Below are positions 1 through 64,000 of a stretch of 64,000 nt of DNA, one piece after another. The position numbers and the translations under genes were made by a program. This DNA is from Utricularia gibba (Eukaryota; Plantae; Magnoliophyta). The DNA is taken from contig NEEC01000002.1 of the NCBI GenBank assembly GCA_002189035.1, positions 6,262,001 through 6,326,000 of the forward strand. The letters run 5' to 3'. A model generated the notes under the pieces. That model worked only from the letters and a program-made list of their open reading frames with translations. It was not told where the DNA came from and searched no databases. Within the stretch, counting starts at the first letter, position 1; every line of letters starts with the position of its first letter.

Positions 1-265
1 CTTACAAAGGAATAACCCAACAAAAGAAAGAATCTCAATGAGCAAGAAAAACTACCAGATGAGAAAGATCTTTGTGGCATGGCAGCCACACAATGAATGA
101 TGCTGATGATTGCTGTTCATGTCTCCATCATCTGCAAACATCTTGGCCGCCAAAAAGCCAGAAATCCTGCATATCTCTGACCAGCCAACAATTGACTTCA
201 CCTTCAGTGTTCTCAGAGGAGCCTTTGTTCCATAGGAAGGAGATTACAACTAGCTGATACATATA

Positions 266-2738
266 TTACACGACTTGTTCGCCAATCAAGTCGAATCCTA
301 CGAGCAAGAACGATATCCCTTGAAAGAGCAGAAAGTAGAAGTGAACCCCTTGAGCAGACATCAGACTTCTTATGGCAGCTGTGAGGAGGAGGAAAGCTAA
401 TGCCAGCTCTTTTGTGTAAATCCTGTTGTGCTTCTTCTTGGAAGCTTTGTGAACTTTCTGGGCAATCTCCTCCTTCAGTTCCTCCAGATTTGGCTCCGAA
501 GTACCTCTTTGTGGGGCACAGTTTTCTCAACCAAGGAAGCAAGGTCGCCTTCGGAAGAGCGCCCTGTTTTTTTGGTGACCACCCATTCGTAGGCACTTCC
601 AAGTTGGAAAAGACCAGAGATCATGGCATTGAACTTGGTAACCGACATAGTGTTCTCAAACAGAAGATACGGGACAATGAAAGGAAATGATTTGGGGGCT
701 GGGAGGATATTCAGAAACGACATAGTTGCCGGAATGTAGCAAACCACCCACGATGGTAGGGACGCCTCTGGAATGAACATAGTCATGGGAAGAATGATGC
801 AGAAAAGGGTGAATGAGTAGAAGGGAAGGATCAGCTTTCTAAGAAGGAAGAAGAGGAAGATCAGGTTAGCTTTTTTCCACACCTTGATCTGCATTGAAGT
901 GAACAACAGCTTCAATGAATGATCATCAATTTTCATCTTCCTACACTGCATGCAAAAAAAAAAAGAAGTTATTGTAAAATTACCTTTGCTTTGATGATTG
1001 AGGGCAAGCAGAGACGGAACAACTGCATTGGCCCTGAATGCCATCTGTGTTGCTGCTTTCTGTAGGCTTCGTATGACTCCGGCAGTTCACACTGGCACTA
1101 CAGTTTAAAACAACTGTGTTTTACTGCATTGATAGTGGATGAAAGTGCAATACTGTGGTGGCATACCTCCACATCATTGAGAAAGATGAACTTCCATCCA
1201 TGTAGATGAGCACGGACCGCGATGTCCATGTCCTCGACGGTGGTTCTCTCCAGCCAACCGCCTGATCCTTCCAAAGCCTTAATCCGCCAGACTCCGGCAG
1301 TCCCATTAAATCCAAAAAAGTTGAGGAAAATTCCATTGACTTGCTGCTCAACTTCGAAATGAAAAGCCAGATTGATGAGCTGCAGTCTGGTTAGAAGGTT
1401 CTCATCCTTATTCACAAATGACCATCTTGCTTGGACCAATCCAAGCTCCTCATTGTCCTACAACTCAAAGGCAGCAAACCGCAAATAAAATGATAAGAAT
1501 TTGATCAAAGGCCCATGCTCAATGGCTTCACCATGAGATGATGGTAGTTAAAATTTACCTTAAAGTGAGGAACGGTTCTCTTCAGGAAATCCGGGTTGGG
1601 TTGAAAATCAGCATCAAAAATAGCAACGAACTCGTACTCCTTAACATAGCTACAATTCATAGCAGACTTGAGATTCCCAGCTTTGTAACCCTCCCTTATT
1701 ACTCTGTGTCTGTAAATAATATTTGCCCCATTCTGATGCCAATGGTTCACCTCATCCCGAATCAGCAGCTGCGTTGTTGGGTCATCTGAATCGTCCAAAA
1801 CTTGAATGAGCAATCTATCCTTAGGCCAATCAAGATTACATACAGCTGCAATTGATTGTTGATACACCTGAATTTGTTCAAAAAACCAAGCAGAAACAGC
1901 ATTCAGATCCAATAATCCGGAAGAAACCAGAATGTTCGATTTCAAATGCGATGGATAAGCAGAGAGCAAAAGGAATTGCCACCTCTTTTTCATTGCACAT
2001 GGGAATCTGGACCAAAACCATGGGGAAATACGCATCTTTATCTCCAGATTCAGGATCCAAAGCTCCTGTTTTGGGAATTGGTTTAATCTTCCTCAGCTTT
2101 ATCCAGAAGCAACCCAAACAAAGGACTAGCCTGTCCAAGCTCTGAATGAGGAAGAGAATTATACACACATTTGCTAAGAGTTGAAGCGGTGGAGCAAGAT
2201 ATTCCACCCTAACCAAAACCCACTTGGAATAAAGCAAATCAAACACATCTCTAACAGCAAATCCGCTAGCCAGAGTATAAAGATGCTGCAGTTGGAGATC
2301 AGAACCTCCAAAATGCCACCCTTTAAAGTAGGCCACAATCTCAAATCCGAGAAGAACGAGAGACAGCCATAGTAGAGCCTTGATGCAGCTATAGAACCTT
2401 GATTTCACTGTCAGATTTTCTATTGAAGATTTGTCTGTGGAATCAGTCTTTCCGGCAACCACGCGGCGGCGGACTATGACGGCGAGAGACAAAAATGCTG
2501 CTCCGATAGAAGTGAGACAGCCGGCGGCTTTGTGGGCTTTCAACAGAATAACCCAAGTTAACTGCTTCGCATTCCTATTCCGGCCGCCCTTGGGAACGCC
2601 GTCGTTTGAGTAAAGAAAATCATCCTCCGACGGCGACTCCAGCTCCACCATAGACCAGTTGTTCGGGTTTTCCATTTTCACAACAACAGGAGTCCCCTTG
2701 TGAGTTTCTTTAGCCCACCAGTGCAAGGATGGACCCAT
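266..2738 (-). CDS. CSLC12: Cellulose synthase-like C (xyloglucan beta-1,4-glucan synthase, GT2); 5 exons; one -1 frameshift near 513-516
   Basis: Exons 2738-1983, 1867-1559, 1457-1167, 1097-984, 888-266 with GT-AG borders. Motifs [45 protein letters not shown]. The C-terminus [13 protein letters not shown]...[16 protein letters not shown]...DLIGEQVV* is in frame only if one base is added at the G4 run 513-516. Confidence 0.93.
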
Positions 2739-5700
2739 CTTCAAAGACCAATTTTTCAACTTTTGCTGTCAATTTTCTTCAGGAACCCAGATCAAGAAAT
2801 GCACGAGCCGGCGCTACAACTACGTGTAGTTGGTGAAATGGTGAAGACTCCCTATACGAACTCTCCTCAAAACTACCAGAAAAAAAGAACCCCACAGCGT
2901 CCTTGAACCCAAAACAGCGGAGAAATGTGAACCAAACCCAGATCTTCACGGAACCTGCAAAAGACTTGGTTTTGCAGTAATGACTCGGGAAGGAAGCCGA
3001 CCCACCCAGTCACTCTAAAGCACACACACACACTTCCAATCACAGGTTTCCCACAACCTTACAAGCAATAATTAATGATGGATCCCGTAAGGCGCTTAGT
3101 GAAACGACTATTCCTCAAAAGCATTTATATAATGAAGATTGAGAAAGTGAAACAGTGGTCGATGAATTGGGGAAGGTGGTTACCAGAAGAAAAAAGTATG
3201 AGTACAAGCTGGCCCTACACACATTACACCTATTTACACCTTGCACCAGATAGAGTTTGAATTGAAAAAGATGGGCATGCAATCTTCCCATACTCCTAAA
3301 CCCCATAATGTTAAAGTCAAACAAACTCAATCCTTAAATGTGCTTCCCGGACAAGCAGATCCTCTAAACATGGAATCAAACCCAGAAAAATCCACAGAGA
3401 CACTCCAAAAAACCACCAACTTTTCCCAAATACCAACAACAAACAAATGATTTGAACCCCAATCTTGTACTAATGCTACTTCGGGGAGTTTCCGATAATA
3501 ATTGCACAAATCAAGCATCACCTCCCCCATTTCCATTGCAATCGAATTACTTGTCTCCATACCGGCACATGCCGTAACACGCCATTCTTTCCCCTCCACC
3601 AAAGCTCCCAATTTTCACCGCCGGCTGTCGCCCTAACCATCAAACAGTTGACCTAACCAAATACGCGTAAACCCCTGCCAATAAATTTTAAATATTTACC
3701 CATATTTTAAATGATAAAAAATGATTTAATCAGAATTTTTCGGAATTTAATCTGATCCCATTAATTCATTTTAATTTAAATAATTAAATTGTGACTTTTT
3801 AAACAGAATTAGTTAATTTTTTTTTTAAAAAAAGGAGAAAAATGTATTAATGACGGAAAAGGACATGCAGAGCTGATTGCGCCGCTGAGCTCCACGTCAC
3901 CCATTTTGAATCTCATGTCACATGCAGGCTCTGCATCTGTCTCGACCCACGCGCGCTTAATCGGTAAATTCCGTAATTTTAATAATTAAATTAAAAGTCT
4001 CGATATTATCCAATTTTCTTTTTTTTTTCTTTTCGATGAAAAAAAAAGAGAATATTTAAATGCGGATTGATGGTACGATTTTAAATGTTTGGGCAACACT
4101 TTCTTCCTCTTAGGGGTACTTTATGGATCACACACATGAAGATGCTCCCATGCCATTATTTACGCTTTCGCATTTATACCCTCACCAACTCGCACTTATT
4201 ACCTTCCCTTCATTCTTTTAATATTTCAATTTTTTGCACTATTTAAATATAATGTCAAATATTTTAACATGTAAATGGCATGTGAATATATACATAGGAG
4301 ATAAGATATGTTTGATTGATAAATCATAAGTTGGATTAAAATTATTTTATTTATATGAAACTATAATTACATCATACAATAAATAAAAGATAAAAATGTC
4401 ATAAAAACTTTAGAAAATCTCATATTGGTTACAAATTAGATAAATTTAAAATTTATATAAAATAACTTTATCTAATTTTACATAAAAACTTTTTTGGAGC
4501 ATGAAAAAAACTTTAACATTAACTATGTTTTACTCAGGATAATTTCAAAATGGATGATTATATAACAAAATCTTGATCAATTAGTAGAAAAATATAAAAC
4601 TGTAATGGTTAAATATCCGAAACAAATAATATTATACAAAGGTAGCGGGAATCGTAGTATTTAAATATGTAAATTGGACAACAAGATTTTACATGTTAGG
4701 AAAATTAACTAGTAATATATTTTGAATTACTTATATTTTTTATAAACATATACTATATAGCTAAAATTAAAATATAAAATATACATAATTATTAATAAAT
4801 ATTTATTTGAATCACAAATAAACAATATAATTTTTGATTCCATAAGGAATTGAAGAGAATACAAGCGACAACCGAATCCCATTGAAACGGGTCGATTCAT
4901 ATGATTGAGAGTCACGTGTGGGGCCCAAGCGGCGGGCATGTCTCCGCAGGATATTCCATTCTGGTGCGGTGCGGTGCCTTCCCAAATTCCAATTTATTTG
5001 TATTTTTTTGTAATTTTTTATTAATAGTTATTTCTTTTTTTGATTCGGGAATCTATAGTCTAATAAAATAAAGATTATTGAGTTTACCATTTTATGGATT
5101 TTTTATTTTAAAAAATAATCCAATAAGATATATTCATTGACTTATAAATAGTAAACGAAATAGCATTTTATATTATTATTATTATTATAAGCAAGATAAT
5201 AAGAATTATATTATTAAAAAAGCATTAGATTCACTTATTTTTTTAATTAATATAGTGGAGAATCTTTCGATTTTCCATTTTATTTTCGTATTCGGAAACT
5301 AATTAAAAAAAATACAAATAAGAGAGCCAACTATTTTGATTTCCCAGTAAGGTACGGTGTGGATGCCAGCTTTTACTGGTCCAGCCATGGACCGGGTGGT
5401 GACCCCAAACCGCCGCCCGGGTGGTCTACGGTTCGAGAACATTTTAATGGGAATTTTTTCTTTTTTTTTGCATATTTCTAAATTTTACAAAATTTAAAGG
5501 TCTATTTATTTATGCTTCATTAAAAACACTTCAAATAAGTATTTCAAAAGTTAATATAAGCAGATATGAACCTACTTCAAAAAAATTGAAGCATTTAGGA
5601 ACGTTTTAATATTTCTACTTCAAAAAAATAGAAGTTATTTCTATTTTCAATAAAAATCATTTTAAAAACACTTAATTTAAAGTAGAAGCTGAAATAAATA

Positions 5701-5893
5701 AATCTTAATTTTTTATTTTAATTTGATATTTAAATATTTAATCAGATAATATCGTATCAAATTCAAATTCGAACGAATAATCAGTGATGGAGCAAACTTC
5801 AACGACCTTCACCCAAATAAAAAATCATTCATTTGCAATCTACGAAATCAAATGTTGGTTTGTATCGACGAATCGAGATAATTTATGTATGCA

Positions 5894-6035
5894 TAGAGTG
5901 GATGGGGGTGAATTATTGGTGCTAGTCGCATGAAGCAAGCTCTAAGGAGGCCAATATTTTGTACACGTTGGTGCCAACTTGCAGTTGGAGTTTCATGCCC
6001 TAAGTAGGTTTGGGGCACATTTCGCCCCCACTCTA
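5894..6035. repeat. Degenerate short inverted repeat, possible MITE relic
   Basis: TAGAGTGGATGGGGGTGAA (5894-5912) resembles the reverse complement of TTCGCCCCCACTCTA (6021-6035). GC-richer island in AT-rich intergenic DNA. No clear TSD. Confidence 0.25.
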
Positions 6036-6462
6036 GTGTACACACAATAAAGAATGTATCAATGCCTAAGATATTGTATTTATTCATTTTTGTAATGAAT
6101 ATAATGATTCTTTTTATTTTCTTTTTTTGAAAAAATGAAAGTTTACTGTGTAGAAGAATCTCAGGGTCGGGCCTTGAAATGTTGGGCCTGTCGGAGAGGA
6201 GCTTTCGGCCCAAGAGAGGGAATTCAGACAAGGGAGGTCCGGTTGTCTGCCATCATTCCGAGAAAGGGAGTGAGAGTGGAGCTCCGCTTTCGGTTCTTTG
6301 TCAAGTGGGGAGTGATCTGACGGTGGGTGTTTGATTTATTTAGTGCTTGATTTGGGATTCTGGGCACGTTGGGTGTTGTGGGTGGGTTTGCATTCAGCAG
6401 CTGTTGTTCAAATGGAGTGACGATTGGAAACGGGTGGAAACCGATCTGTTTTGTGTGCGGGA

Positions 6463-8002
6463 ATGGCGACAAGAAGGCCGGTAAATCCGTCGCGTCGGGT
6501 GGCGGATATTGAGAAGGCTCCGCTTTCTGAAACGCTTAGTTCAAGATCCGGACCTCCGTCGGCTTTTTCGGTGGCGCTCATTTTTCTGGTATCAATGTAC
6601 ACGCTTCTTAAGTTTTTCATCGATATTGTGTAGCATTTGCGGGGAAAAGTTGTCGCCTTTTGGCATCTGACGGCAGATTCTGTTTTCCATCTCTGCAGGG
6701 AGCCATTTTTGTTGTGGGTTATTTCCTTCGTAGTCAAGGTTATCTTTTCCCCCCTGCAATTGAATGTTGATTTCAACATGATGGACTTGCATTCTTTGTC
6801 GAAGATACTTGTGAACTTGTTGTCTGTATCTGCGTTCTTCGTGGTCACTCGTATTCATGTCATGTCTATGTGTCTAGTTAAAGTTACATTGTGTGGCCAT
6901 TTCCAGATATGATCTTTGATTCCTCTTTTGAGCAAGGATGCCTTCTCCTTTCAGGTGCTTTTGGAGTCAGTGAAGCTTTTAGTCAGGTAGAAGGTACTCG
7001 TGGTTTTCCAGTATTTTTTGCACAAAATATATGTTCTGTTAAAACTTGTCTAAAATTACTAGCCTCTGCTCTTCCAGGTGAATTCTTGTGTGCATCCGAT
7101 GTTGAACGTGGGATTCCAATTCTGAAGAAGGCGTATGGTGATAGCATGCGCAAGGTGTTGCATGTTGGCCCAAGTACTTGCTCTGTTGTTTCAAGAATGA
7201 TGAAAGAGGAAGACACTGAAGCATTTGGTATAGAACCTTATGATATAGAAGATGCAGATCCAACATGTAAGAGGCTTGTTCGCAGAGGCCTTGCTCGAGT
7301 GGTTGATATCAAGTTTCCACTTCCCTACCGGGCAAAATCGTTCCCCATTGTCATAATATCCGATGCTTTGGATTACTTGTCTCCAAAATATCTCAACAAG
7401 ACTCTTCCTGAATTAGCTAGAGTCTCTTCTGATGGCCTGATCATCTTCACTGGTAATGGAACTTATACCTTCTTTCTTGCTCTATGTATGTCTACAATAA
7501 CCCTCTTGTTTAATTTTCAACTAGAACGTCTCTTGTAGGTCATCCACGGCAACACAAGCAAAAACCTGCAGATAAAGCAAAAATCAGGAGTTCGGTAAGT
7601 CATCCTCTCTTATCCCTTCATGGGATGAAGCTCTTATATTTTGTCACTCAGATAAACTCCGCGTATCTTATCAGAACGAACATGTTATCAAAAATCTATC
7701 TATGAATCCCTACTGAGAGCATAATGCAGCCGTGTTTATTTTTCACTCTAGTGTTAGAAATGCATATTCCTAAGCCTTTTCTGCTCTACATGCTACTACT
7801 GTATAGTGAACTTGCACGATCCCAATAGTTTTCTCGTTATATGTTGTAGGTGAAGCTGAGGAGCGCGACGTGGTGGATTCGGTATTTTGTCCAAATGGGA
7901 TTAGAAGAAAATGAAGCTATAGTAAAGAAGTTTGAACAGGCTGCAGGTAAAAGCTATTACACACCAAAATGTCAGATGTTTCATCTCAAGCCATACCTGT
8001 GA
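6463..8002 (+). CDS. CGR2/CGR3: Cotton Golgi-related pectin (homogalacturonan) methyltransferase; 6 exons
   Basis: Exons 6463-6588, 6699-6738, 6955-6993, 7078-7452, 7539-7594, 7850-8002 splice into one open frame: MATRRPVNPSRRV..., ILKKAYGDSMRKVLHVGP, DIKFPLPYRAKSF, VSDALDYLSPKYLNKTLP-type motif, KLRSATWWIRYF...CQMFHLKPYL*. Confidence 0.92.
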
Positions 8003-8370
8003 TGTGCAAGTAAGAACATATTGTATGTAGTATGATCTTAGTTTCAACTACAAACTAACCCTGATGCATACCAACCAAGCCCAGGAGTAACCAGAGCATG
8101 TTCGTTTTCGATACTTTCAAACATTGCAGTGGGGATTTAGCCCCCATGGATTTTGTATCTGCCCCAAATTGATAGAGTTTTTGCTGAATTGTCTATAAAC
8201 CTAAAGAGATTGTCATTTTTCACTATTCGTTCTAAACAAGGGAAAGTTGGGTTCAATGGGGAATTCTTATATTATATCAAAGGAGACACTGATGATAGGA
8301 CAAGTCCTTGGCTCACTAATCTACATTGACTCACAGCCTGCTGCTGATAGGACAAGCTGTCACATTTGAA

Positions 8371-10582
8371 TCAGGGGCCGAGGCTGTAAGGGCCATGTCC
8401 CAAGTATTGAGCCCCATTGCAGTGGTGGTGCTGCAAGCCATCCATCACCATTAACTCAACTTCATCAGAGGGCTTCCAATGCCGTTTCCTCTGGTTTATG
8501 AACCAGTTGTTTATCTGTTTCTGATCCAGTCCAGTTGCTTCTCCTAGTGCCACCTTTTCCGACTCCTGCACCGGCAACTTGAAATCATTGGAACCAGCAA
8601 AAACATATAGGATGTTTGAAGCATGGCGGAATTATACCGATGGATAAGGCCATTTGTAGTGCAATTGCCACCACGTGAGCATCTTTTGTCTTGCCTCTCT
8701 TGGAAGTTTGCCTTTCTTCTTCTTCCTCGAGAACTCCTGCTTCAGGGTACTCAGATATCCACGATACTTGTTCCGGAGATAGTTTTTCAACTGAGGATCC
8801 ATAGCTCGTGGGTCGACCCCGGATTCCTCTTCCCCGCCACGCGCACCGCCGTGATAACCATCCGCCGAACCGCCATCACCGCGGGGTTGTGATCTTGGGG
8901 AGTACCCAAAATGCAATACAAAAAGGATCATCATTCATATTCCCATGATAAAATATAGCTAGATGTATCGGTGATCAACCCTTTTGCGAGTCATGTAAGA
9001 AGCTTCTACGAAAACCAGACTCAGTTACTACACTGAAGAAAACCAGCACGCAGATCCATGGCTGGGATGATAAGCATACCTTATAGCATTTGCAACAGAA
9101 ACTATCATCATATACAACCTCTGAAAACGACAAGAGTGGTTTATTACACACAGTAAAGTGAAATTCTTGGAAGAAGATGACATTGATTTCGATCGTCCTT
9201 CTCTTTTCATAAAAGTATACATTTGCATGGGACGAGACTTTTGAATGACCATTTACCTAACTGGGGGTCCGTAGAGCGGATTGAAAAGAAAGGCATGCCA
9301 CGAAGTAAGAAGATAAGGCTGTAGCGCAATGACATGAACGGCATCCAATGATCAACTCAAAAGTACAGAAATAGACAGACCACTAGGAGATGAGAGCATT
9401 AACTGCTGGACTCCTCTCTTCTCTGTCTCATACTTTTCCTTCCTAAATGCTTACTTTCACTTAATTATACGACAAACAAAAGGTGTTTTTCATAAAAACA
9501 ACAAGATAACACAGACTGCCGAACACATGTAAACAGACAGTTGAAAAAAGAATGCCTGAATTTAGGGCTTTTCGCTTTTTTACAGGGTAGGGTTATGCGA
9601 AGAACACCCACCGGAAAAGATGGCAGCAGTTGCAAAGGTGTATTCTGTTCACGTGGAAAGACTGTTTGGGTCAAACATTTGTGCTATAAACTAAGAATCC
9701 TGAGAATGCGTGTTGTTTATGTATCTCCCACATGCATGTACCCGGTGCAGACGTGAGAGTGAAAATTCAAACTCAAATAGGAGGCCGTACCGGTCGGAGG
9801 AGGAGGATTGGTGATCTGACTGAGCTGAGCTTCTGCAGTTCTCATGAATTCCATGGCTTCTTCCAATGGGGTCGTTAGTTTTTCTCGAAGCTTTACGAGC
9901 ATGTTGCAGTAGGCTTCCTGATCATTGCATAACAGATTGGGAAGCTCTTATGGTGGAGGGAGTGATGTGTGAGTTCCTTCAATCTTAATGAAAATGAGAA
10001 CTTGGAGTACCATGAATCGATCGAGTTCAGGGTCACTAGAATCCTGTGTAGTTGAACCGGAAGTGGGTCGCGGAGGCTCGAGATCTTGCCGGAGCTGAAC
10101 GAGACGCGCCACCGTCTCCGGGGGGCTCCGACCTTCGTATTTTAAAATAGACAACAAAGCGTATGTTCAGTCAGTCTACATGTTGGAAGAAGTATAGGGT
10201 TTGATCCCAAAAAGGATATCACCTTGTGGCAGTCGATGTAGGCTTGGATAAGATTGGGATACTGGGGATGGGCAACGATTTTGGATTTCATAGCTGCGAT
10301 CGCTTCACCGGACTCCTCGCCGGAGCACCGCCGTTCATGAGACGGCGTATTAGCAGGAGGGAACTGGAATTTAGTCTCGTGATCATCTTGCCATGCACCG
10401 TATTCCGTTTTAACAGAAGTGGGTTGATGCTGCTGCTGTTGCAGGGGTTGCAAGTGATGAAACCCCGTAAAGCCCAGCTGCCGGAGAGGGAGATCATGGC
10501 CGGACCCCCCGGCGCCGTACAACAAACCGCCGTCTCCCGGACAACTCAAGTGACCGTGCATCGGCCGATCGTAGCCGTCCAT
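8371..10582 (-). CDS. KNAT1: Class I KNOX homeodomain protein, BREVIPEDICELLUS/KNAT1-like; 5 exons; -1 frameshift at 10120-10125 and probably at 8883-8886
   Basis: Exons 10582-10223, 10132-10011, 9917-9791, ~8893-8638, 8565-8371. KNOX1 [17 protein letters not shown]2 [15 protein letters not shown]-like DPQLKNYL, homeodomain KKKKGKLP...[16 protein letters not shown]...[11 protein letters not shown]-terminal GPYSLGP is typical of BP. Exon 2 is 122 nt but needs 123. Confidence 0.92.
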
Positions 10583-12325
10583 CCTCAAGAATCCCCACCA
10601 AATGAAAACCCTAGATAAAGCCGGTGATTCAGTGAGAAACTCAAGCTCCAAAAGCACAACAGAATAGGGGTCCTATCGCAAGATTGGCAAATTTTGGAAT
10701 TCTAGAGCCTTCTAGATGGACCCCAATAACCGGCGAAAATTTTCCGATGAATCATCGCCGCCGCAGAAGGGCATCGGGAGACTAACCAAAAAGGCTCCGC
10801 TTTAGAGGACAAGAACGTTACTCCCCCTTTATCTCATTTTCTTAAATAAAAAAACCTAGAAATTGATATTATTAAAAATAGAGATTTTATTGTTTAAAAA
10901 AATTAAAAGGCGAAATTTGTGCCTCCATGCAAACCACGTGTCCTCACCCGTATGGGCCCATTCATCCCTTAGACCTAAACTGGGCCCAGCTCCGACACCG
11001 ACACACGACACCTCAATGAATTTTTTTATTCAAAATAAAATGTGAAATTCCTAATGGGACAATGGGCTCTCCACTTCCCCATGATTTGTGGGCAACGTGC
11101 AGGTTTTCCGGTTTGTGGGGTAAATTCGTAATTTCCTCTGGGGCTACGTTGTCTGAATCGCGGCCAGCCAGCACCCCGTAATTTTCGCGTGGTTTGACGG
11201 GCCCCACATTCAAACTGTCTTATTTATGCAATATTTAAAATGTGTTTTTTATATAATTTAGGATTAATTAATTGAAAATTAAATTCTCCATTTTCATTGG
11301 ATAAATTGATCCTAAACCATCCTTTGACAAGAACTGATCACCTAACCATCCCAACCCCAATCCGTCCTCATTAACATTTGTCATGACCTAATTTAATATT
11401 GTATAATATTATTTGTTTTGAGCATTTAAATTTTACGATTTTATTTTTTTAGTTTTGAAAAGAAAATTACTCGTAAAAGAGTAAGAAGTTACTTATTTAA
11501 GTATATCTACTTTCACATTCGTAATTAATATGAGATACCGTAACTAATCTTTTGATCTTATACCGTAATTTTTGTAAGCTGTGTTACGAAAAGCTTTATT
11601 CGTATAACATATGATCTTGGTAGTAACGTGCATGAGGCCAGTCACCAATATCAAGGAAGCATCTATACAAGCATCTTTCCATTGGGTTCTCGTGACGGCC
11701 CAACGTTTTAAATGGGCCGCATGGTAGGCCCATTAGATGTCCACGTGCGGTCTGTGGAGACTGTCCCGACGCAATGAATGCTCGCAGTTGCAAGCGTGGG
11801 GAATTGGAAAATTTGTACGTACCAAATAGACTGTCGTCCCCATCCCATGTTGAATCAGAAAAGCTTGAAGTTTGTGTGTGCGTGTGGGTGTTTCTGACAT
11901 GTTTTGTGATCCCTTCTTCACAAATGAAAAGACTTTTCACTCCCGAAAATGAGAGAAAGTCATCACCTTTTCCATGATTACCAGCAAAATCATGGTCTGG
12001 AGAGGAATGACGTTGTTTGAAAGTGTTGTGGGGATGAAGAACTCTTGCGTGAGTCTGGAGGCAAATGATCCTTTTTTCTCCATCGCCCACCCAACTTGGG
12101 CACTGTTTCACGCAGAAGCTACAGTTCCCACCCATCAACTCCACTTCAACAGAGTGTTTTGCAGGGAACAGCCTGGAGCTTCCTTTCTCTGGTTACTGTT
12201 TCTTGGTTCTGTTCCTGTAAAACAACAGTTGTTTAGTTGGTCCCCGGCCTCTTGCTGTATCTGTATCTTTGGTCTTCTTCTTAGGTCAGTGCTCGGTTTT
12301 CCCTCTCCTGCAAGAAAATTCTCCA

Positions 12326-12807
12326 ATGGCCTTTACTAGATTCAACTCCATTCTTCTAAGCACTAGTTTCATGCAACTGATTCTACTGTACCTTCATCTT
12401 TCGCTTCTGCTGCTGAACTCAGCAACCCATTGCATGGCTGAAGCTGAAGGTGAAGTTTTGCTCTGCAGGGAACACAGAAAAGGTCCTCAATGAACATTTC
12501 TGTTTCTCTTGCAGGTTCACAGACTCCGGTGCCTGGGAAAACCACCATGGTAAGTGAGAAAAACATTGAGCAACTGCAGCGGATGAAGGGAGAAACTAGC
12601 ATGAAGATCATGGGATTGATAGGATCAAGGCCGCCAAGATGCAATAACAGGTGTGCTTATTGTCATCATTGCGAAGCAGTTCAGGTTCCGATCACTCCAA
12701 TGGACAAGAAGACTATGAGACTCAGATACTACACCAGGGATGAAATTCTGGACTACAAGCCCATGCGGTGGAAGTGCAAATGTGGGAACTTTTTCTTTGA
12801 CCCATAG
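12326..12807 (+). CDS. EPFL2: EPIDERMAL PATTERNING FACTOR-like cysteine-rich peptide precursor; 2 exons
   Basis: Signal-peptide exon 12326-12449, 65-nt GT-AG intron, exon 12515-12807 encoding IGSRPPRCNNRC..C..CEAVQVP...DYKPMRWKCKCGNFFFDP* (EPFL1/2 Cys pattern). Confidence 0.88.
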
Positions 12808-14111
12808 TGGATCTTTTTCTGCTACAAGGATTCACCTAAGCCTCTTGAATCCCCCATTTTTGCAGCGACTGCAACTCTCTGCTGTTTCAATAATCCGCAT
12901 TTCGTAGACACGGTGGATTCTCACATAGCCTTCACTTTTCTGGGCATCAAAAGATGTTTCTGTATTCAAATCAATGTATCATATGGATTCTAAAGTTCGG
13001 TTAGAAGATCACCACTCAAACTGCAGAGGAGAAACTAGAAGACAGTCATGGTAAGAAACTAAACGCCCATGCAATCGCCAAAGATTGGAATTTTTAAACA
13101 GGGGACGATGTAAAGAAACAAACTTAATCCAAATACACAGCTTAGTTGCAGCAATAGATACTCCAAAAGGCAAAATGAAGGCAGCCAAGTTAGACTCCAA
13201 TTCCCCTCAAATTAGACAAAGGCTTTAGTCTTTACACGAAACACACCTGGATTCGATTATCATAATCAGGATTACTCCTAAAACTCACCACGAAAAGAAC
13301 CAGCCAATTCCACTGCCTTTTACAGATCCTTACTTTCACTGCTCCATGCGAATTCCACTGCAACAGTATCCATAGAGCAGACGTCCCTGAAAAGTAAAAG
13401 TAAGCCCAGATTGGTATTGGCACAACACATTCTCAGATTCATTCGGTTTCAAGAAGCGGTGCCCCAGCAAAAACGCTGACAGTGGTTAGATTTCCAAGAG
13501 CCATGGTGCCGTAAATCAGAAACTCGGTTAAAAAATGGCCAAACACAGGAAAGTTGCAAGGTCTATTTTTAAGATTGAATGCGCGCAGACAGCAAAGACG
13601 GCAAGTCAACAACGTTCAAACCCCAAACGCCCGCCCGTGCGTCACTGAACCCAGATTTTCCGGGTGAACGTAGAACAAGCGTTTCCAAAGAAAATGCCGC
13701 GTCTAACATCATACTCTGGCACAGCCACACGAAGAGCCCAAATATCGCAGAATCCGAACCATACTGAATCTAAACGAAGTGCCGCCACGAGTAACAACCA
13801 CCATCGTAGTAACTTCCTGGTTGCCGTCGCCGCCGCGCGATCCCCCTTGCTACCGGTTTTTGGCTCTACTTCGTTAATTTGCAGAAAGAAGAAGGACCGT
13901 ATTGCAATTAAAACAATTACTATTATTCATTTATTGATAGAAACTAACGCAATCCAGTAAAATGTTTTACTGTTGCGATTTTTACCGCGGACGTCTGTTG
14001 TCCATTTGTGGAGAATTTACATTTTTTTATACACAAAAATGTTAGGATTCTGAATTGACGGATTTACCCTTACCCCTCCAGGTTGGTCGTTTCTAAATTC
14101 CGTCCGCCGCG

Positions 14112-15765
14112 CTAGCTCCGGGAATGAAGATCCTGAGGAGGGCAAAGATCCTTTCGCAGATTCTCCGAGAAAAGTTTGCAGGCCTCGACGCTTAGGTTCG
14201 CCGCCGCCGCCAGGGCGATGAAAACCGCCGCGTCCTCCGTGCAGTTAACATGCTGTGCGGCCACCTCCGCCCTCGGCCCCGTCTTCTTGCCGCGGATACC
14301 AACCATACCCCGACGTGTGCTTCCATTACAAATCCACGGTACTGGCAGTAAGGCCAGAGGGCGGAATCGAAGTCACCGCTGCCGCGTGGGCTGCAGCCGG
14401 GGGAAGCGGCGGCGCTTCGCGGCGTCCCGGCGGGTGTTCCGCCGCGGCTGTTGGTCAAATCGATGACGAATTTTCCTCCCTTGCTGCCAGTGAGGCACGA
14501 CTCGGCTAAGAGAACGCCGGTTGTGGAAGCCGAGTCGGGGATCAACTCAAATCGGTAGCCGAGGCCATCGGAGGCGCTTCGCGCCCGCCAGACTTCAAGG
14601 CGGCCCCAGGGCTTCCAAGTACCGTCGCCTGGGCGGAGAATGAGCCAGCAACCCGGGTTGGCCCGGCTGACCCGGTCCGTGCCGGGTGAGGCGACGAATG
14701 GAGTCACCATCGACGCGACGGCGACTGATGAACCAGAGAGGTCGTGGATGGTGATGGACCATCCCTTTCTTTCCTTTCCAGGCCTTTCCTTTTCGCTGCC
14801 AAACGACGATAGCCACCGCCTTCCACCGCCACCATGGCCCGCCGGTAGTGACCTGCATATAAATCACAAGGGACCATAAATGAGAACTCCACCGATCTGC
14901 ATTCACATGGTTAAATATGAAATCGCCATGAAACGCCCTCGTGAAAGTGAGGAAATGGGCCATCCTCCAACTCAGATGGGTGAATTTTTTTTCCGGGGAA
15001 TTCCCGGACGAAATCCCCGTTTTACAGTTCCGGTTTTCCTTCAAACTTCCATAAGAAATCATTGAGAAAACTAGTACCAGAATTCACGAAAATTTATTCT
15101 CTGAAAATCGCATGAATCAGAGCATTTGCTCACCGGGATCGTTGATTCGGGTCGGCGGAGCGAAAGCTGAACTTGCAGGTGAAAACAGGCTGCCGTGAAT
15201 TTCCGCCGATTTGGAAAATTTGAGGACTGCATTCAGGCTCGCCGTCGAACTCAAAAACGAACCGCGGCTCCGGCTCCGCCCTGACATTCAGATGAAACTC
15301 AGCTTTATTCATTTTACCCGCTTTCCCCATACTAATCCACCCATTGTGAATAACCACCGATCTCGATTCCGCAACCGTCAACTCCAAAGGTACATAAATT
15401 TTCCCCAGTAACCGACCGGAGTGCAGGCCGCAAGCACTCCCCCGACTACCGGAATACACCAATATCACAAGACGGGCCTTATTCGATCGCGAAAATACCG
15501 ACGATTTCCCTGTAAGCCGGTCCATATCCGATTTACTCAGATGGAAGCTCGCCGCCAGAGCTTGAGAATTCCCATCAGGGAATTGGGTGTTCTCCGGCGC
15601 AATGTAGGGCACTACCGCGTTCTGCAAGGGGAACCCCTTCAACTTAATTACACAGAAACACGGCGACGATGAAGGATGCACCGCCACGCGAGCCGGCTTC
15701 ACCGCCACCGGGATTTTCAGGCCGAGATTCTTCACCGTAACCCTTACAAAGGAACAAGGATCCAT
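14112..15765 (-). CDS. DUF1005 family protein; 2 exons; -1 frameshift at C4 run 14308-14311
   Basis: Exons 15765-15134 and 14852-14112. MDPCSFVRVTVKNLGLK, FVFEFDGEPECSPQIFQI, KERKGWSITIHDLSGS, MVTPFVASPGTDRVSRANPGCWLILRP, WKPWGRLE. The conserved tail QHVNCTEDAAVFIALAAA..LS..AC.LFS continues in the shifted frame. Confidence 0.9.
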
Positions 15766-18683
15766 AAATCACCCAACCAAACCCCACCAATCTCACTCTC
15801 AAAACCCGATGAACGCGGCCAAGATGAAGACGGAGACTGAAACTACACAACAGCCACCAACTTAACGGCCCTGCCCTCCTCTGCCCCGCCCTCCACCCCG
15901 TGGCCCGTACAGAAAATAATTAAAATATTAATTATGGCATAAAACCACGCTCTTTGCACCTGTTTATTATTATTAAATTATTAATCAATCGCTGGACGCT
16001 TTTAATTTCCCCATTATTTATTTTATCTTATAAAATCCCAAATATAATAAATAAAATATCTTTAATAAACACCTTCGATTCGTTGTATTTATTTATTTTA
16101 TTATAAAATCAATTTCCATTTTTTAGGGGAAAATGGGGGGGAGTTGGCGAATTAGGCACAGGCACAGCTGTTTACAGCCTGTCATGTATGTTCTGATAGG
16201 GTGGACGTTGACGCCAATTCCTACCTTGGAAAAGGACTAATCTGCCCTTCCGTTGACGATAATCACTTTTGCTTTAATGACGCTATAAAGCGCTTCTTGA
16301 TTCGGTTGCATTGCCCTTTCCTTGTGTGCTATAAATTCAATAATAGCGCACTTAAATTTTATTAATTAAAAACACTGCAAAATTGTTATTAAAAAGATAA
16401 ATCATTGTTTTGATAATTAAATAAAGATTAATTCCAAAAATAGATTTATATTCTATAATAATAATTTAATCTACCAAACTCTACAATATATAATTTAATG
16501 TATAAAACACTACAATATAATTATCATATACTACAAAGCATATAATAAAAAACACATTAGGTGGTAGTGTCATCTAGCACCAAGTGACACGTGGCAGTCA
16601 AATTATTATGATCTATTTATTTCATTTAAAAAAACAGTAAGCTTTTTTACTCATATTTTTAGTTTATTTAAAATAATATTTGATTTTAAATAAATCTTTA
16701 TTTTAATGTTTTTTCCTCCAAATGGGTCGTAGGACGGTTTAGGAGGACAAATACGGCCCAGGTCCATTGAATAAATTCCAGGCCCATACTTCTCAGCCCA
16801 CTACATATCCACCTCCTTTATCCCTAATTTCCAATTTAGGAAATAATTCCAGGCTAAAAGTTTATTATTTTTTTAATTTAAAGAATTTGTGTTTTTTTAA
16901 AAGCATTTTTTGAAAACTAATTCTAATAAATTTTAATTTTAATTTCTTTACACCTTATTAAAAATAAGTATTTTGAAATTTATGTTATAAAATATGATAA
17001 TTAAAATTAACTCTAAATATTTTTTAAAAAATAAAAACTTCTGTAGCTATAAACCATATGCTAGTGGCTAATGACACCATTGTTAGAAAGGTATATTTGA
17101 TGTCCTAATCAACTCCCACATTAGGAAACTCGGGTCGGGTCGGGTCAAGCCCACCCGAGTTTTATGGTGCGTGGGAGATGTTTGAAAGCGAGAAGAAGGC
17201 AAGTCATGGGAATAGGCAAACATCCTCTCAGGGAATATATGTGTGTGCTCTTCATTTGAGTACAAGTAATGGACGCATTCATTCAAGTTTGATGGTGAAG
17301 TGAGTGAACTTGGTGTATGAAGTGGACCTGGCACTGGTAATATGCAATCAGCTTGGCAATCACATTCACAGAGGAGTGTGCTAATCAGGAAGGAAGCCTT
17401 GATGGCAGAATGGTCCAGATGCTCACAGGAGGAGGAGGAGGACCACTCGCAAAGAGGGCCTTCCTTTTTTCTCATACTTTGCAAACACAGACCAGAGTAC
17501 AGGGATGGGCATTAAAGTTGTCTCTCCATTGTTGGGGAGAGAGGTCAGAGAGGACCACACTCTCCCTTGCTCTTGAGTCTGGGGGATGGTTTTCTTCCTG
17601 TGGATTCTGAAGGGTGTGGTGCAAAGTGTGGAGGAAGAAAGCTGCTATTGCTGGTAAAGAATGGGAAAATGAGGGGAGAAAGATGGATGGATCAAGTGTG
17701 TGGAAAAATGGAACTGAGTTAAGGAAAAACTAGCAGGCACCATCCATCATCATCTCCAAGAACTGGTAAAAGCTGTTTGTAGACCAGCTTTTGCTGCATT
17801 CAAGTGTCGAGCATTCAGATGGTAGTTTGGAAAATAGAGCAGAAGAGATTAGGCTTGATCTGGTTTGGATCCAAGCAGGGGATTTATGTTGTACAGGATG
17901 GTTTTGTACAAGCAAAAGGATCCATGGAGTTGCAGGGGAATTGACTAACTGGTCCTTGAAGTGAAGAAGAGCAGCGCAGAGGAAACATCATGGGAGGGGG
18001 GAAAAGCATGAGAAAATGACTGCACATGAACGTATGAGAACCATGAACTGAAGAAAAATGGAAATGAACTTCATCATTGCATACTGGAGTTGCTTTTCTT
18101 CTTGACTAAACTGTCATGTTTCAAACAAAAAAAATGTCTCTCTTAGGACATTTCAGAACGAGCCTCTTATTGAGTTCTAACAGATTCCTTTCAGGATAAA
18201 GGATCAAAAGCTATATGAAGAATCATCGCAATGTGGAAATGAAAGAGAAACAGATGCATCAGTAACAGCATGAGCAGTAAAATGGAGTGAGAGATTTAAA
18301 CTAAGAGAACATTCATGGCAAAAGATGTCAAGAGAGATGAGGAAAAGAGCATTAAGCCATTATCATTAACATAAAGAAGTCACGGTTTAGGTACAAGACC
18401 TGTTTCTTTTCTTCCAGCAAAAGATAAAGCCATGGCAAGTTGAGTTCCCCCGCACAGCATTCAAAAGCAAGGAAAAGAGGGAATCATGACACAACATGCT
18501 TTCTCTATTTGCCACGAACCAGTAGAAAATCATCAAACTACTGATCAAAACGTGAGAAAACAGCCAGTTCCATAAATCCAAGAATTCCCTGTCTTTCTCC
18601 CTTGTATTTCCTTTCTTTTTTTTTTTTTTGTTTTGGTGTTTTCCTGCATATAACAGTTAGTAGAAACGAAGATAAAAAAAAAA

Positions 18684-18707
18684 TGCCTGGCTCCATTCTG
18701 TGTGCCT
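18684..18707 (-). ncRNA. Putative endogenous target-mimic (eTM) site for miR160 within a probable lncRNA (host roughly 17.2-19.3 kb, ends undefined)
   Basis: Minus strand reads AGGCACACAGAATGGAGCCAGGCA. It pairs with miR160 (UGCCUGGCUCCCUGUAUGCCA) perfectly at positions 1-11, has a 3-nt bulge, then pairs at 12-20 except position 16; position 21 is also mismatched. No long ORF nearby. Confidence 0.6.
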
Positions 18708-20764
18708 CCAACAACCAGAAGACGAAAAGGTCCCCATCTCCCCCTTTTTTTTGTTATTCTGGTTCTCCACCGATTTCTAACAGCAACTAATGCATTGTCC
18801 TGAAAGCCCGGAAGAACCTGCAATTCCCAGAAGGAGAAGGAAGCAAAAATGCATCTTTCTTCGAGGAGAAAACTTGTAAATCGGTGAATGCAGCGACACA
18901 AGCCATCCCAAATGACCCGAGTTTCAGTTTCCTATTTTCTTCAGCGGCGCACATAAAAGCTCGGCACTTTCCCATTGAAAGAAGAAGAAAAACACAAAGC
19001 GGGGACTTGGGGTTTGCGAGAAGGGAATGGGTGTTTGTTAAAGAGGTAGAATATGTCAAGCTTGTATTGTGAGTGTGTCGGGATCTCTTGCAGAACCGGC
19101 AGCAGGAGCAGCAGACCGCAGGCAAACTAAAATATCGATTTTTATTGGGATTGCGAGGCGGAGAAGGCAGTAGGCCACTCAGCCTATCCCCCAACCCGCT
19201 TTTTGTTCCCTTCCCACACACACGCTGCTGAAAAGTCTCAAATAAAAAAAACACTCAAAATCTTCAAGTTCATGAAACACTCAACGCTCAAGCAACCTTA
19301 AAGCCATTCACTCTTCATTCTACGGCAGCCATGAAGCAGGTTCATTGTATTGGCTCAGCCCACACGAACGGAGCCATTTTATTCTTAAAAAACCTTTGCA
19401 TCTTCTCAGAGTAATAAAGGAAAAAGCCTATGCAGTTTCCTGCTTACCTCATTTACGACGAATTAGGACATGGGGTGGATCAACACACGCAACAAAAGTC
19501 CTATGCTGCTTCTGCATGTAATAAATGCGGGTGTAATAGCCAAGTATCAGGATGCACAGCCACGAAAAATACCATGATCCATTTACCCAATGGGCAGGGA
19601 GTAAAATGGCCAGGTCACAAGCAAAAAAAGAAAAAAAAAACCTTTCGTTGCATTCATTGGAAGCACCAGCCAATCAAAAACTATCCAGATTTCAGGAATG
19701 AACATTACCCGTGTGTTTATGTTAGGACCATATGGTCGTCGTCTCATGTAAAATAATTTCAGAAAGCAGTATAGAAGAAGGGTGCAAGTTATCTGGACAG
19801 GAATGTTGGATATGGGTGCTCACATTACATCAGACTCTGGAGTGGTGTCTCTCAGAACTCAGAAGCACCATTAAATGCTGATCAATCAAGGGAAGAGAAG
19901 CCCTGCAGCTCTGACATCTACTTACCCTCCTGCAACTGTTGTTTGTTCTTAAAAATCTTGGGTTCCTCCCTCACCGCAGCGACATGTAGGGCCGCACCTT
20001 GATTGTCTTCCCAGCTCATGGTTTCAAAACATGGAATCCCTACTCAAACTAAAAACTAGAACCATCTCGGTTCAGTAACCTCGCGACTGTTCCGTTTCTC
20101 GAAATACTTCACCTCCATGAAATTTCATGAGCTGAACGTGTGACTAATGGGGTGCATTGAATAGCTAAATGCATACGCAGGCACGAGAGGTGATCGGCCG
20201 CGTCTGGTGTGTGGCACCGAGTTCCACTGCAAGCATTTCGGAAAGTAAACCAGCTCCAATGGAGCTGCTTCCATGGCGGCTGCCGACTCAACTCCTCTCA
20301 AACTACCATTTCTTTCCATTCCCTCAAACATGCCCCACCTCCATCATTTGCTTTCCTTCTTTATCAAGGGCTGATCTGAATAAAAAATAAAATTATATAT
20401 AATAAAATATAAAAATATATATTAAAAATACATACATTTAATAGATTTGCTCTAAGTTTATTTGTATTTTTGAAGTATTCAATAATATTATTATAACTAT
20501 AGCGTAAATTAATAAACTATCTACTGTAAAATTATCTTTTTTGACAAAAAGGTACTATAGGATTCGGTGATGATGGAGTTTGTATGAGTTTGGAGTAAAA
20601 GAAATTAATGCTTATATATATTATTTAAAATTATAAATATTAATTAATAATTTAAAAATATTTTATATTACCAAAAATATTCTATTCTATACTCGACTCT
20701 TTCATATTGTAAAATCATTGATTATTGTAATATATTATAATCTTTCGATTTTAAGTGGGTGGAC

Positions 20765-20812
20765 GGCCCATAAGTTAGAAAGAAAAGCCCGTTAGGCCCA
20801 AAAGATGTGCCC
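20765..20812. promoter_or_regulatory. Cluster of site-II-like (TGGGCY/GGCCCA) motifs upstream of a GC-rich putative transcription start
   Basis: GGCCCA twice, plus AAGCCCG and TGCCCA, within 50 bp. Lies at the boundary between AT-rich DNA and a GC-rich 5' segment starting near 20820. Confidence 0.45.
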
Positions 20813-21349
20813 AACCAGCTTCGGATACGCCGCGCCGCCGCAGTGCGCAGTCTCCGGTAGGTTTTCGAATTCAGTGGGATCGCGGCCTGCTCGTAGCCGC
20901 ATGATCAGATGTATTTTCTGCATTATATTTCATGTCTTCGTCGTTTTCTCGTTTTACATCAATTATTCGGATTTGGAATAGTGAAGTTTGGAGATTGGTC
21001 TTGTCCGGGGCTGCGTTATTGATGCGCATTCTTTTTCTCCGTTGATGGAGAGTTTGATTGCTCTGCAATTGAGCATTCACTAAGTGTCATGTACTGAAGG
21101 TGAGGTAAAACGTTAGCTGAAAAATGCAGCATTGCTGATGAAATGATTCTCCCTCGGGCCTGAATGCTGATATATATTTCATGAATGTAGGATATTGCGC
21201 ATGAGGACTGGGATTGATGAGGATGACTGTGCCCCAAATATTGAATTCAACATTTCCAGATTAATGCTCCGCTTGACTAGGAGTTTCGTTACTGCTAATG
21301 GAGATATGGTCGTTTTGTGTGTATTTTCATATTTCTGTGCTTATGATGC

Positions 21350-21690
21350 AGCAAGGAATCATGTTAGGTTTTTTCATAATGGATCTTTTATAAAACTGAC
21401 TCAGTTCGTGCAATTGGTCTTTTTTCAGACGGCAGTTGGCACCTGCTGCTTGCCTCTGCATCTTATGTCTGGATCATATTTTTGGGATTTTTTTTATTTG
21501 TAAGGAAATATGGTTGTTCTATATTTTCATTTTGAGTATTTCTCTGCTTAGGATAGGACAGGGAATCTTCGTAAGTTTATTCATAAATGATTTTATGAAA
21601 TCTGGCTCAGTTCGTGCAACTGGTGGTTCTCAGATGGCGGTCATGGCACCTGTTTCTGGTTTCAGTACTCATTTTTCTTTTGGGATGTGG
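21350..21690. repeat. Diverged tandem duplication, ~130-bp core, ~205-bp period
   Basis: CTGACTCAGTTCGTGCAATTGG...CAGACGGCAGTTGGCACCTG (~21396-21445) versus CTGGCTCAGTTCGTGCAACTGG...CAGATGGCGGTCATGGCACCTG (~21602-21651). Flanks are also similar (GGAATC upstream, TTTGGGAT downstream). Confidence 0.8.
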
Positions 21691-24422
21691 GTCCTTTTGT
21701 TTAGGTTGTTTCGTGGGAAATTGATTGCGTGCGTACTAATTTCGTAAACGTCAATCTTTTTAGAACTCTGTAGGCAGTTATTCATATGCCTAAATCCAAG
21801 CACATCTTCCTTATGTAGTTATTATTAAGAATCTGGAAAACTTTCGTGTTGTTTAGATGTGTCGTTATTATCATTTTTGCCTTGGTGGCTTTTTATTTTA
21901 CTTGGAAATGTGTAGTACTTCGACTATAAAGTAACGAAATACATGAAGTAAATAGATTGAAACACAACGGAATAGAATGATGTATCAATATGTAGAGTTG
22001 CAATGATTTCGATAACTGCGTTAGCCTATTAATGTGGGCTTCAAGATGCCAGGATTTATGCCTAATGGAAAAGGGTGGTTGCCTTTGTTGATGCCGTGAA
22101 ATATAGCACATTTGACTCTGAATACGGGAATTAGTAGTTCCCTCTTCTAATACAATTTTTGCTTTGGTACGTGATGTATGAAATGTTAACGCACGTATAA
22201 ACAGAGAGTTACACGTATTGTTGTTTTCAGAAAGCATTAGTAGATTCTTATGCACAAAAGCTTAGCATCAATCTCACTTTCATGCATCTTATCTTGGAAT
22301 AAGTTCTCAGTGCTTAGAAAAATTGCATGCATTAATGAAAAGTTAGAATTCTCAGTTCCACCTTTACTATGCTATAGATGTAGTTTGTGCAAATGCTTCC
22401 TTAATGTTCCTAGAACACACAGTGATTTTTTGAAACGGGTTTTGTTCCTTTTTGCCATCTGCAACTCTGTAAAATTTGTGTATGGAGAAACAACTGGAGG
22501 AGCATGAATGCATTTTCAAAAGTTGCGCATCACCTGAGTGATTGCTACTGTTGAAGATTTTCTTCTGTCACTATATAAAACGGAAGCGTTTATTCATCTT
22601 GCGCATGGAATCGCATGTGCACCGAACCTGCTACGTGATTCTATTCCTAATGCCTATTGTCACCCCCGTATCTTACTATTAGGATATGTAGAAAGTGGAC
22701 TTAGTGACCTATGGGGGTTGTTAGCATTTAATTCCCCTTTAGATTCTCCATTTTCTCTGCAGGAAAAGGAAAAAATGTCTGGTTCCCTTCAGGGGCATCT
22801 TGTAGATTTCTGACAACAACATGTGATCTTTCATGGAGGTAAGTTAATTCTTATCTTCTTTTATGATATGTTTGAAGGAATCGGAATCAAATTGATTTTG
22901 TACTTTTGCCCTCTCAGATCAATGGCTCTTAGGAAAGAATAAAATAAATGAATGTGCAAAATCAGAGGTTGGTGTTGGGGGATGATTGTAAATTTGGACT
23001 GTTGCACTTACATGAAAATACGGATGCAGAGAGAGTGGCACAGGGTGTGGGATAAGGCCCCCACTTTTAAGAGACGCTACACTGCCGTGCCATGGTGTCT
23101 GAAAAAGGATGCGTATATAGTTTACCTTTTTTTTTGCTCATTGAGAGATCAACTGGTACGTATGGTGAGTTACTACACTTTCCAACTTGTTTCCTTTCTC
23201 CCAGTCTGCCGGCTCTTCGCACACCCATCCGTCTTATCTATCTTCTGTCGATCCCTCCATTAACCTCTGTGGTCCCTTAGTTTTCTTTTTCCTACATTGT
23301 GCATGCATGATTTCTTCTTCTTTTTACTAATTTGCTGTTCTTTGTTTTTCTTATCGTAGGCCGAGGCTCCCCATCACGTTGGTCTGTTCGTGTGGGGCGA
23401 ATTCAGGGGGGCCACCTTCTAATGGGATTCCCTGCCCATGGACCGATTCCAACCACTGCTCGTTGTGATGAAAGGGTTGGCAATGTGGGATGTTTGGTAT
23501 CTTGCAATTTAATCATTCACTCACAAACTTCCTTCATATCTCCCCTCCCATTCATCACTGCCAGTTTTACAGTAGCCTAATGTGGAACAGAGTGCTGGTG
23601 TTTTTTTCTTGCCATTGCAATGCAGTTTTGGTGGGAATTCATATTGGATTCAGACCTGCACACTGGTGTCTCGGAATGCAGGTGAGGTTGTCCAAATTCA
23701 CAGAGCCATGGCGTGGTCGGGTTCTTAAAATCTCTTCCAGAGAGCAGAATTCGCAGCACTGTGCATGTCATAGGGGGCCTCAAGAGAATTCATGAACAAC
23801 CCAACATTTTTTTCCCTTACCCCATAACTTCCATTCTGCACATACATACACCGATGCAGACACCGTTGTTTGTTTTCATTGTTGAATTTGGTTTCAATTT
23901 TGAAATCTAGCATTGAATTTTAATTATAATGTTTTTAAGCCTCTGCGCTCTCTTGTTGGCTCTTTTGTTGACAGTGGATTCCCAATGGTATTTGTGTGCT
24001 GATTGAAGTATGTAACCCCACCAACCCACCAAAGGCCATACTCGTTTGACTTCAACTTTTTGCCCATGGCGGGTGAAAAAAACACATGCCAATTCCACTA
24101 ATTATCTCTGCACAAATCCAGGTACGTGATGATTAGCCACTAATCTCCTCTCTAATCATCTCCATTTCCTTTGTCTTGTCCTTTTAAAATAACTTTCAGA
24201 CAAGTAAACTCCGGTTGTACTTTACAATGCTACAAAAGTTGCCACGTATTGTCTTAGTACCGTATCCTCATTTGTATATAAGCCCCCCTTCGCCCCTCAC
24301 CGATATTTGCCTTTCCACCATTAGCTCTCATCTCCCAGAAGTTGATGTGTGTTTGTTTCTCAAGATTCTGCCTCTTCTTCTGAGAGTATATCGAAGTTGA
24401 GAAACAAGAAGCATTTGAAACC

Positions 24423-26064
24423 ATGTGTAACCAGAAGCCTGCTTCTCCATCCTCCTTTCTTCCCCGGATACCACTAAAAAAACCCTTCTCCCCGACTCTG
24501 ACAAGGCCATGGTTGTTCATGAAGATGATGATCTGCGTAGATGGCCAACTTTTGCAGAGGTTGCATACAAATCTAATCTTGGAAACACCCATAACTTGAA
24601 ACTCATGTTTGTCTAATCTCTCTGTTGTTGTTGCTGGTTCAGGCCATTGAAGAGAGTAAGGAGATCGGGAAAGTATCAGGGCCTACTGCAATCACAGGGC
24701 TGATACTGTATTCCAGAGCAATGATTTCTATGCTTTTTCTTGGTTATCTCGGCGAGCTTGAGCTCGCCGGCGGTTCCCTCGCCATCGGAGTTGCTAATAT
24801 CACCGGCTATTCGGTTATATCCGGCCTGGCCATGGGCATGGAACCCATCTGCGGCCAAGCTTATGGCGCCAAACAAATGAAGCTTCTTGGGCTTACTCTG
24901 CAACGAACCATTCTCCTCCTCCTCACGTCGTCGATTCCCATCTCCTTCATGTGGCTGAACATGAAAAGGATCCTGTTATGGGGTAAACAAGATGAAGAAA
25001 TCTCATCAGTGGCGCAGACCTTTGTGCTGTTCGCTATCCCGGACCTTTTTGTTCTCTCTTTTCTCCATCCCCTGAGAATCTACCTCAGAACTCAGGGAAT
25101 CACGTTGCCGCTGGCTTACTTATCTTCAGTTTCGGTTCTCCTTCACGTCCCCTTGAATTTCCTTCTGGTCAGGTATCTGAAAATGGGGATTGGAGGAGTA
25201 GCCATGGCAATGGCGTTGACAAATCTCAATCTTGTACTGCTCCTCTGTTCGTACATATACTTCTCCGGCGTGTACCGGGCATCCTGGGTGGCTCCCAGCG
25301 CAGATTGCCTCCGTGGCTGGGCGGCGCTGCTGTCTCTAGCCGTACCCACTTGCATTTCCGTTTGTCTGGAGTGGTGGTGGTATGAGCTCATGATAATGCT
25401 CTGTGGACTGCTGGCGAATCCCAAAGCAACGATTGCTTCGATGGGGATTCTGATTCAGACGACATCGTTGGTCTACGTTTTCCCGTCGTCTCTCAGTTTG
25501 GGGGTGTCGACGAGAGTGAGCAATGAGCTGGGGGCGCGGCGGCCGGCGAAAGCCCGCATTTCGATGATCGTCGCGATGGTGTGGGCGGCGGCGCTGGGTT
25601 TCGGCGCGATGGCTTTAACGACTCTGATGCGACATCGATGGGGGAGATTCTTCACCGGGGACCCCCAGATTTTGAAACTCACCGCCGCCGCGTTACCGAT
25701 CGTGGGCCTCTGCGAAATCGGAAACTGCCCACAAACCACTGGCTGCGGCGTTCTCAGGGGAAGCGCGCGGCCCACCATCGGCGCCAACATCAATCTGGGA
25801 TCTTTCTACTTTGTCGGAATGCCGGTAGCGCTGCTGATGGGCTTCGTGATGAAACTGGGGTTTCCCGGTTTGTGGTTGGGGCTGTTAGCAGCGCAAGGCG
25901 CCTGCGCGGCGCTCATGCTGTATTCTCTCTACAAAACTGATTGGGTGGCGCAGGTGGAGCGTGCGAAACAGCTCACCGGAACGGCGGCCACCGCCGGGCA
26001 ACTCCGATCAGGTCATGATATTGAGACAGGAGACGGCGAAGCAGACCCGTTAGTTAAAACCTAA
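24423..26064 (+). CDS. DTX48: MATE (DETOXIFICATION) transporter, DTX48/ZRZ/ABS4-like; 2 exons; -1 frameshift at C4 run 24462-24465
   Basis: Exon 24423-24559 (MCNQKPASPSSFL...DDLRRWPTFAE, needs +1 base), 83-nt intron, exon 24643-26064 with ELELAGGSL, GMEPICGQAYGAKQ, CLEWWWYE, GNCPQTTGCGVLRG, NLGSFYFVGMPV. Confidence 0.93.
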
Positions 26065-29000
26065 CAGGAGAGAAGCGGGGGAAGCAAAGCTTCAATGTCC
26101 ATTTTTTGTTCTTGTTCCTGCTTTTTTCTTTGCACAAATCTGATTTCCAGTCCAGTTCCATGTACTTTATCCTCCTTACAACATGTTAATGTAATGCTTT
26201 CTTTGTCTGCCTTAACACCAAAGCAAAGACACATGTTATCATTAACATTTGAACTAAAATAATTAATTATATAATAAATTATAAATAACTATAATTCATT
26301 TTAATTTAATATTTTCTAATGTTATTCACGTTTATTATGTATTTGGATTTCACCATTTTTAATTTCAAGAGTTAATATAATTTCTTGCATCTAATGTTTC
26401 CTAACAAGATTTTCTAATATCTATATTCAGACAGTAAAACCACTAGATTAATCATAATGCATATTTTTAAAAAGTATGACTCATATGATTAAAATTAAAA
26501 AATATATTTTTTTAAAAAAATGCATATTGAAATTCAATATTTAGAATAAATGAAAAAAATTAAAAAAATGTATATTTAGAGTTTTGAAAAACATGATTAA
26601 AAGTGTTATATAATTATTTTAATTTACGTATTAGAGAAAATATTTGTAATTAATTATCATATCTAAGTCTATCAAAGATCTAATAAGCTGAGGATATCCC
26701 TATAGTTTTTATCACACACTAACTTAAAAAATATATATTTAAACTTTTTTAATCGTTAGTATGTCCAAAAATTATTATACATCATTAAATCACTCATTCT
26801 CGAAAATCTAGAGTTGATGGGATGGGAGAATTGATCCCAATGAGAGTAGTTTGTGATTTACAGAGAGATTTGCATCTTTGTTTGAGTGTTCATCGAATGG
26901 AGAACAGAGGATTAAAATAATGGGGACGACTGCCACTTGAGGAGGAGCATAAAGGTGAGACTGTCGGCAATTTGAAGCGGCTGGGGGAGAAATGGCTGGC
27001 TGATCCTGTTCCCCTTCGCCATTCACGTTCTTTCCCCATTGCAACCCAACATTCTCGTAAGATACCCATGATTTAAGGTGGATGATTTCTTGGGAAATGG
27101 GTTGCCCGACACTCGAACCAGCAGTACTGCTTACAGAAAACAAGAATGGAGATCGAGCAAGCATGATTTAGTAGTAAGTAAAGTTGGGGAGGGTTCCCTT
27201 ATTCGAGTTGCAATGACAGAATGTTCAACTAGGGAAGCATCTTCTTTTGGGCACACAATTTGGGGGGTGGGATCTGTAGTGGATGGAGTGAGGCTGGAGA
27301 CAAACACTATTGATTTTAGAAGTAGGGGGTGGAATGTGGAGGGGAGAGATTGCAGGCTTTTCTGTCTTGCATTGCTTTGCTCTTTCTCATTGAAAAACTG
27401 CCCCATTTTTGACTTTGTAATGGTACTCCTTTTCATGTCCCTTTGGCAAAGTTGAGTGATAAAAAAATGTCCTTTGATTGCGGGAAGTTGGCTGCACCAT
27501 TCACATCTCACTCAAAAGCATTCCCTTTTAGGGTTATCTCAACTAGGGTTAATGGAGAGTAGTACCTCGTTCTTCCTGCAAAACCCTATGAATCCGACAC
27601 TTTTACCAGACACTACCCACCCATTGGTGCACGCTTGGAGGAAAGCTCAGGCACAAATTTAGATGCTCTTGCTTATTAGGGACAGCTTTTTACAAGTGCT
27701 TTGAAGCTGATGTGCTGTTATTGGGTACATTCATTGGTGCATTGGCATGAGCAGTTTGATGTTGTAGTTGCCATTATCTTGTCTCCCCTACTTGCTTCTG
27801 TAAAGGCACCCCAGGCATATATTATCAGATATGATTCCCCAACTTGTGCTAAGCAGGCTCAATGACCCCCACACCTTTACATGGCGATAAGATTATTCCC
27901 CATGTCACTCCTTCATTGCTTGGTAAAGAGCATGAAAGCGATACTAAACCGGCTTAGTTTGTTTGCAAGCTAGGGTTGGTTTGTGGGTTCGTCAGTTTAG
28001 TTTCACAGTGCCCCCACAGGCCACATCTGATCGTGTTTCAGTCCCTCACGTTTAAACTCTTCAACTGCAGTCTCTCAACTTTCTTGGATGTGGTCAATGT
28101 TGCGTATGCCCGATTGCTTATGGTTGTTTGTTCTTCTGGGGCACTTTTGTTTTGTGTAATAACAACAAGAAGGTGATTCTTACCAATAATGAATGAACCC
28201 AGCGTCTTACCAGCAACCAACAACCCAATAATGAAGCAGGGAGAAGGAAGAAGAATGGAGATGGAGAATCTGTAAGGGAGCCATTGCCTTGTTCTGATTG
28301 GCCATATTTCCGAATATGGTTTCGGTTGTGAGGAAGCAGCCATGGAAGGGAACAGAGTCCTGGAAACTGAAGACACAGTATACATAAGCCATTATTGACC
28401 CTGTCTCTTGTCATGTGACACAGACCATTCCCCTCTCTCCACCTCACCGTTTTAGGCTAAACATTTCAGATTTTTTAGGGTTTTCAGTGACGATGGAATC
28501 CATTAACACCCCACTTGATACCGCAAAGTTTCATCGAGGTTCCTCCCTCGATGCCACTTGCAGTAGACGTCGAAATTCGATCAAAAAAGATACAAAAAAG
28601 GGGTTCTGGTTCATCTGCACATCCCACCGTAAAAATCGCATAAAGTAGCAGTTTTGATAGAAAGAAGGGAAGAAACTATTTTTAAATCCAAGAATGGATA
28701 GACAAAGTATTCCTCTATATAACAAAAACACTTGAACAAAACGAATCAATTTTATGTGTATCCCCCAGATCTTTCTTTATTGGTAGCAGAAAGAGGGTTA
28801 GCGGGAGTTTCAAGTACTCAGGACCATTGGAGCTGGCGTCTGGTGTGAATGAATGATGTCTGTGTGAGCCCCGACCAGAGGATGAGGTTCTGGGGTTCTG
28901 AGTACCAAGAAATAGCAATAATTGGATGTGGGCATGGGGATAAATTATTGCACCACCTGCATTAACTCGAATATGGTCTAAAGGTAGCTAACTGTACTGT

Positions 29001-31430
29001 GCACACCTCCCAGGTTTCAAATTGCATGATGCTTCTTGCTACAAGCCGGTAGAACGACATTAATTAATACTTTGTTAAGGGCTGGTTTCTGAACACACAC
29101 ACGCGTGTGCTTGGGTGAGTTGAAGTGGATTGGTGGGTGGGGGAAATCATTTGTGCTCAATGATGAGTCATTGGATTTTTGAAAGAGAGCAATTCGTGTG
29201 GGTGAGGCATGGGTAAGAAAAAACGCTGCAAAGTCCAAACGACAGTGGCCCTCCTTGCTGCTGTGCTGGTGGACCATTCTCTTTTGTCTGATAAATGCAC
29301 ACAAAATGACAAGCAAAGCTACACTACTCCAACCCCCTTTTGTAATTTGCATATGCCCACACGGGAGCCTTCTTAAACCAATTCTTGAATGAACTTTGAC
29401 AGTAGACCAGCCGGGGTAGCATCTTCATGGAAGCCACGTCCGACCCTTTTCTGTGGAATAGCAGAAAGGAGCTTATTTTGAATGAATTGAGGAGCTTTTT
29501 GGGTTGCAGGCACGGGGATAAACACAATTTCTGAGATAAAAGTGGAACTGGGTGTCTTTATGGAGCCAAAAAGGTTGTTTATTTACCTGCACAGAGTCCC
29601 AGACGCAGAGGCAGACTCAGACTCGTTGCTGCTTCATGCTGCAAGCTCCTAAACTTGCTCGCACATGCAGGACCACTGAGGGTAATGGGCCATCGAAAAG
29701 AAGTAACTTTTGGCAACAAAACAAAGCAAAACAGACAAAGATCCATGTTTGGTGGGAGATTAGTTGTGGCAAGAGATTCGTAGACTCATTCAAACACAAA
29801 ACGTATGGTTTCTTTCTTAGATCTCAGCTTCCACCGGTCAATGTGTAGCTGCTGCCGACAGATATGTGGAAAGGCAAATAATTGGACAATTCAACTCGTG
29901 TTGTTGTGTCAAAGAAGAAAAGCAACTGCTTTACAACTACAAGAACATTCCCAGAAGACTTGTGTTCGAAAACAACACGGCGTTTACAGAATCATTTGAA
30001 AGAATCCCACTTTGCTTCCATATTTGACAGAACACAACACGCATTTTTGACACTGTTTTTTTTTCCTGTTCTCCGGATTCGACTTTGGACGGAGCCAATC
30101 AAAAGAAAAAGGTATAAATGTGAATGAAGTTTCTTAAGCAGCCACCACAAACAAGTAGCGTGTATGAGCCAAGTAGCTTCATAATCTCAACAACTTGGGG
30201 GAGTTTGATCGGGTTATGTCCAGCGGTCAGCATCTGGGTGACTCCTGTGTGACGCAGTTTTCTTCCAATGGGGAATAATAGTAGGAATGCTTCCATCAGT
30301 TTCCCACTAAAAAAGTAATTCTTGGAATCCCCCTCGTCTTTTTCAAGAATGTCATCCTGCAGGTGCGTCATTCAAATTGGTGGATTGTACTGCTGAACCT
30401 TATCTTTGCTTTCTTTTATTGCCTCCTCCAACGAGGCATCTGTTACCGATAGGAACAGATGATAAACACTTCCAATAACAAGAATTAAAACAGCAAAACA
30501 CCATGTTCAGCAGAAATGGGCTAAAAACAGCAACAGGCTGATCTGGTATCATGTACACAGAGCATTCATGTCACAAAAGTATCATCAAATTTAAGGCCTT
30601 TACCAGCAGTTTCTTGATAAACAGAGCGCACTCCAGGAGTTGAACAAATTGACTTTGATACCATACAGTGATTGTTAGGCGGAGTGCCAGAAAATCATCA
30701 ACATATGAAAAATATCACCATGACAGAACAGAGTAGGGAAAAGAAAACACTTTTTACATCCCAGCTACAACAACAAACACACAGATCAATAGAATGACTT
30801 GAAGAAGAAAATGCCTGAATAGCTACAACAGCAGCCATGGCCTCAACATAATATCCAAACCAGCGTTCTTATGCTTGATGATCCATGTAAAATCACTTCA
30901 AGGTTCAAGACACCCCCAGCTAATCACAATTGGAAACGTAGTTCAACATCAGTCATAGAGTTTAATGTAGATGCAGGATAGAGCTATGCGAAGTGACCCA
31001 AAAGACAAAACGACATACACATCGGAAACTTTAAGCCCAAAATATGAATGAAAAGCGTGGAGAAAAAAATGGGCTGTGTAGTTGATACCCAATATGAATA
31101 CAGCAATGGTTTGAGAAGATCCAGATCCAACAAACGGAAGCTCCATGAGCCTGTTCACTGGACAAGATTACATCTTTCGTTTGCTTCAGTGATGATAAAC
31201 TCGCGGCCAAATTACTATCGTTATCCACCGCCACTACAAATTACAAAAGCACATGCTTTTGTAAACCATTCTAAATCCTGGGAATTAGGGTTTACAAAAG
31301 TCTGAGGCTTTCAATTTGTGTTGCTAATCATCTATCACAATATATAAATTGACGATAACGGATCAACTAGAGGGATCCGATTGCACACTTCCCGACGCAA
31401 GGTTGAGGTCTGAGGTATTCGGGTCGGAAG

Positions 31431-31759
31431 ATGGAAGGATGGGACCCCACGACGAAGTCGACATTGACGGAAATTCCTCTCCTTTCGTTGAAGGCCGGGC
31501 CTCGCGACGGCGCCGCCTGGACACAGCGGCTGAAAGAAGAGTACAGGGCGCTGATTGCCTACACCTCCATGAACAAGTCGAAAGACAATGACTGGTTTCG
31601 GATCTCCGCCGCGAATCCCGAGGGTACGCGGTGGACGGGGAGGTGTTGGTATGTTCACAATTTGCTGAAGTACGAATTTGATTTGCAGTTCGATATTCCT
31701 GTGACCTACCCTGCTACTGCTCCGGAAATTGAGTTGCCCCAACTCGACGGAAAGACTCA

Positions 31760-31791
<32 letters not shown>

Positions 31792-32658
31792 GTTGTTGTT
31801 GTCGTCTTTCTTTTGTTGCCAATTGAAACTTCAGTTTTTCCTTGTCGTCTTTTCAGATGTATAGAGGGGGTAAGATTTGCCTCACGGTGCACTTCAAGCC
31901 CCTGTGGGCAAAAAACTGGTAACTTATACTATCTCTCCTTGATTACAGGATTGTTTATGGTTCTAGGGGCTGTGTGCAGCTGTTGCTGTGTGTATTTCAC
32001 ACATGAAGCACAGCATAGTACCAATGCTCTACACATGCCATTCTGGTTCTCCTTTATTATTTTGTGATGATCATTGTCGTTCCCAATCTCTGTGTGTTGA
32101 GTGCATCCTCTATCTATGAAGCTAAATGCCGTTCGTGCATCTCTGTCTCCGAAGAGTAGTATTATCCTAGCACTCCAGATATAGTTTTACCGCAATTAGT
32201 GTTGTCTCAAAAGGATATGCTCGTTCTTTGATTCCCTTAGTTTCTTTTCATGCATTGCATCTTCTTTGTATGTTTTAGTTTTCTGGAACCCCCAGGAAGC
32301 TTCACAACCAGCAGTTCAGGATATGTATCCTTGTGTTTGCAGAATTCATTGCTTAACAAAACAAGCCTGAAACTTTTCATAAAACCTGCTTGATTTTCCT
32401 TGGCATTCCAATCTTGTTTTCATATCATCCAGCAGAAAGCTTTCATCTTTCTTCCGTGTGGTGACTGATTCAACTTCCCTTGTGTTACCTACCAGCCCTA
32501 GGTTCGGAATAGCACACGCCCTGTGTTTGGGCCTCGCCCCCTGGCTCGCAGCTGAAATCCCTATCCTCATCGATTCTGGGATGGTCAAGCACAAAGATGA
32601 TGCGGCTGTAATCCCCGCATCCCTTGATTCTAAGGACGATGCAGCTTCATCCAAGTGA
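31431..32658 (+). CDS. UFC1: Ubiquitin-fold modifier-conjugating enzyme 1 (UFM1 E2); 3 exons
   Basis: Exons 31431-31763, 31857-31918, 32496-32658: [67 protein letters not shown]. Confidence 0.96.
31765..31791. repeat. Poly(T) tract (27 nt) followed by (GTT)n at the start of UFC1 intron 1
   Basis: Seen directly in the sequence. Confidence 0.9.
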
Positions 32659-33297
32659 TTCAATCCCTGATGAATACTTCTGTACTGTTTACATCTTTTT
32701 GTTCAAGGATGTTGCAGGAGTGCCGATGAGATCGTGTACGACATATCTACAATCTTGGAAAATAAAAGTGGGAATGGATTCCAAGTTTATTAGTTTCTGC
32801 ATTTCTCTGAGCTAATTACATCAGTTTCAGAAAAATCTAGTCTTCAACAGAAGTTCAGATTTTTCTTGAAACCCAAGTATCTAAAATCTAATCACAGGGT
32901 ATGTTCAGACACGGGTGGTGGGGTGTCCACGGCAACAAGATCGTGTAAGCCATAGCTTTCTGAAATCCGAATGGCTAATCTCCACCACTGGTTTGTGTTT
33001 TGTAGTACAAAAAAAAAGCATCTTGGGAATAGAAATGAATATCTGCAATGGAGATGTGGATAAAGCTTTGGCTAGGATCAACCAATCAGAATTCAGAGAA
33101 ATCCGGCAGATAAACTTTCTCCACTAAATTTTACACCTCGATGGCAGGGACACAGAGGTATTTATAACTGTCGAAGCGGGGGGGCTTGTGGATTGCCAAC
33201 GCCGAGCAACCCTGAATTCCGATCTCTTTGATCGGGGGTCTTCTTGTTCGACTGATCGGGATTTTCGATTTGGGGTTTGCGGAATTTGGAGGTTGCG

Positions 33298-35317
33298 ATG
33301 GCTGTGACGAGTTCCTTCGTAGGGTCTAAGCTCGACGCTTTGCTTGTTAGCAATGCGACGTCGTCCTCTGCGTCGCCGGCGCAGAGTTTCTTGCCGTGTA
33401 AGATGTTGGGAGGTCGCGCAAAGAAGACGGATTCTTTGGGGAGGAATTCGATCATCGTTCGGTGTAAGGCTGCTGCTGATGCTGTGATTGAGACTGAGAA
33501 ATTGGACTCGATTGCTTCTGCTTCTGCTTCCAGCATCTCCGCGCTTGAGCAACTCAAGACATCCGCTTCTGACAGTAAGCATGCATTTCCCCTCTTCCCC
33601 TGCATCTTGCTTGATTCCTGCTTAATAAGCTTGAGCATTCGTGTATACTCAATGGCTTGTTGGTAAGGTCTTATTTCTGCTTGTGACTGACCCCTTCTGG
33701 TCTAACGTACATTTCATCTCATATGATGATTTTTTGACAATCACACTCCAAAAAAAGTAGTTTTTTGTAGAATAATGTGGCTTATGCATGACTTGAACCT
33801 ATGCTGTGGACTTGTTCGGTGATGCTGTTAAATGATTCTGTTCAGGGTATACTAAAGAAAGAAGCAGCATTGTTGTCATTGGCCTTAGTGTTCATACTGC
33901 ACCTGTGGAAATGAGAGAGAAGCTTGCTATTCCTGAAGCAGAGTGGTCCAGAGCTATCACTGAGCTCTGTGCTTTGAATCATATTGAGGAAGCTGCTGTC
34001 CTCAGCACATGCAATAGAATGGAAATTTATGTGGTTGCTCTTTCTCGGCATCGTGGGGTTAAAGAGGTCACTGATTGGATGTCAAAGGTGAACTCCTCAA
34101 CCCTGCCATGAATGAAAAACACTGGACATTTGGAGTGCCTATTTCTGTTTACTCACAAAACACATTCATCTCTTTCACAGGCAAGTGGGATTCCTGCAAG
34201 GGAGATATGCGAGCACCGTTTCCTCCTATATGACAGTGATGCAACACAGCACATCTTTGAAGTGTCTGCTGGACTTGACTCCCTAGTATTAGGTGAAGGC
34301 CAGATCCTAGCTCAGGTGAAACAAGTTGTTAAAGTTGGGCAGGGTGTGGATGGCTTCGGGCGTAACATAAGTGGGCTGTTCAAACATGCCATTACTGTGG
34401 GAAAGAGGGTGAGAACTGAAACCAATATCGCAGCTGGGGCTGTTTCTGTGAGTTCAGCAGCTGTGGAATTGGCCTTCATGAAGCTTCCTGAATCTTGCCA
34501 CTCCACAGCTAGAATGGTGGTCATTGGTGCTGGCAAGATGGGAAAGCTTGTGATCAAGCATTTAGTTGCGAAAGGGTGTACAAAAATGGTGGTAGTGAAT
34601 CGCAGCGAGGACAGAGTCACAGCAATCCAAGAAGAGATCAAGGATGCCCAGATAACATATAAGCCTCTCTCTGAGTATCTAAAATGTGCATCAGAAGCAG
34701 ATGTTGTTTTCACCAGTACATCTTCTGATACACCTTTGTTTGTCAAAGAGAATGCTGCTGATTTCCCTCCTGTTAGCTCCCAAGTTGGCGGTTTTCGTCT
34801 TTTCGTTGATATTTCAGTTCCAAGAAACGTTGGAGCATGCATGAACGAGCTGGAAGGGACAAGGGTGTACAACGTAGATGATCTCAAGGAAGTAGTGGCT
34901 GCCAACAAAGAAGACAGGCTTCGCAAAGCCATGGAAGCGCAAGCCATCATCACAGAGGAATCAAAGCAGTTTGAAGCTTGGCGTGACTCTCTGGAAACAG
35001 TTCCTACCATCAAGAAACTGAGGGCGTATGCAGAGAGAATCAGAGCAGCAGAGCTGGATAAATGCTTGTCAAAAATCGGAGACGACATCCCCAAGAAGAC
35101 CCGGAAGGCTGTGGATGATCTTAGCCGGGGCATTGTGAACAAGCTACTCCATGGACCAATGCAGCATCTGAGATGCGATGGAAGTGACAGCAGAACTCTG
35201 AGTGAAACACTAGAGAATATGCATGCTCTGAATAGAATGTTCAGCTTGGAAACTGAAATTTCTGTGCTGGAACAGAAGATCAGAGCGAAGGTTGAGCAGG
35301 CCCAGAAGTCAGTCTAA
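33298..35317 (+). CDS. HEMA1: Glutamyl-tRNA reductase, plastid; 3 exons
   Basis: Exons 33298-33574, 33846-34087, 34181-35317. Transit peptide, [61 protein letters not shown]. Confidence 0.97.
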
Positions 35318-36526
35318 GATTCATCACTGATTGTTGCTTCTCAGACCAAGAGAGTTAACTCAACTCCTCCATGTATACACATTGAGATGCATCTGATTCT
35401 GTGCAAACCTACACCCCAATTCAATGTTTTAATGGTAACCAGATTCCATCCCTCCTGCCTAACAGGAGACCACATTCTGAAGTCATAGTTACATACTTTT
35501 TTTCAGCACACAACACAACATGCTTGGGTTGGAGCCCCCACACGAAAACAAATTGTTTTGTATAATCAAACCAAAGGCAAGAGCAGAAGAAAGTAGGTGC
35601 GAGATGTCTTTCACTTCTGAAATGGACGTGATTCCATTTTCTCAAAAGTAAAGAAAGCAAAAAGCTTGGGCAAATTCCAGCCACAAAATTGGCATGTATC
35701 TGCTCAGGGATCATCATTGGGTCCATTTTCACGACCAACTTTTCCTTCAGATCTTCTTATCCCTCAACGGCGACGCCCCACATGCAAAGGGATCGAAGAC
35801 ACCACCATCGTCCACCATCTTTGTGCCTCTTTCGAGCAGCACAGCCTAAAGTAATCCTATTGAATAGAGAGAGACCATTCTAGAAGATTGTTTCTGTGCC
35901 CAGAAGCATCCTGAATAGAGATCCAGAGCTGCACGTACGAGGACATTTTGGTCTTTTCATAAAATGCCTTATAATGGGTTTAAAATATTCAAAGTTCAAA
36001 TCTTTTAGACGTTTGGTCCAGATCTAACATCCTTTTTATTAATTTGGAAAGAAAATAATTGGTTTAAAATATTTAATTTATAGTTATTTAAGATATTTAA
36101 TTAATTTGATTTAAAATTTTCATATTTAATACTTTTATAAATATAAAAAAAATACAAAATACTAATCTAAATTTTCTTCAAGTGTGACATGAACCCAAGA
36201 TTAAAATTTTCACGTTACCAAACATATTTTACGAATTCGTTATATAATAAAAATTAATATTATTTATTTAATCTTGATCATCGTATATTCACGTATTTCG
36301 TATATTTACATATGTTTGATGTTCTCAACATTATCCAATCTATCAAATATACTCTAAATGTGACCATAATTTTTGCAAGACACGTAAGAGACATAAACCA
36401 CAGTCATCTGACGAGCATATTGGAAAATTACATTACTCGTGTTTATTAAGACGAACCTCGGCTGCCGGAGGCTGATCTGCGGCTGGTTTTCGATGACGGC
36501 AAAAAGACCGGAAACCCGGTTTCAGA

Positions 36527-36913
36527 TCAATGTCGCTGATTGATCGGGGCGACTCCAGTTGCCAACTGTCGCAGCAAGTGGTCGCGCAAGGCTGCGAGTT
36601 GTCGCCGGAGAGAAATCGACTCGGAGAAGAGGCGGTCGGCTTCAAGCCGGGCCGAGTCGCAGCTGCGGGCGATTGAGGAGAGGCGGTCTTTCAGCTCCTG
36701 GTTCTGGATTCTGAGACGGTTCACCTCTTCCGCCAGCTTCTCCAGCAGCTGCTTCTTCCGCAGGCGGCATCGCCGGGAGGATTCGCGGTTGGATATCAGG
36801 CGGCGCTGCTTCCTCTCGTCGGGATCCCATTTCAGGAGACGCCAGAGGTCTTCTTGGTTCTCAAGTGGAGATAAGGGAGTGTGCTCCGGTGCCGGGTTCT
36901 GGTTCGATGCCAT
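36527..36913 (-). CDS. Small intronless bZIP transcription factor (group S-like, 128 aa)
   Basis: DERKQRRLISNRESSRRCRLRKKQ basic region (N-x7-R) followed by heptad leucines. Confidence 0.85.
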   Translation of the reverse strand: MASNQNPAPEHTPLSPLENQEDLWRLLKWDPDERKQRRLISNRESSRRCRLRKKQLLEKLAEEVNRLRIQNQELKDRLSSIARSCDSARLEADRLFSESISLRRQLAALRDHLLRQLATGVAPINQRH

Positions 36914-37033
36914 GGTTCTCCCTTATGCCACTGAGAAAATGGAGCAGAGTCCTGGTACTTGTACGGAGGTGAGGGGGAATTGTTTAATTCGTGAATATAT
37001 CGAAAATTTTGTTAATAGAGTTTAAAACAATAT

Positions 37034-37054
37034 TATATATATATATATATATAT
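37034..37054. repeat. (TA)n microsatellite
   Basis: About 10 TA units upstream of the bZIP gene. Confidence 0.85.
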
Positions 37055-37577
37055 TGAATTACAAAAGCTTTATATTAAACATATTCAAGTTTTATCAATT
37101 ATTTTTATTTTTATATCTATTTAGGAAAATTGTATAGATAATTCTTATTATGTTTCCAAATGAGATAATAGGCTTGAAAAATATTAATGTTTAAAATTGA
37201 ATAAAAGCAATCATTAATGATGTATTATTCAAAAAATTGACCTTTATTATCAAATTTTCATTTCTATTCAAATTTTATCTCTTGGACATTGGTCATCGTA
37301 CACCATAGTAAAATTTCGATATGAGTTAGGATTTATTAATGAAAAATATATTTTTTCAAATAATAAAATAATACGAATCAAACAACGTATTTTCTCCTAG
37401 ACAATAACTCAATCTAAGCTATAATCTAAATTAATATAAATGTTTAATAAAATCAATACATAATATAACCAACTTGAATATCATTAAAATCAAACATAAA
37501 AAATAGAAACATTGACATTCGAAAAATTCAGCGTAAATCTTCTCAATAAACTGCATGTTTTATTTTTATATTTAGAG

Positions 37578-38391
37578 AAAAATCATTTTTTAAATCACAA
37601 TGTTTCAATCATTTTCATTTTACAGTCAAATATTTTAACTTGTGCAAAATTCACTCAACAAGTTTACAAATAAACTCAATTTATAGCATTTTGGCTAAAA
37701 AATATTTTAAAAATTTTTATAATTTGAGATATATATTTTTAAATATAACTAAAATTTAATATATATTTTTAAAAATATTTTAAATTTTTAAAAATTATTT
37801 TTCTCAATTTTTAATATTTCTTTTATGATATTTCCATCATCCAATTTTTTTAGATTGAAATACCTTAATATTAATATGTGAACATAAATAATGTTTTCTT
37901 ATCATTTTTCTAAAATACTACGTCATTTTCATATGTTTCTTCTTCGATTACACTAACTGTATCACATATACTAATAAGACTTTCATTTTGATACTTGAAT
38001 TTGCATAAATGTTTTTGATTAAAATTGAAATACGAAGAGATAAAGGAAGTTTTGTGTATAGAATTATTATTTATATAATACCATTTTGTAGGAAATTATA
38101 AAAAATGAAACTAGAAAAAAATTATAATAATTTTTCATAATTTTTTAGTATTTTTTAAATATATTTTTTAAAATTTTCAATATTTTTTAAAAATGTATAT
38201 TAAATTTTAATTCTCTTTAAAAATATTTATCTCAAATTTTAAAAATTTTAAAAATTTTAAAAATAGTTTTTAACCGATATGCCATAAATTGAATTTATTG
38301 ATAAACTTATTGACTGTATTTTGCATAAATTAAAGTGTTTGATTGTAAAATGAAAATATGTAAAACATTATGACTTAAAAAACGATTTTTT
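37578..38391. mobile_element. AT-rich foldback element with long inverted arms (non-autonomous DNA transposon relic, MULE/foldback-like)
   Basis: 37578-~37800 is the reverse complement of ~38165-38391. Hand alignment of the outer ~122 bp gives ~82% ungapped identity, mostly transitions. No ORF; TSD not resolved. Confidence 0.7.
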
Positions 38392-39326
38392 CAATTATAT
38401 TTATTTCTAATGTACCCTATAAAATTTGATGTAAAACCACTCTTAATATAATTGTATCAAAATACTTACAATATAACTTTTTTGTTTCTTTGTAGTTATT
38501 GAAATGCTTATGCCAATTGAGCATGAAGTATCCTATTTTTTTTTATAGTGAAAGATATTTCTTCACTAGCATCCGATACATCAATATCACAAGGAGTTTA
38601 CTTTTCATTTATTTTGTCATACTTTAATGTGATTTCGCTATCAATGTTTACTTGGAAAATCATTATTAATTATCTCAAAAGTCTCAAATTTGAAAAATAA
38701 TGAAAATTTTAAATATTATGTTAATGGACTAACATTTTAGGCCCAACCCGTTTGACCTATAATTGGGATCCGTACTCATCAAATGTTGACCCGTTATGTA
38801 CTCATGTGTACAAGTCATAGGTGATTTTGAAAAATATTCTCTATGAATTGAAGTTGTGATAAATCTATCTATTCTATGTATATTTTGTTGTGCGTGGTAT
38901 ATGTAAGAGAAATGAAGTATGTATAAATTTAAAAACGATCTATACAGGTCACACCTGTCACCTTTAGGCTACTTTTACTAGTTAGATCATGCAATTTTTT
39001 CTATAAGTCAAATGTAACATGTTAAGTGTTAGATCATTTGATTTTACGAGAAATCAGATTCGTTAGATCATGTAGTTATATAATATAAGCCAATGTAGTT
39101 ATGAGTTAATTTACCTTCTTTTACTTGACTTGGTGATTACACATTAAAACAAAAATTTATATTAAATAATGATAATTATGCGAAATTAAAAAAAAACGAT
39201 TAAAAAAGCTTCTATAATTCTGGACCCCCTTCGCCTCCCCCTCCCCGCCCACGTGCCACGTATTCCTATCAAAAGTAGGAGTCCCCCGGAGTCGGGGTGT
39301 CGGGATTGACGAAAAAGACAATAGGA

Positions 39327-41715
39327 ATGAGGATACACGGTGAGCTCTTGCCGTTGGCGCTGCTCTTCCTGTTGGAAGCCGCAAGTTTTGGCGATGGAGG
39401 CTCTCAGATCAGATTTCTTCCTGGGTTTGAAGGTCCTCTTCCCTTCTATCTCGAAACAGGGTTGGTAAATAAGTATCTCCTGCTCTGTATTCTTCGTGCT
39501 TCTATACGTTTCTGATGATGAAAGAAGATGAGGACTAGGTATATTGGGGTCGGCGAAGAAGAAAAGGTGCAGCTATTTTACTATTTTTGTAAGTCGTCGG
39601 GGGCTGAACCCGAGAAAGATCCTCTCATGCTTTGGTTGACAGGAGGCCCTGGGTGCTCTGTTCTCTCCGCCGTTTTGTATGAAAATGGTTAGGTTGATTC
39701 TTGTGGGTATTGCGCCGGACTTTGATTTACCAACAAAGGTGATGCCTTTCTTTCAGGGCCTTTGTTTTTCAATCTGTCGACTAGAAATGCTGGGGGGTAT
39801 CCCGGATTTGGCTTGAATCCATATTCGTGGACACAGGTTGGGAATTTTAGTTTATTGGGTGTGTATATGATGGGCGGCTTATAATTTGTGCGTGCTTCTT
39901 TATTACAGGAAGTAAACATCTTGTTCTTGGATTCCCCTGTTGGAACTGGTTTTTCTTATGGTAAGACAGATGAGGCTACCAATGCAACACATTTGCAGTC
40001 CTGTGAACAAGCTTATGTGTTTCTCCAAAAGGTTTGTTGGTTTTTCTAGCCGACATCAAACTCATCTCTGTATGTCTTTGCATATGTTATTCACAGTTGA
40101 GTTCCTTATTCTGCAGTGGCTACTTGATCATGCCGAGTTCGCCTCGAGCCCTTTTTATGTTGCAGGAGATTCATTTAGTGGAGCCACAGTGCCAGTTATT
40201 GCCAGGATGGTAGCTGATGGTGAGAACAATTAAACCCCTTTGGTTGATCATATTCAGCATCTTTGAGTAGCTTTTTCCTTGGTTTCGTGGTGAAGGAAAT
40301 GATCTGGGAATCGCGCCTAAGTTCAACCTCAAAGTGTGTGATTCTGACCTTCGCTCACCCCTCTCAAGTTTCAAGAATAAATTTTCCACTTTGTAAACAC
40401 TAGGGATACGTGTTGGGTGATCCAGTCACCTTCAATGAACAATTGAACTACAGGATACCGTTTGCTTTTGGAATGGGACTCATCTCCCCGGAACTTTACC
40501 AGGTTTCTCAGGTTTCATAAAACATAACCAGTTGTTGACTCTCGCTTCAGTACTACCCTTTTCTTGTTTCAGTCTTTGGAGCATAACTGCAATGGAGAGT
40601 ACTATACAGAAGATGCTATGAACAAACCGTGTTTGGACGATCTCAATACTTTCCATGAGGCAAGATATCAATCCCAACTCCTCATTACATTTTTCTCTGT
40701 GTACTCCTGTGTTTGAGACATACTTTTTCATGTAGTAGTTGGTGGATCTTTTGAATATTGATAATGTGTTTGAGGCCACATGTCCATCTGCTTCTATGAG
40801 AAGAGATATGAGTGAGGTTCATGATGACGAAAAGAACTGGGAAATCAGATGCCGAGTAACTTTCAAAGCCTTTATTTTGCATTCATGATGTTGTGTGTTG
40901 TTCCCATCTCAAGTCTGGGTTGATTCACCAGAGAGACACCTATAAATTTTGTGTATCTTGGGCCAATGATCCCAGTGTCCGCAAGTCCCTTCACATCCAG
41001 AAGGTAAAACAGAACCTTTTCTTCTGTTTCAGACACCAAGAATAATGCAGCTTGATCATGATGCAGGGAAGCAGAGAAACATGGATGAAGTGCAACACTA
41101 ACATAAACGTTACCGCAGATTTTCCAAACATGATTCCGTATCACAGGAATCTGACATCGAGGGGATATCGATCTCTTATTTACAGGCAAGAATCGAACCT
41201 TACACTCCACTGTGTGGACAAAAACCAAATAATCAACAAGCTTGATCTGTTGCCATTGAAAAAAAAAAAAAAAAAAACAAGTTTGATCAACTTTTTCTAC
41301 GTTGCTTGTGCATTCAGTGGCAATTTTGACCTTAAAATCCCCACACTGTCAACTCTGGCATGGATAAGTTCTCTCAACTCTCCTGTGGTAGAAAACTGGA
41401 GGCCATGGTTCGTCGATGGACAAATCAGCGGGTAGTTTCTCTGATACAAACGTCTAAAAGCAACCACAGGTTTTTCTTTTTCTCAAGTTGTTTCCCTGAC
41501 GTTCTGCAGATACACAAGAAGCTATGCCAACAAGATGACATATGCCACTGTCTTGGTGAGTACCCCGAAACTTGCAAGCAAAATGTTTCAAACAGGTCTG
41601 CTCATTTGCTGGTGTTGATTGGTATTTGCAGGTAGCAGGGCACATACCTCCCGAGAACCGGCCTAAAGAAACTCATGTCATGTTTAAGAGATGGATTTCG
41701 GACAGCCCCTTGTGA
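39327..41715 (+). CDS. Serine carboxypeptidase-like protein, clade IA (acyltransferase type); 14 exons
   Basis: Signal peptide, [48 protein letters not shown]. Catalytic triad: Ser in GDSFSG, Asp in SGNFD, His in AGH. Ends [11 protein letters not shown]. Two introns need GC donors (40660, 41186). Confidence 0.9.
41235..41288 (+). mobile_element. Tiny 5'-truncated poly(A) retro-insertion with 13-bp target-site duplication in an SCPL intron
   Basis: AACAAGCTTGATC - TGTTGCCATTG(A)17 - AACAAGTTTGATC (direct repeats 12/13 identical). The homologous intron of the pseudo-copy has a single GAGCTTGATC (41943-41952) and no insert. Confidence 0.65.
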
Positions 41716-41821
41716 TCATGACCATAAAACGGAAAACCCTGTCCTTGTGTGATGAGACTACTAATCCCTGTCATCCAATTTTAGTGTTTGCGCTTTGGAA
41801 ACTCATGAAATAAACTCTATT

Positions 41822-42261
41822 GATCTTTATCCCTGAATGGTCCCATTTCACAAAAAGCTGACTTCCAGATGCCAGAGCCCTCTGATTTACCGGCAGGCAA
41901 GAATCAAACTTAATATGTAGAAGAAAAACCAGTTTACTCCACGAGCTTGATCAATTTTTTTTCTGCTGCGTTTTTTGTGCACCCAGTGCCCATGAGTCCC
42001 CACAGCGCCAACGATCGCATGGATTATTTCTCTCAAATAACCAGATAACTAAAGCGCTTCACAGTTGCCACATTGAAATGTTTGATACATTCTGCAGACA
42101 TACAGCGAACTTCGAGAACCAGATGACATACGCGACTCTTTTGGCAGGAACGCCCAGCCACCTTTGCCTCATTTTCAGGGAGGAGCGCATAAGGCTCCCG
42201 TGACTCGGCCTAAGGAAAGCCATAGCATGTTAATGAGGTGGATTTCCCGCAACCCTTGTGA
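41822..42261 (+). pseudogene. Decayed partial tandem duplicate of the last four SCPL exons
   Basis: MVPFHKKLTSRCQSPLIY followed by the same GCAAGAATC donor, VPTAPTIAWIISLK* (TAA 42038), HTANFENQMTYATLL, GGAHKAPVTRPKESHSMLMRWISRNP. In-frame TGA at 41834, last intron only 35 nt, no 5' exons. Confidence 0.85.
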
Positions 42262-43663
42262 TAATGACGATGAAGAAGCAAGTGTCAAAGTCTTCATACC
42301 TCTAGCTCTAGCTCACTCCTTGTTTGAAATTTTACTATTTACTGGCCAAAACCAGGGAGTCTCTTTAATTTATGTTTCCTGCAACTTCTTCTCCTAAAGA
42401 AGGTGCTTCAGAACTTGGAAGCACTTCTCTAGATTTCCCAAGTTTGGCTCCAACTACAATATTTTGCGGGAGTTCATTCTCCAACTCCAAAAGGTCTCTG
42501 TTTTTGAATATGGAAGTTTAGTGAAATTTTAGAGAGTAAATTTTCTTTTTTCATGGAAACAAGCTTTTCATGTTCCTTCTTCCTGCACTGCACGTGTGGT
42601 TATGAATCCATCCAATAATTGGGGTGCTGTAAGTGGAGTTGCTCACCGCAACGAAACTCATGACAATCCTTTGACCAACAATAAAATAGTAACTAACCAA
42701 CATTATGCACATGAAACTTTATTTTACACTTACCATGCTTTTTTGTCTTTCCGATATCCACGAAAAACTCAAACCAGTATCATTTTCCATCTCTTCATCA
42801 ATCGCCATCCCCTTAGGATCCCAATGTATGTATTTAACAGAGCACAGGCATGCTGCTCAGTACTCTATTTCATGGTTAAAACAAGGACTGGTCACCATGA
42901 GGCCAAAGGGACAGCTCTGTGTCCTTGTCATTTCCAAGTCTGAGGCCTGGCCTCACACACACATGTATGCATATAAATATGCAACAGGCACACATGAGGA
43001 GGGTGCTACCTCTTGTGTCTGTAGCTGTCATTTGTACAGAGTTGCGCTTTGTTAGGAAAACAAGGAATGCAGTTCTAGTTAGGCATAGTTTGTGTTTGCT
43101 TCCTATTGGATTCTTATCAAACTATGAACTAATGGTTTTCCGTCCTCTTCAAAACAGGATAGGATAATCCAACTGGCTCTGTCTCGAGTCCCATTGCATA
43201 TGGACTGTGCTTTGGTTGGGACTTCATGGAGGGAGTTGTCTCTCTTAAGGTCTTTGATGGATAACTCATGAAGGTCTGGTCATATTGTGTCACTTTCAGT
43301 CAGCATTAAAGATGATGGATTCATATCATAAAGCTGTGACTTCTCCTTTCATATGGTGTGTTGCTCCCTAGTCAGACATATTAAATACAGTTGAAAGATT
43401 CAGTTTTCATTGTTTTTTTTTCCCTATCTCTATCTCTCTCTCTTCTCTTTTTTAACTTCATATTTACATTTATGAACCGGGTTGTTCCCTACTGAATGGA
43501 CAGAGCAAGAAATAGGTAAACTATACAAATGTAAATAGATTACAGAGATGCAGCAGCTCATATTCTCCCCATTCTCTTAATTTTCCTCACAGAATCAAAA
43601 CCTAGATTCTTCTTGATATTTTCAGTAGAACAAAAAATAAAAAGCTTCACACTTGTGCTATTC

Positions 43664-44366
43664 TCACTGCCTCTTCCTTCCTAGAGAACCTCCTGGTAAA
43701 GAAAGTCAAATCAGGGGTTGAAGCCTTTGAGGGAAACAAAATATGTTGGAAAACTGACCTGATTTCTTTTTACAATATTTGGGAAGACTAGTTTGCTTCT
43801 TTGATGTTGATTCATCCTACAAACACAGTTTCCATGTTAAGGAAACGAAAAAAGAAACTGGCAAGAGAAGAGAGTAAAAAGTCAGCACCTCTAAATACGC
43901 AGCAGCAAAGATATCTTCATGGTAATTGTAGGGAGTCATTGATCCATTCTGAAAATACAACTGAACCTCAAAAGGGCATTCACAAGACAAGAGCAACAGA
44001 AATATACCAGTTGCTCCATGCCATTATTTATTTTCATTCATATAATACCTGGGAGAAATTATTGGTTGGAGAGCTGGCAGTGTCATCAAGGAGCAACCTC
44101 TGCTGCTTCTCGGAAAGGGTATCTTTGCTGCTAGTTTTCTTCTTCCCTTTCTTCATATCTCTGTGTTTCTGCAAGTTCGAAGGCCCCGAGGTTGCATCTG
44201 AGACAGTTGATAAATCTTCATCTTGATCCTCAATCATACAACCGCCTTTTTCTTCACAAGTGGTGATACATGTTCTGCTCCAAGTAGCAGTGAAATTTGA
44301 AAGTTGATCAAAGTAAGTAGTCCAACCAGATTCACATCCACTGCTATACTCAGAGGATCTATTCAT
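43664..44366 (-). CDS. SOFL: SOB FIVE-LIKE (SOFL5/6-type) protein; 4 exons
   Basis: SSGCESGWTTYFD, EDLSTVSDATSGP and LLDDTASSP motifs in exon 44366-44049. Three further GT-AG exons end in GGSLGRKRQ* at 43664; these 3' exons are less certain. Confidence 0.8.
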
Positions 44367-46406
44367 TCTCCTCCCAAAACCTGAAAACCTCTTCTCAATG
44401 AATGTGAAGTTGAAGGGAGTGAAGGGGTGGTTCTGTCCAGAGTTTGTCTTTGCCTATTTATAAGAAGCAAGAGAGCCCAAGGCTTGACTCCTGTGTAAAT
44501 CTATTTCAAGAAGAATTAAACTTGCCAGTTGTCATGGTCATTGTGGGTTGGGGCGGTGGGATTAAGGAGAGGGATTGGTCATTTTCAAAGTGATAGTGGT
44601 ATCACAAGGTGGCCTCTGTGAACCTCAAAGTACTCATTTTCCTACAATGTTGACCATCACTTTTCACAGAGTAGTCAGACTTTGGGGGTCAGGATCCTGG
44701 GATATAAACTCCTAATGATGGATCAAGAAATCTAAAAGAACTGTTGCTGGTAAAAGATATCAAGTTCAAGTGGTAAAAGTACCAGGGACACAAGTTCCTA
44801 CAAAACAAGCATATCATCAAGCAACAAAAATCACTAAACAACAAAACTACAGCAGGTCCCACTGCATATGCCATCCCTTGCATTCTGTGAATTCAACACA
44901 GACACATACTACAATTCCTAGCAACAGCATGCATTTTAAGTTTGGATCATTGGTTTCTTATCAAGATAAGGTTTCACTGCCAGGGAAGTGCCTAGTCATG
45001 GACTTTGAGACACAAGGATTCGTCACTCACATGTAAAGTACATGCGAAAGGCCCTGTTTAATCAGCTTATACCACAATAGGAGTTGCCATACAGCTATCA
45101 GATGCATAACTATTCCTGAAATCTGTGGTCCAAAACTGTACTTTCACTTCCACGTGCTCTTTTCTTCCTGTTGATGCCCTATGATAGAAGGGTGAGCTGT
45201 TCAAATAATGAAGTCTGATAATATAAGAAAATGAATTGTGCTTTCCTCCCCAAAAACATATAAGAAAATCAACTCTGGTCCACATAATAGGAATCCAATC
45301 CCTGTCACTTGCCATTTTTCTTGAGAAGGTTTGTTCCCCTAGTTTCTGTAAAAGGATAAAAAAGGATCATCTTCCTCTACTCAGCATCACATATTGCGAG
45401 AAAAGCTACGCCTTTCTCACTAAAACCAAGCAATGCCAATCAGCAGAATAGAAAGAAAAACAACCAATTTGGCTTCTCTTCCCGCCCCCACAGAAAGATC
45501 CAAAACACACTGCCCAACTCACTTAACCAACCATTCTTTAGAATTTTCAAATCATAAATGATTAAAGAGCACCAATCCCAACTATTAGATTCTTCTAATC
45601 ACCACCCACATCACATCATTGCATCGCCTACCCACACGCATACATACATGATCCAAAAACTTGAATGTCATAACAACTGGTTGCAAGCTGATCAGGTTTA
45701 GCGCGTAATCTTGGTACAGACAAGATGAGAAAAGTATGGAAATTGATTCAGCTACACGAAGATGGAGGGGCACATGCAGATCTTAATTGGGGGTTGGACA
45801 AAGACCACCCATATCCCGATTTCTCACCCACTCGTGAGGCGCAAGTGGTGATCTCGGTGCATGATTGTTCTAGTCTTCCTCGCCATTTGGCTCCATTCCC
45901 TCACCTGATTCTACGCGTTTTCAAGATTGCTACAGAAACCCATTTTACGCGAATTGATTTCCTAATCATCGATCCTACAAACTCATTGGGCTGGCACCTT
46001 GTACACATAGCCTAAGCCTATGGGTAATGGTGAGTAGTACGGCTCCTTGCTATCACACGCATACGGCATTTGGAAAACAAATGCTTGTCCCAGAAACAAG
46101 GGAAAAGAAGCTTTGTAAAGAAAGGATGTAACTTGTTGAATGGTAATTCCATCTGAAATTTATACTGCAATTTTTGTGGGTGATCGTTTGAAATATCATC
46201 CACAATTCAGAAGAATCGAATCTTGATCTGGGGAATTGGGAATATGCCATGGAGAAGAAGGCATCAATGCAAGTTATTTTATAAGATGAGTCGCTCCGTT
46301 GAAATTGAACCCAAAAAAAGTGTAGCTGGAGCTAGAAGAACCGTTCAATGTTCCCCAAATTTCGCAGACCCATTTTCTCTGGAGGTCGAAAACTGGGGAT
46401 GGATCC

Positions 46407-46484
46407 AATTGCTGAGTCAAGATTCAACTTTTCATAACCGAATGTGAGAATTCCTGAGTCAAGATTCAACTTTTCATAACCGAA
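46407..46484 (+). repeat. 36-bp direct duplication (period 42) just upstream of the F-box ATG; each copy contains TGAGTCA
   Basis: CTGAGTCAAGATTCAACTTTTCATAACCGAA is identical at 46412-46442 and 46454-46484, each preceded by AATT(G/C). Confidence 0.92.
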
Positions 46485-46490
46485 GGGAAA

Positions 46491-47889
46491 ATGGAGGCGG
46501 ATCTACCGGTGTCATTCGTCGATTTCCCGGAGGATGTGCAGCTGTGTATCCTATCGTTCCTCCTCCCTACGGAGCTGGCCGCATTCGCCGCAACATGCAG
46601 GAGCTTCGTCACTCTCTATCGTAACGACCAGCGTCTATGGTTCTCGATGTGCCACCGCCGATGGGGATCGAAAACCCTAATCAAAAAATGGGGGATGGCA
46701 GAATTTCTTATAGGCGTCTCTATCGCATTCTCGAAGAACTCGAGAATCTGATCGGATTTTGGCGTCGGAGCGGTAACAACCGCACGTCGTCGCCCCCGCT
46801 CGTGTGCTTTGAATGGGGCCAATCCAGCATTACCGGCTCGAGGATTTCACCGTCCAAAAGTCAAGGTTATGCAGTGATCAAGAAGCCATTTTTGTGGATG
46901 AGCGTTTCCTCAGATGGGGAGGCTGTGAATTACATTGACCCCGATGGGAGATTCTCGCCAATGGAGGATGGTTTGTTGACTGAATCAGAGCTGATGGAGA
47001 ATGAATTAACTCGTGTAAATGTAAGCTTCATAGGGGAAAACCATTTCGTGGTAGAGGAAAGCTTTGGGCTTTCTGGCTTCACCAGAGCTTCTAGTAGTAT
47101 GCGTGGAGAAGATAATGAAGATATATATGGTTCTCCACCAGCTGAAATATACCATTATTTCGCAAATCGAACCAGCCCTTCTGGTAATGGCTCTTCAAGG
47201 AGACAGAGGAAGAAGGAGAAGCTGAAACAGATGAGAAAAATGGAACCTGAACATTTTGTCAAAATAGTGAATTGCTCGCCCACACCTTCCAGGCCATTGC
47301 AGGGTCTGTGGAAGGTAAAATCTTTTGCGAGTCTGGATATAATCTTGCTGCATTGTCACATGTTCGTAATGTTTTTGCAAGAGTTTCATTACGTAAAATC
47401 TCCAGATTTGTTCACTAGACGTATTCCATTATTGATGCTGCAGGGAATGGGTGACAAAGAAACCTTGAATTTATATCTGGTGTCCTACGATGATGTAGGG
47501 GGCTTGCTTGCCGAAAAGTTGGCAATTCAAACACACCTTTCACTTATCATGCTCCCATGTTTTGGACATCAAGTTCAGTGATCATGAAATCTCCATTTTC
47601 ACCTGAAGAAGATAAGATATACAGCTCAAGGCTGCATTTGAGGCCGCCATGTGCATGTGTAGATGAGATGCTTGTTTCAGGTATGGTTTGCATGAACTCA
47701 AGCTACGACTTGGTAATTCCTGGCCTGGTGGGGAATGCTGTGAGCCTTCATCAGTTTGAGGGTCGAATATGGCTTTATGAAGATGGAACATTTGGATTCG
47801 GATTTCTCCGGGATGATTTTATTGTAGACATGAAACATGTAGCAAAAGATGGACAGATAGTGGATGCTGTGGAACCTGATGATCATTGA
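46491..47889 (+). CDS. F-box protein (At3g12350-like); 2 exons; -1 frameshifts at G5 runs 46690-46694 and 47498-47502
   Basis: F-box SFVDFPEDVQLCILSFL, RRWGSKT.I.KWG, ENLIGFWR, PEHFVKIVNCSPTPSRPLQGLWK, GRIWLYEDGTFGFGFLRD. Continuity needs one G restored at each run. Confidence 0.88.
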
Positions 47890-48291
47890 TGGATCCATCG
47901 CTTTCCTTGTGTAATTTAGGACAGTGTTGCAATGTAGATACTTCCATTGTAGGAGATTGATTTGCATTTCTCGTTTATAGAAGCGACTACCATTGTTTAT
48001 ACATTCCTCATCTCATCCCACATAAGTGCAGAAATTTAGTTTTGTTGTATGCTGAACATACAAGTTCGGTACCTTGTAAGATGTGATTATTTGCAGCAGA
48101 GTCGATATTGCAGTATCAGGAAGCCTTCCTTGTCTCTTGAGGAGGATTTCATTATACAAAACTCAAGTTCCAGAAATTCAAGAACATCAAGTAACATGAA
48201 TGCACTTCAAGTTCCTTGTCTCTTAGCTTAAAGAAAAGCTCCATGCACTGCAAATAAGAATCAAAGCAGTATTCTTTGTAAAGCCGGAGGA

Positions 48292-49304
48292 TTATTGTGA
48301 TTCTGCAGGGACAGGATGATCCTTATCATGGTCGCCCTCCAACTGACTCAAGTTGCCCTTCTCCTTTATAAGTTGAATGTGGTGGTGCTTGCAGTAGAGT
48401 CGACCCTCGTGCGCTATGTAGTTCGATGGACTGATAACACATCCTCCATGGCTGCATTTGAAACAGCTCTTGTGGTAGGCCGTTCCATTCACAGAAACCT
48501 GCTCAAATTCACAGCACTGCGGTGTGAATAACAAGCTGGGATCGTAGAACAATTTTCCTTGTATGTGTTTCATTTACCTTTTCTGTGGGATAGACCGTGT
48601 TCTTACAGGCAAGACACTTGTCTCTTGTTCCAGCAAACATGTTAGAAACTTTGGCTGCATTAGGTTTCTGCAATGAAGATCAGAAGGCTATTAATTCTGC
48701 AGCAGAACACCTAAATCATTCCCAAATCAGCACCTCGATGTTTGCAGGTTTCTCAGGCTTTGCGATCTTGGGAGTTCCTGGTAAGAACGAACCAGCCAAA
48801 GTAAGTATCTTTCTGTAGAACAGAGGCCCGAAAATCGACTTAGTTGCAGGCACTACCTTCAAAGCTTTTATCCAGGCTACCGGTCCTCTTGAACAGCTGA
48901 TCAAAGTGTGGTCTGCAGTAGAGAACTCCCTCGAAGGAGTTGTAGTTGCCCAGCTGCGCACCCCAAAATGGTACGTGTTAGTTCCTGCCACAAGATCTAT
49001 CGAAAAACAACTGCTTGATCTAAAACCCCATAATATCAAACTAACAACTTGATATCACGAAGGAAACGGAATTGAATTTGCAAGATCTACCAGTTGAGAA
49101 TGTATAGATCATTGGGTTTCGAAAGCCTAAGAGACAATGAATCAAACAACTGAAGGGAAGGACACAAACCTTGAGAGTCCCCTTGCAGTGATGGCATCTG
49201 AAACAAGCCTTGTGGTAGATTCTGTTATCCGCAGTCAACTTGTCCACCAAATAAACAGTCTTATCACAAGCTGTGCATCTTTGGGTTGTTCCTGCAAACG
49301 CCAT
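48292..49304 (-). CDS. WLIM1: Two-LIM-domain actin-bundling protein; 5 exons
   Basis: MAFAGTTQRCTACDKTVYLVDKLTAD..YHKACFRCHHC, LGNYNSFEGVLYCRPHFDQLFKRTGSLDKSFEG, second LIM YHKSCFKCSHGGC...YCKHHHIQL. All exons in frame. Confidence 0.95.
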
Positions 49305-49736
49305 AGCTACGAAGCCGAGGTCTCAAAAACCCAGATTCGTTTTCTGGGTGTGAGTATCTGAGTGAATACAGAGGAGGAATCCTATTGATGTGCAGAGATA
49401 AGAAAGGAAAGTAAAGCGAAGTGAAGGGATAGCAGCGAAATTCAAGAGCCAGTTTTGTAGGTTGAGTGATTGAACCATCAATCATATGCTCCCCACACCA
49501 TCCAACTGCGTGTTTTTTTGGAATTAAAATTAAGTAATATTTGACTTTGGAATATTTGTCTTGATGAAGAAGACGCGTAGTTTTCATTGTGTTGAACGTT
49601 GGAGTCAGTCAACTCGTCTCTTTTAATGACTTCTTCTCCCCAGCGGTTCACATTTTCATCCTCTGTGGCACCGCAAGCTTCAACCTTGAAGAAGACGTAG
49701 CCTAGCTGTTTCATTGACATACCCTTCAGCTCTCCA

Positions 49737-50386
49737 ATGGCACCCAGGAGTGAAAAGAAGAAGAAGAAGAAGAACCCATTCTCCGATTGCGGCCTGGACA
49801 AATTCAGAGCACTCTTAGCTGATCTTGATCACGAGAAACAGAGGATTTACAGAGAGAATGGAGCTAAAGATGTCGCCTTTATCCGCTTTGTCTATTCCGA
49901 GGTTTCCCAGAAAGTTAAGCCCATTATTGTCAAGGCAAAGAAGCAGAAGGAGAAGCCACAGAACGACAACAATCTTAGTTATCTGAAACGACCCCTAGAG
50001 GAACTGGAGATGGTATCATAAATCCTTCTTCAGTAGCAGCTGCATCACGCAATGAAATTTCAGAAGAAGGGCGTGGAGCTGTTCCAGAGAAGAAGATGGA
50101 AAAAGGGAAGTCACGAATACCAGAAGAGTTGAGAAAGTTATGCTGCAGAGTTCTTGCAGTTTTGGTGATGATTCTGCTGTTTCTAGCGATCCAAGGGCGT
50201 TTATTTGCAATTCTCTGTACTTCAATGGCGTGGTACTGTGTGCCCACCCTGTTAGCAGAGAAAGCATCAACTGGGAAGAAACCAGAAAAGCAATCGGGTT
50301 GCAAACCAGAGATAGCAAACATGGCTCGCGGTTACCATTTTCTCCGACAAGTAAAAACAGAGGATGATATGCTGTTGAAGAAGTAG
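49737..50386 (+). CDS. ZCF37: ZCF37-like plant membrane protein, intronless; -1 frameshift at C4 run 49992-49995
   Basis: NPFSDCGLDKFRALLADL..EKQRIY and FVYS..PIIVK in frame 1. Transmembrane segment VMILLFLAIQGRLFAILCTSMAWYCVPTL in the shifted frame (offset 359 nt, needs 360). Confidence 0.75.
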
Positions 50387-50768
50387 CATCATTATGCTTG
50401 TACACATTCTTGTCCCTTGATTTTGTAAATGACGATTCAGATTTGTCCACGTAGTTCATGACGTGTATCTGACGTATAAAATGTATATTCGAAAAAAGTT
50501 CTTTCTTTTCTTGTTCCCGCAGAAATCTCTTCACGTCAACAGACGCTGAGATTACCAGTGCGCAGAAAAAATCGACTTTCATGGATACAAGTTTCTCCGA
50601 TTCGATTGCGTTCTTTCGCGTATTTCGTTGCTGCTACTCGTTTTTCGTCAAAGATTATCCGGCGGGTTGTTCTAATTTTACGTGTTTCAACGTTGCGTAC
50701 TCCTGAGTTTTGAACTCAAAAATTCAGGAATTTTTTTTAGCTATTGGGGGTTTTGCCTTTCGATTGTC

Positions 50769-53334
50769 ATGGGAAAAAGTAAGTTCGGCTTCCCACCTTT
50801 TCCTTGGTTACTAAGATTGTTTTTGGATATCGCCGAGTTACTTGTTTACCTTCCTACACGTGCTGAAAATGGTTTTTTCGTAGTTCTTTAGGTCACCTTT
50901 TCTTGGACAATGATTTTTTTTTCTTGGAAATTGGGATGATTTCAGGGAATTCTCAAAGAAAAAGTGCTGCTGTTCTGGAGGCTGAGGAAACGGATAGCGT
51001 TTGCTCATCTGCGTCGTCATCCATGAGCTCCCATGTACCGGAGCATGGAACTGATGAGGTGCAGGTAGATAAAGGAGAAGTGCTTGATCGATGCTTAGAT
51101 GCTTTGTATGAAAAGAGGTAATTTTTCTATTGAAGTCATATAATCTGTATTAGGGAGTTCCTGGGGTAATATTTGATAGGACACTTTGAGGGTTTCTATT
51201 ATGCCCAACATCTTGATTCACCTTATGGACTTATAAATTATTATTCTGTTGGTTAATGGCAGAGGATCTATCAGAGAGAAGGGTTTGGAGATGATTATTC
51301 AAACTTTTAATGGCAGCTTACAGCATGATTTTGTGGAGGAGAAGTACGTATCATTTTCTGCAATTATCTTCTTATTTGTTGTTTTATCGAGGATTAGAGA
51401 TAAACATATAAGAGAATTTTGACTGATGTTTCTTCTTGATTTGTAAAAGATGCAAATTTTTTGTATCAACCTCTTATGTTTATTTCCCTGTTCTCTCTCC
51501 AGATTTGCTACAATGTTACACCAGTGCTTGAACTCGATCAAAAAGGGATCTGTGACAGAAGTGGCTTTAGCATCTTATGCTATAGGTTCTTGCTTATTTC
51601 TTTGCATATTGCTATTTGTGTTTGGTGTTCCATTTATTCTTGGACAGTCACCATTTTCTTTTTTCTGTAGGGCTTTTAGCTTTGACCACAGGTCCCGGGC
51701 AGAAATCAGAGGAGATCTTGAAGGAATCTATTAGTCCCATCTCAGATGCTCTTAGGTCTCACTCCCAGGCCCCTAAGATGTCATCGGTACTTTTTTTTTT
51801 TGTTTTTTTGCTCTTTGATTAAAAATTTTCTTTTAAAATCTTTAGATGACTCACCTTGCATCTTTTGGAAATGTTTTCTGTGCATGCAGTTGATGGAGTC
51901 TTTAGCTGTCAGCACTTTTGTTGGTGGGGAAGAAACAGAACAAATAGAGAAGTCAATGCATATAATGTGGCAAGTGGCTAACCCGAAATTGGGTCCCAGG
52001 GTAAGAACCTTCTTTTATTAAAACATGGTGCATATATACTAATCAGGATTCAGTTTAAGAGATTTATGTTGCTCTTTATGATTCAGGTGGCTTCCATCAA
52101 ATTGGCGCCCTCAGTGATAGCAACAGCCGTCTCTGCCTGGTCATTCTTGCTGACTACCGTATCTGGCAGTGCACTTAACCCAAAGAGTTGGCAAGAGTTC
52201 GTATTTGTTATCCTGAAAACTTGTTTTAAGTTGCTTCTTTTCCTTGCTTCTGGTTCATTAAGTGCTTGTTTCTTCATCAGGTCAGTTTCTTTCCTTTCCA
52301 TCCTGCTGGACAAGGATGACAGATTACTTCGAATGGTTGCTGGTGAAGCGCTTGCTTTGATATTTGAAATTGGAAACCTTGAAAAGTTTTGTGGAGATAA
52401 TAAAGGATCCATAGAGACTTCCACTAATGACGATTCCCGAAAATTGATGCACATTCATGGATTGAAGAATAAGGTCCTTAACCAAGTAAGAGGCCTCTCT
52501 ACTGAGGCAGGCGGAAAAGGTAGTGCAAAGAAGGATCTGAATAATCAACGGAACACGTTCCGAGACATCTTAGATTTCTTTGAGGTAAGTTGCTGTGCAA
52601 ACACTCTCTCGTTATTCTATTGGTTTTTGAGAAACTATGCATGGTATTTTCCAGAATGGTTATGCTCCAGAGGTCTCTACAAAAATCGGTGGAGATTCTT
52701 TATACATAAGCACGTGGGCTCAATTGATTCAGGTTCACAGCCTTTTGTAGTTCCAAATGCTGTTCAATAGTTCTTAATATAATGTCCTGTCTGCATGCCC
52801 AACTTGTAGCTGAACTTCCTGAAGCACTTTCTTGGTGGAGGATTCGTGAAACATATGCAGGTTCGCTTCGTTCTCTTTCCTCTTCTTACCCCCTACCTCA
52901 TGGTGTATTCTATCATAGATGCAATGAGCCAACCATGTATGCAATCTATTGGCAGGACAACCAATTTCTTCATGATGTCTTTGATTTCACGCCCAAGAAA
53001 AAGTTCCTCTCATCTGATGACACTCGTCTTTCCCAAATGGACAAGGTTCTCTCTTTTGCCCATCAACATTTTCCCGCCATTATCAGGTCCAACAAGAAGG
53101 CAATTTGATCATTACGTGTCATCCGTGAGTTTGACAGAGGGTGTACAGGTCCCCCAATTCAGTCCTCAACAAGGCCCGAACACAACACCTCAACAAACAG
53201 AGAATGCTCTCCCAGGTACTTGATCCACTCCATTTCTTGTACGTAGCGAGTTGGAGCCCAACATCGACATTTGCAATTTTTCTTGTTTGTAGGATAAGAA
53301 TGCTGGCCATTTTGCGCCTGGTCACGACAACTGA
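50769..53334 (+). CDS. SAT32: Interferon-related developmental regulator (IFRD) family protein, SAT32-like; multi-exon
   Basis: MGKRNSQRK...LDALYEKR, LHQCLNSIKKGS.TEVALASYAIG, AWSFLLT, LDKDDRLLRMVAGEALALIFE, STWAQLIQLNFLKHFLGGGFVKHMQ, YRSPNSVLNKARTQ. Canonical splice sites; stop at 53334. Confidence 0.9.
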
Positions 53335-53718
53335 ACCCAACAAAAATATCACGACGAGCTACATAAAGCTGCATTTGCATGAAGGTCGGACACAGCATGG
53401 CTTCCCTGTCTTTTGTTTTTCCCTTGTGAATCTGATTGAAATGATGGGTAATGATAGCATTTATAGATTACCCGTTATGGCATAAAAAAGTTCATGTTTT
53501 TCAATCCTTTTACACAACAAAAATGATGAGTTTGCCGTTCTTCCTGTATATGAGAATTTACTCTGGCAATTCATGAATAAAGATGATATTTTGAATGTAC
53601 ACAAAATATTTAAATTTCCAATTTTGCCAATGCTGGTTTCGAGATGTGCAGAAAGTGGGCATAGGTACATTATACTTCTAATTCAATGAACTACAGGGAG
53701 CCTTAGAACTGGCTTCTT

Positions 53719-54448
53719 CTAAGGAGAGACATACTGATCACCTTGGCTTGGAGGAGGACAAGGTTGTGGGATGAAAGGCATTAAAGGAACCTCATGCTGG
53801 ATCGGCCCGGGGCGGATAGCATTCTTGGAGATTGGAACCGGGTCGATGGGCCGGTAGTCGTCCAAGTTGAACGTCTCTTCACCTTCCACTGAGCCACCGT
53901 TGCTGCTTCCATGTACCTGCAAGCAAAGAGGATGAGGAAGCTCCTCGGCGTCTTTGTAATGGATCATTATATATCAGCATATGCAACGAACTTCTGGTGC
54001 TGCTGTCGGTTTCTACTGCCTATGCAAGATATGCATGGGTGATGGGTGGATTTTGAGCAAATGCTCAAGGTCTCTTTTGAAGCGCAGATTGCTGCCGAGT
54101 AGACAAACTTTGATCCATGAATGGAATCCTTGTGTATAGTTGCTGGGTATATATACCTTGAGTTTGTGGCTCTCATTTTCAGCTGTCTGAGGACTGTTGG
54201 TGCTGCTGCCCATGGAAACCGCAACTGGGAAACCAAAGAATTTTGGAGTTTGATTCATAGGAGCTCTGTATTTAACAGTATGCCAAGTTTGCAGTTTGGT
54301 AATGGCGAAAGTTTCACCAAATCCCAAGTTCCTAAAATCATAAAGAAAGATGCCCAGAAAACGCAGTACTGTGAAACTTACCATAAGTCAAGGAAAATGC
54401 GCAACAGATGATGGAGAACAGGAGCCATTTTCCAGACCAGTGCTTCAT
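53719..54448 (-). CDS. TWS1: TWISTED SEED1/CIF-family sulfated peptide precursor; 3 exons proposed
   Basis: Last exon 53916-53719 encodes DDYRPIDPVPISKNAIRPGPIQHEVPLMPFIP, similar to recalled TWS1 DYNFPVDPTPTTKASIKPGPIEHGTPLNPYIP. The signal-peptide exon 54448-54382 (MKHWSGKWLLFSIICCAFSLTYG) needs a 50-nt intron and +1 base at 54323-54325. An alternative ATG at 54384 needs no correction. Confidence 0.75.
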
Positions 54449-54863
54449 GTTTGAACCCAGAAGAGGCCACTTCTCACAAAGAAACGCTTTTAATCACAAT
54501 ATTGATCTAAAAACTCACCAGCCCGGTTTCAAATCATGAGAAAAAAACTGGTTAGTTACCCAAATGCAGAAGGATCATGTGCTCTTGCTGTCACCACAGG
54601 CACCGTTCAAGTTGCAGAGAAATAAAAGCAGAAGAAAGCATTGAATAGTTACAAGATATTCACAATTGCGTTGCAGGGATGGGTTTAAATATTTTCATCG
54701 GGAAGGACAAACGTAACCTCTGAGTGCTGTGGAACTCGGGCACTTCTCCCGAATCCCTTCTCTTTATTTCTTTCCCCTTCTGCAAATTGGTGCCTTCCCA
54801 ATGACACGTATTCTGAGTTCATAGTGTCTGAAGCTACTAAACTAAATACATTTTGAACAAAGT

Positions 54864-55160
54864 TCAGTTCTTCAGAATCCCAACTTTAAATGAAGCAGAT
54901 TCGACCTTTGAACAACGGCGAGTAATATTTGAATCATTCCTCTTCAACAAGTCCCAAAACACATGAACATCGTCGTGCTCGCATATTCTAACATCTTTCC
55001 AAGTTTCACCCGGCCTGAGAAAAGTTCCAAACTTCAACGTATTTTTCATGTATCATCAATGTCCCTGAAAAAAAGTTTCGATATTGATGCGTTGCTGGGT
55101 TCGCGGCGGTTACGTAATGTAACCGGCACCCAGATTCTCAATCACCGGAAAATGATCCGA
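54864..55160 (-). CDS. Small uncharacterised plant protein (KL..DVR.CE..DVHV.W..L family); possibly degenerate
   Basis: Exon after TTTCTCAG encodes GRVKLGKDVRICEHDDVHVFWDLLKRN if one G is restored near 54999. The 5' exon is not cleanly reconstructable. Confidence 0.45.
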
Positions 55161-56887
55161 GAGAGATCACTTGACCAGGGCCCGGCGATTCTGAAGGAAA
55201 GAAAGCTCTGGCCCGAATCAGCTGTGTAGTCGGGAAATGACATTTTAATTCGGTTAATTCCCATAAAAATAAAAGAAATGATAAAATTTATATATATTTA
55301 ATAAAAAAAGTTGGTTAAAAATGATTACTTATGATATATTTTAATATAAAGTTTCTAATTAAATGTATATAAATATATTAAAATATCCGTATTATTTAAA
55401 TGAAATTGATAATTGAACATAAGTTTATTGGTATAAAGCATATAATTGATTAATGAATCTTTCCAATAAATATTGTATATTTTAATTAGTATTTCAATAT
55501 TTGAGATTTAATGTAAAGTTTGATTAATTCAATGAAATTTTATGATTTTTTGTGTTTGATTTAATAATTTTTATAAAAAAAATTAAATTTAACGAATTAT
55601 TTTTAGTTTTTCTAATGTTTTCACTAATTCAATTTATTACATTATAAAAATAATTTAACTGAAAACAATAAATTAATTAAAAATAAATGTATTAATCCAA
55701 TTTTAAAACATTGACTTTAATAGCAATCATATATTAAATATTTATTTTTTTTCATTGGCAAGATATCTAATATATGGTATTGTATATTATTTTTTAATCA
55801 AAATCTTTATTAATACGTGTTAAATGACTTTTTTAAAAGGATAATTTAATATATGTCAAGATAATAGATAATATATTTGTATTTTATATTATAGATTTGT
55901 ATATATTAATGCACTTTCTTTTTCTTTCGTTGCCTGTTTTTCCACACCGGGAGATAGTATACTCGCCGTCGGAGCAGGATTCATTCTCCGCGTGTTTCTG
56001 TGGATACTTGTTCCCGTTTTGTGGTATCTGATCTAGAAATGCTACGAATATTCATTTTTATTTTTCTCGATTTTGTTCGGAAGGTTGTTGGGTTAAGCGA
56101 TTTGTAGGGTTGGATAGCTTCATATGCTTATGCTTGTGTTCGAGAAAAGTGTTGAATTTTCGGAGTATTTCTTTAATTGAAGGTTTCTTTTATGCAATGT
56201 TTCTGATGCTTTTCGTTTTGTTTTTATTTGCCTACCAAGTGTTCGGAGAAATGCGTCGCGGGTGATTGAATTGGAGTGTCTTGTGTTTATTTATAAGGAA
56301 TTATGTTGAAAATTTAACCTCGGAGGAGTTAAGTCGATCAAGGAGCTTTGCTGCTATCTGTGGGAACAGGCGTTCAAGGAGACTGGGTTCAGGAAACATA
56401 GTCTCGAGTTGCTTCAGCATCATATTTTCTCGGTCCGCAAGAACCTGAGGGAAGGCGCCTTCCTGCAGTAAGCACGCTAGGAACTTAATGGTGGATTATT
56501 GTATTGTTTTTTCGCTTTCATTCCGTTTTTGATTTGTTTGTTTGCTTAATTACAAATCAGTTCTGCCCTGGGTACCTATGGCTGGGATGTAGTGGGCTTT
56601 AAAATTGTGTGTTCTTTGTGCCCTACTTCTTTTCTATGTATGTATCATTTTCTTAGATGAAGGGTAAAAGATCAAGGGTTCAGATTCCCGAGATTGTGAA
56701 TTGGGGGTGGGTTTAGTAGTGGTTCATGTAGCTTAGCCACATTTAGAAAAAAGAGCTTCACACTTCATGTATGCTTTGTTCATTTTTCTTTTCATGCCAG
56801 ACGATAGCATCGTTTTGTGTCAGAGGGGATAAATGTTGAACTTCTCAAACTAAGGTGGTGCTCGCATTTTGATATAGATCATTTGCG

Positions 56888-59800
56888 ATGCCATTTTCTG
56901 AAACGGTGGAACAGGGCCTTGATCCTTTGGTAAAATTCCTCGAAGAAGATGAGGTCTCACCCTTCCCTTCATGTTTGTATTCTACCTTCTGGGTAGGTTA
57001 TTCATGTTTGATTGAAATATTTGCTGGTTTCATAGGATGAAATGTTGCATTCTGGGGCAGATGTGGACGCATTCACTGCTGAATTGAACAGGGACATTGA
57101 AGGGACTAATTGTGCCCCACCGCAGTCTTCTGAGGTGGATAATGGTAGTAACAATTTTATAAACCAGTACATACATTAGAACTTTCCTATGCTTATGTTT
57201 CATGTTTATATTTTGAGACATAACCATTTAGTCGTAGGAGGCATAACAGATCATTGAGGAAAAATATGAATAAACTGGTATGTTCATGTAACTAATTAGT
57301 TGGCATAAAATTTTCTACTCTATAACTGCAAGCTTTTTTCTTGGTTACCTCCCTTTGGGATTCGCCAATTCAGGCAGGACTGATTTTATTGTCTCCTTAC
57401 ACGCAGCTGAAATAAAACTTCTAGAATGACAAGTGGTTTTCTTGGTTTGATGAATTTTAATCACTCATGCGCATGGATTATTTTTTTAAATGTCAATTAA
57501 TTTAAAGATAATCATGCACTATGCATGTGATCCAACAACTGTAGCTGTCTTATCTCCAGAAAGTGGTTCAACAACTGGTCACGTTCTTCCACATTGGGAA
57601 ACATCCGGTGATGATGAAAATGTTAATTTCCAAAGCCATCGGAGCATTATAGGTAATGAGGAGAAGAGCAATCTCTCTTCTCATGTTGAGCTGCAACAAA
57701 ATGCATCGGAGTCTGATGAAAGGCAACAGGATAGCGCTTCTTTGCCTCCTGACGGATCCATCCATAGAGGGCCTCAACTGCCAGATGAACAGAAAAGCTA
57801 CTTTGTACCCCATTCAGTTGATGGTATTCAAACTGGACAGCACCTTTCACACATTCAGGATCAAGATTCTAAATCCAACATCAAAATAGAGCCGCAGATG
57901 CATATGCTTCAAAATCCTGCATCCGTAGGCACATCAAAGGATCAGCAGTCCTTTTCAACAGAGCAAGCCATCCAGCAAAATACAAGCTTGGGAATCAGTG
58001 AGGAGAAGGTTATACCAACGGTGAGTCGGCATGCTACTGGGATGGGCATGAGTACTCACCCTCCCATGCCAGGTAGCAATCAACAGTCGGGCACCACTTT
58101 GAGACTGAATAAGCAAGTGCCTTTTGGCATGCTGCTTCCTATTATCCAACCCCAGCTTGACAAGGACAGAGCTATGCAGCTTCAAACTCTGTATGTTAAA
58201 CTGAAGGTCGTGTCCGGTAGTTCATAGCTGTACAAGGAATAGTATCTTGGCATATAATTTTCTCTTTCAGAATGACTAACTGATTGTAGTCTGAAGTATT
58301 GTACTGTGCTCACAGAAAAATGAGATTTCGAAGGATGGCTTTGTGCGTAACATGAGAAGTATTGTGGGAGATCAGATGTTAAAGATGGCGGTATACAAAC
58401 TACAGACTCAGGTTGGCGATTCTTACCTTGCTCAATAGTGCCAGTATGAATAAGTGCAGTGAACTGTGGACAACAAATCAGGCTACTAGGGACTCTCAGC
58501 CGACCTCAAGTCAATTTCAGCCTCCAATGCAGCAGGCCCCTCCACGGCAAATGCAGATTCCATCAAGTACACATCGTTTTGAATAACTAGTCTCTTTAGC
58601 TGGAATTCATCATGCTCATTTACTCTTTTCCCTTTTCCCTAGCACCAAACAGCCAACCTGACTCAAGAAATATGCAAGGAGGACAGATGCCGTCTTCCAA
58701 TGCAGCTACTTTTAGTCAAGACAGGAGGCACCCTGCCTTTCCAACACAGGGGATTAACAGGCAGCAACAGGCACACTTCCCTCATACTCTCACTCAATAT
58801 GTTCTTCTGGAAGTGGTTCCTTACGGCCCTTGCCTTCTCTTCGAACTGTATCCTATGATTCTCAGATAAGGCCTACATCTCACCCAAGCATGACTGTCAA
58901 TAGTGTGGGACCTGCATCCCAGGACGTGAATGTGATGAACATGCCTAAATTTGACTGGGCTGTCAGTGATTCTAAGAAACCCCAGGAGGTAAGTCTTACC
59001 CAGACCAAGATCACTATTCTTATTCAGCAGAATCAGAGTCATCGGCCACTGTCCTCAGGACATGGTAAGCAATAACCATCTGATCAATAAAATGAAAATT
59101 TTGACACACAGGCATCTAGAGTGGCAATGTTACCAACAGCCATAAGCTCTATTCCTTCGTCAGTCACAAGCCAGGTGGACAACAACATGCTGGTATTTAT
59201 CATTCTTTAGTTCCAATGTAGTGCTTTACGCCTCTTGTTGTCGTTTCTGTAGTGTGTTACTTTTTCTTTTGTGTGCTCATGTATAAAAGCATCTTATATT
59301 TCTTGCTAACACGGTGATAATTGATCACCTATTATCTTAACTGGATTTGTAATTTTCAGACCAATTCCCGAACGCCAGCCATTAGTTCTTCAATTGGGCC
59401 AGGAAATGTTTCAAAACTCACTCCCAAAAAGCCTGCTGTTGGACAGAAGAAGCCGATGGAAACACCTGTCTCCTCTCCTCCATCAAGGTGAGTTGACACA
59501 AATGGAACAAATCTATAATGCTTCTATTTTAAAATTTATTCTGAAAGAATATGTGAATATTCTATGTTCTTGTTCCGACAGTAAGAAGCAGAAGGTTTCT
59601 GGAGGCTCGATGGACCAAAGCATCGAACACCTAAATGATGTTACTGCAGTTAGTGGAGTTAATCTCAGGGTAAGTCTCCATTAGTCAACCTGTACATCTG
59701 GCTTGACGTATTGGTTCTTACTGGTATTCATGAATAGGAGGAGGAGGAGCAACTGTTTTCTGGGTCCAAAGAAGATGGACGCATTTCAGAGGCATCTAGA

Positions 59801-61189
59801 CGTGTCGTTCAAGAAGAAGAGGAGAGACTGATTCTACAAAAGATTCCACTTCAGAAGAAACTAGTAGAAATATGTCAGGACTTCATCATAGTTTGTAATT
59901 CTGCGTTCAATCAGTCCTTTTTTGGTGCTTCTTGCTGATATGCATTTTCCCCTGCAGTGGCTAAATCTGGTCTGAAAAACTTGGCCGCCGATGTGGAGCG
60001 ATGCCTGTCCTTCGTGAGCGTTTATTACCTTGCCTTTCCTTCGTACAATGCATCATCCCTTTTGTTTTCTGTAGAACCAAGCAGCCATGCATTGAATCTA
60101 CTGCATCTTGTGACTTTTCTTTTTCTTCTTTGTGCTTCAAGTGTGTCGAAGAGAGACTGCGGACACTCATATCTAATGCCGTCAGACTTTCAAAGCAGGT
60201 CAGCTAAATGCACCGGTCTCTCCATTTTCTCTTTTGAAGGACGTCTAGACTGCTCCCATATGAGATATCGCTCATTTTGCAGCGAGTGGATATCGAGAAT
60301 ACAAGACACAAGGTCACGGTCACCTCAGATGTTAGACAACAGATCCAAGCAATCAACCGTAAAGCTCGTGAGGAATTGGAGAAGAAGCAGTCCGAAAGTG
60401 AGAAGTCACAGAAGTCGAATGATGTAATCCTTCAATGCTGATGCACTGTCAAATATTTTCTGCCTATGGATATGGTTGTCTTCAGGTGTTGACATTTTCT
60501 CTTGCACAACACAGCCGGATTCTGCTTCTGGGCTTGATGGAGACAAAGACAAGGAAGAACGCGCAAGAGCAGCAAAGGTTGCTACTACTTCGGTTTTCCA
60601 TTTTCTCTAAGAAAAAAGAAATCTCATGGTTGTATGTATATACCCAGGCAAACAAGGAAGAAGATGACAAAATGCGCGCCACCGCTGCAAATGTTGCCGT
60701 TAGAGCAGCTACGGGAGGAGGTGATATGCTCTCGAGGTGGCAATTGATGATAGAGGCGAAGCAGAAACAGGGCGGATCCGACACAGCAGCGGCATCTGTT
60801 TCTCAAGCTACTAGCAATAAAGATGCACCTCGAAAAGCATCAACGGCCTCAGCTAAAAGCACGGCGGACAATCAAGAATCCGGCAAGTGCGACCACTCGG
60901 CTGCTGTTATCAACACTGGTACGTGCCACTTCTTTCTAGTCACGGAAGCACCCTCCGTATCCATTGTCTTCTTAAACCAATCTTCGTGGGTGAAACTGTC
61001 CATGCAGCTGCATCTATCAGAAAAGTGGGGAGAAACCAAGTTGTCGTTCCTCGGGTGGCTCGAAGCATCACGGTTAAGGATATGATCGCCGTGCTCGAGA
61101 GGGATCCCCAAATGTCCAAATCCATGCTGCTGTATCGTTTGTGTAATAAGGTGAGAGTGGATGAAGCAAACGTTGAACGACACAGTTGA
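56888..61189 (+). CDS. TAF4: TFIID subunit TAF4/TAF4b (RST and TAF4 domains); multi-exon, with a long intron-containing leader from ~55.9 kb
   Basis: [12 protein letters not shown]|[23 protein letters not shown]; RST domain [31 protein letters not shown]|[11 protein letters not shown]; [19 protein letters not shown]|EEEEQLF; DVERCLS; [26 protein letters not shown]; [24 protein letters not shown]. Confidence 0.93.
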
Positions 61190-61569
61190 GGTAAATTTAA
61201 GGGGATTTCCGTTCTTCGTTTGTTGTTGCAACGACGATCGGATGGGGAATTTACCTGCTTTCTGCTCTCCAAGCCTCCGGATTTTGCTATTCTCAGCCTA
61301 AAAGGTGACCGGAGACCCAGCCCGATTCACCGGCACCATCTTCATCAAAAAATCTCATTGCAAATCCGATCAGAAACTACGCAAAGAAATTCGGAAAGCT
61401 TGCGCAGAACCGAATCGAATCTGTGACAAACCAATCCGATGCCGTTTTCAGTGAAGTTACTTCCGATCTCAACATCAACGTGAAACTGCGTATCCCGTTT
61501 TCAGTTTACTGGCTGAAAATGGCGTTGGGTTGAAGAGAAGAAGGATTTTGGTAAAAGAACCTGTAAGGA

Positions 61570-63302
61570 ATGCGAAAGTTTCGCTCCATTTTCAAGGCTC
61601 ATGCTTCTTGGGGAGGGAGCTTCATCAGTCCAAGAGTCATCCCGTTCAACTCACCCAGAAATCCAGCTGGAGGTAGCGTTCATGGATCACTGAAAATTGC
61701 GTCGTTTAGGTCTGCTAGTTTTATTTCGAAAAAGGTTGTTGCCCATCGTTTTGAGGATCAAGACGATTTGCTGAAGACCACCAAGCTGATCTCGTCTTTC
61801 ATCGAGAGGTGCAAGTTAGATGAAGCGCTGGAACTCTTCGACGCTATGCCTGTTAAGGATGTAGTTTTGTGGAACCTCATGATTAAGGGATGTGTCAGTC
61901 TTGGGTATCTGGCAATGGGCTTGAAACTGTTCGACGAAATGCCTGAAAGGAATGTGATTTCGTGGACTACAGTGATTGATGCATTTTTAAAACGGGGGAT
62001 GGTTGAAGAGGCCAAACAATGGTTCAATAACATGCCAGTGAGGGATATTGCAGTGTGGAATGCTATGGTTCATGGCATGTTCACAAACGGGAGAGTTGAG
62101 GAGGCCAGGGAATTGTTCGAATTGATGCCGGAAAGAAATGCCATTTCTTGGACAACGATGATTAGCGGATTTGATCACTACGGGAGGAGCGAGGAAGCAG
62201 TTTCCACGTTCGTGAAGATGCTGGAAGCTGGGGAAGTCCTACTGCGAGTACGTTTGCTTGTGTTATAACAGCTTGTGCTAATACGAGAAGTCTGCATTTT
62301 GGTAGTCAAGTTCACGGACATGCCTTCAAGCTAGCCTATGTTTTCGATCCATATGTTGTAACTTCACTGATCACTTTATATGCAAACTGCAGTCAAATTG
62401 AGAAGTCGGTGAAGGCTTTTAAGGAGAAGCTGCATCTAAATGTGGCAGTATGGACGTCTCTCTTGACAGGATATAGTGTCAATTCTAAGCATCAGGATGC
62501 GTTGAGACTACTCAGGAGCATGTTTAGATCAGGAATATTTCCCAATAACTCATCTTTCACCAGCGCATTGGCTTCAGCTTGTGAAATGGGATATATTCTG
62601 GAAGGGAAAGCAATTCATGGTGCAGCTATAAAGATGGGACTAGAAGGTGATTCTTTCGTAGGCAACTCTTTAGTTGTATTGTACACAAGATGTGGAAGCT
62701 TAAGGGATGGTGTTGTCACATTCAATGAGATAACCAACAAGAACCTTGTTTCATGGAACTCAGTTATAGCAGCCTGTGCACAACATGGCTGTGGAGAGTG
62801 GGCAGTGGCATTCTTCACCAACATGGTCAAAGCTTCCATCCATCCTGATGAAATCACCTACATCGGGCTGCTAAATGCATGTAGTCATTCTGGTAAGCTA
62901 CAGAAGATGCAACATTTCTTTCAAAGTTTACAGCGGTGTGAAGGCATCCAGGTGAAGCAAGAGCACTATGCCTGCGCGGTTAATGTGCTGTGTAGGAACG
63001 GGAAATTGTTGGAAGCAGCCGAAATAATTAGAGATATGCCCATGAAACCGAATGTACCGGTATGGCTTGCTTTGCTCAGTGGTTGCAGAGATAAGTTCAA
63101 TGTTAAGTTAGCGGAGTTTGCAGCCAGGAACATCTTTGACATGGATGGAAATTGCACTGCAGCGTATGTGCTGCTGTCTAACATATACATGAATGCTGGT
63201 AGATGGGCAGATGCCGCAAGAATCAGAGGAACCATGAAGAAGATGTTCTCCATCAGGCAACCCGGACAAAGCTGGATTATACAGAACAACAGTACATATT
63301 GA
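61570..63302 (+). CDS. PLS-class PPR protein ending after the E domain (At5g46460-like); intronless; -1 frameshift at G4 run 62230-62233
   Basis: Repeats FDAMPVKDVVLWN, MPERNVISWTT, VWTSLLTGY, VSWNSVIAACAQHG, PDEITYIGLL.ACSH, EHYACAV, YVLLSNIY..AGRW, PGQSW. The ORF-track frames 61570-62268 and 62409-63302 join when one G is added. Confidence 0.88.
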
Positions 63303-63911
63303 TCGAAAATGAAGAACAGAGGTCGAAAGGATGTCCACTCCAAGAAATGAGAGATCAGCCTAAAGTTTGAAATACAGTGCAGGTTGGATAGCCTAATAGC
63401 ACGGTTACTAATAGGAGGTTGAGGCGTCTAATCCTGCCCAGGAGCTGCTTTAACGAGAAACAGGGTAAGTCAGCATTGTTTCTGGCTTTGCTCATCAATC
63501 TGCCAGTAAGTCACATAAGGATTGTTTCTCTTGTCCAGCCTCAGTAGAAATTGAAGACGCGGGTCGGATTGCGAGCCAATACTTAGTAGTATATAGAAAT
63601 GGAAACAAAAGAAATGCTGTTTCTGCCGAGATGCGAGAACAGCTTGGGCAGTGGAGAACCACCAGAGTTGGTCTGGGTTTGGGGCCACGTTGTTCATCTA
63701 ACTGGGTCAATTCGTCCGTTGAGCTGAGCAAACGGAACGAGCTGGGTCGGGATACAGATGACCGGGATGGGCTATCGTGACGATATGTGTAGCGCCACAT
63801 TGTTGATCTGGCTGGGTCATGTTGGTCATTGGGCTGGCACACATCGTTAGTTCTGCTAGGCCATGTCGCTCGTTGGCCAGGGCCACTCTTTCATCGGGTT
63901 GAGCCAATAGT

Positions 63912-63925
63912 TTTAGGGTTTAGGG
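63912..63925 (+). repeat. Two tandem plant telomeric units (TTTAGGG)2 / telo-box
   Basis: TTTTAGGGTTTAGGGTT seen directly. Confidence 0.7.
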
Positions 63926-64000
63926 TTCCGAGGATGGGCCACCATGACAGTATGGGCAGGGCCACGTTTAGGTGTGGCTCATGAGAATCAAGGACTCCTG

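Follow-up and report, generated by a model that had tools for sequence, protein, structure and literature searches.

A candidate miR160 target-mimic site in a single-copy, non-coding block between a DUF1005 gene and a MATE efflux gene

Within a contiguous stretch of 64,000 nucleotides of genomic DNA, hereafter the window, we found 24 bases on the minus strand that are complementary to miR160 and are interrupted by a bulge of three target nucleotides beside the slicing position. Our tentative reading is that this site (18684-18707) is a real but lineage-specific and weakly expressed miR160 target mimic of the eTM160 class, a reading to which we give a probability of roughly 0.45. A non-coding RNA, expressed weakly or in particular tissues from the minus strand of a block at about 17.1-20.4 kb, would carry the site. 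miR160-loaded AGO1 would bind this RNA through a perfect 5' helix of 11 bp and a 3' helix of nine positions (eight pairs and one mismatch), and the 3-nt bulge would hinder cleavage. The RNA would then sequester miR160, and the repression of ARF10/16/17 would be relieved. If real, the site would be one more natural miR160 decoy, and its bulge, a natural one displaced by one position from the 10/11 register of the classic examples, would be relevant to the rules by which mimics are predicted. Should it be a chance match, it would illustrate that rule-based mimic prediction yields convincing-looking sites without function.

Results

Pairing of the site with miR160

The site and the two tracts that follow it on the same strand are:
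18684-18707, minus strand: candidate target mimic, complementary to miR160 around a 3-nt AAU bulge (sequence, rule scan and ViennaRNA duplexfold).
18674-18683, minus strand: U10 tract directly 3' of the site (read from the sequence).
18616-18629, minus strand: A14 run, 55 nt to the 3' side of the site (read from the sequence).

Read on the minus strand from 18707 to 18684, the 24-base miR160-complementary stretch is AGGCACACAGAATGGAGCCAGGCA. With UGCCUGGCUCCCUGUAUGCCA as the miR160 query, positions 1-11 of the miRNA are all Watson-Crick paired, the 3-nt AAU bulge of the target follows, and positions 12-20 are then paired except for a mismatch at position 16. Position 21 is also unpaired, so that the rule scan counts two mismatches (16 and 21) and zero G:U pairs for the whole site; its best register places the 3-nt bulge after miRNA position 11. 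ViennaRNA duplexfold agrees with the rule scan: a helix of 11 bp is followed by the 3-nt bulge in the target and then by two helices of 4 bp separated by a 1x1 mismatch. The query matches longan pri-miR160 primers at positions 1-19, on both strands (PMC4633511).

The duplex between the site and miR160 has an energy of -34.5 kcal/mol, 76% of the -45.4 kcal/mol of a perfect complement (ViennaRNA duplexfold). Among the 21,324 overlapping 30-mers of the window it is the strongest miR160 duplex, ahead of the runner-up by about 6 kcal/mol (runner-up -29.0, mean -8.8, s.d. 4.4). The 11-mer core, GGAGCCAGGCA, occurs once in the window, and 0.02 copies are expected from shuffles. If a minus-strand RNA bears the site, it should be bound strongly by miR160-AGO1. 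Weak pairing of the A14 run with the U10 tract is conceivable; alternatively, the run could be poly(A)-like or a tract of internal priming.

The published eTM rules ask for perfect pairing at positions 2-8, a bulge of exactly 3 nt at positions 9-12 and no more than three other mismatches or G:U pairs (PMC4274897). In the rule scan of the whole window, 18684-18707 was the sole site that satisfied them. A further eTM criterion is that the surroundings are non-coding and that neighbouring genes are over 200 nt away; the site lies 2.9 kb from the ATG of the DUF1005 gene and 5.9 kb from the ORF of the MATE gene, the two genes that flank it.

An earlier, first-pass annotation of this DNA had described the pairing (positions 1-11 perfect, AAU bulge, mismatches at 16 and 21), had claimed agreement with the eTM rules and had invoked the principle of IPS1 and miR399. 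The rule scan and duplexfold reproduce the pairing, and each of the published sequence rules holds, with two mismatches of which one is terminal. The likeness to IPS1 is borne out in part: the central 3-nt target bulge is there, but its register is 11/12, and the stricter 10/11 register does not apply. [quoted passage not shown] Here it lies between positions 11 and 12, and both nucleotides that flank the scissile bond are paired. Because the bulge is thus displaced from the register of IPS1 and of the tested decoys, resistance to slicing can only be predicted for this site.

Chance expectation and look-alike sites

Chance frequencies were calculated from the base composition of the window, for perfect positions 2-8 with a single 3-nt bulge, allowed in four registers, and were scaled to a genome of ~100 Mb (1593 windows of 64 kb). 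For miR160, sites with at most two mismatches are expected at 3e-5 per window and 0.05 per 100 Mb, and those with at most three mismatches at 0.0004 per window and 0.64 per 100 Mb. The exact pattern observed (positions 1-11 perfect, at most two mismatches in 12-21) is expected at 0.006 per 100 Mb. With only ~0.05 such sites expected in a genome of ~100 Mb, the site is improbable as a chance match when miR160 alone is considered.

The most serious alternative is nevertheless that the site is a non-functional chance match in the 8.8-kb gap between its flanking genes, that the gap is the decaying remains of a once larger interval and that any RNA from it is noise. We consider this a substantial possibility. 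It holds that the site is one of the few good bulged sites that a 100-Mb genome contains across ~25 conserved miRNA families. By rough extrapolation, a search across ~25 families, most of them less G+C-rich, would give ~1-4 chance sites of such quality per 100 Mb. Many predicted mimic sites are chance matches, and in soybean 144 of the 10,410 mimic sites predicted for conserved miRNAs were expressed, which leaves most of the rule-based predictions unexpressed (PMC4274897). The RNA fold surrounding our site also fits a chance origin, as its stability is not above that of shuffles (z = +0.87). What argues against chance is the low expectation for miR160 itself, about 0.05 for sites this good and 0.006 for the exact pattern, and the membership of miR160 among the families with established natural mimics.

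Public metagenome contigs were scanned with the 22-nt pattern GCAYACAGNNNNGAGCCAGGCA. The scan returned 52 stretches, many of which fall into a small number of repeated families whose contigs have 50-76% G+C. Two look-alike contigs that were checked carry animal-type domains (POPDC in L044 and RH1 in L046), and for another, L042, the nearest look-alikes are arthropod proteins. One unrelated contig of 59% G+C carries GCACACAGAATGGAGCCAGGCA (L043:50-71), a 22-mer identical to that of the window, and such matches therefore arise without miR160. A relative, L021, has ACT where this 22-mer has AAT. That sites as good as the present one turn up in contigs bearing animal-type domains, in a contig of 59% G+C and in one that is probably from an arthropod speaks for chance. 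On plant homologues of the site the metagenome scan is uninformative.

The block that carries the site and its flanking genes

The features around the site are:
About 17080-20376, minus strand: single-copy block, presumed non-coding transcription unit carrying the site (composition and homology searches).
18787-18975, minus strand: 62-codon ATG ORF (MGKCRAF...) preceded by a CT-rich leader (no family match, absent from the protein collection).
14127-15780, minus strand: flanking DUF1005 gene, on the same strand as the site, with its ATG 2.9 kb downstream of it (homology).
24625-26064, plus strand: flanking MATE efflux gene of the DTX48 type (homology).

The block at 17080-20376 (3.3 kb) has a G+C content of 39-50%, and the spacers on either side of it have 20-27%. 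It has no second copy in the window and contains no meaningful direct or inverted repeats. Its 20 stop-free segments, taken from both strands, had zero Pfam matches even at E up to 1, and a search of the block against Rfam, also at E up to 1, gave nothing but one spurious match of 17.7 bits. By exact look-up, none of nine ATG ORFs of the block is present in the protein collection, and comparison with eleven related loci gave no match at the nucleotide or the protein level. Since Pfam, Rfam and homologue matches are all absent and its ORFs are missing from the protein collection, the block looks non-coding. A single-copy, domain-free and repeat-free setting of this kind is typical of intergenic decoy lncRNAs.

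Upstream of the decoy site, at a distance of about 80-270 nt, lies the 62-codon ORF with its 5'UTR-like leader. Nothing supports it as a gene; at most, it may be a small reading frame within the putative transcript. An origin of the site from a transposon or repeat was rejected, as the block has no meaningful repeats and no further copy in the window.

Transcription of the block

RNA evidence for the block comes from counts of sampled sequence words in RNA-labelled runs of the same organism, and such counts give neither the strand nor the position of the RNA. One run (X1) contained 13% of the words sampled from 18300-19300 and 4% of those sampled from 17050-20400. As 13% of the shorter region equals 4% of the longer one, the RNA of this run probably amounts to one piece of ~150 nt within 18300-19300. 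A second run from another study (X15) held 5% of the sampled words of 17050-20400 and is not a listed holder for 18300-19300. Six other listed runs held next to zero words of the block. The words in X1 and X15 indicate that some RNA derives from the block, and the minimal amount of it speaks for a chance match.

Across about 17.6-19.7 kb, A exceeds T on the plus strand, i.e. T exceeds A on the minus strand, and both flanking genes have more T than A on their sense strands. This asymmetry weakly favours transcription of the block from the minus strand. The orientation of the site agrees with it, which counts against a chance match. Known eTM160 RNAs are short, with 464-718 nt in rice, Brassica rapa and cotton, and those of rice and Brassica rapa are anther- or inflorescence-specific (PMC9975556). 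Because of this shortness and tissue specificity, thin RNA coverage is not strong evidence against a decoy.

History of the interval and conservation in Lamiales

The first-pass annotation had named DUF1005 and DTX48-like MATE genes as the neighbours of the site, and homology confirms both. The closest relatives of the MATE ORF are DETOXIFICATION 48 proteins of Lamiales, with Sesamum first (87%), followed by Paulownia, Erythranthe, Buddleja and Genlisea. A Lamiales origin of the DNA is thereby confirmed. The two genes are divergent and 8.8 kb apart (gap 15766-24624). Their orthologues in Paulownia (CM033115.1) are likewise divergent, but the distance between them is about 173 kb, with 16 locus tags; for Vitis, Castanea, Cinchona and Taraxacum, locus tags point to 11-17 genes between the two orthologues. 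Given 8.8 kb here against about 173 kb in Paulownia, the interval has collapsed in the genome under study. This looks like a collapse with loss of the intervening genes, as expected for a very compact genome, and a shrunken interval of this kind fits a chance match in decaying sequence.

Erg28 and EPF, which lie downstream of DUF1005, are syntenic. The only conserved parts at the compared loci are the MATE promoter blocks (22220-23285) and these genes downstream of DUF1005. In Genlisea, a 201-aa gene directly upstream of MATE (L011:1374-2110) matches 7077-7999 of the window, where the EPF-Erg28-DUF1005 block and an orphan gap separate it from MATE. Because this match lies beyond the DUF1005 block here, a further rearrangement has taken place relative to Genlisea.

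The comparison covered 10 kb either side of each orthologue, measured against an interval of about 173 kb in Paulownia. On the MATE side the loci came from Sesamum indicum (two assemblies), Paulownia, Erythranthe nasuta and Buddleja, and on the DUF1005 side from Paulownia, Sesamum angolense, Erythranthe guttata and Andrographis. Two contigs of Genlisea aurea that bear the two genes were added, with their complete upstream intergenic regions included. The 11-mer core is absent from all 11 loci of these six Lamiales lineages (10 kb flanks and the two Genlisea contigs), and the same 11 loci contain no miR160-complementary site with a bulge of 0-5 nt and up to 4-6 mismatches. The syntenic counterpart that the first-pass annotation had suggested looking for was therefore not found: there is no miR160-like bulged site within 10 kb of either orthologue in the six lineages. 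The flanks of the site also have no homology in the compared Lamiales loci.

Both absences, of the site near the orthologues and of homology in its flanks, favour a chance match. The absence near the orthologues is moderate evidence against an old, conserved mimic, but it does not count against a young one. Among mimics, the site alone is conserved across species and the flanks are not (PMC4274897). Since conservation is confined to the site in this way, homology to the known eTM160s cannot be tested through the flanks.

Comparison with known decoys

The known eTM160 lncRNAs comprise eTM160-1 and -2 of Arabidopsis, a rice RNA of 688 nt, eTM160-1 and -2 of Brassica rapa (530 and 464 nt) and a cotton lncRNA of 718 nt. 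A target mimic at 18684-18707 would resemble them in acting on the same miRNA, in having a bulged, presumably uncuttable site and in its non-coding, intergenic setting. By analogy, its expected outcome would be a decrease in miR160 activity and an increase in ARF10/16/17. It differs from them in that it is known from genomic sequence, and in that no conservation was found in the compared Lamiales loci. Decoys of miR160 are already known as a class, to which the candidate would plausibly add a member.

With IPS1/At4 and miR399, the founding target mimic, the site shares near-perfect pairing around a central 3-nt target bulge. The carrier of IPS1/At4 is a non-coding RNA, as is presumed here. The bulge follows position 11, however, whereas that of IPS1 is at the scissile bond (10/11). 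Among artificial decoys (MIM, STTM and the bulge series of Ivashuta et al. 2011), central insertions of 1-4 nt inactivate a miRNA best, and such decoys are effective in many RNA contexts, UTRs included (PMC3121747). Unlike the present site, they had the insertion between positions 10 and 11 and were driven by strong promoters.

The canonical miR160 sites of ARF10/16/17 have the same 21-nt complementarity and an in-frame reading like that of the site. They are bulge-free, are sliced and lie in ARF coding sequence, whereas the present site carries an insertion of 3 nt in surroundings devoid of ARF homology.

A relic of an ARF or MIR160 gene

It is very unlikely that the site is a relic by descent, either a decayed fragment of an ARF10/16/17 paralogue whose miR160 site took up 3 nt in frame, or a dead MIR160 arm. 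The idea draws on the in-frame reading of the site as G-T-Q-N-G-A-R-H, which we take to resemble the G-I/L-Q-G-A-R-H encoded at ARF10/16 target sites. As a dead arm, the plus strand would read TGCCTGGCTCC-ATT-CTGTGTGCCT, which is miR160-like with a 3-nt insertion. The similarity to the ARF motif stops at the edges of the site, however, and with E values up to 1 allowed, none of the stop-free segments of the block gives a signal for B3, Auxin_resp or AUX_IAA. An ARF relic is unlikely because there is no ARF domain signal around the site.

The fold of the plus strand at the site is not a miRNA-like hairpin (z = -0.55). There is no second miR160-like arm in the window and no Rfam match to MIR160 in the block at E up to 1; Rfam includes the mir-160 family. 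As hairpin, Rfam match and second arm are all absent, the site is not a MIR160 gene, and a MIR160 gene or pseudogene on the plus strand was rejected on these grounds, the missing star arm and the 3-nt insertion included. Nor does the window contain a MIR160 gene elsewhere.

A possible splice-acceptor arrangement next to the site

Two further motifs lie 3' of the site and its U10 tract:
18656-18662, minus strand: TACTAAC, branch-point-like (motif only).
18644-18648, minus strand: TGCAG, possible 3' splice site with AG at 18645-18644 (motif only).

The T10 tract (18683-18674), TACTAAC (18662-18656) and TGCAG (AG at 18645-18644) are all present where the first-pass annotation had placed them. The elaboration built on them is that an intron ending at AG 18645-18644 has the decoy at its 3' end, in which case intron-retaining isoforms only would carry the decoy. 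If true, the decoy would sit within the last 40 nt of the intron, and retention, not transcription alone, would decide whether miR160 is sequestered. This would be a splicing-gated target mimic that links RNA processing with auxin signalling.

As a proposal made from motifs, a splice acceptor with a retention switch is highly improbable. It has in its favour that the U10 tract, TACTAAC and TGCAG|G follow directly after the site, and that strong donor-like sites occur upstream on the same strand, GAG|GTAAGC (GT at 19447-19446) and AGG|GTAAGT (GT at 19925-19924). Yet the spacing from branch point to AG is short, at about 13 nt, and splice-like motifs of this sort are common in the U-rich intergenic DNA of plants. 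Moreover, an equally good pyrimidine-rich acceptor-like site upstream, TTGCTTCCTTCTCCTTCTGGGAATTGCAG|G (AG at 18819-18818), would place the decoy in an exon. We see little prospect, therefore, that only intron-retaining isoforms would carry the site; a target mimic transcribed from the minus strand of the block is the reading that we prefer.

Other observations

Several minor observations were made in the metagenome contigs and in the window. Two contigs of ~1 kb from different samples, 98% identical to each other and non-coding-looking, carry GCATACAGAACCGAGCCAGGCA at L026:791-812 (Ga0182167_1085577) and L038:283-304 (Ga0182182_1014696). Against miR160, this sequence forms a site that has two mismatches and whose 3-nt bulge follows position 10, and the two contigs could be plant eTM160 transcripts.

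The reading frame of the DUF1005 gene shifts near its 3' end (14294-14312, minus strand). The single DUF1005 ORF of the orthologues is matched by 14860-14312 and, 17 nt further on and in a different frame, by 14294-14127. This is either a real frameshift in a decaying gene or a one-base assembly error.

Finally, 20900-21800 of the window, ~3 kb upstream of the MATE ORF, has a strong excess of T over A on the plus strand (AT skew -0.23 to -0.29). It could stem from a plus-strand transcript that is not annotated, or from an upstream exon of the MATE gene.
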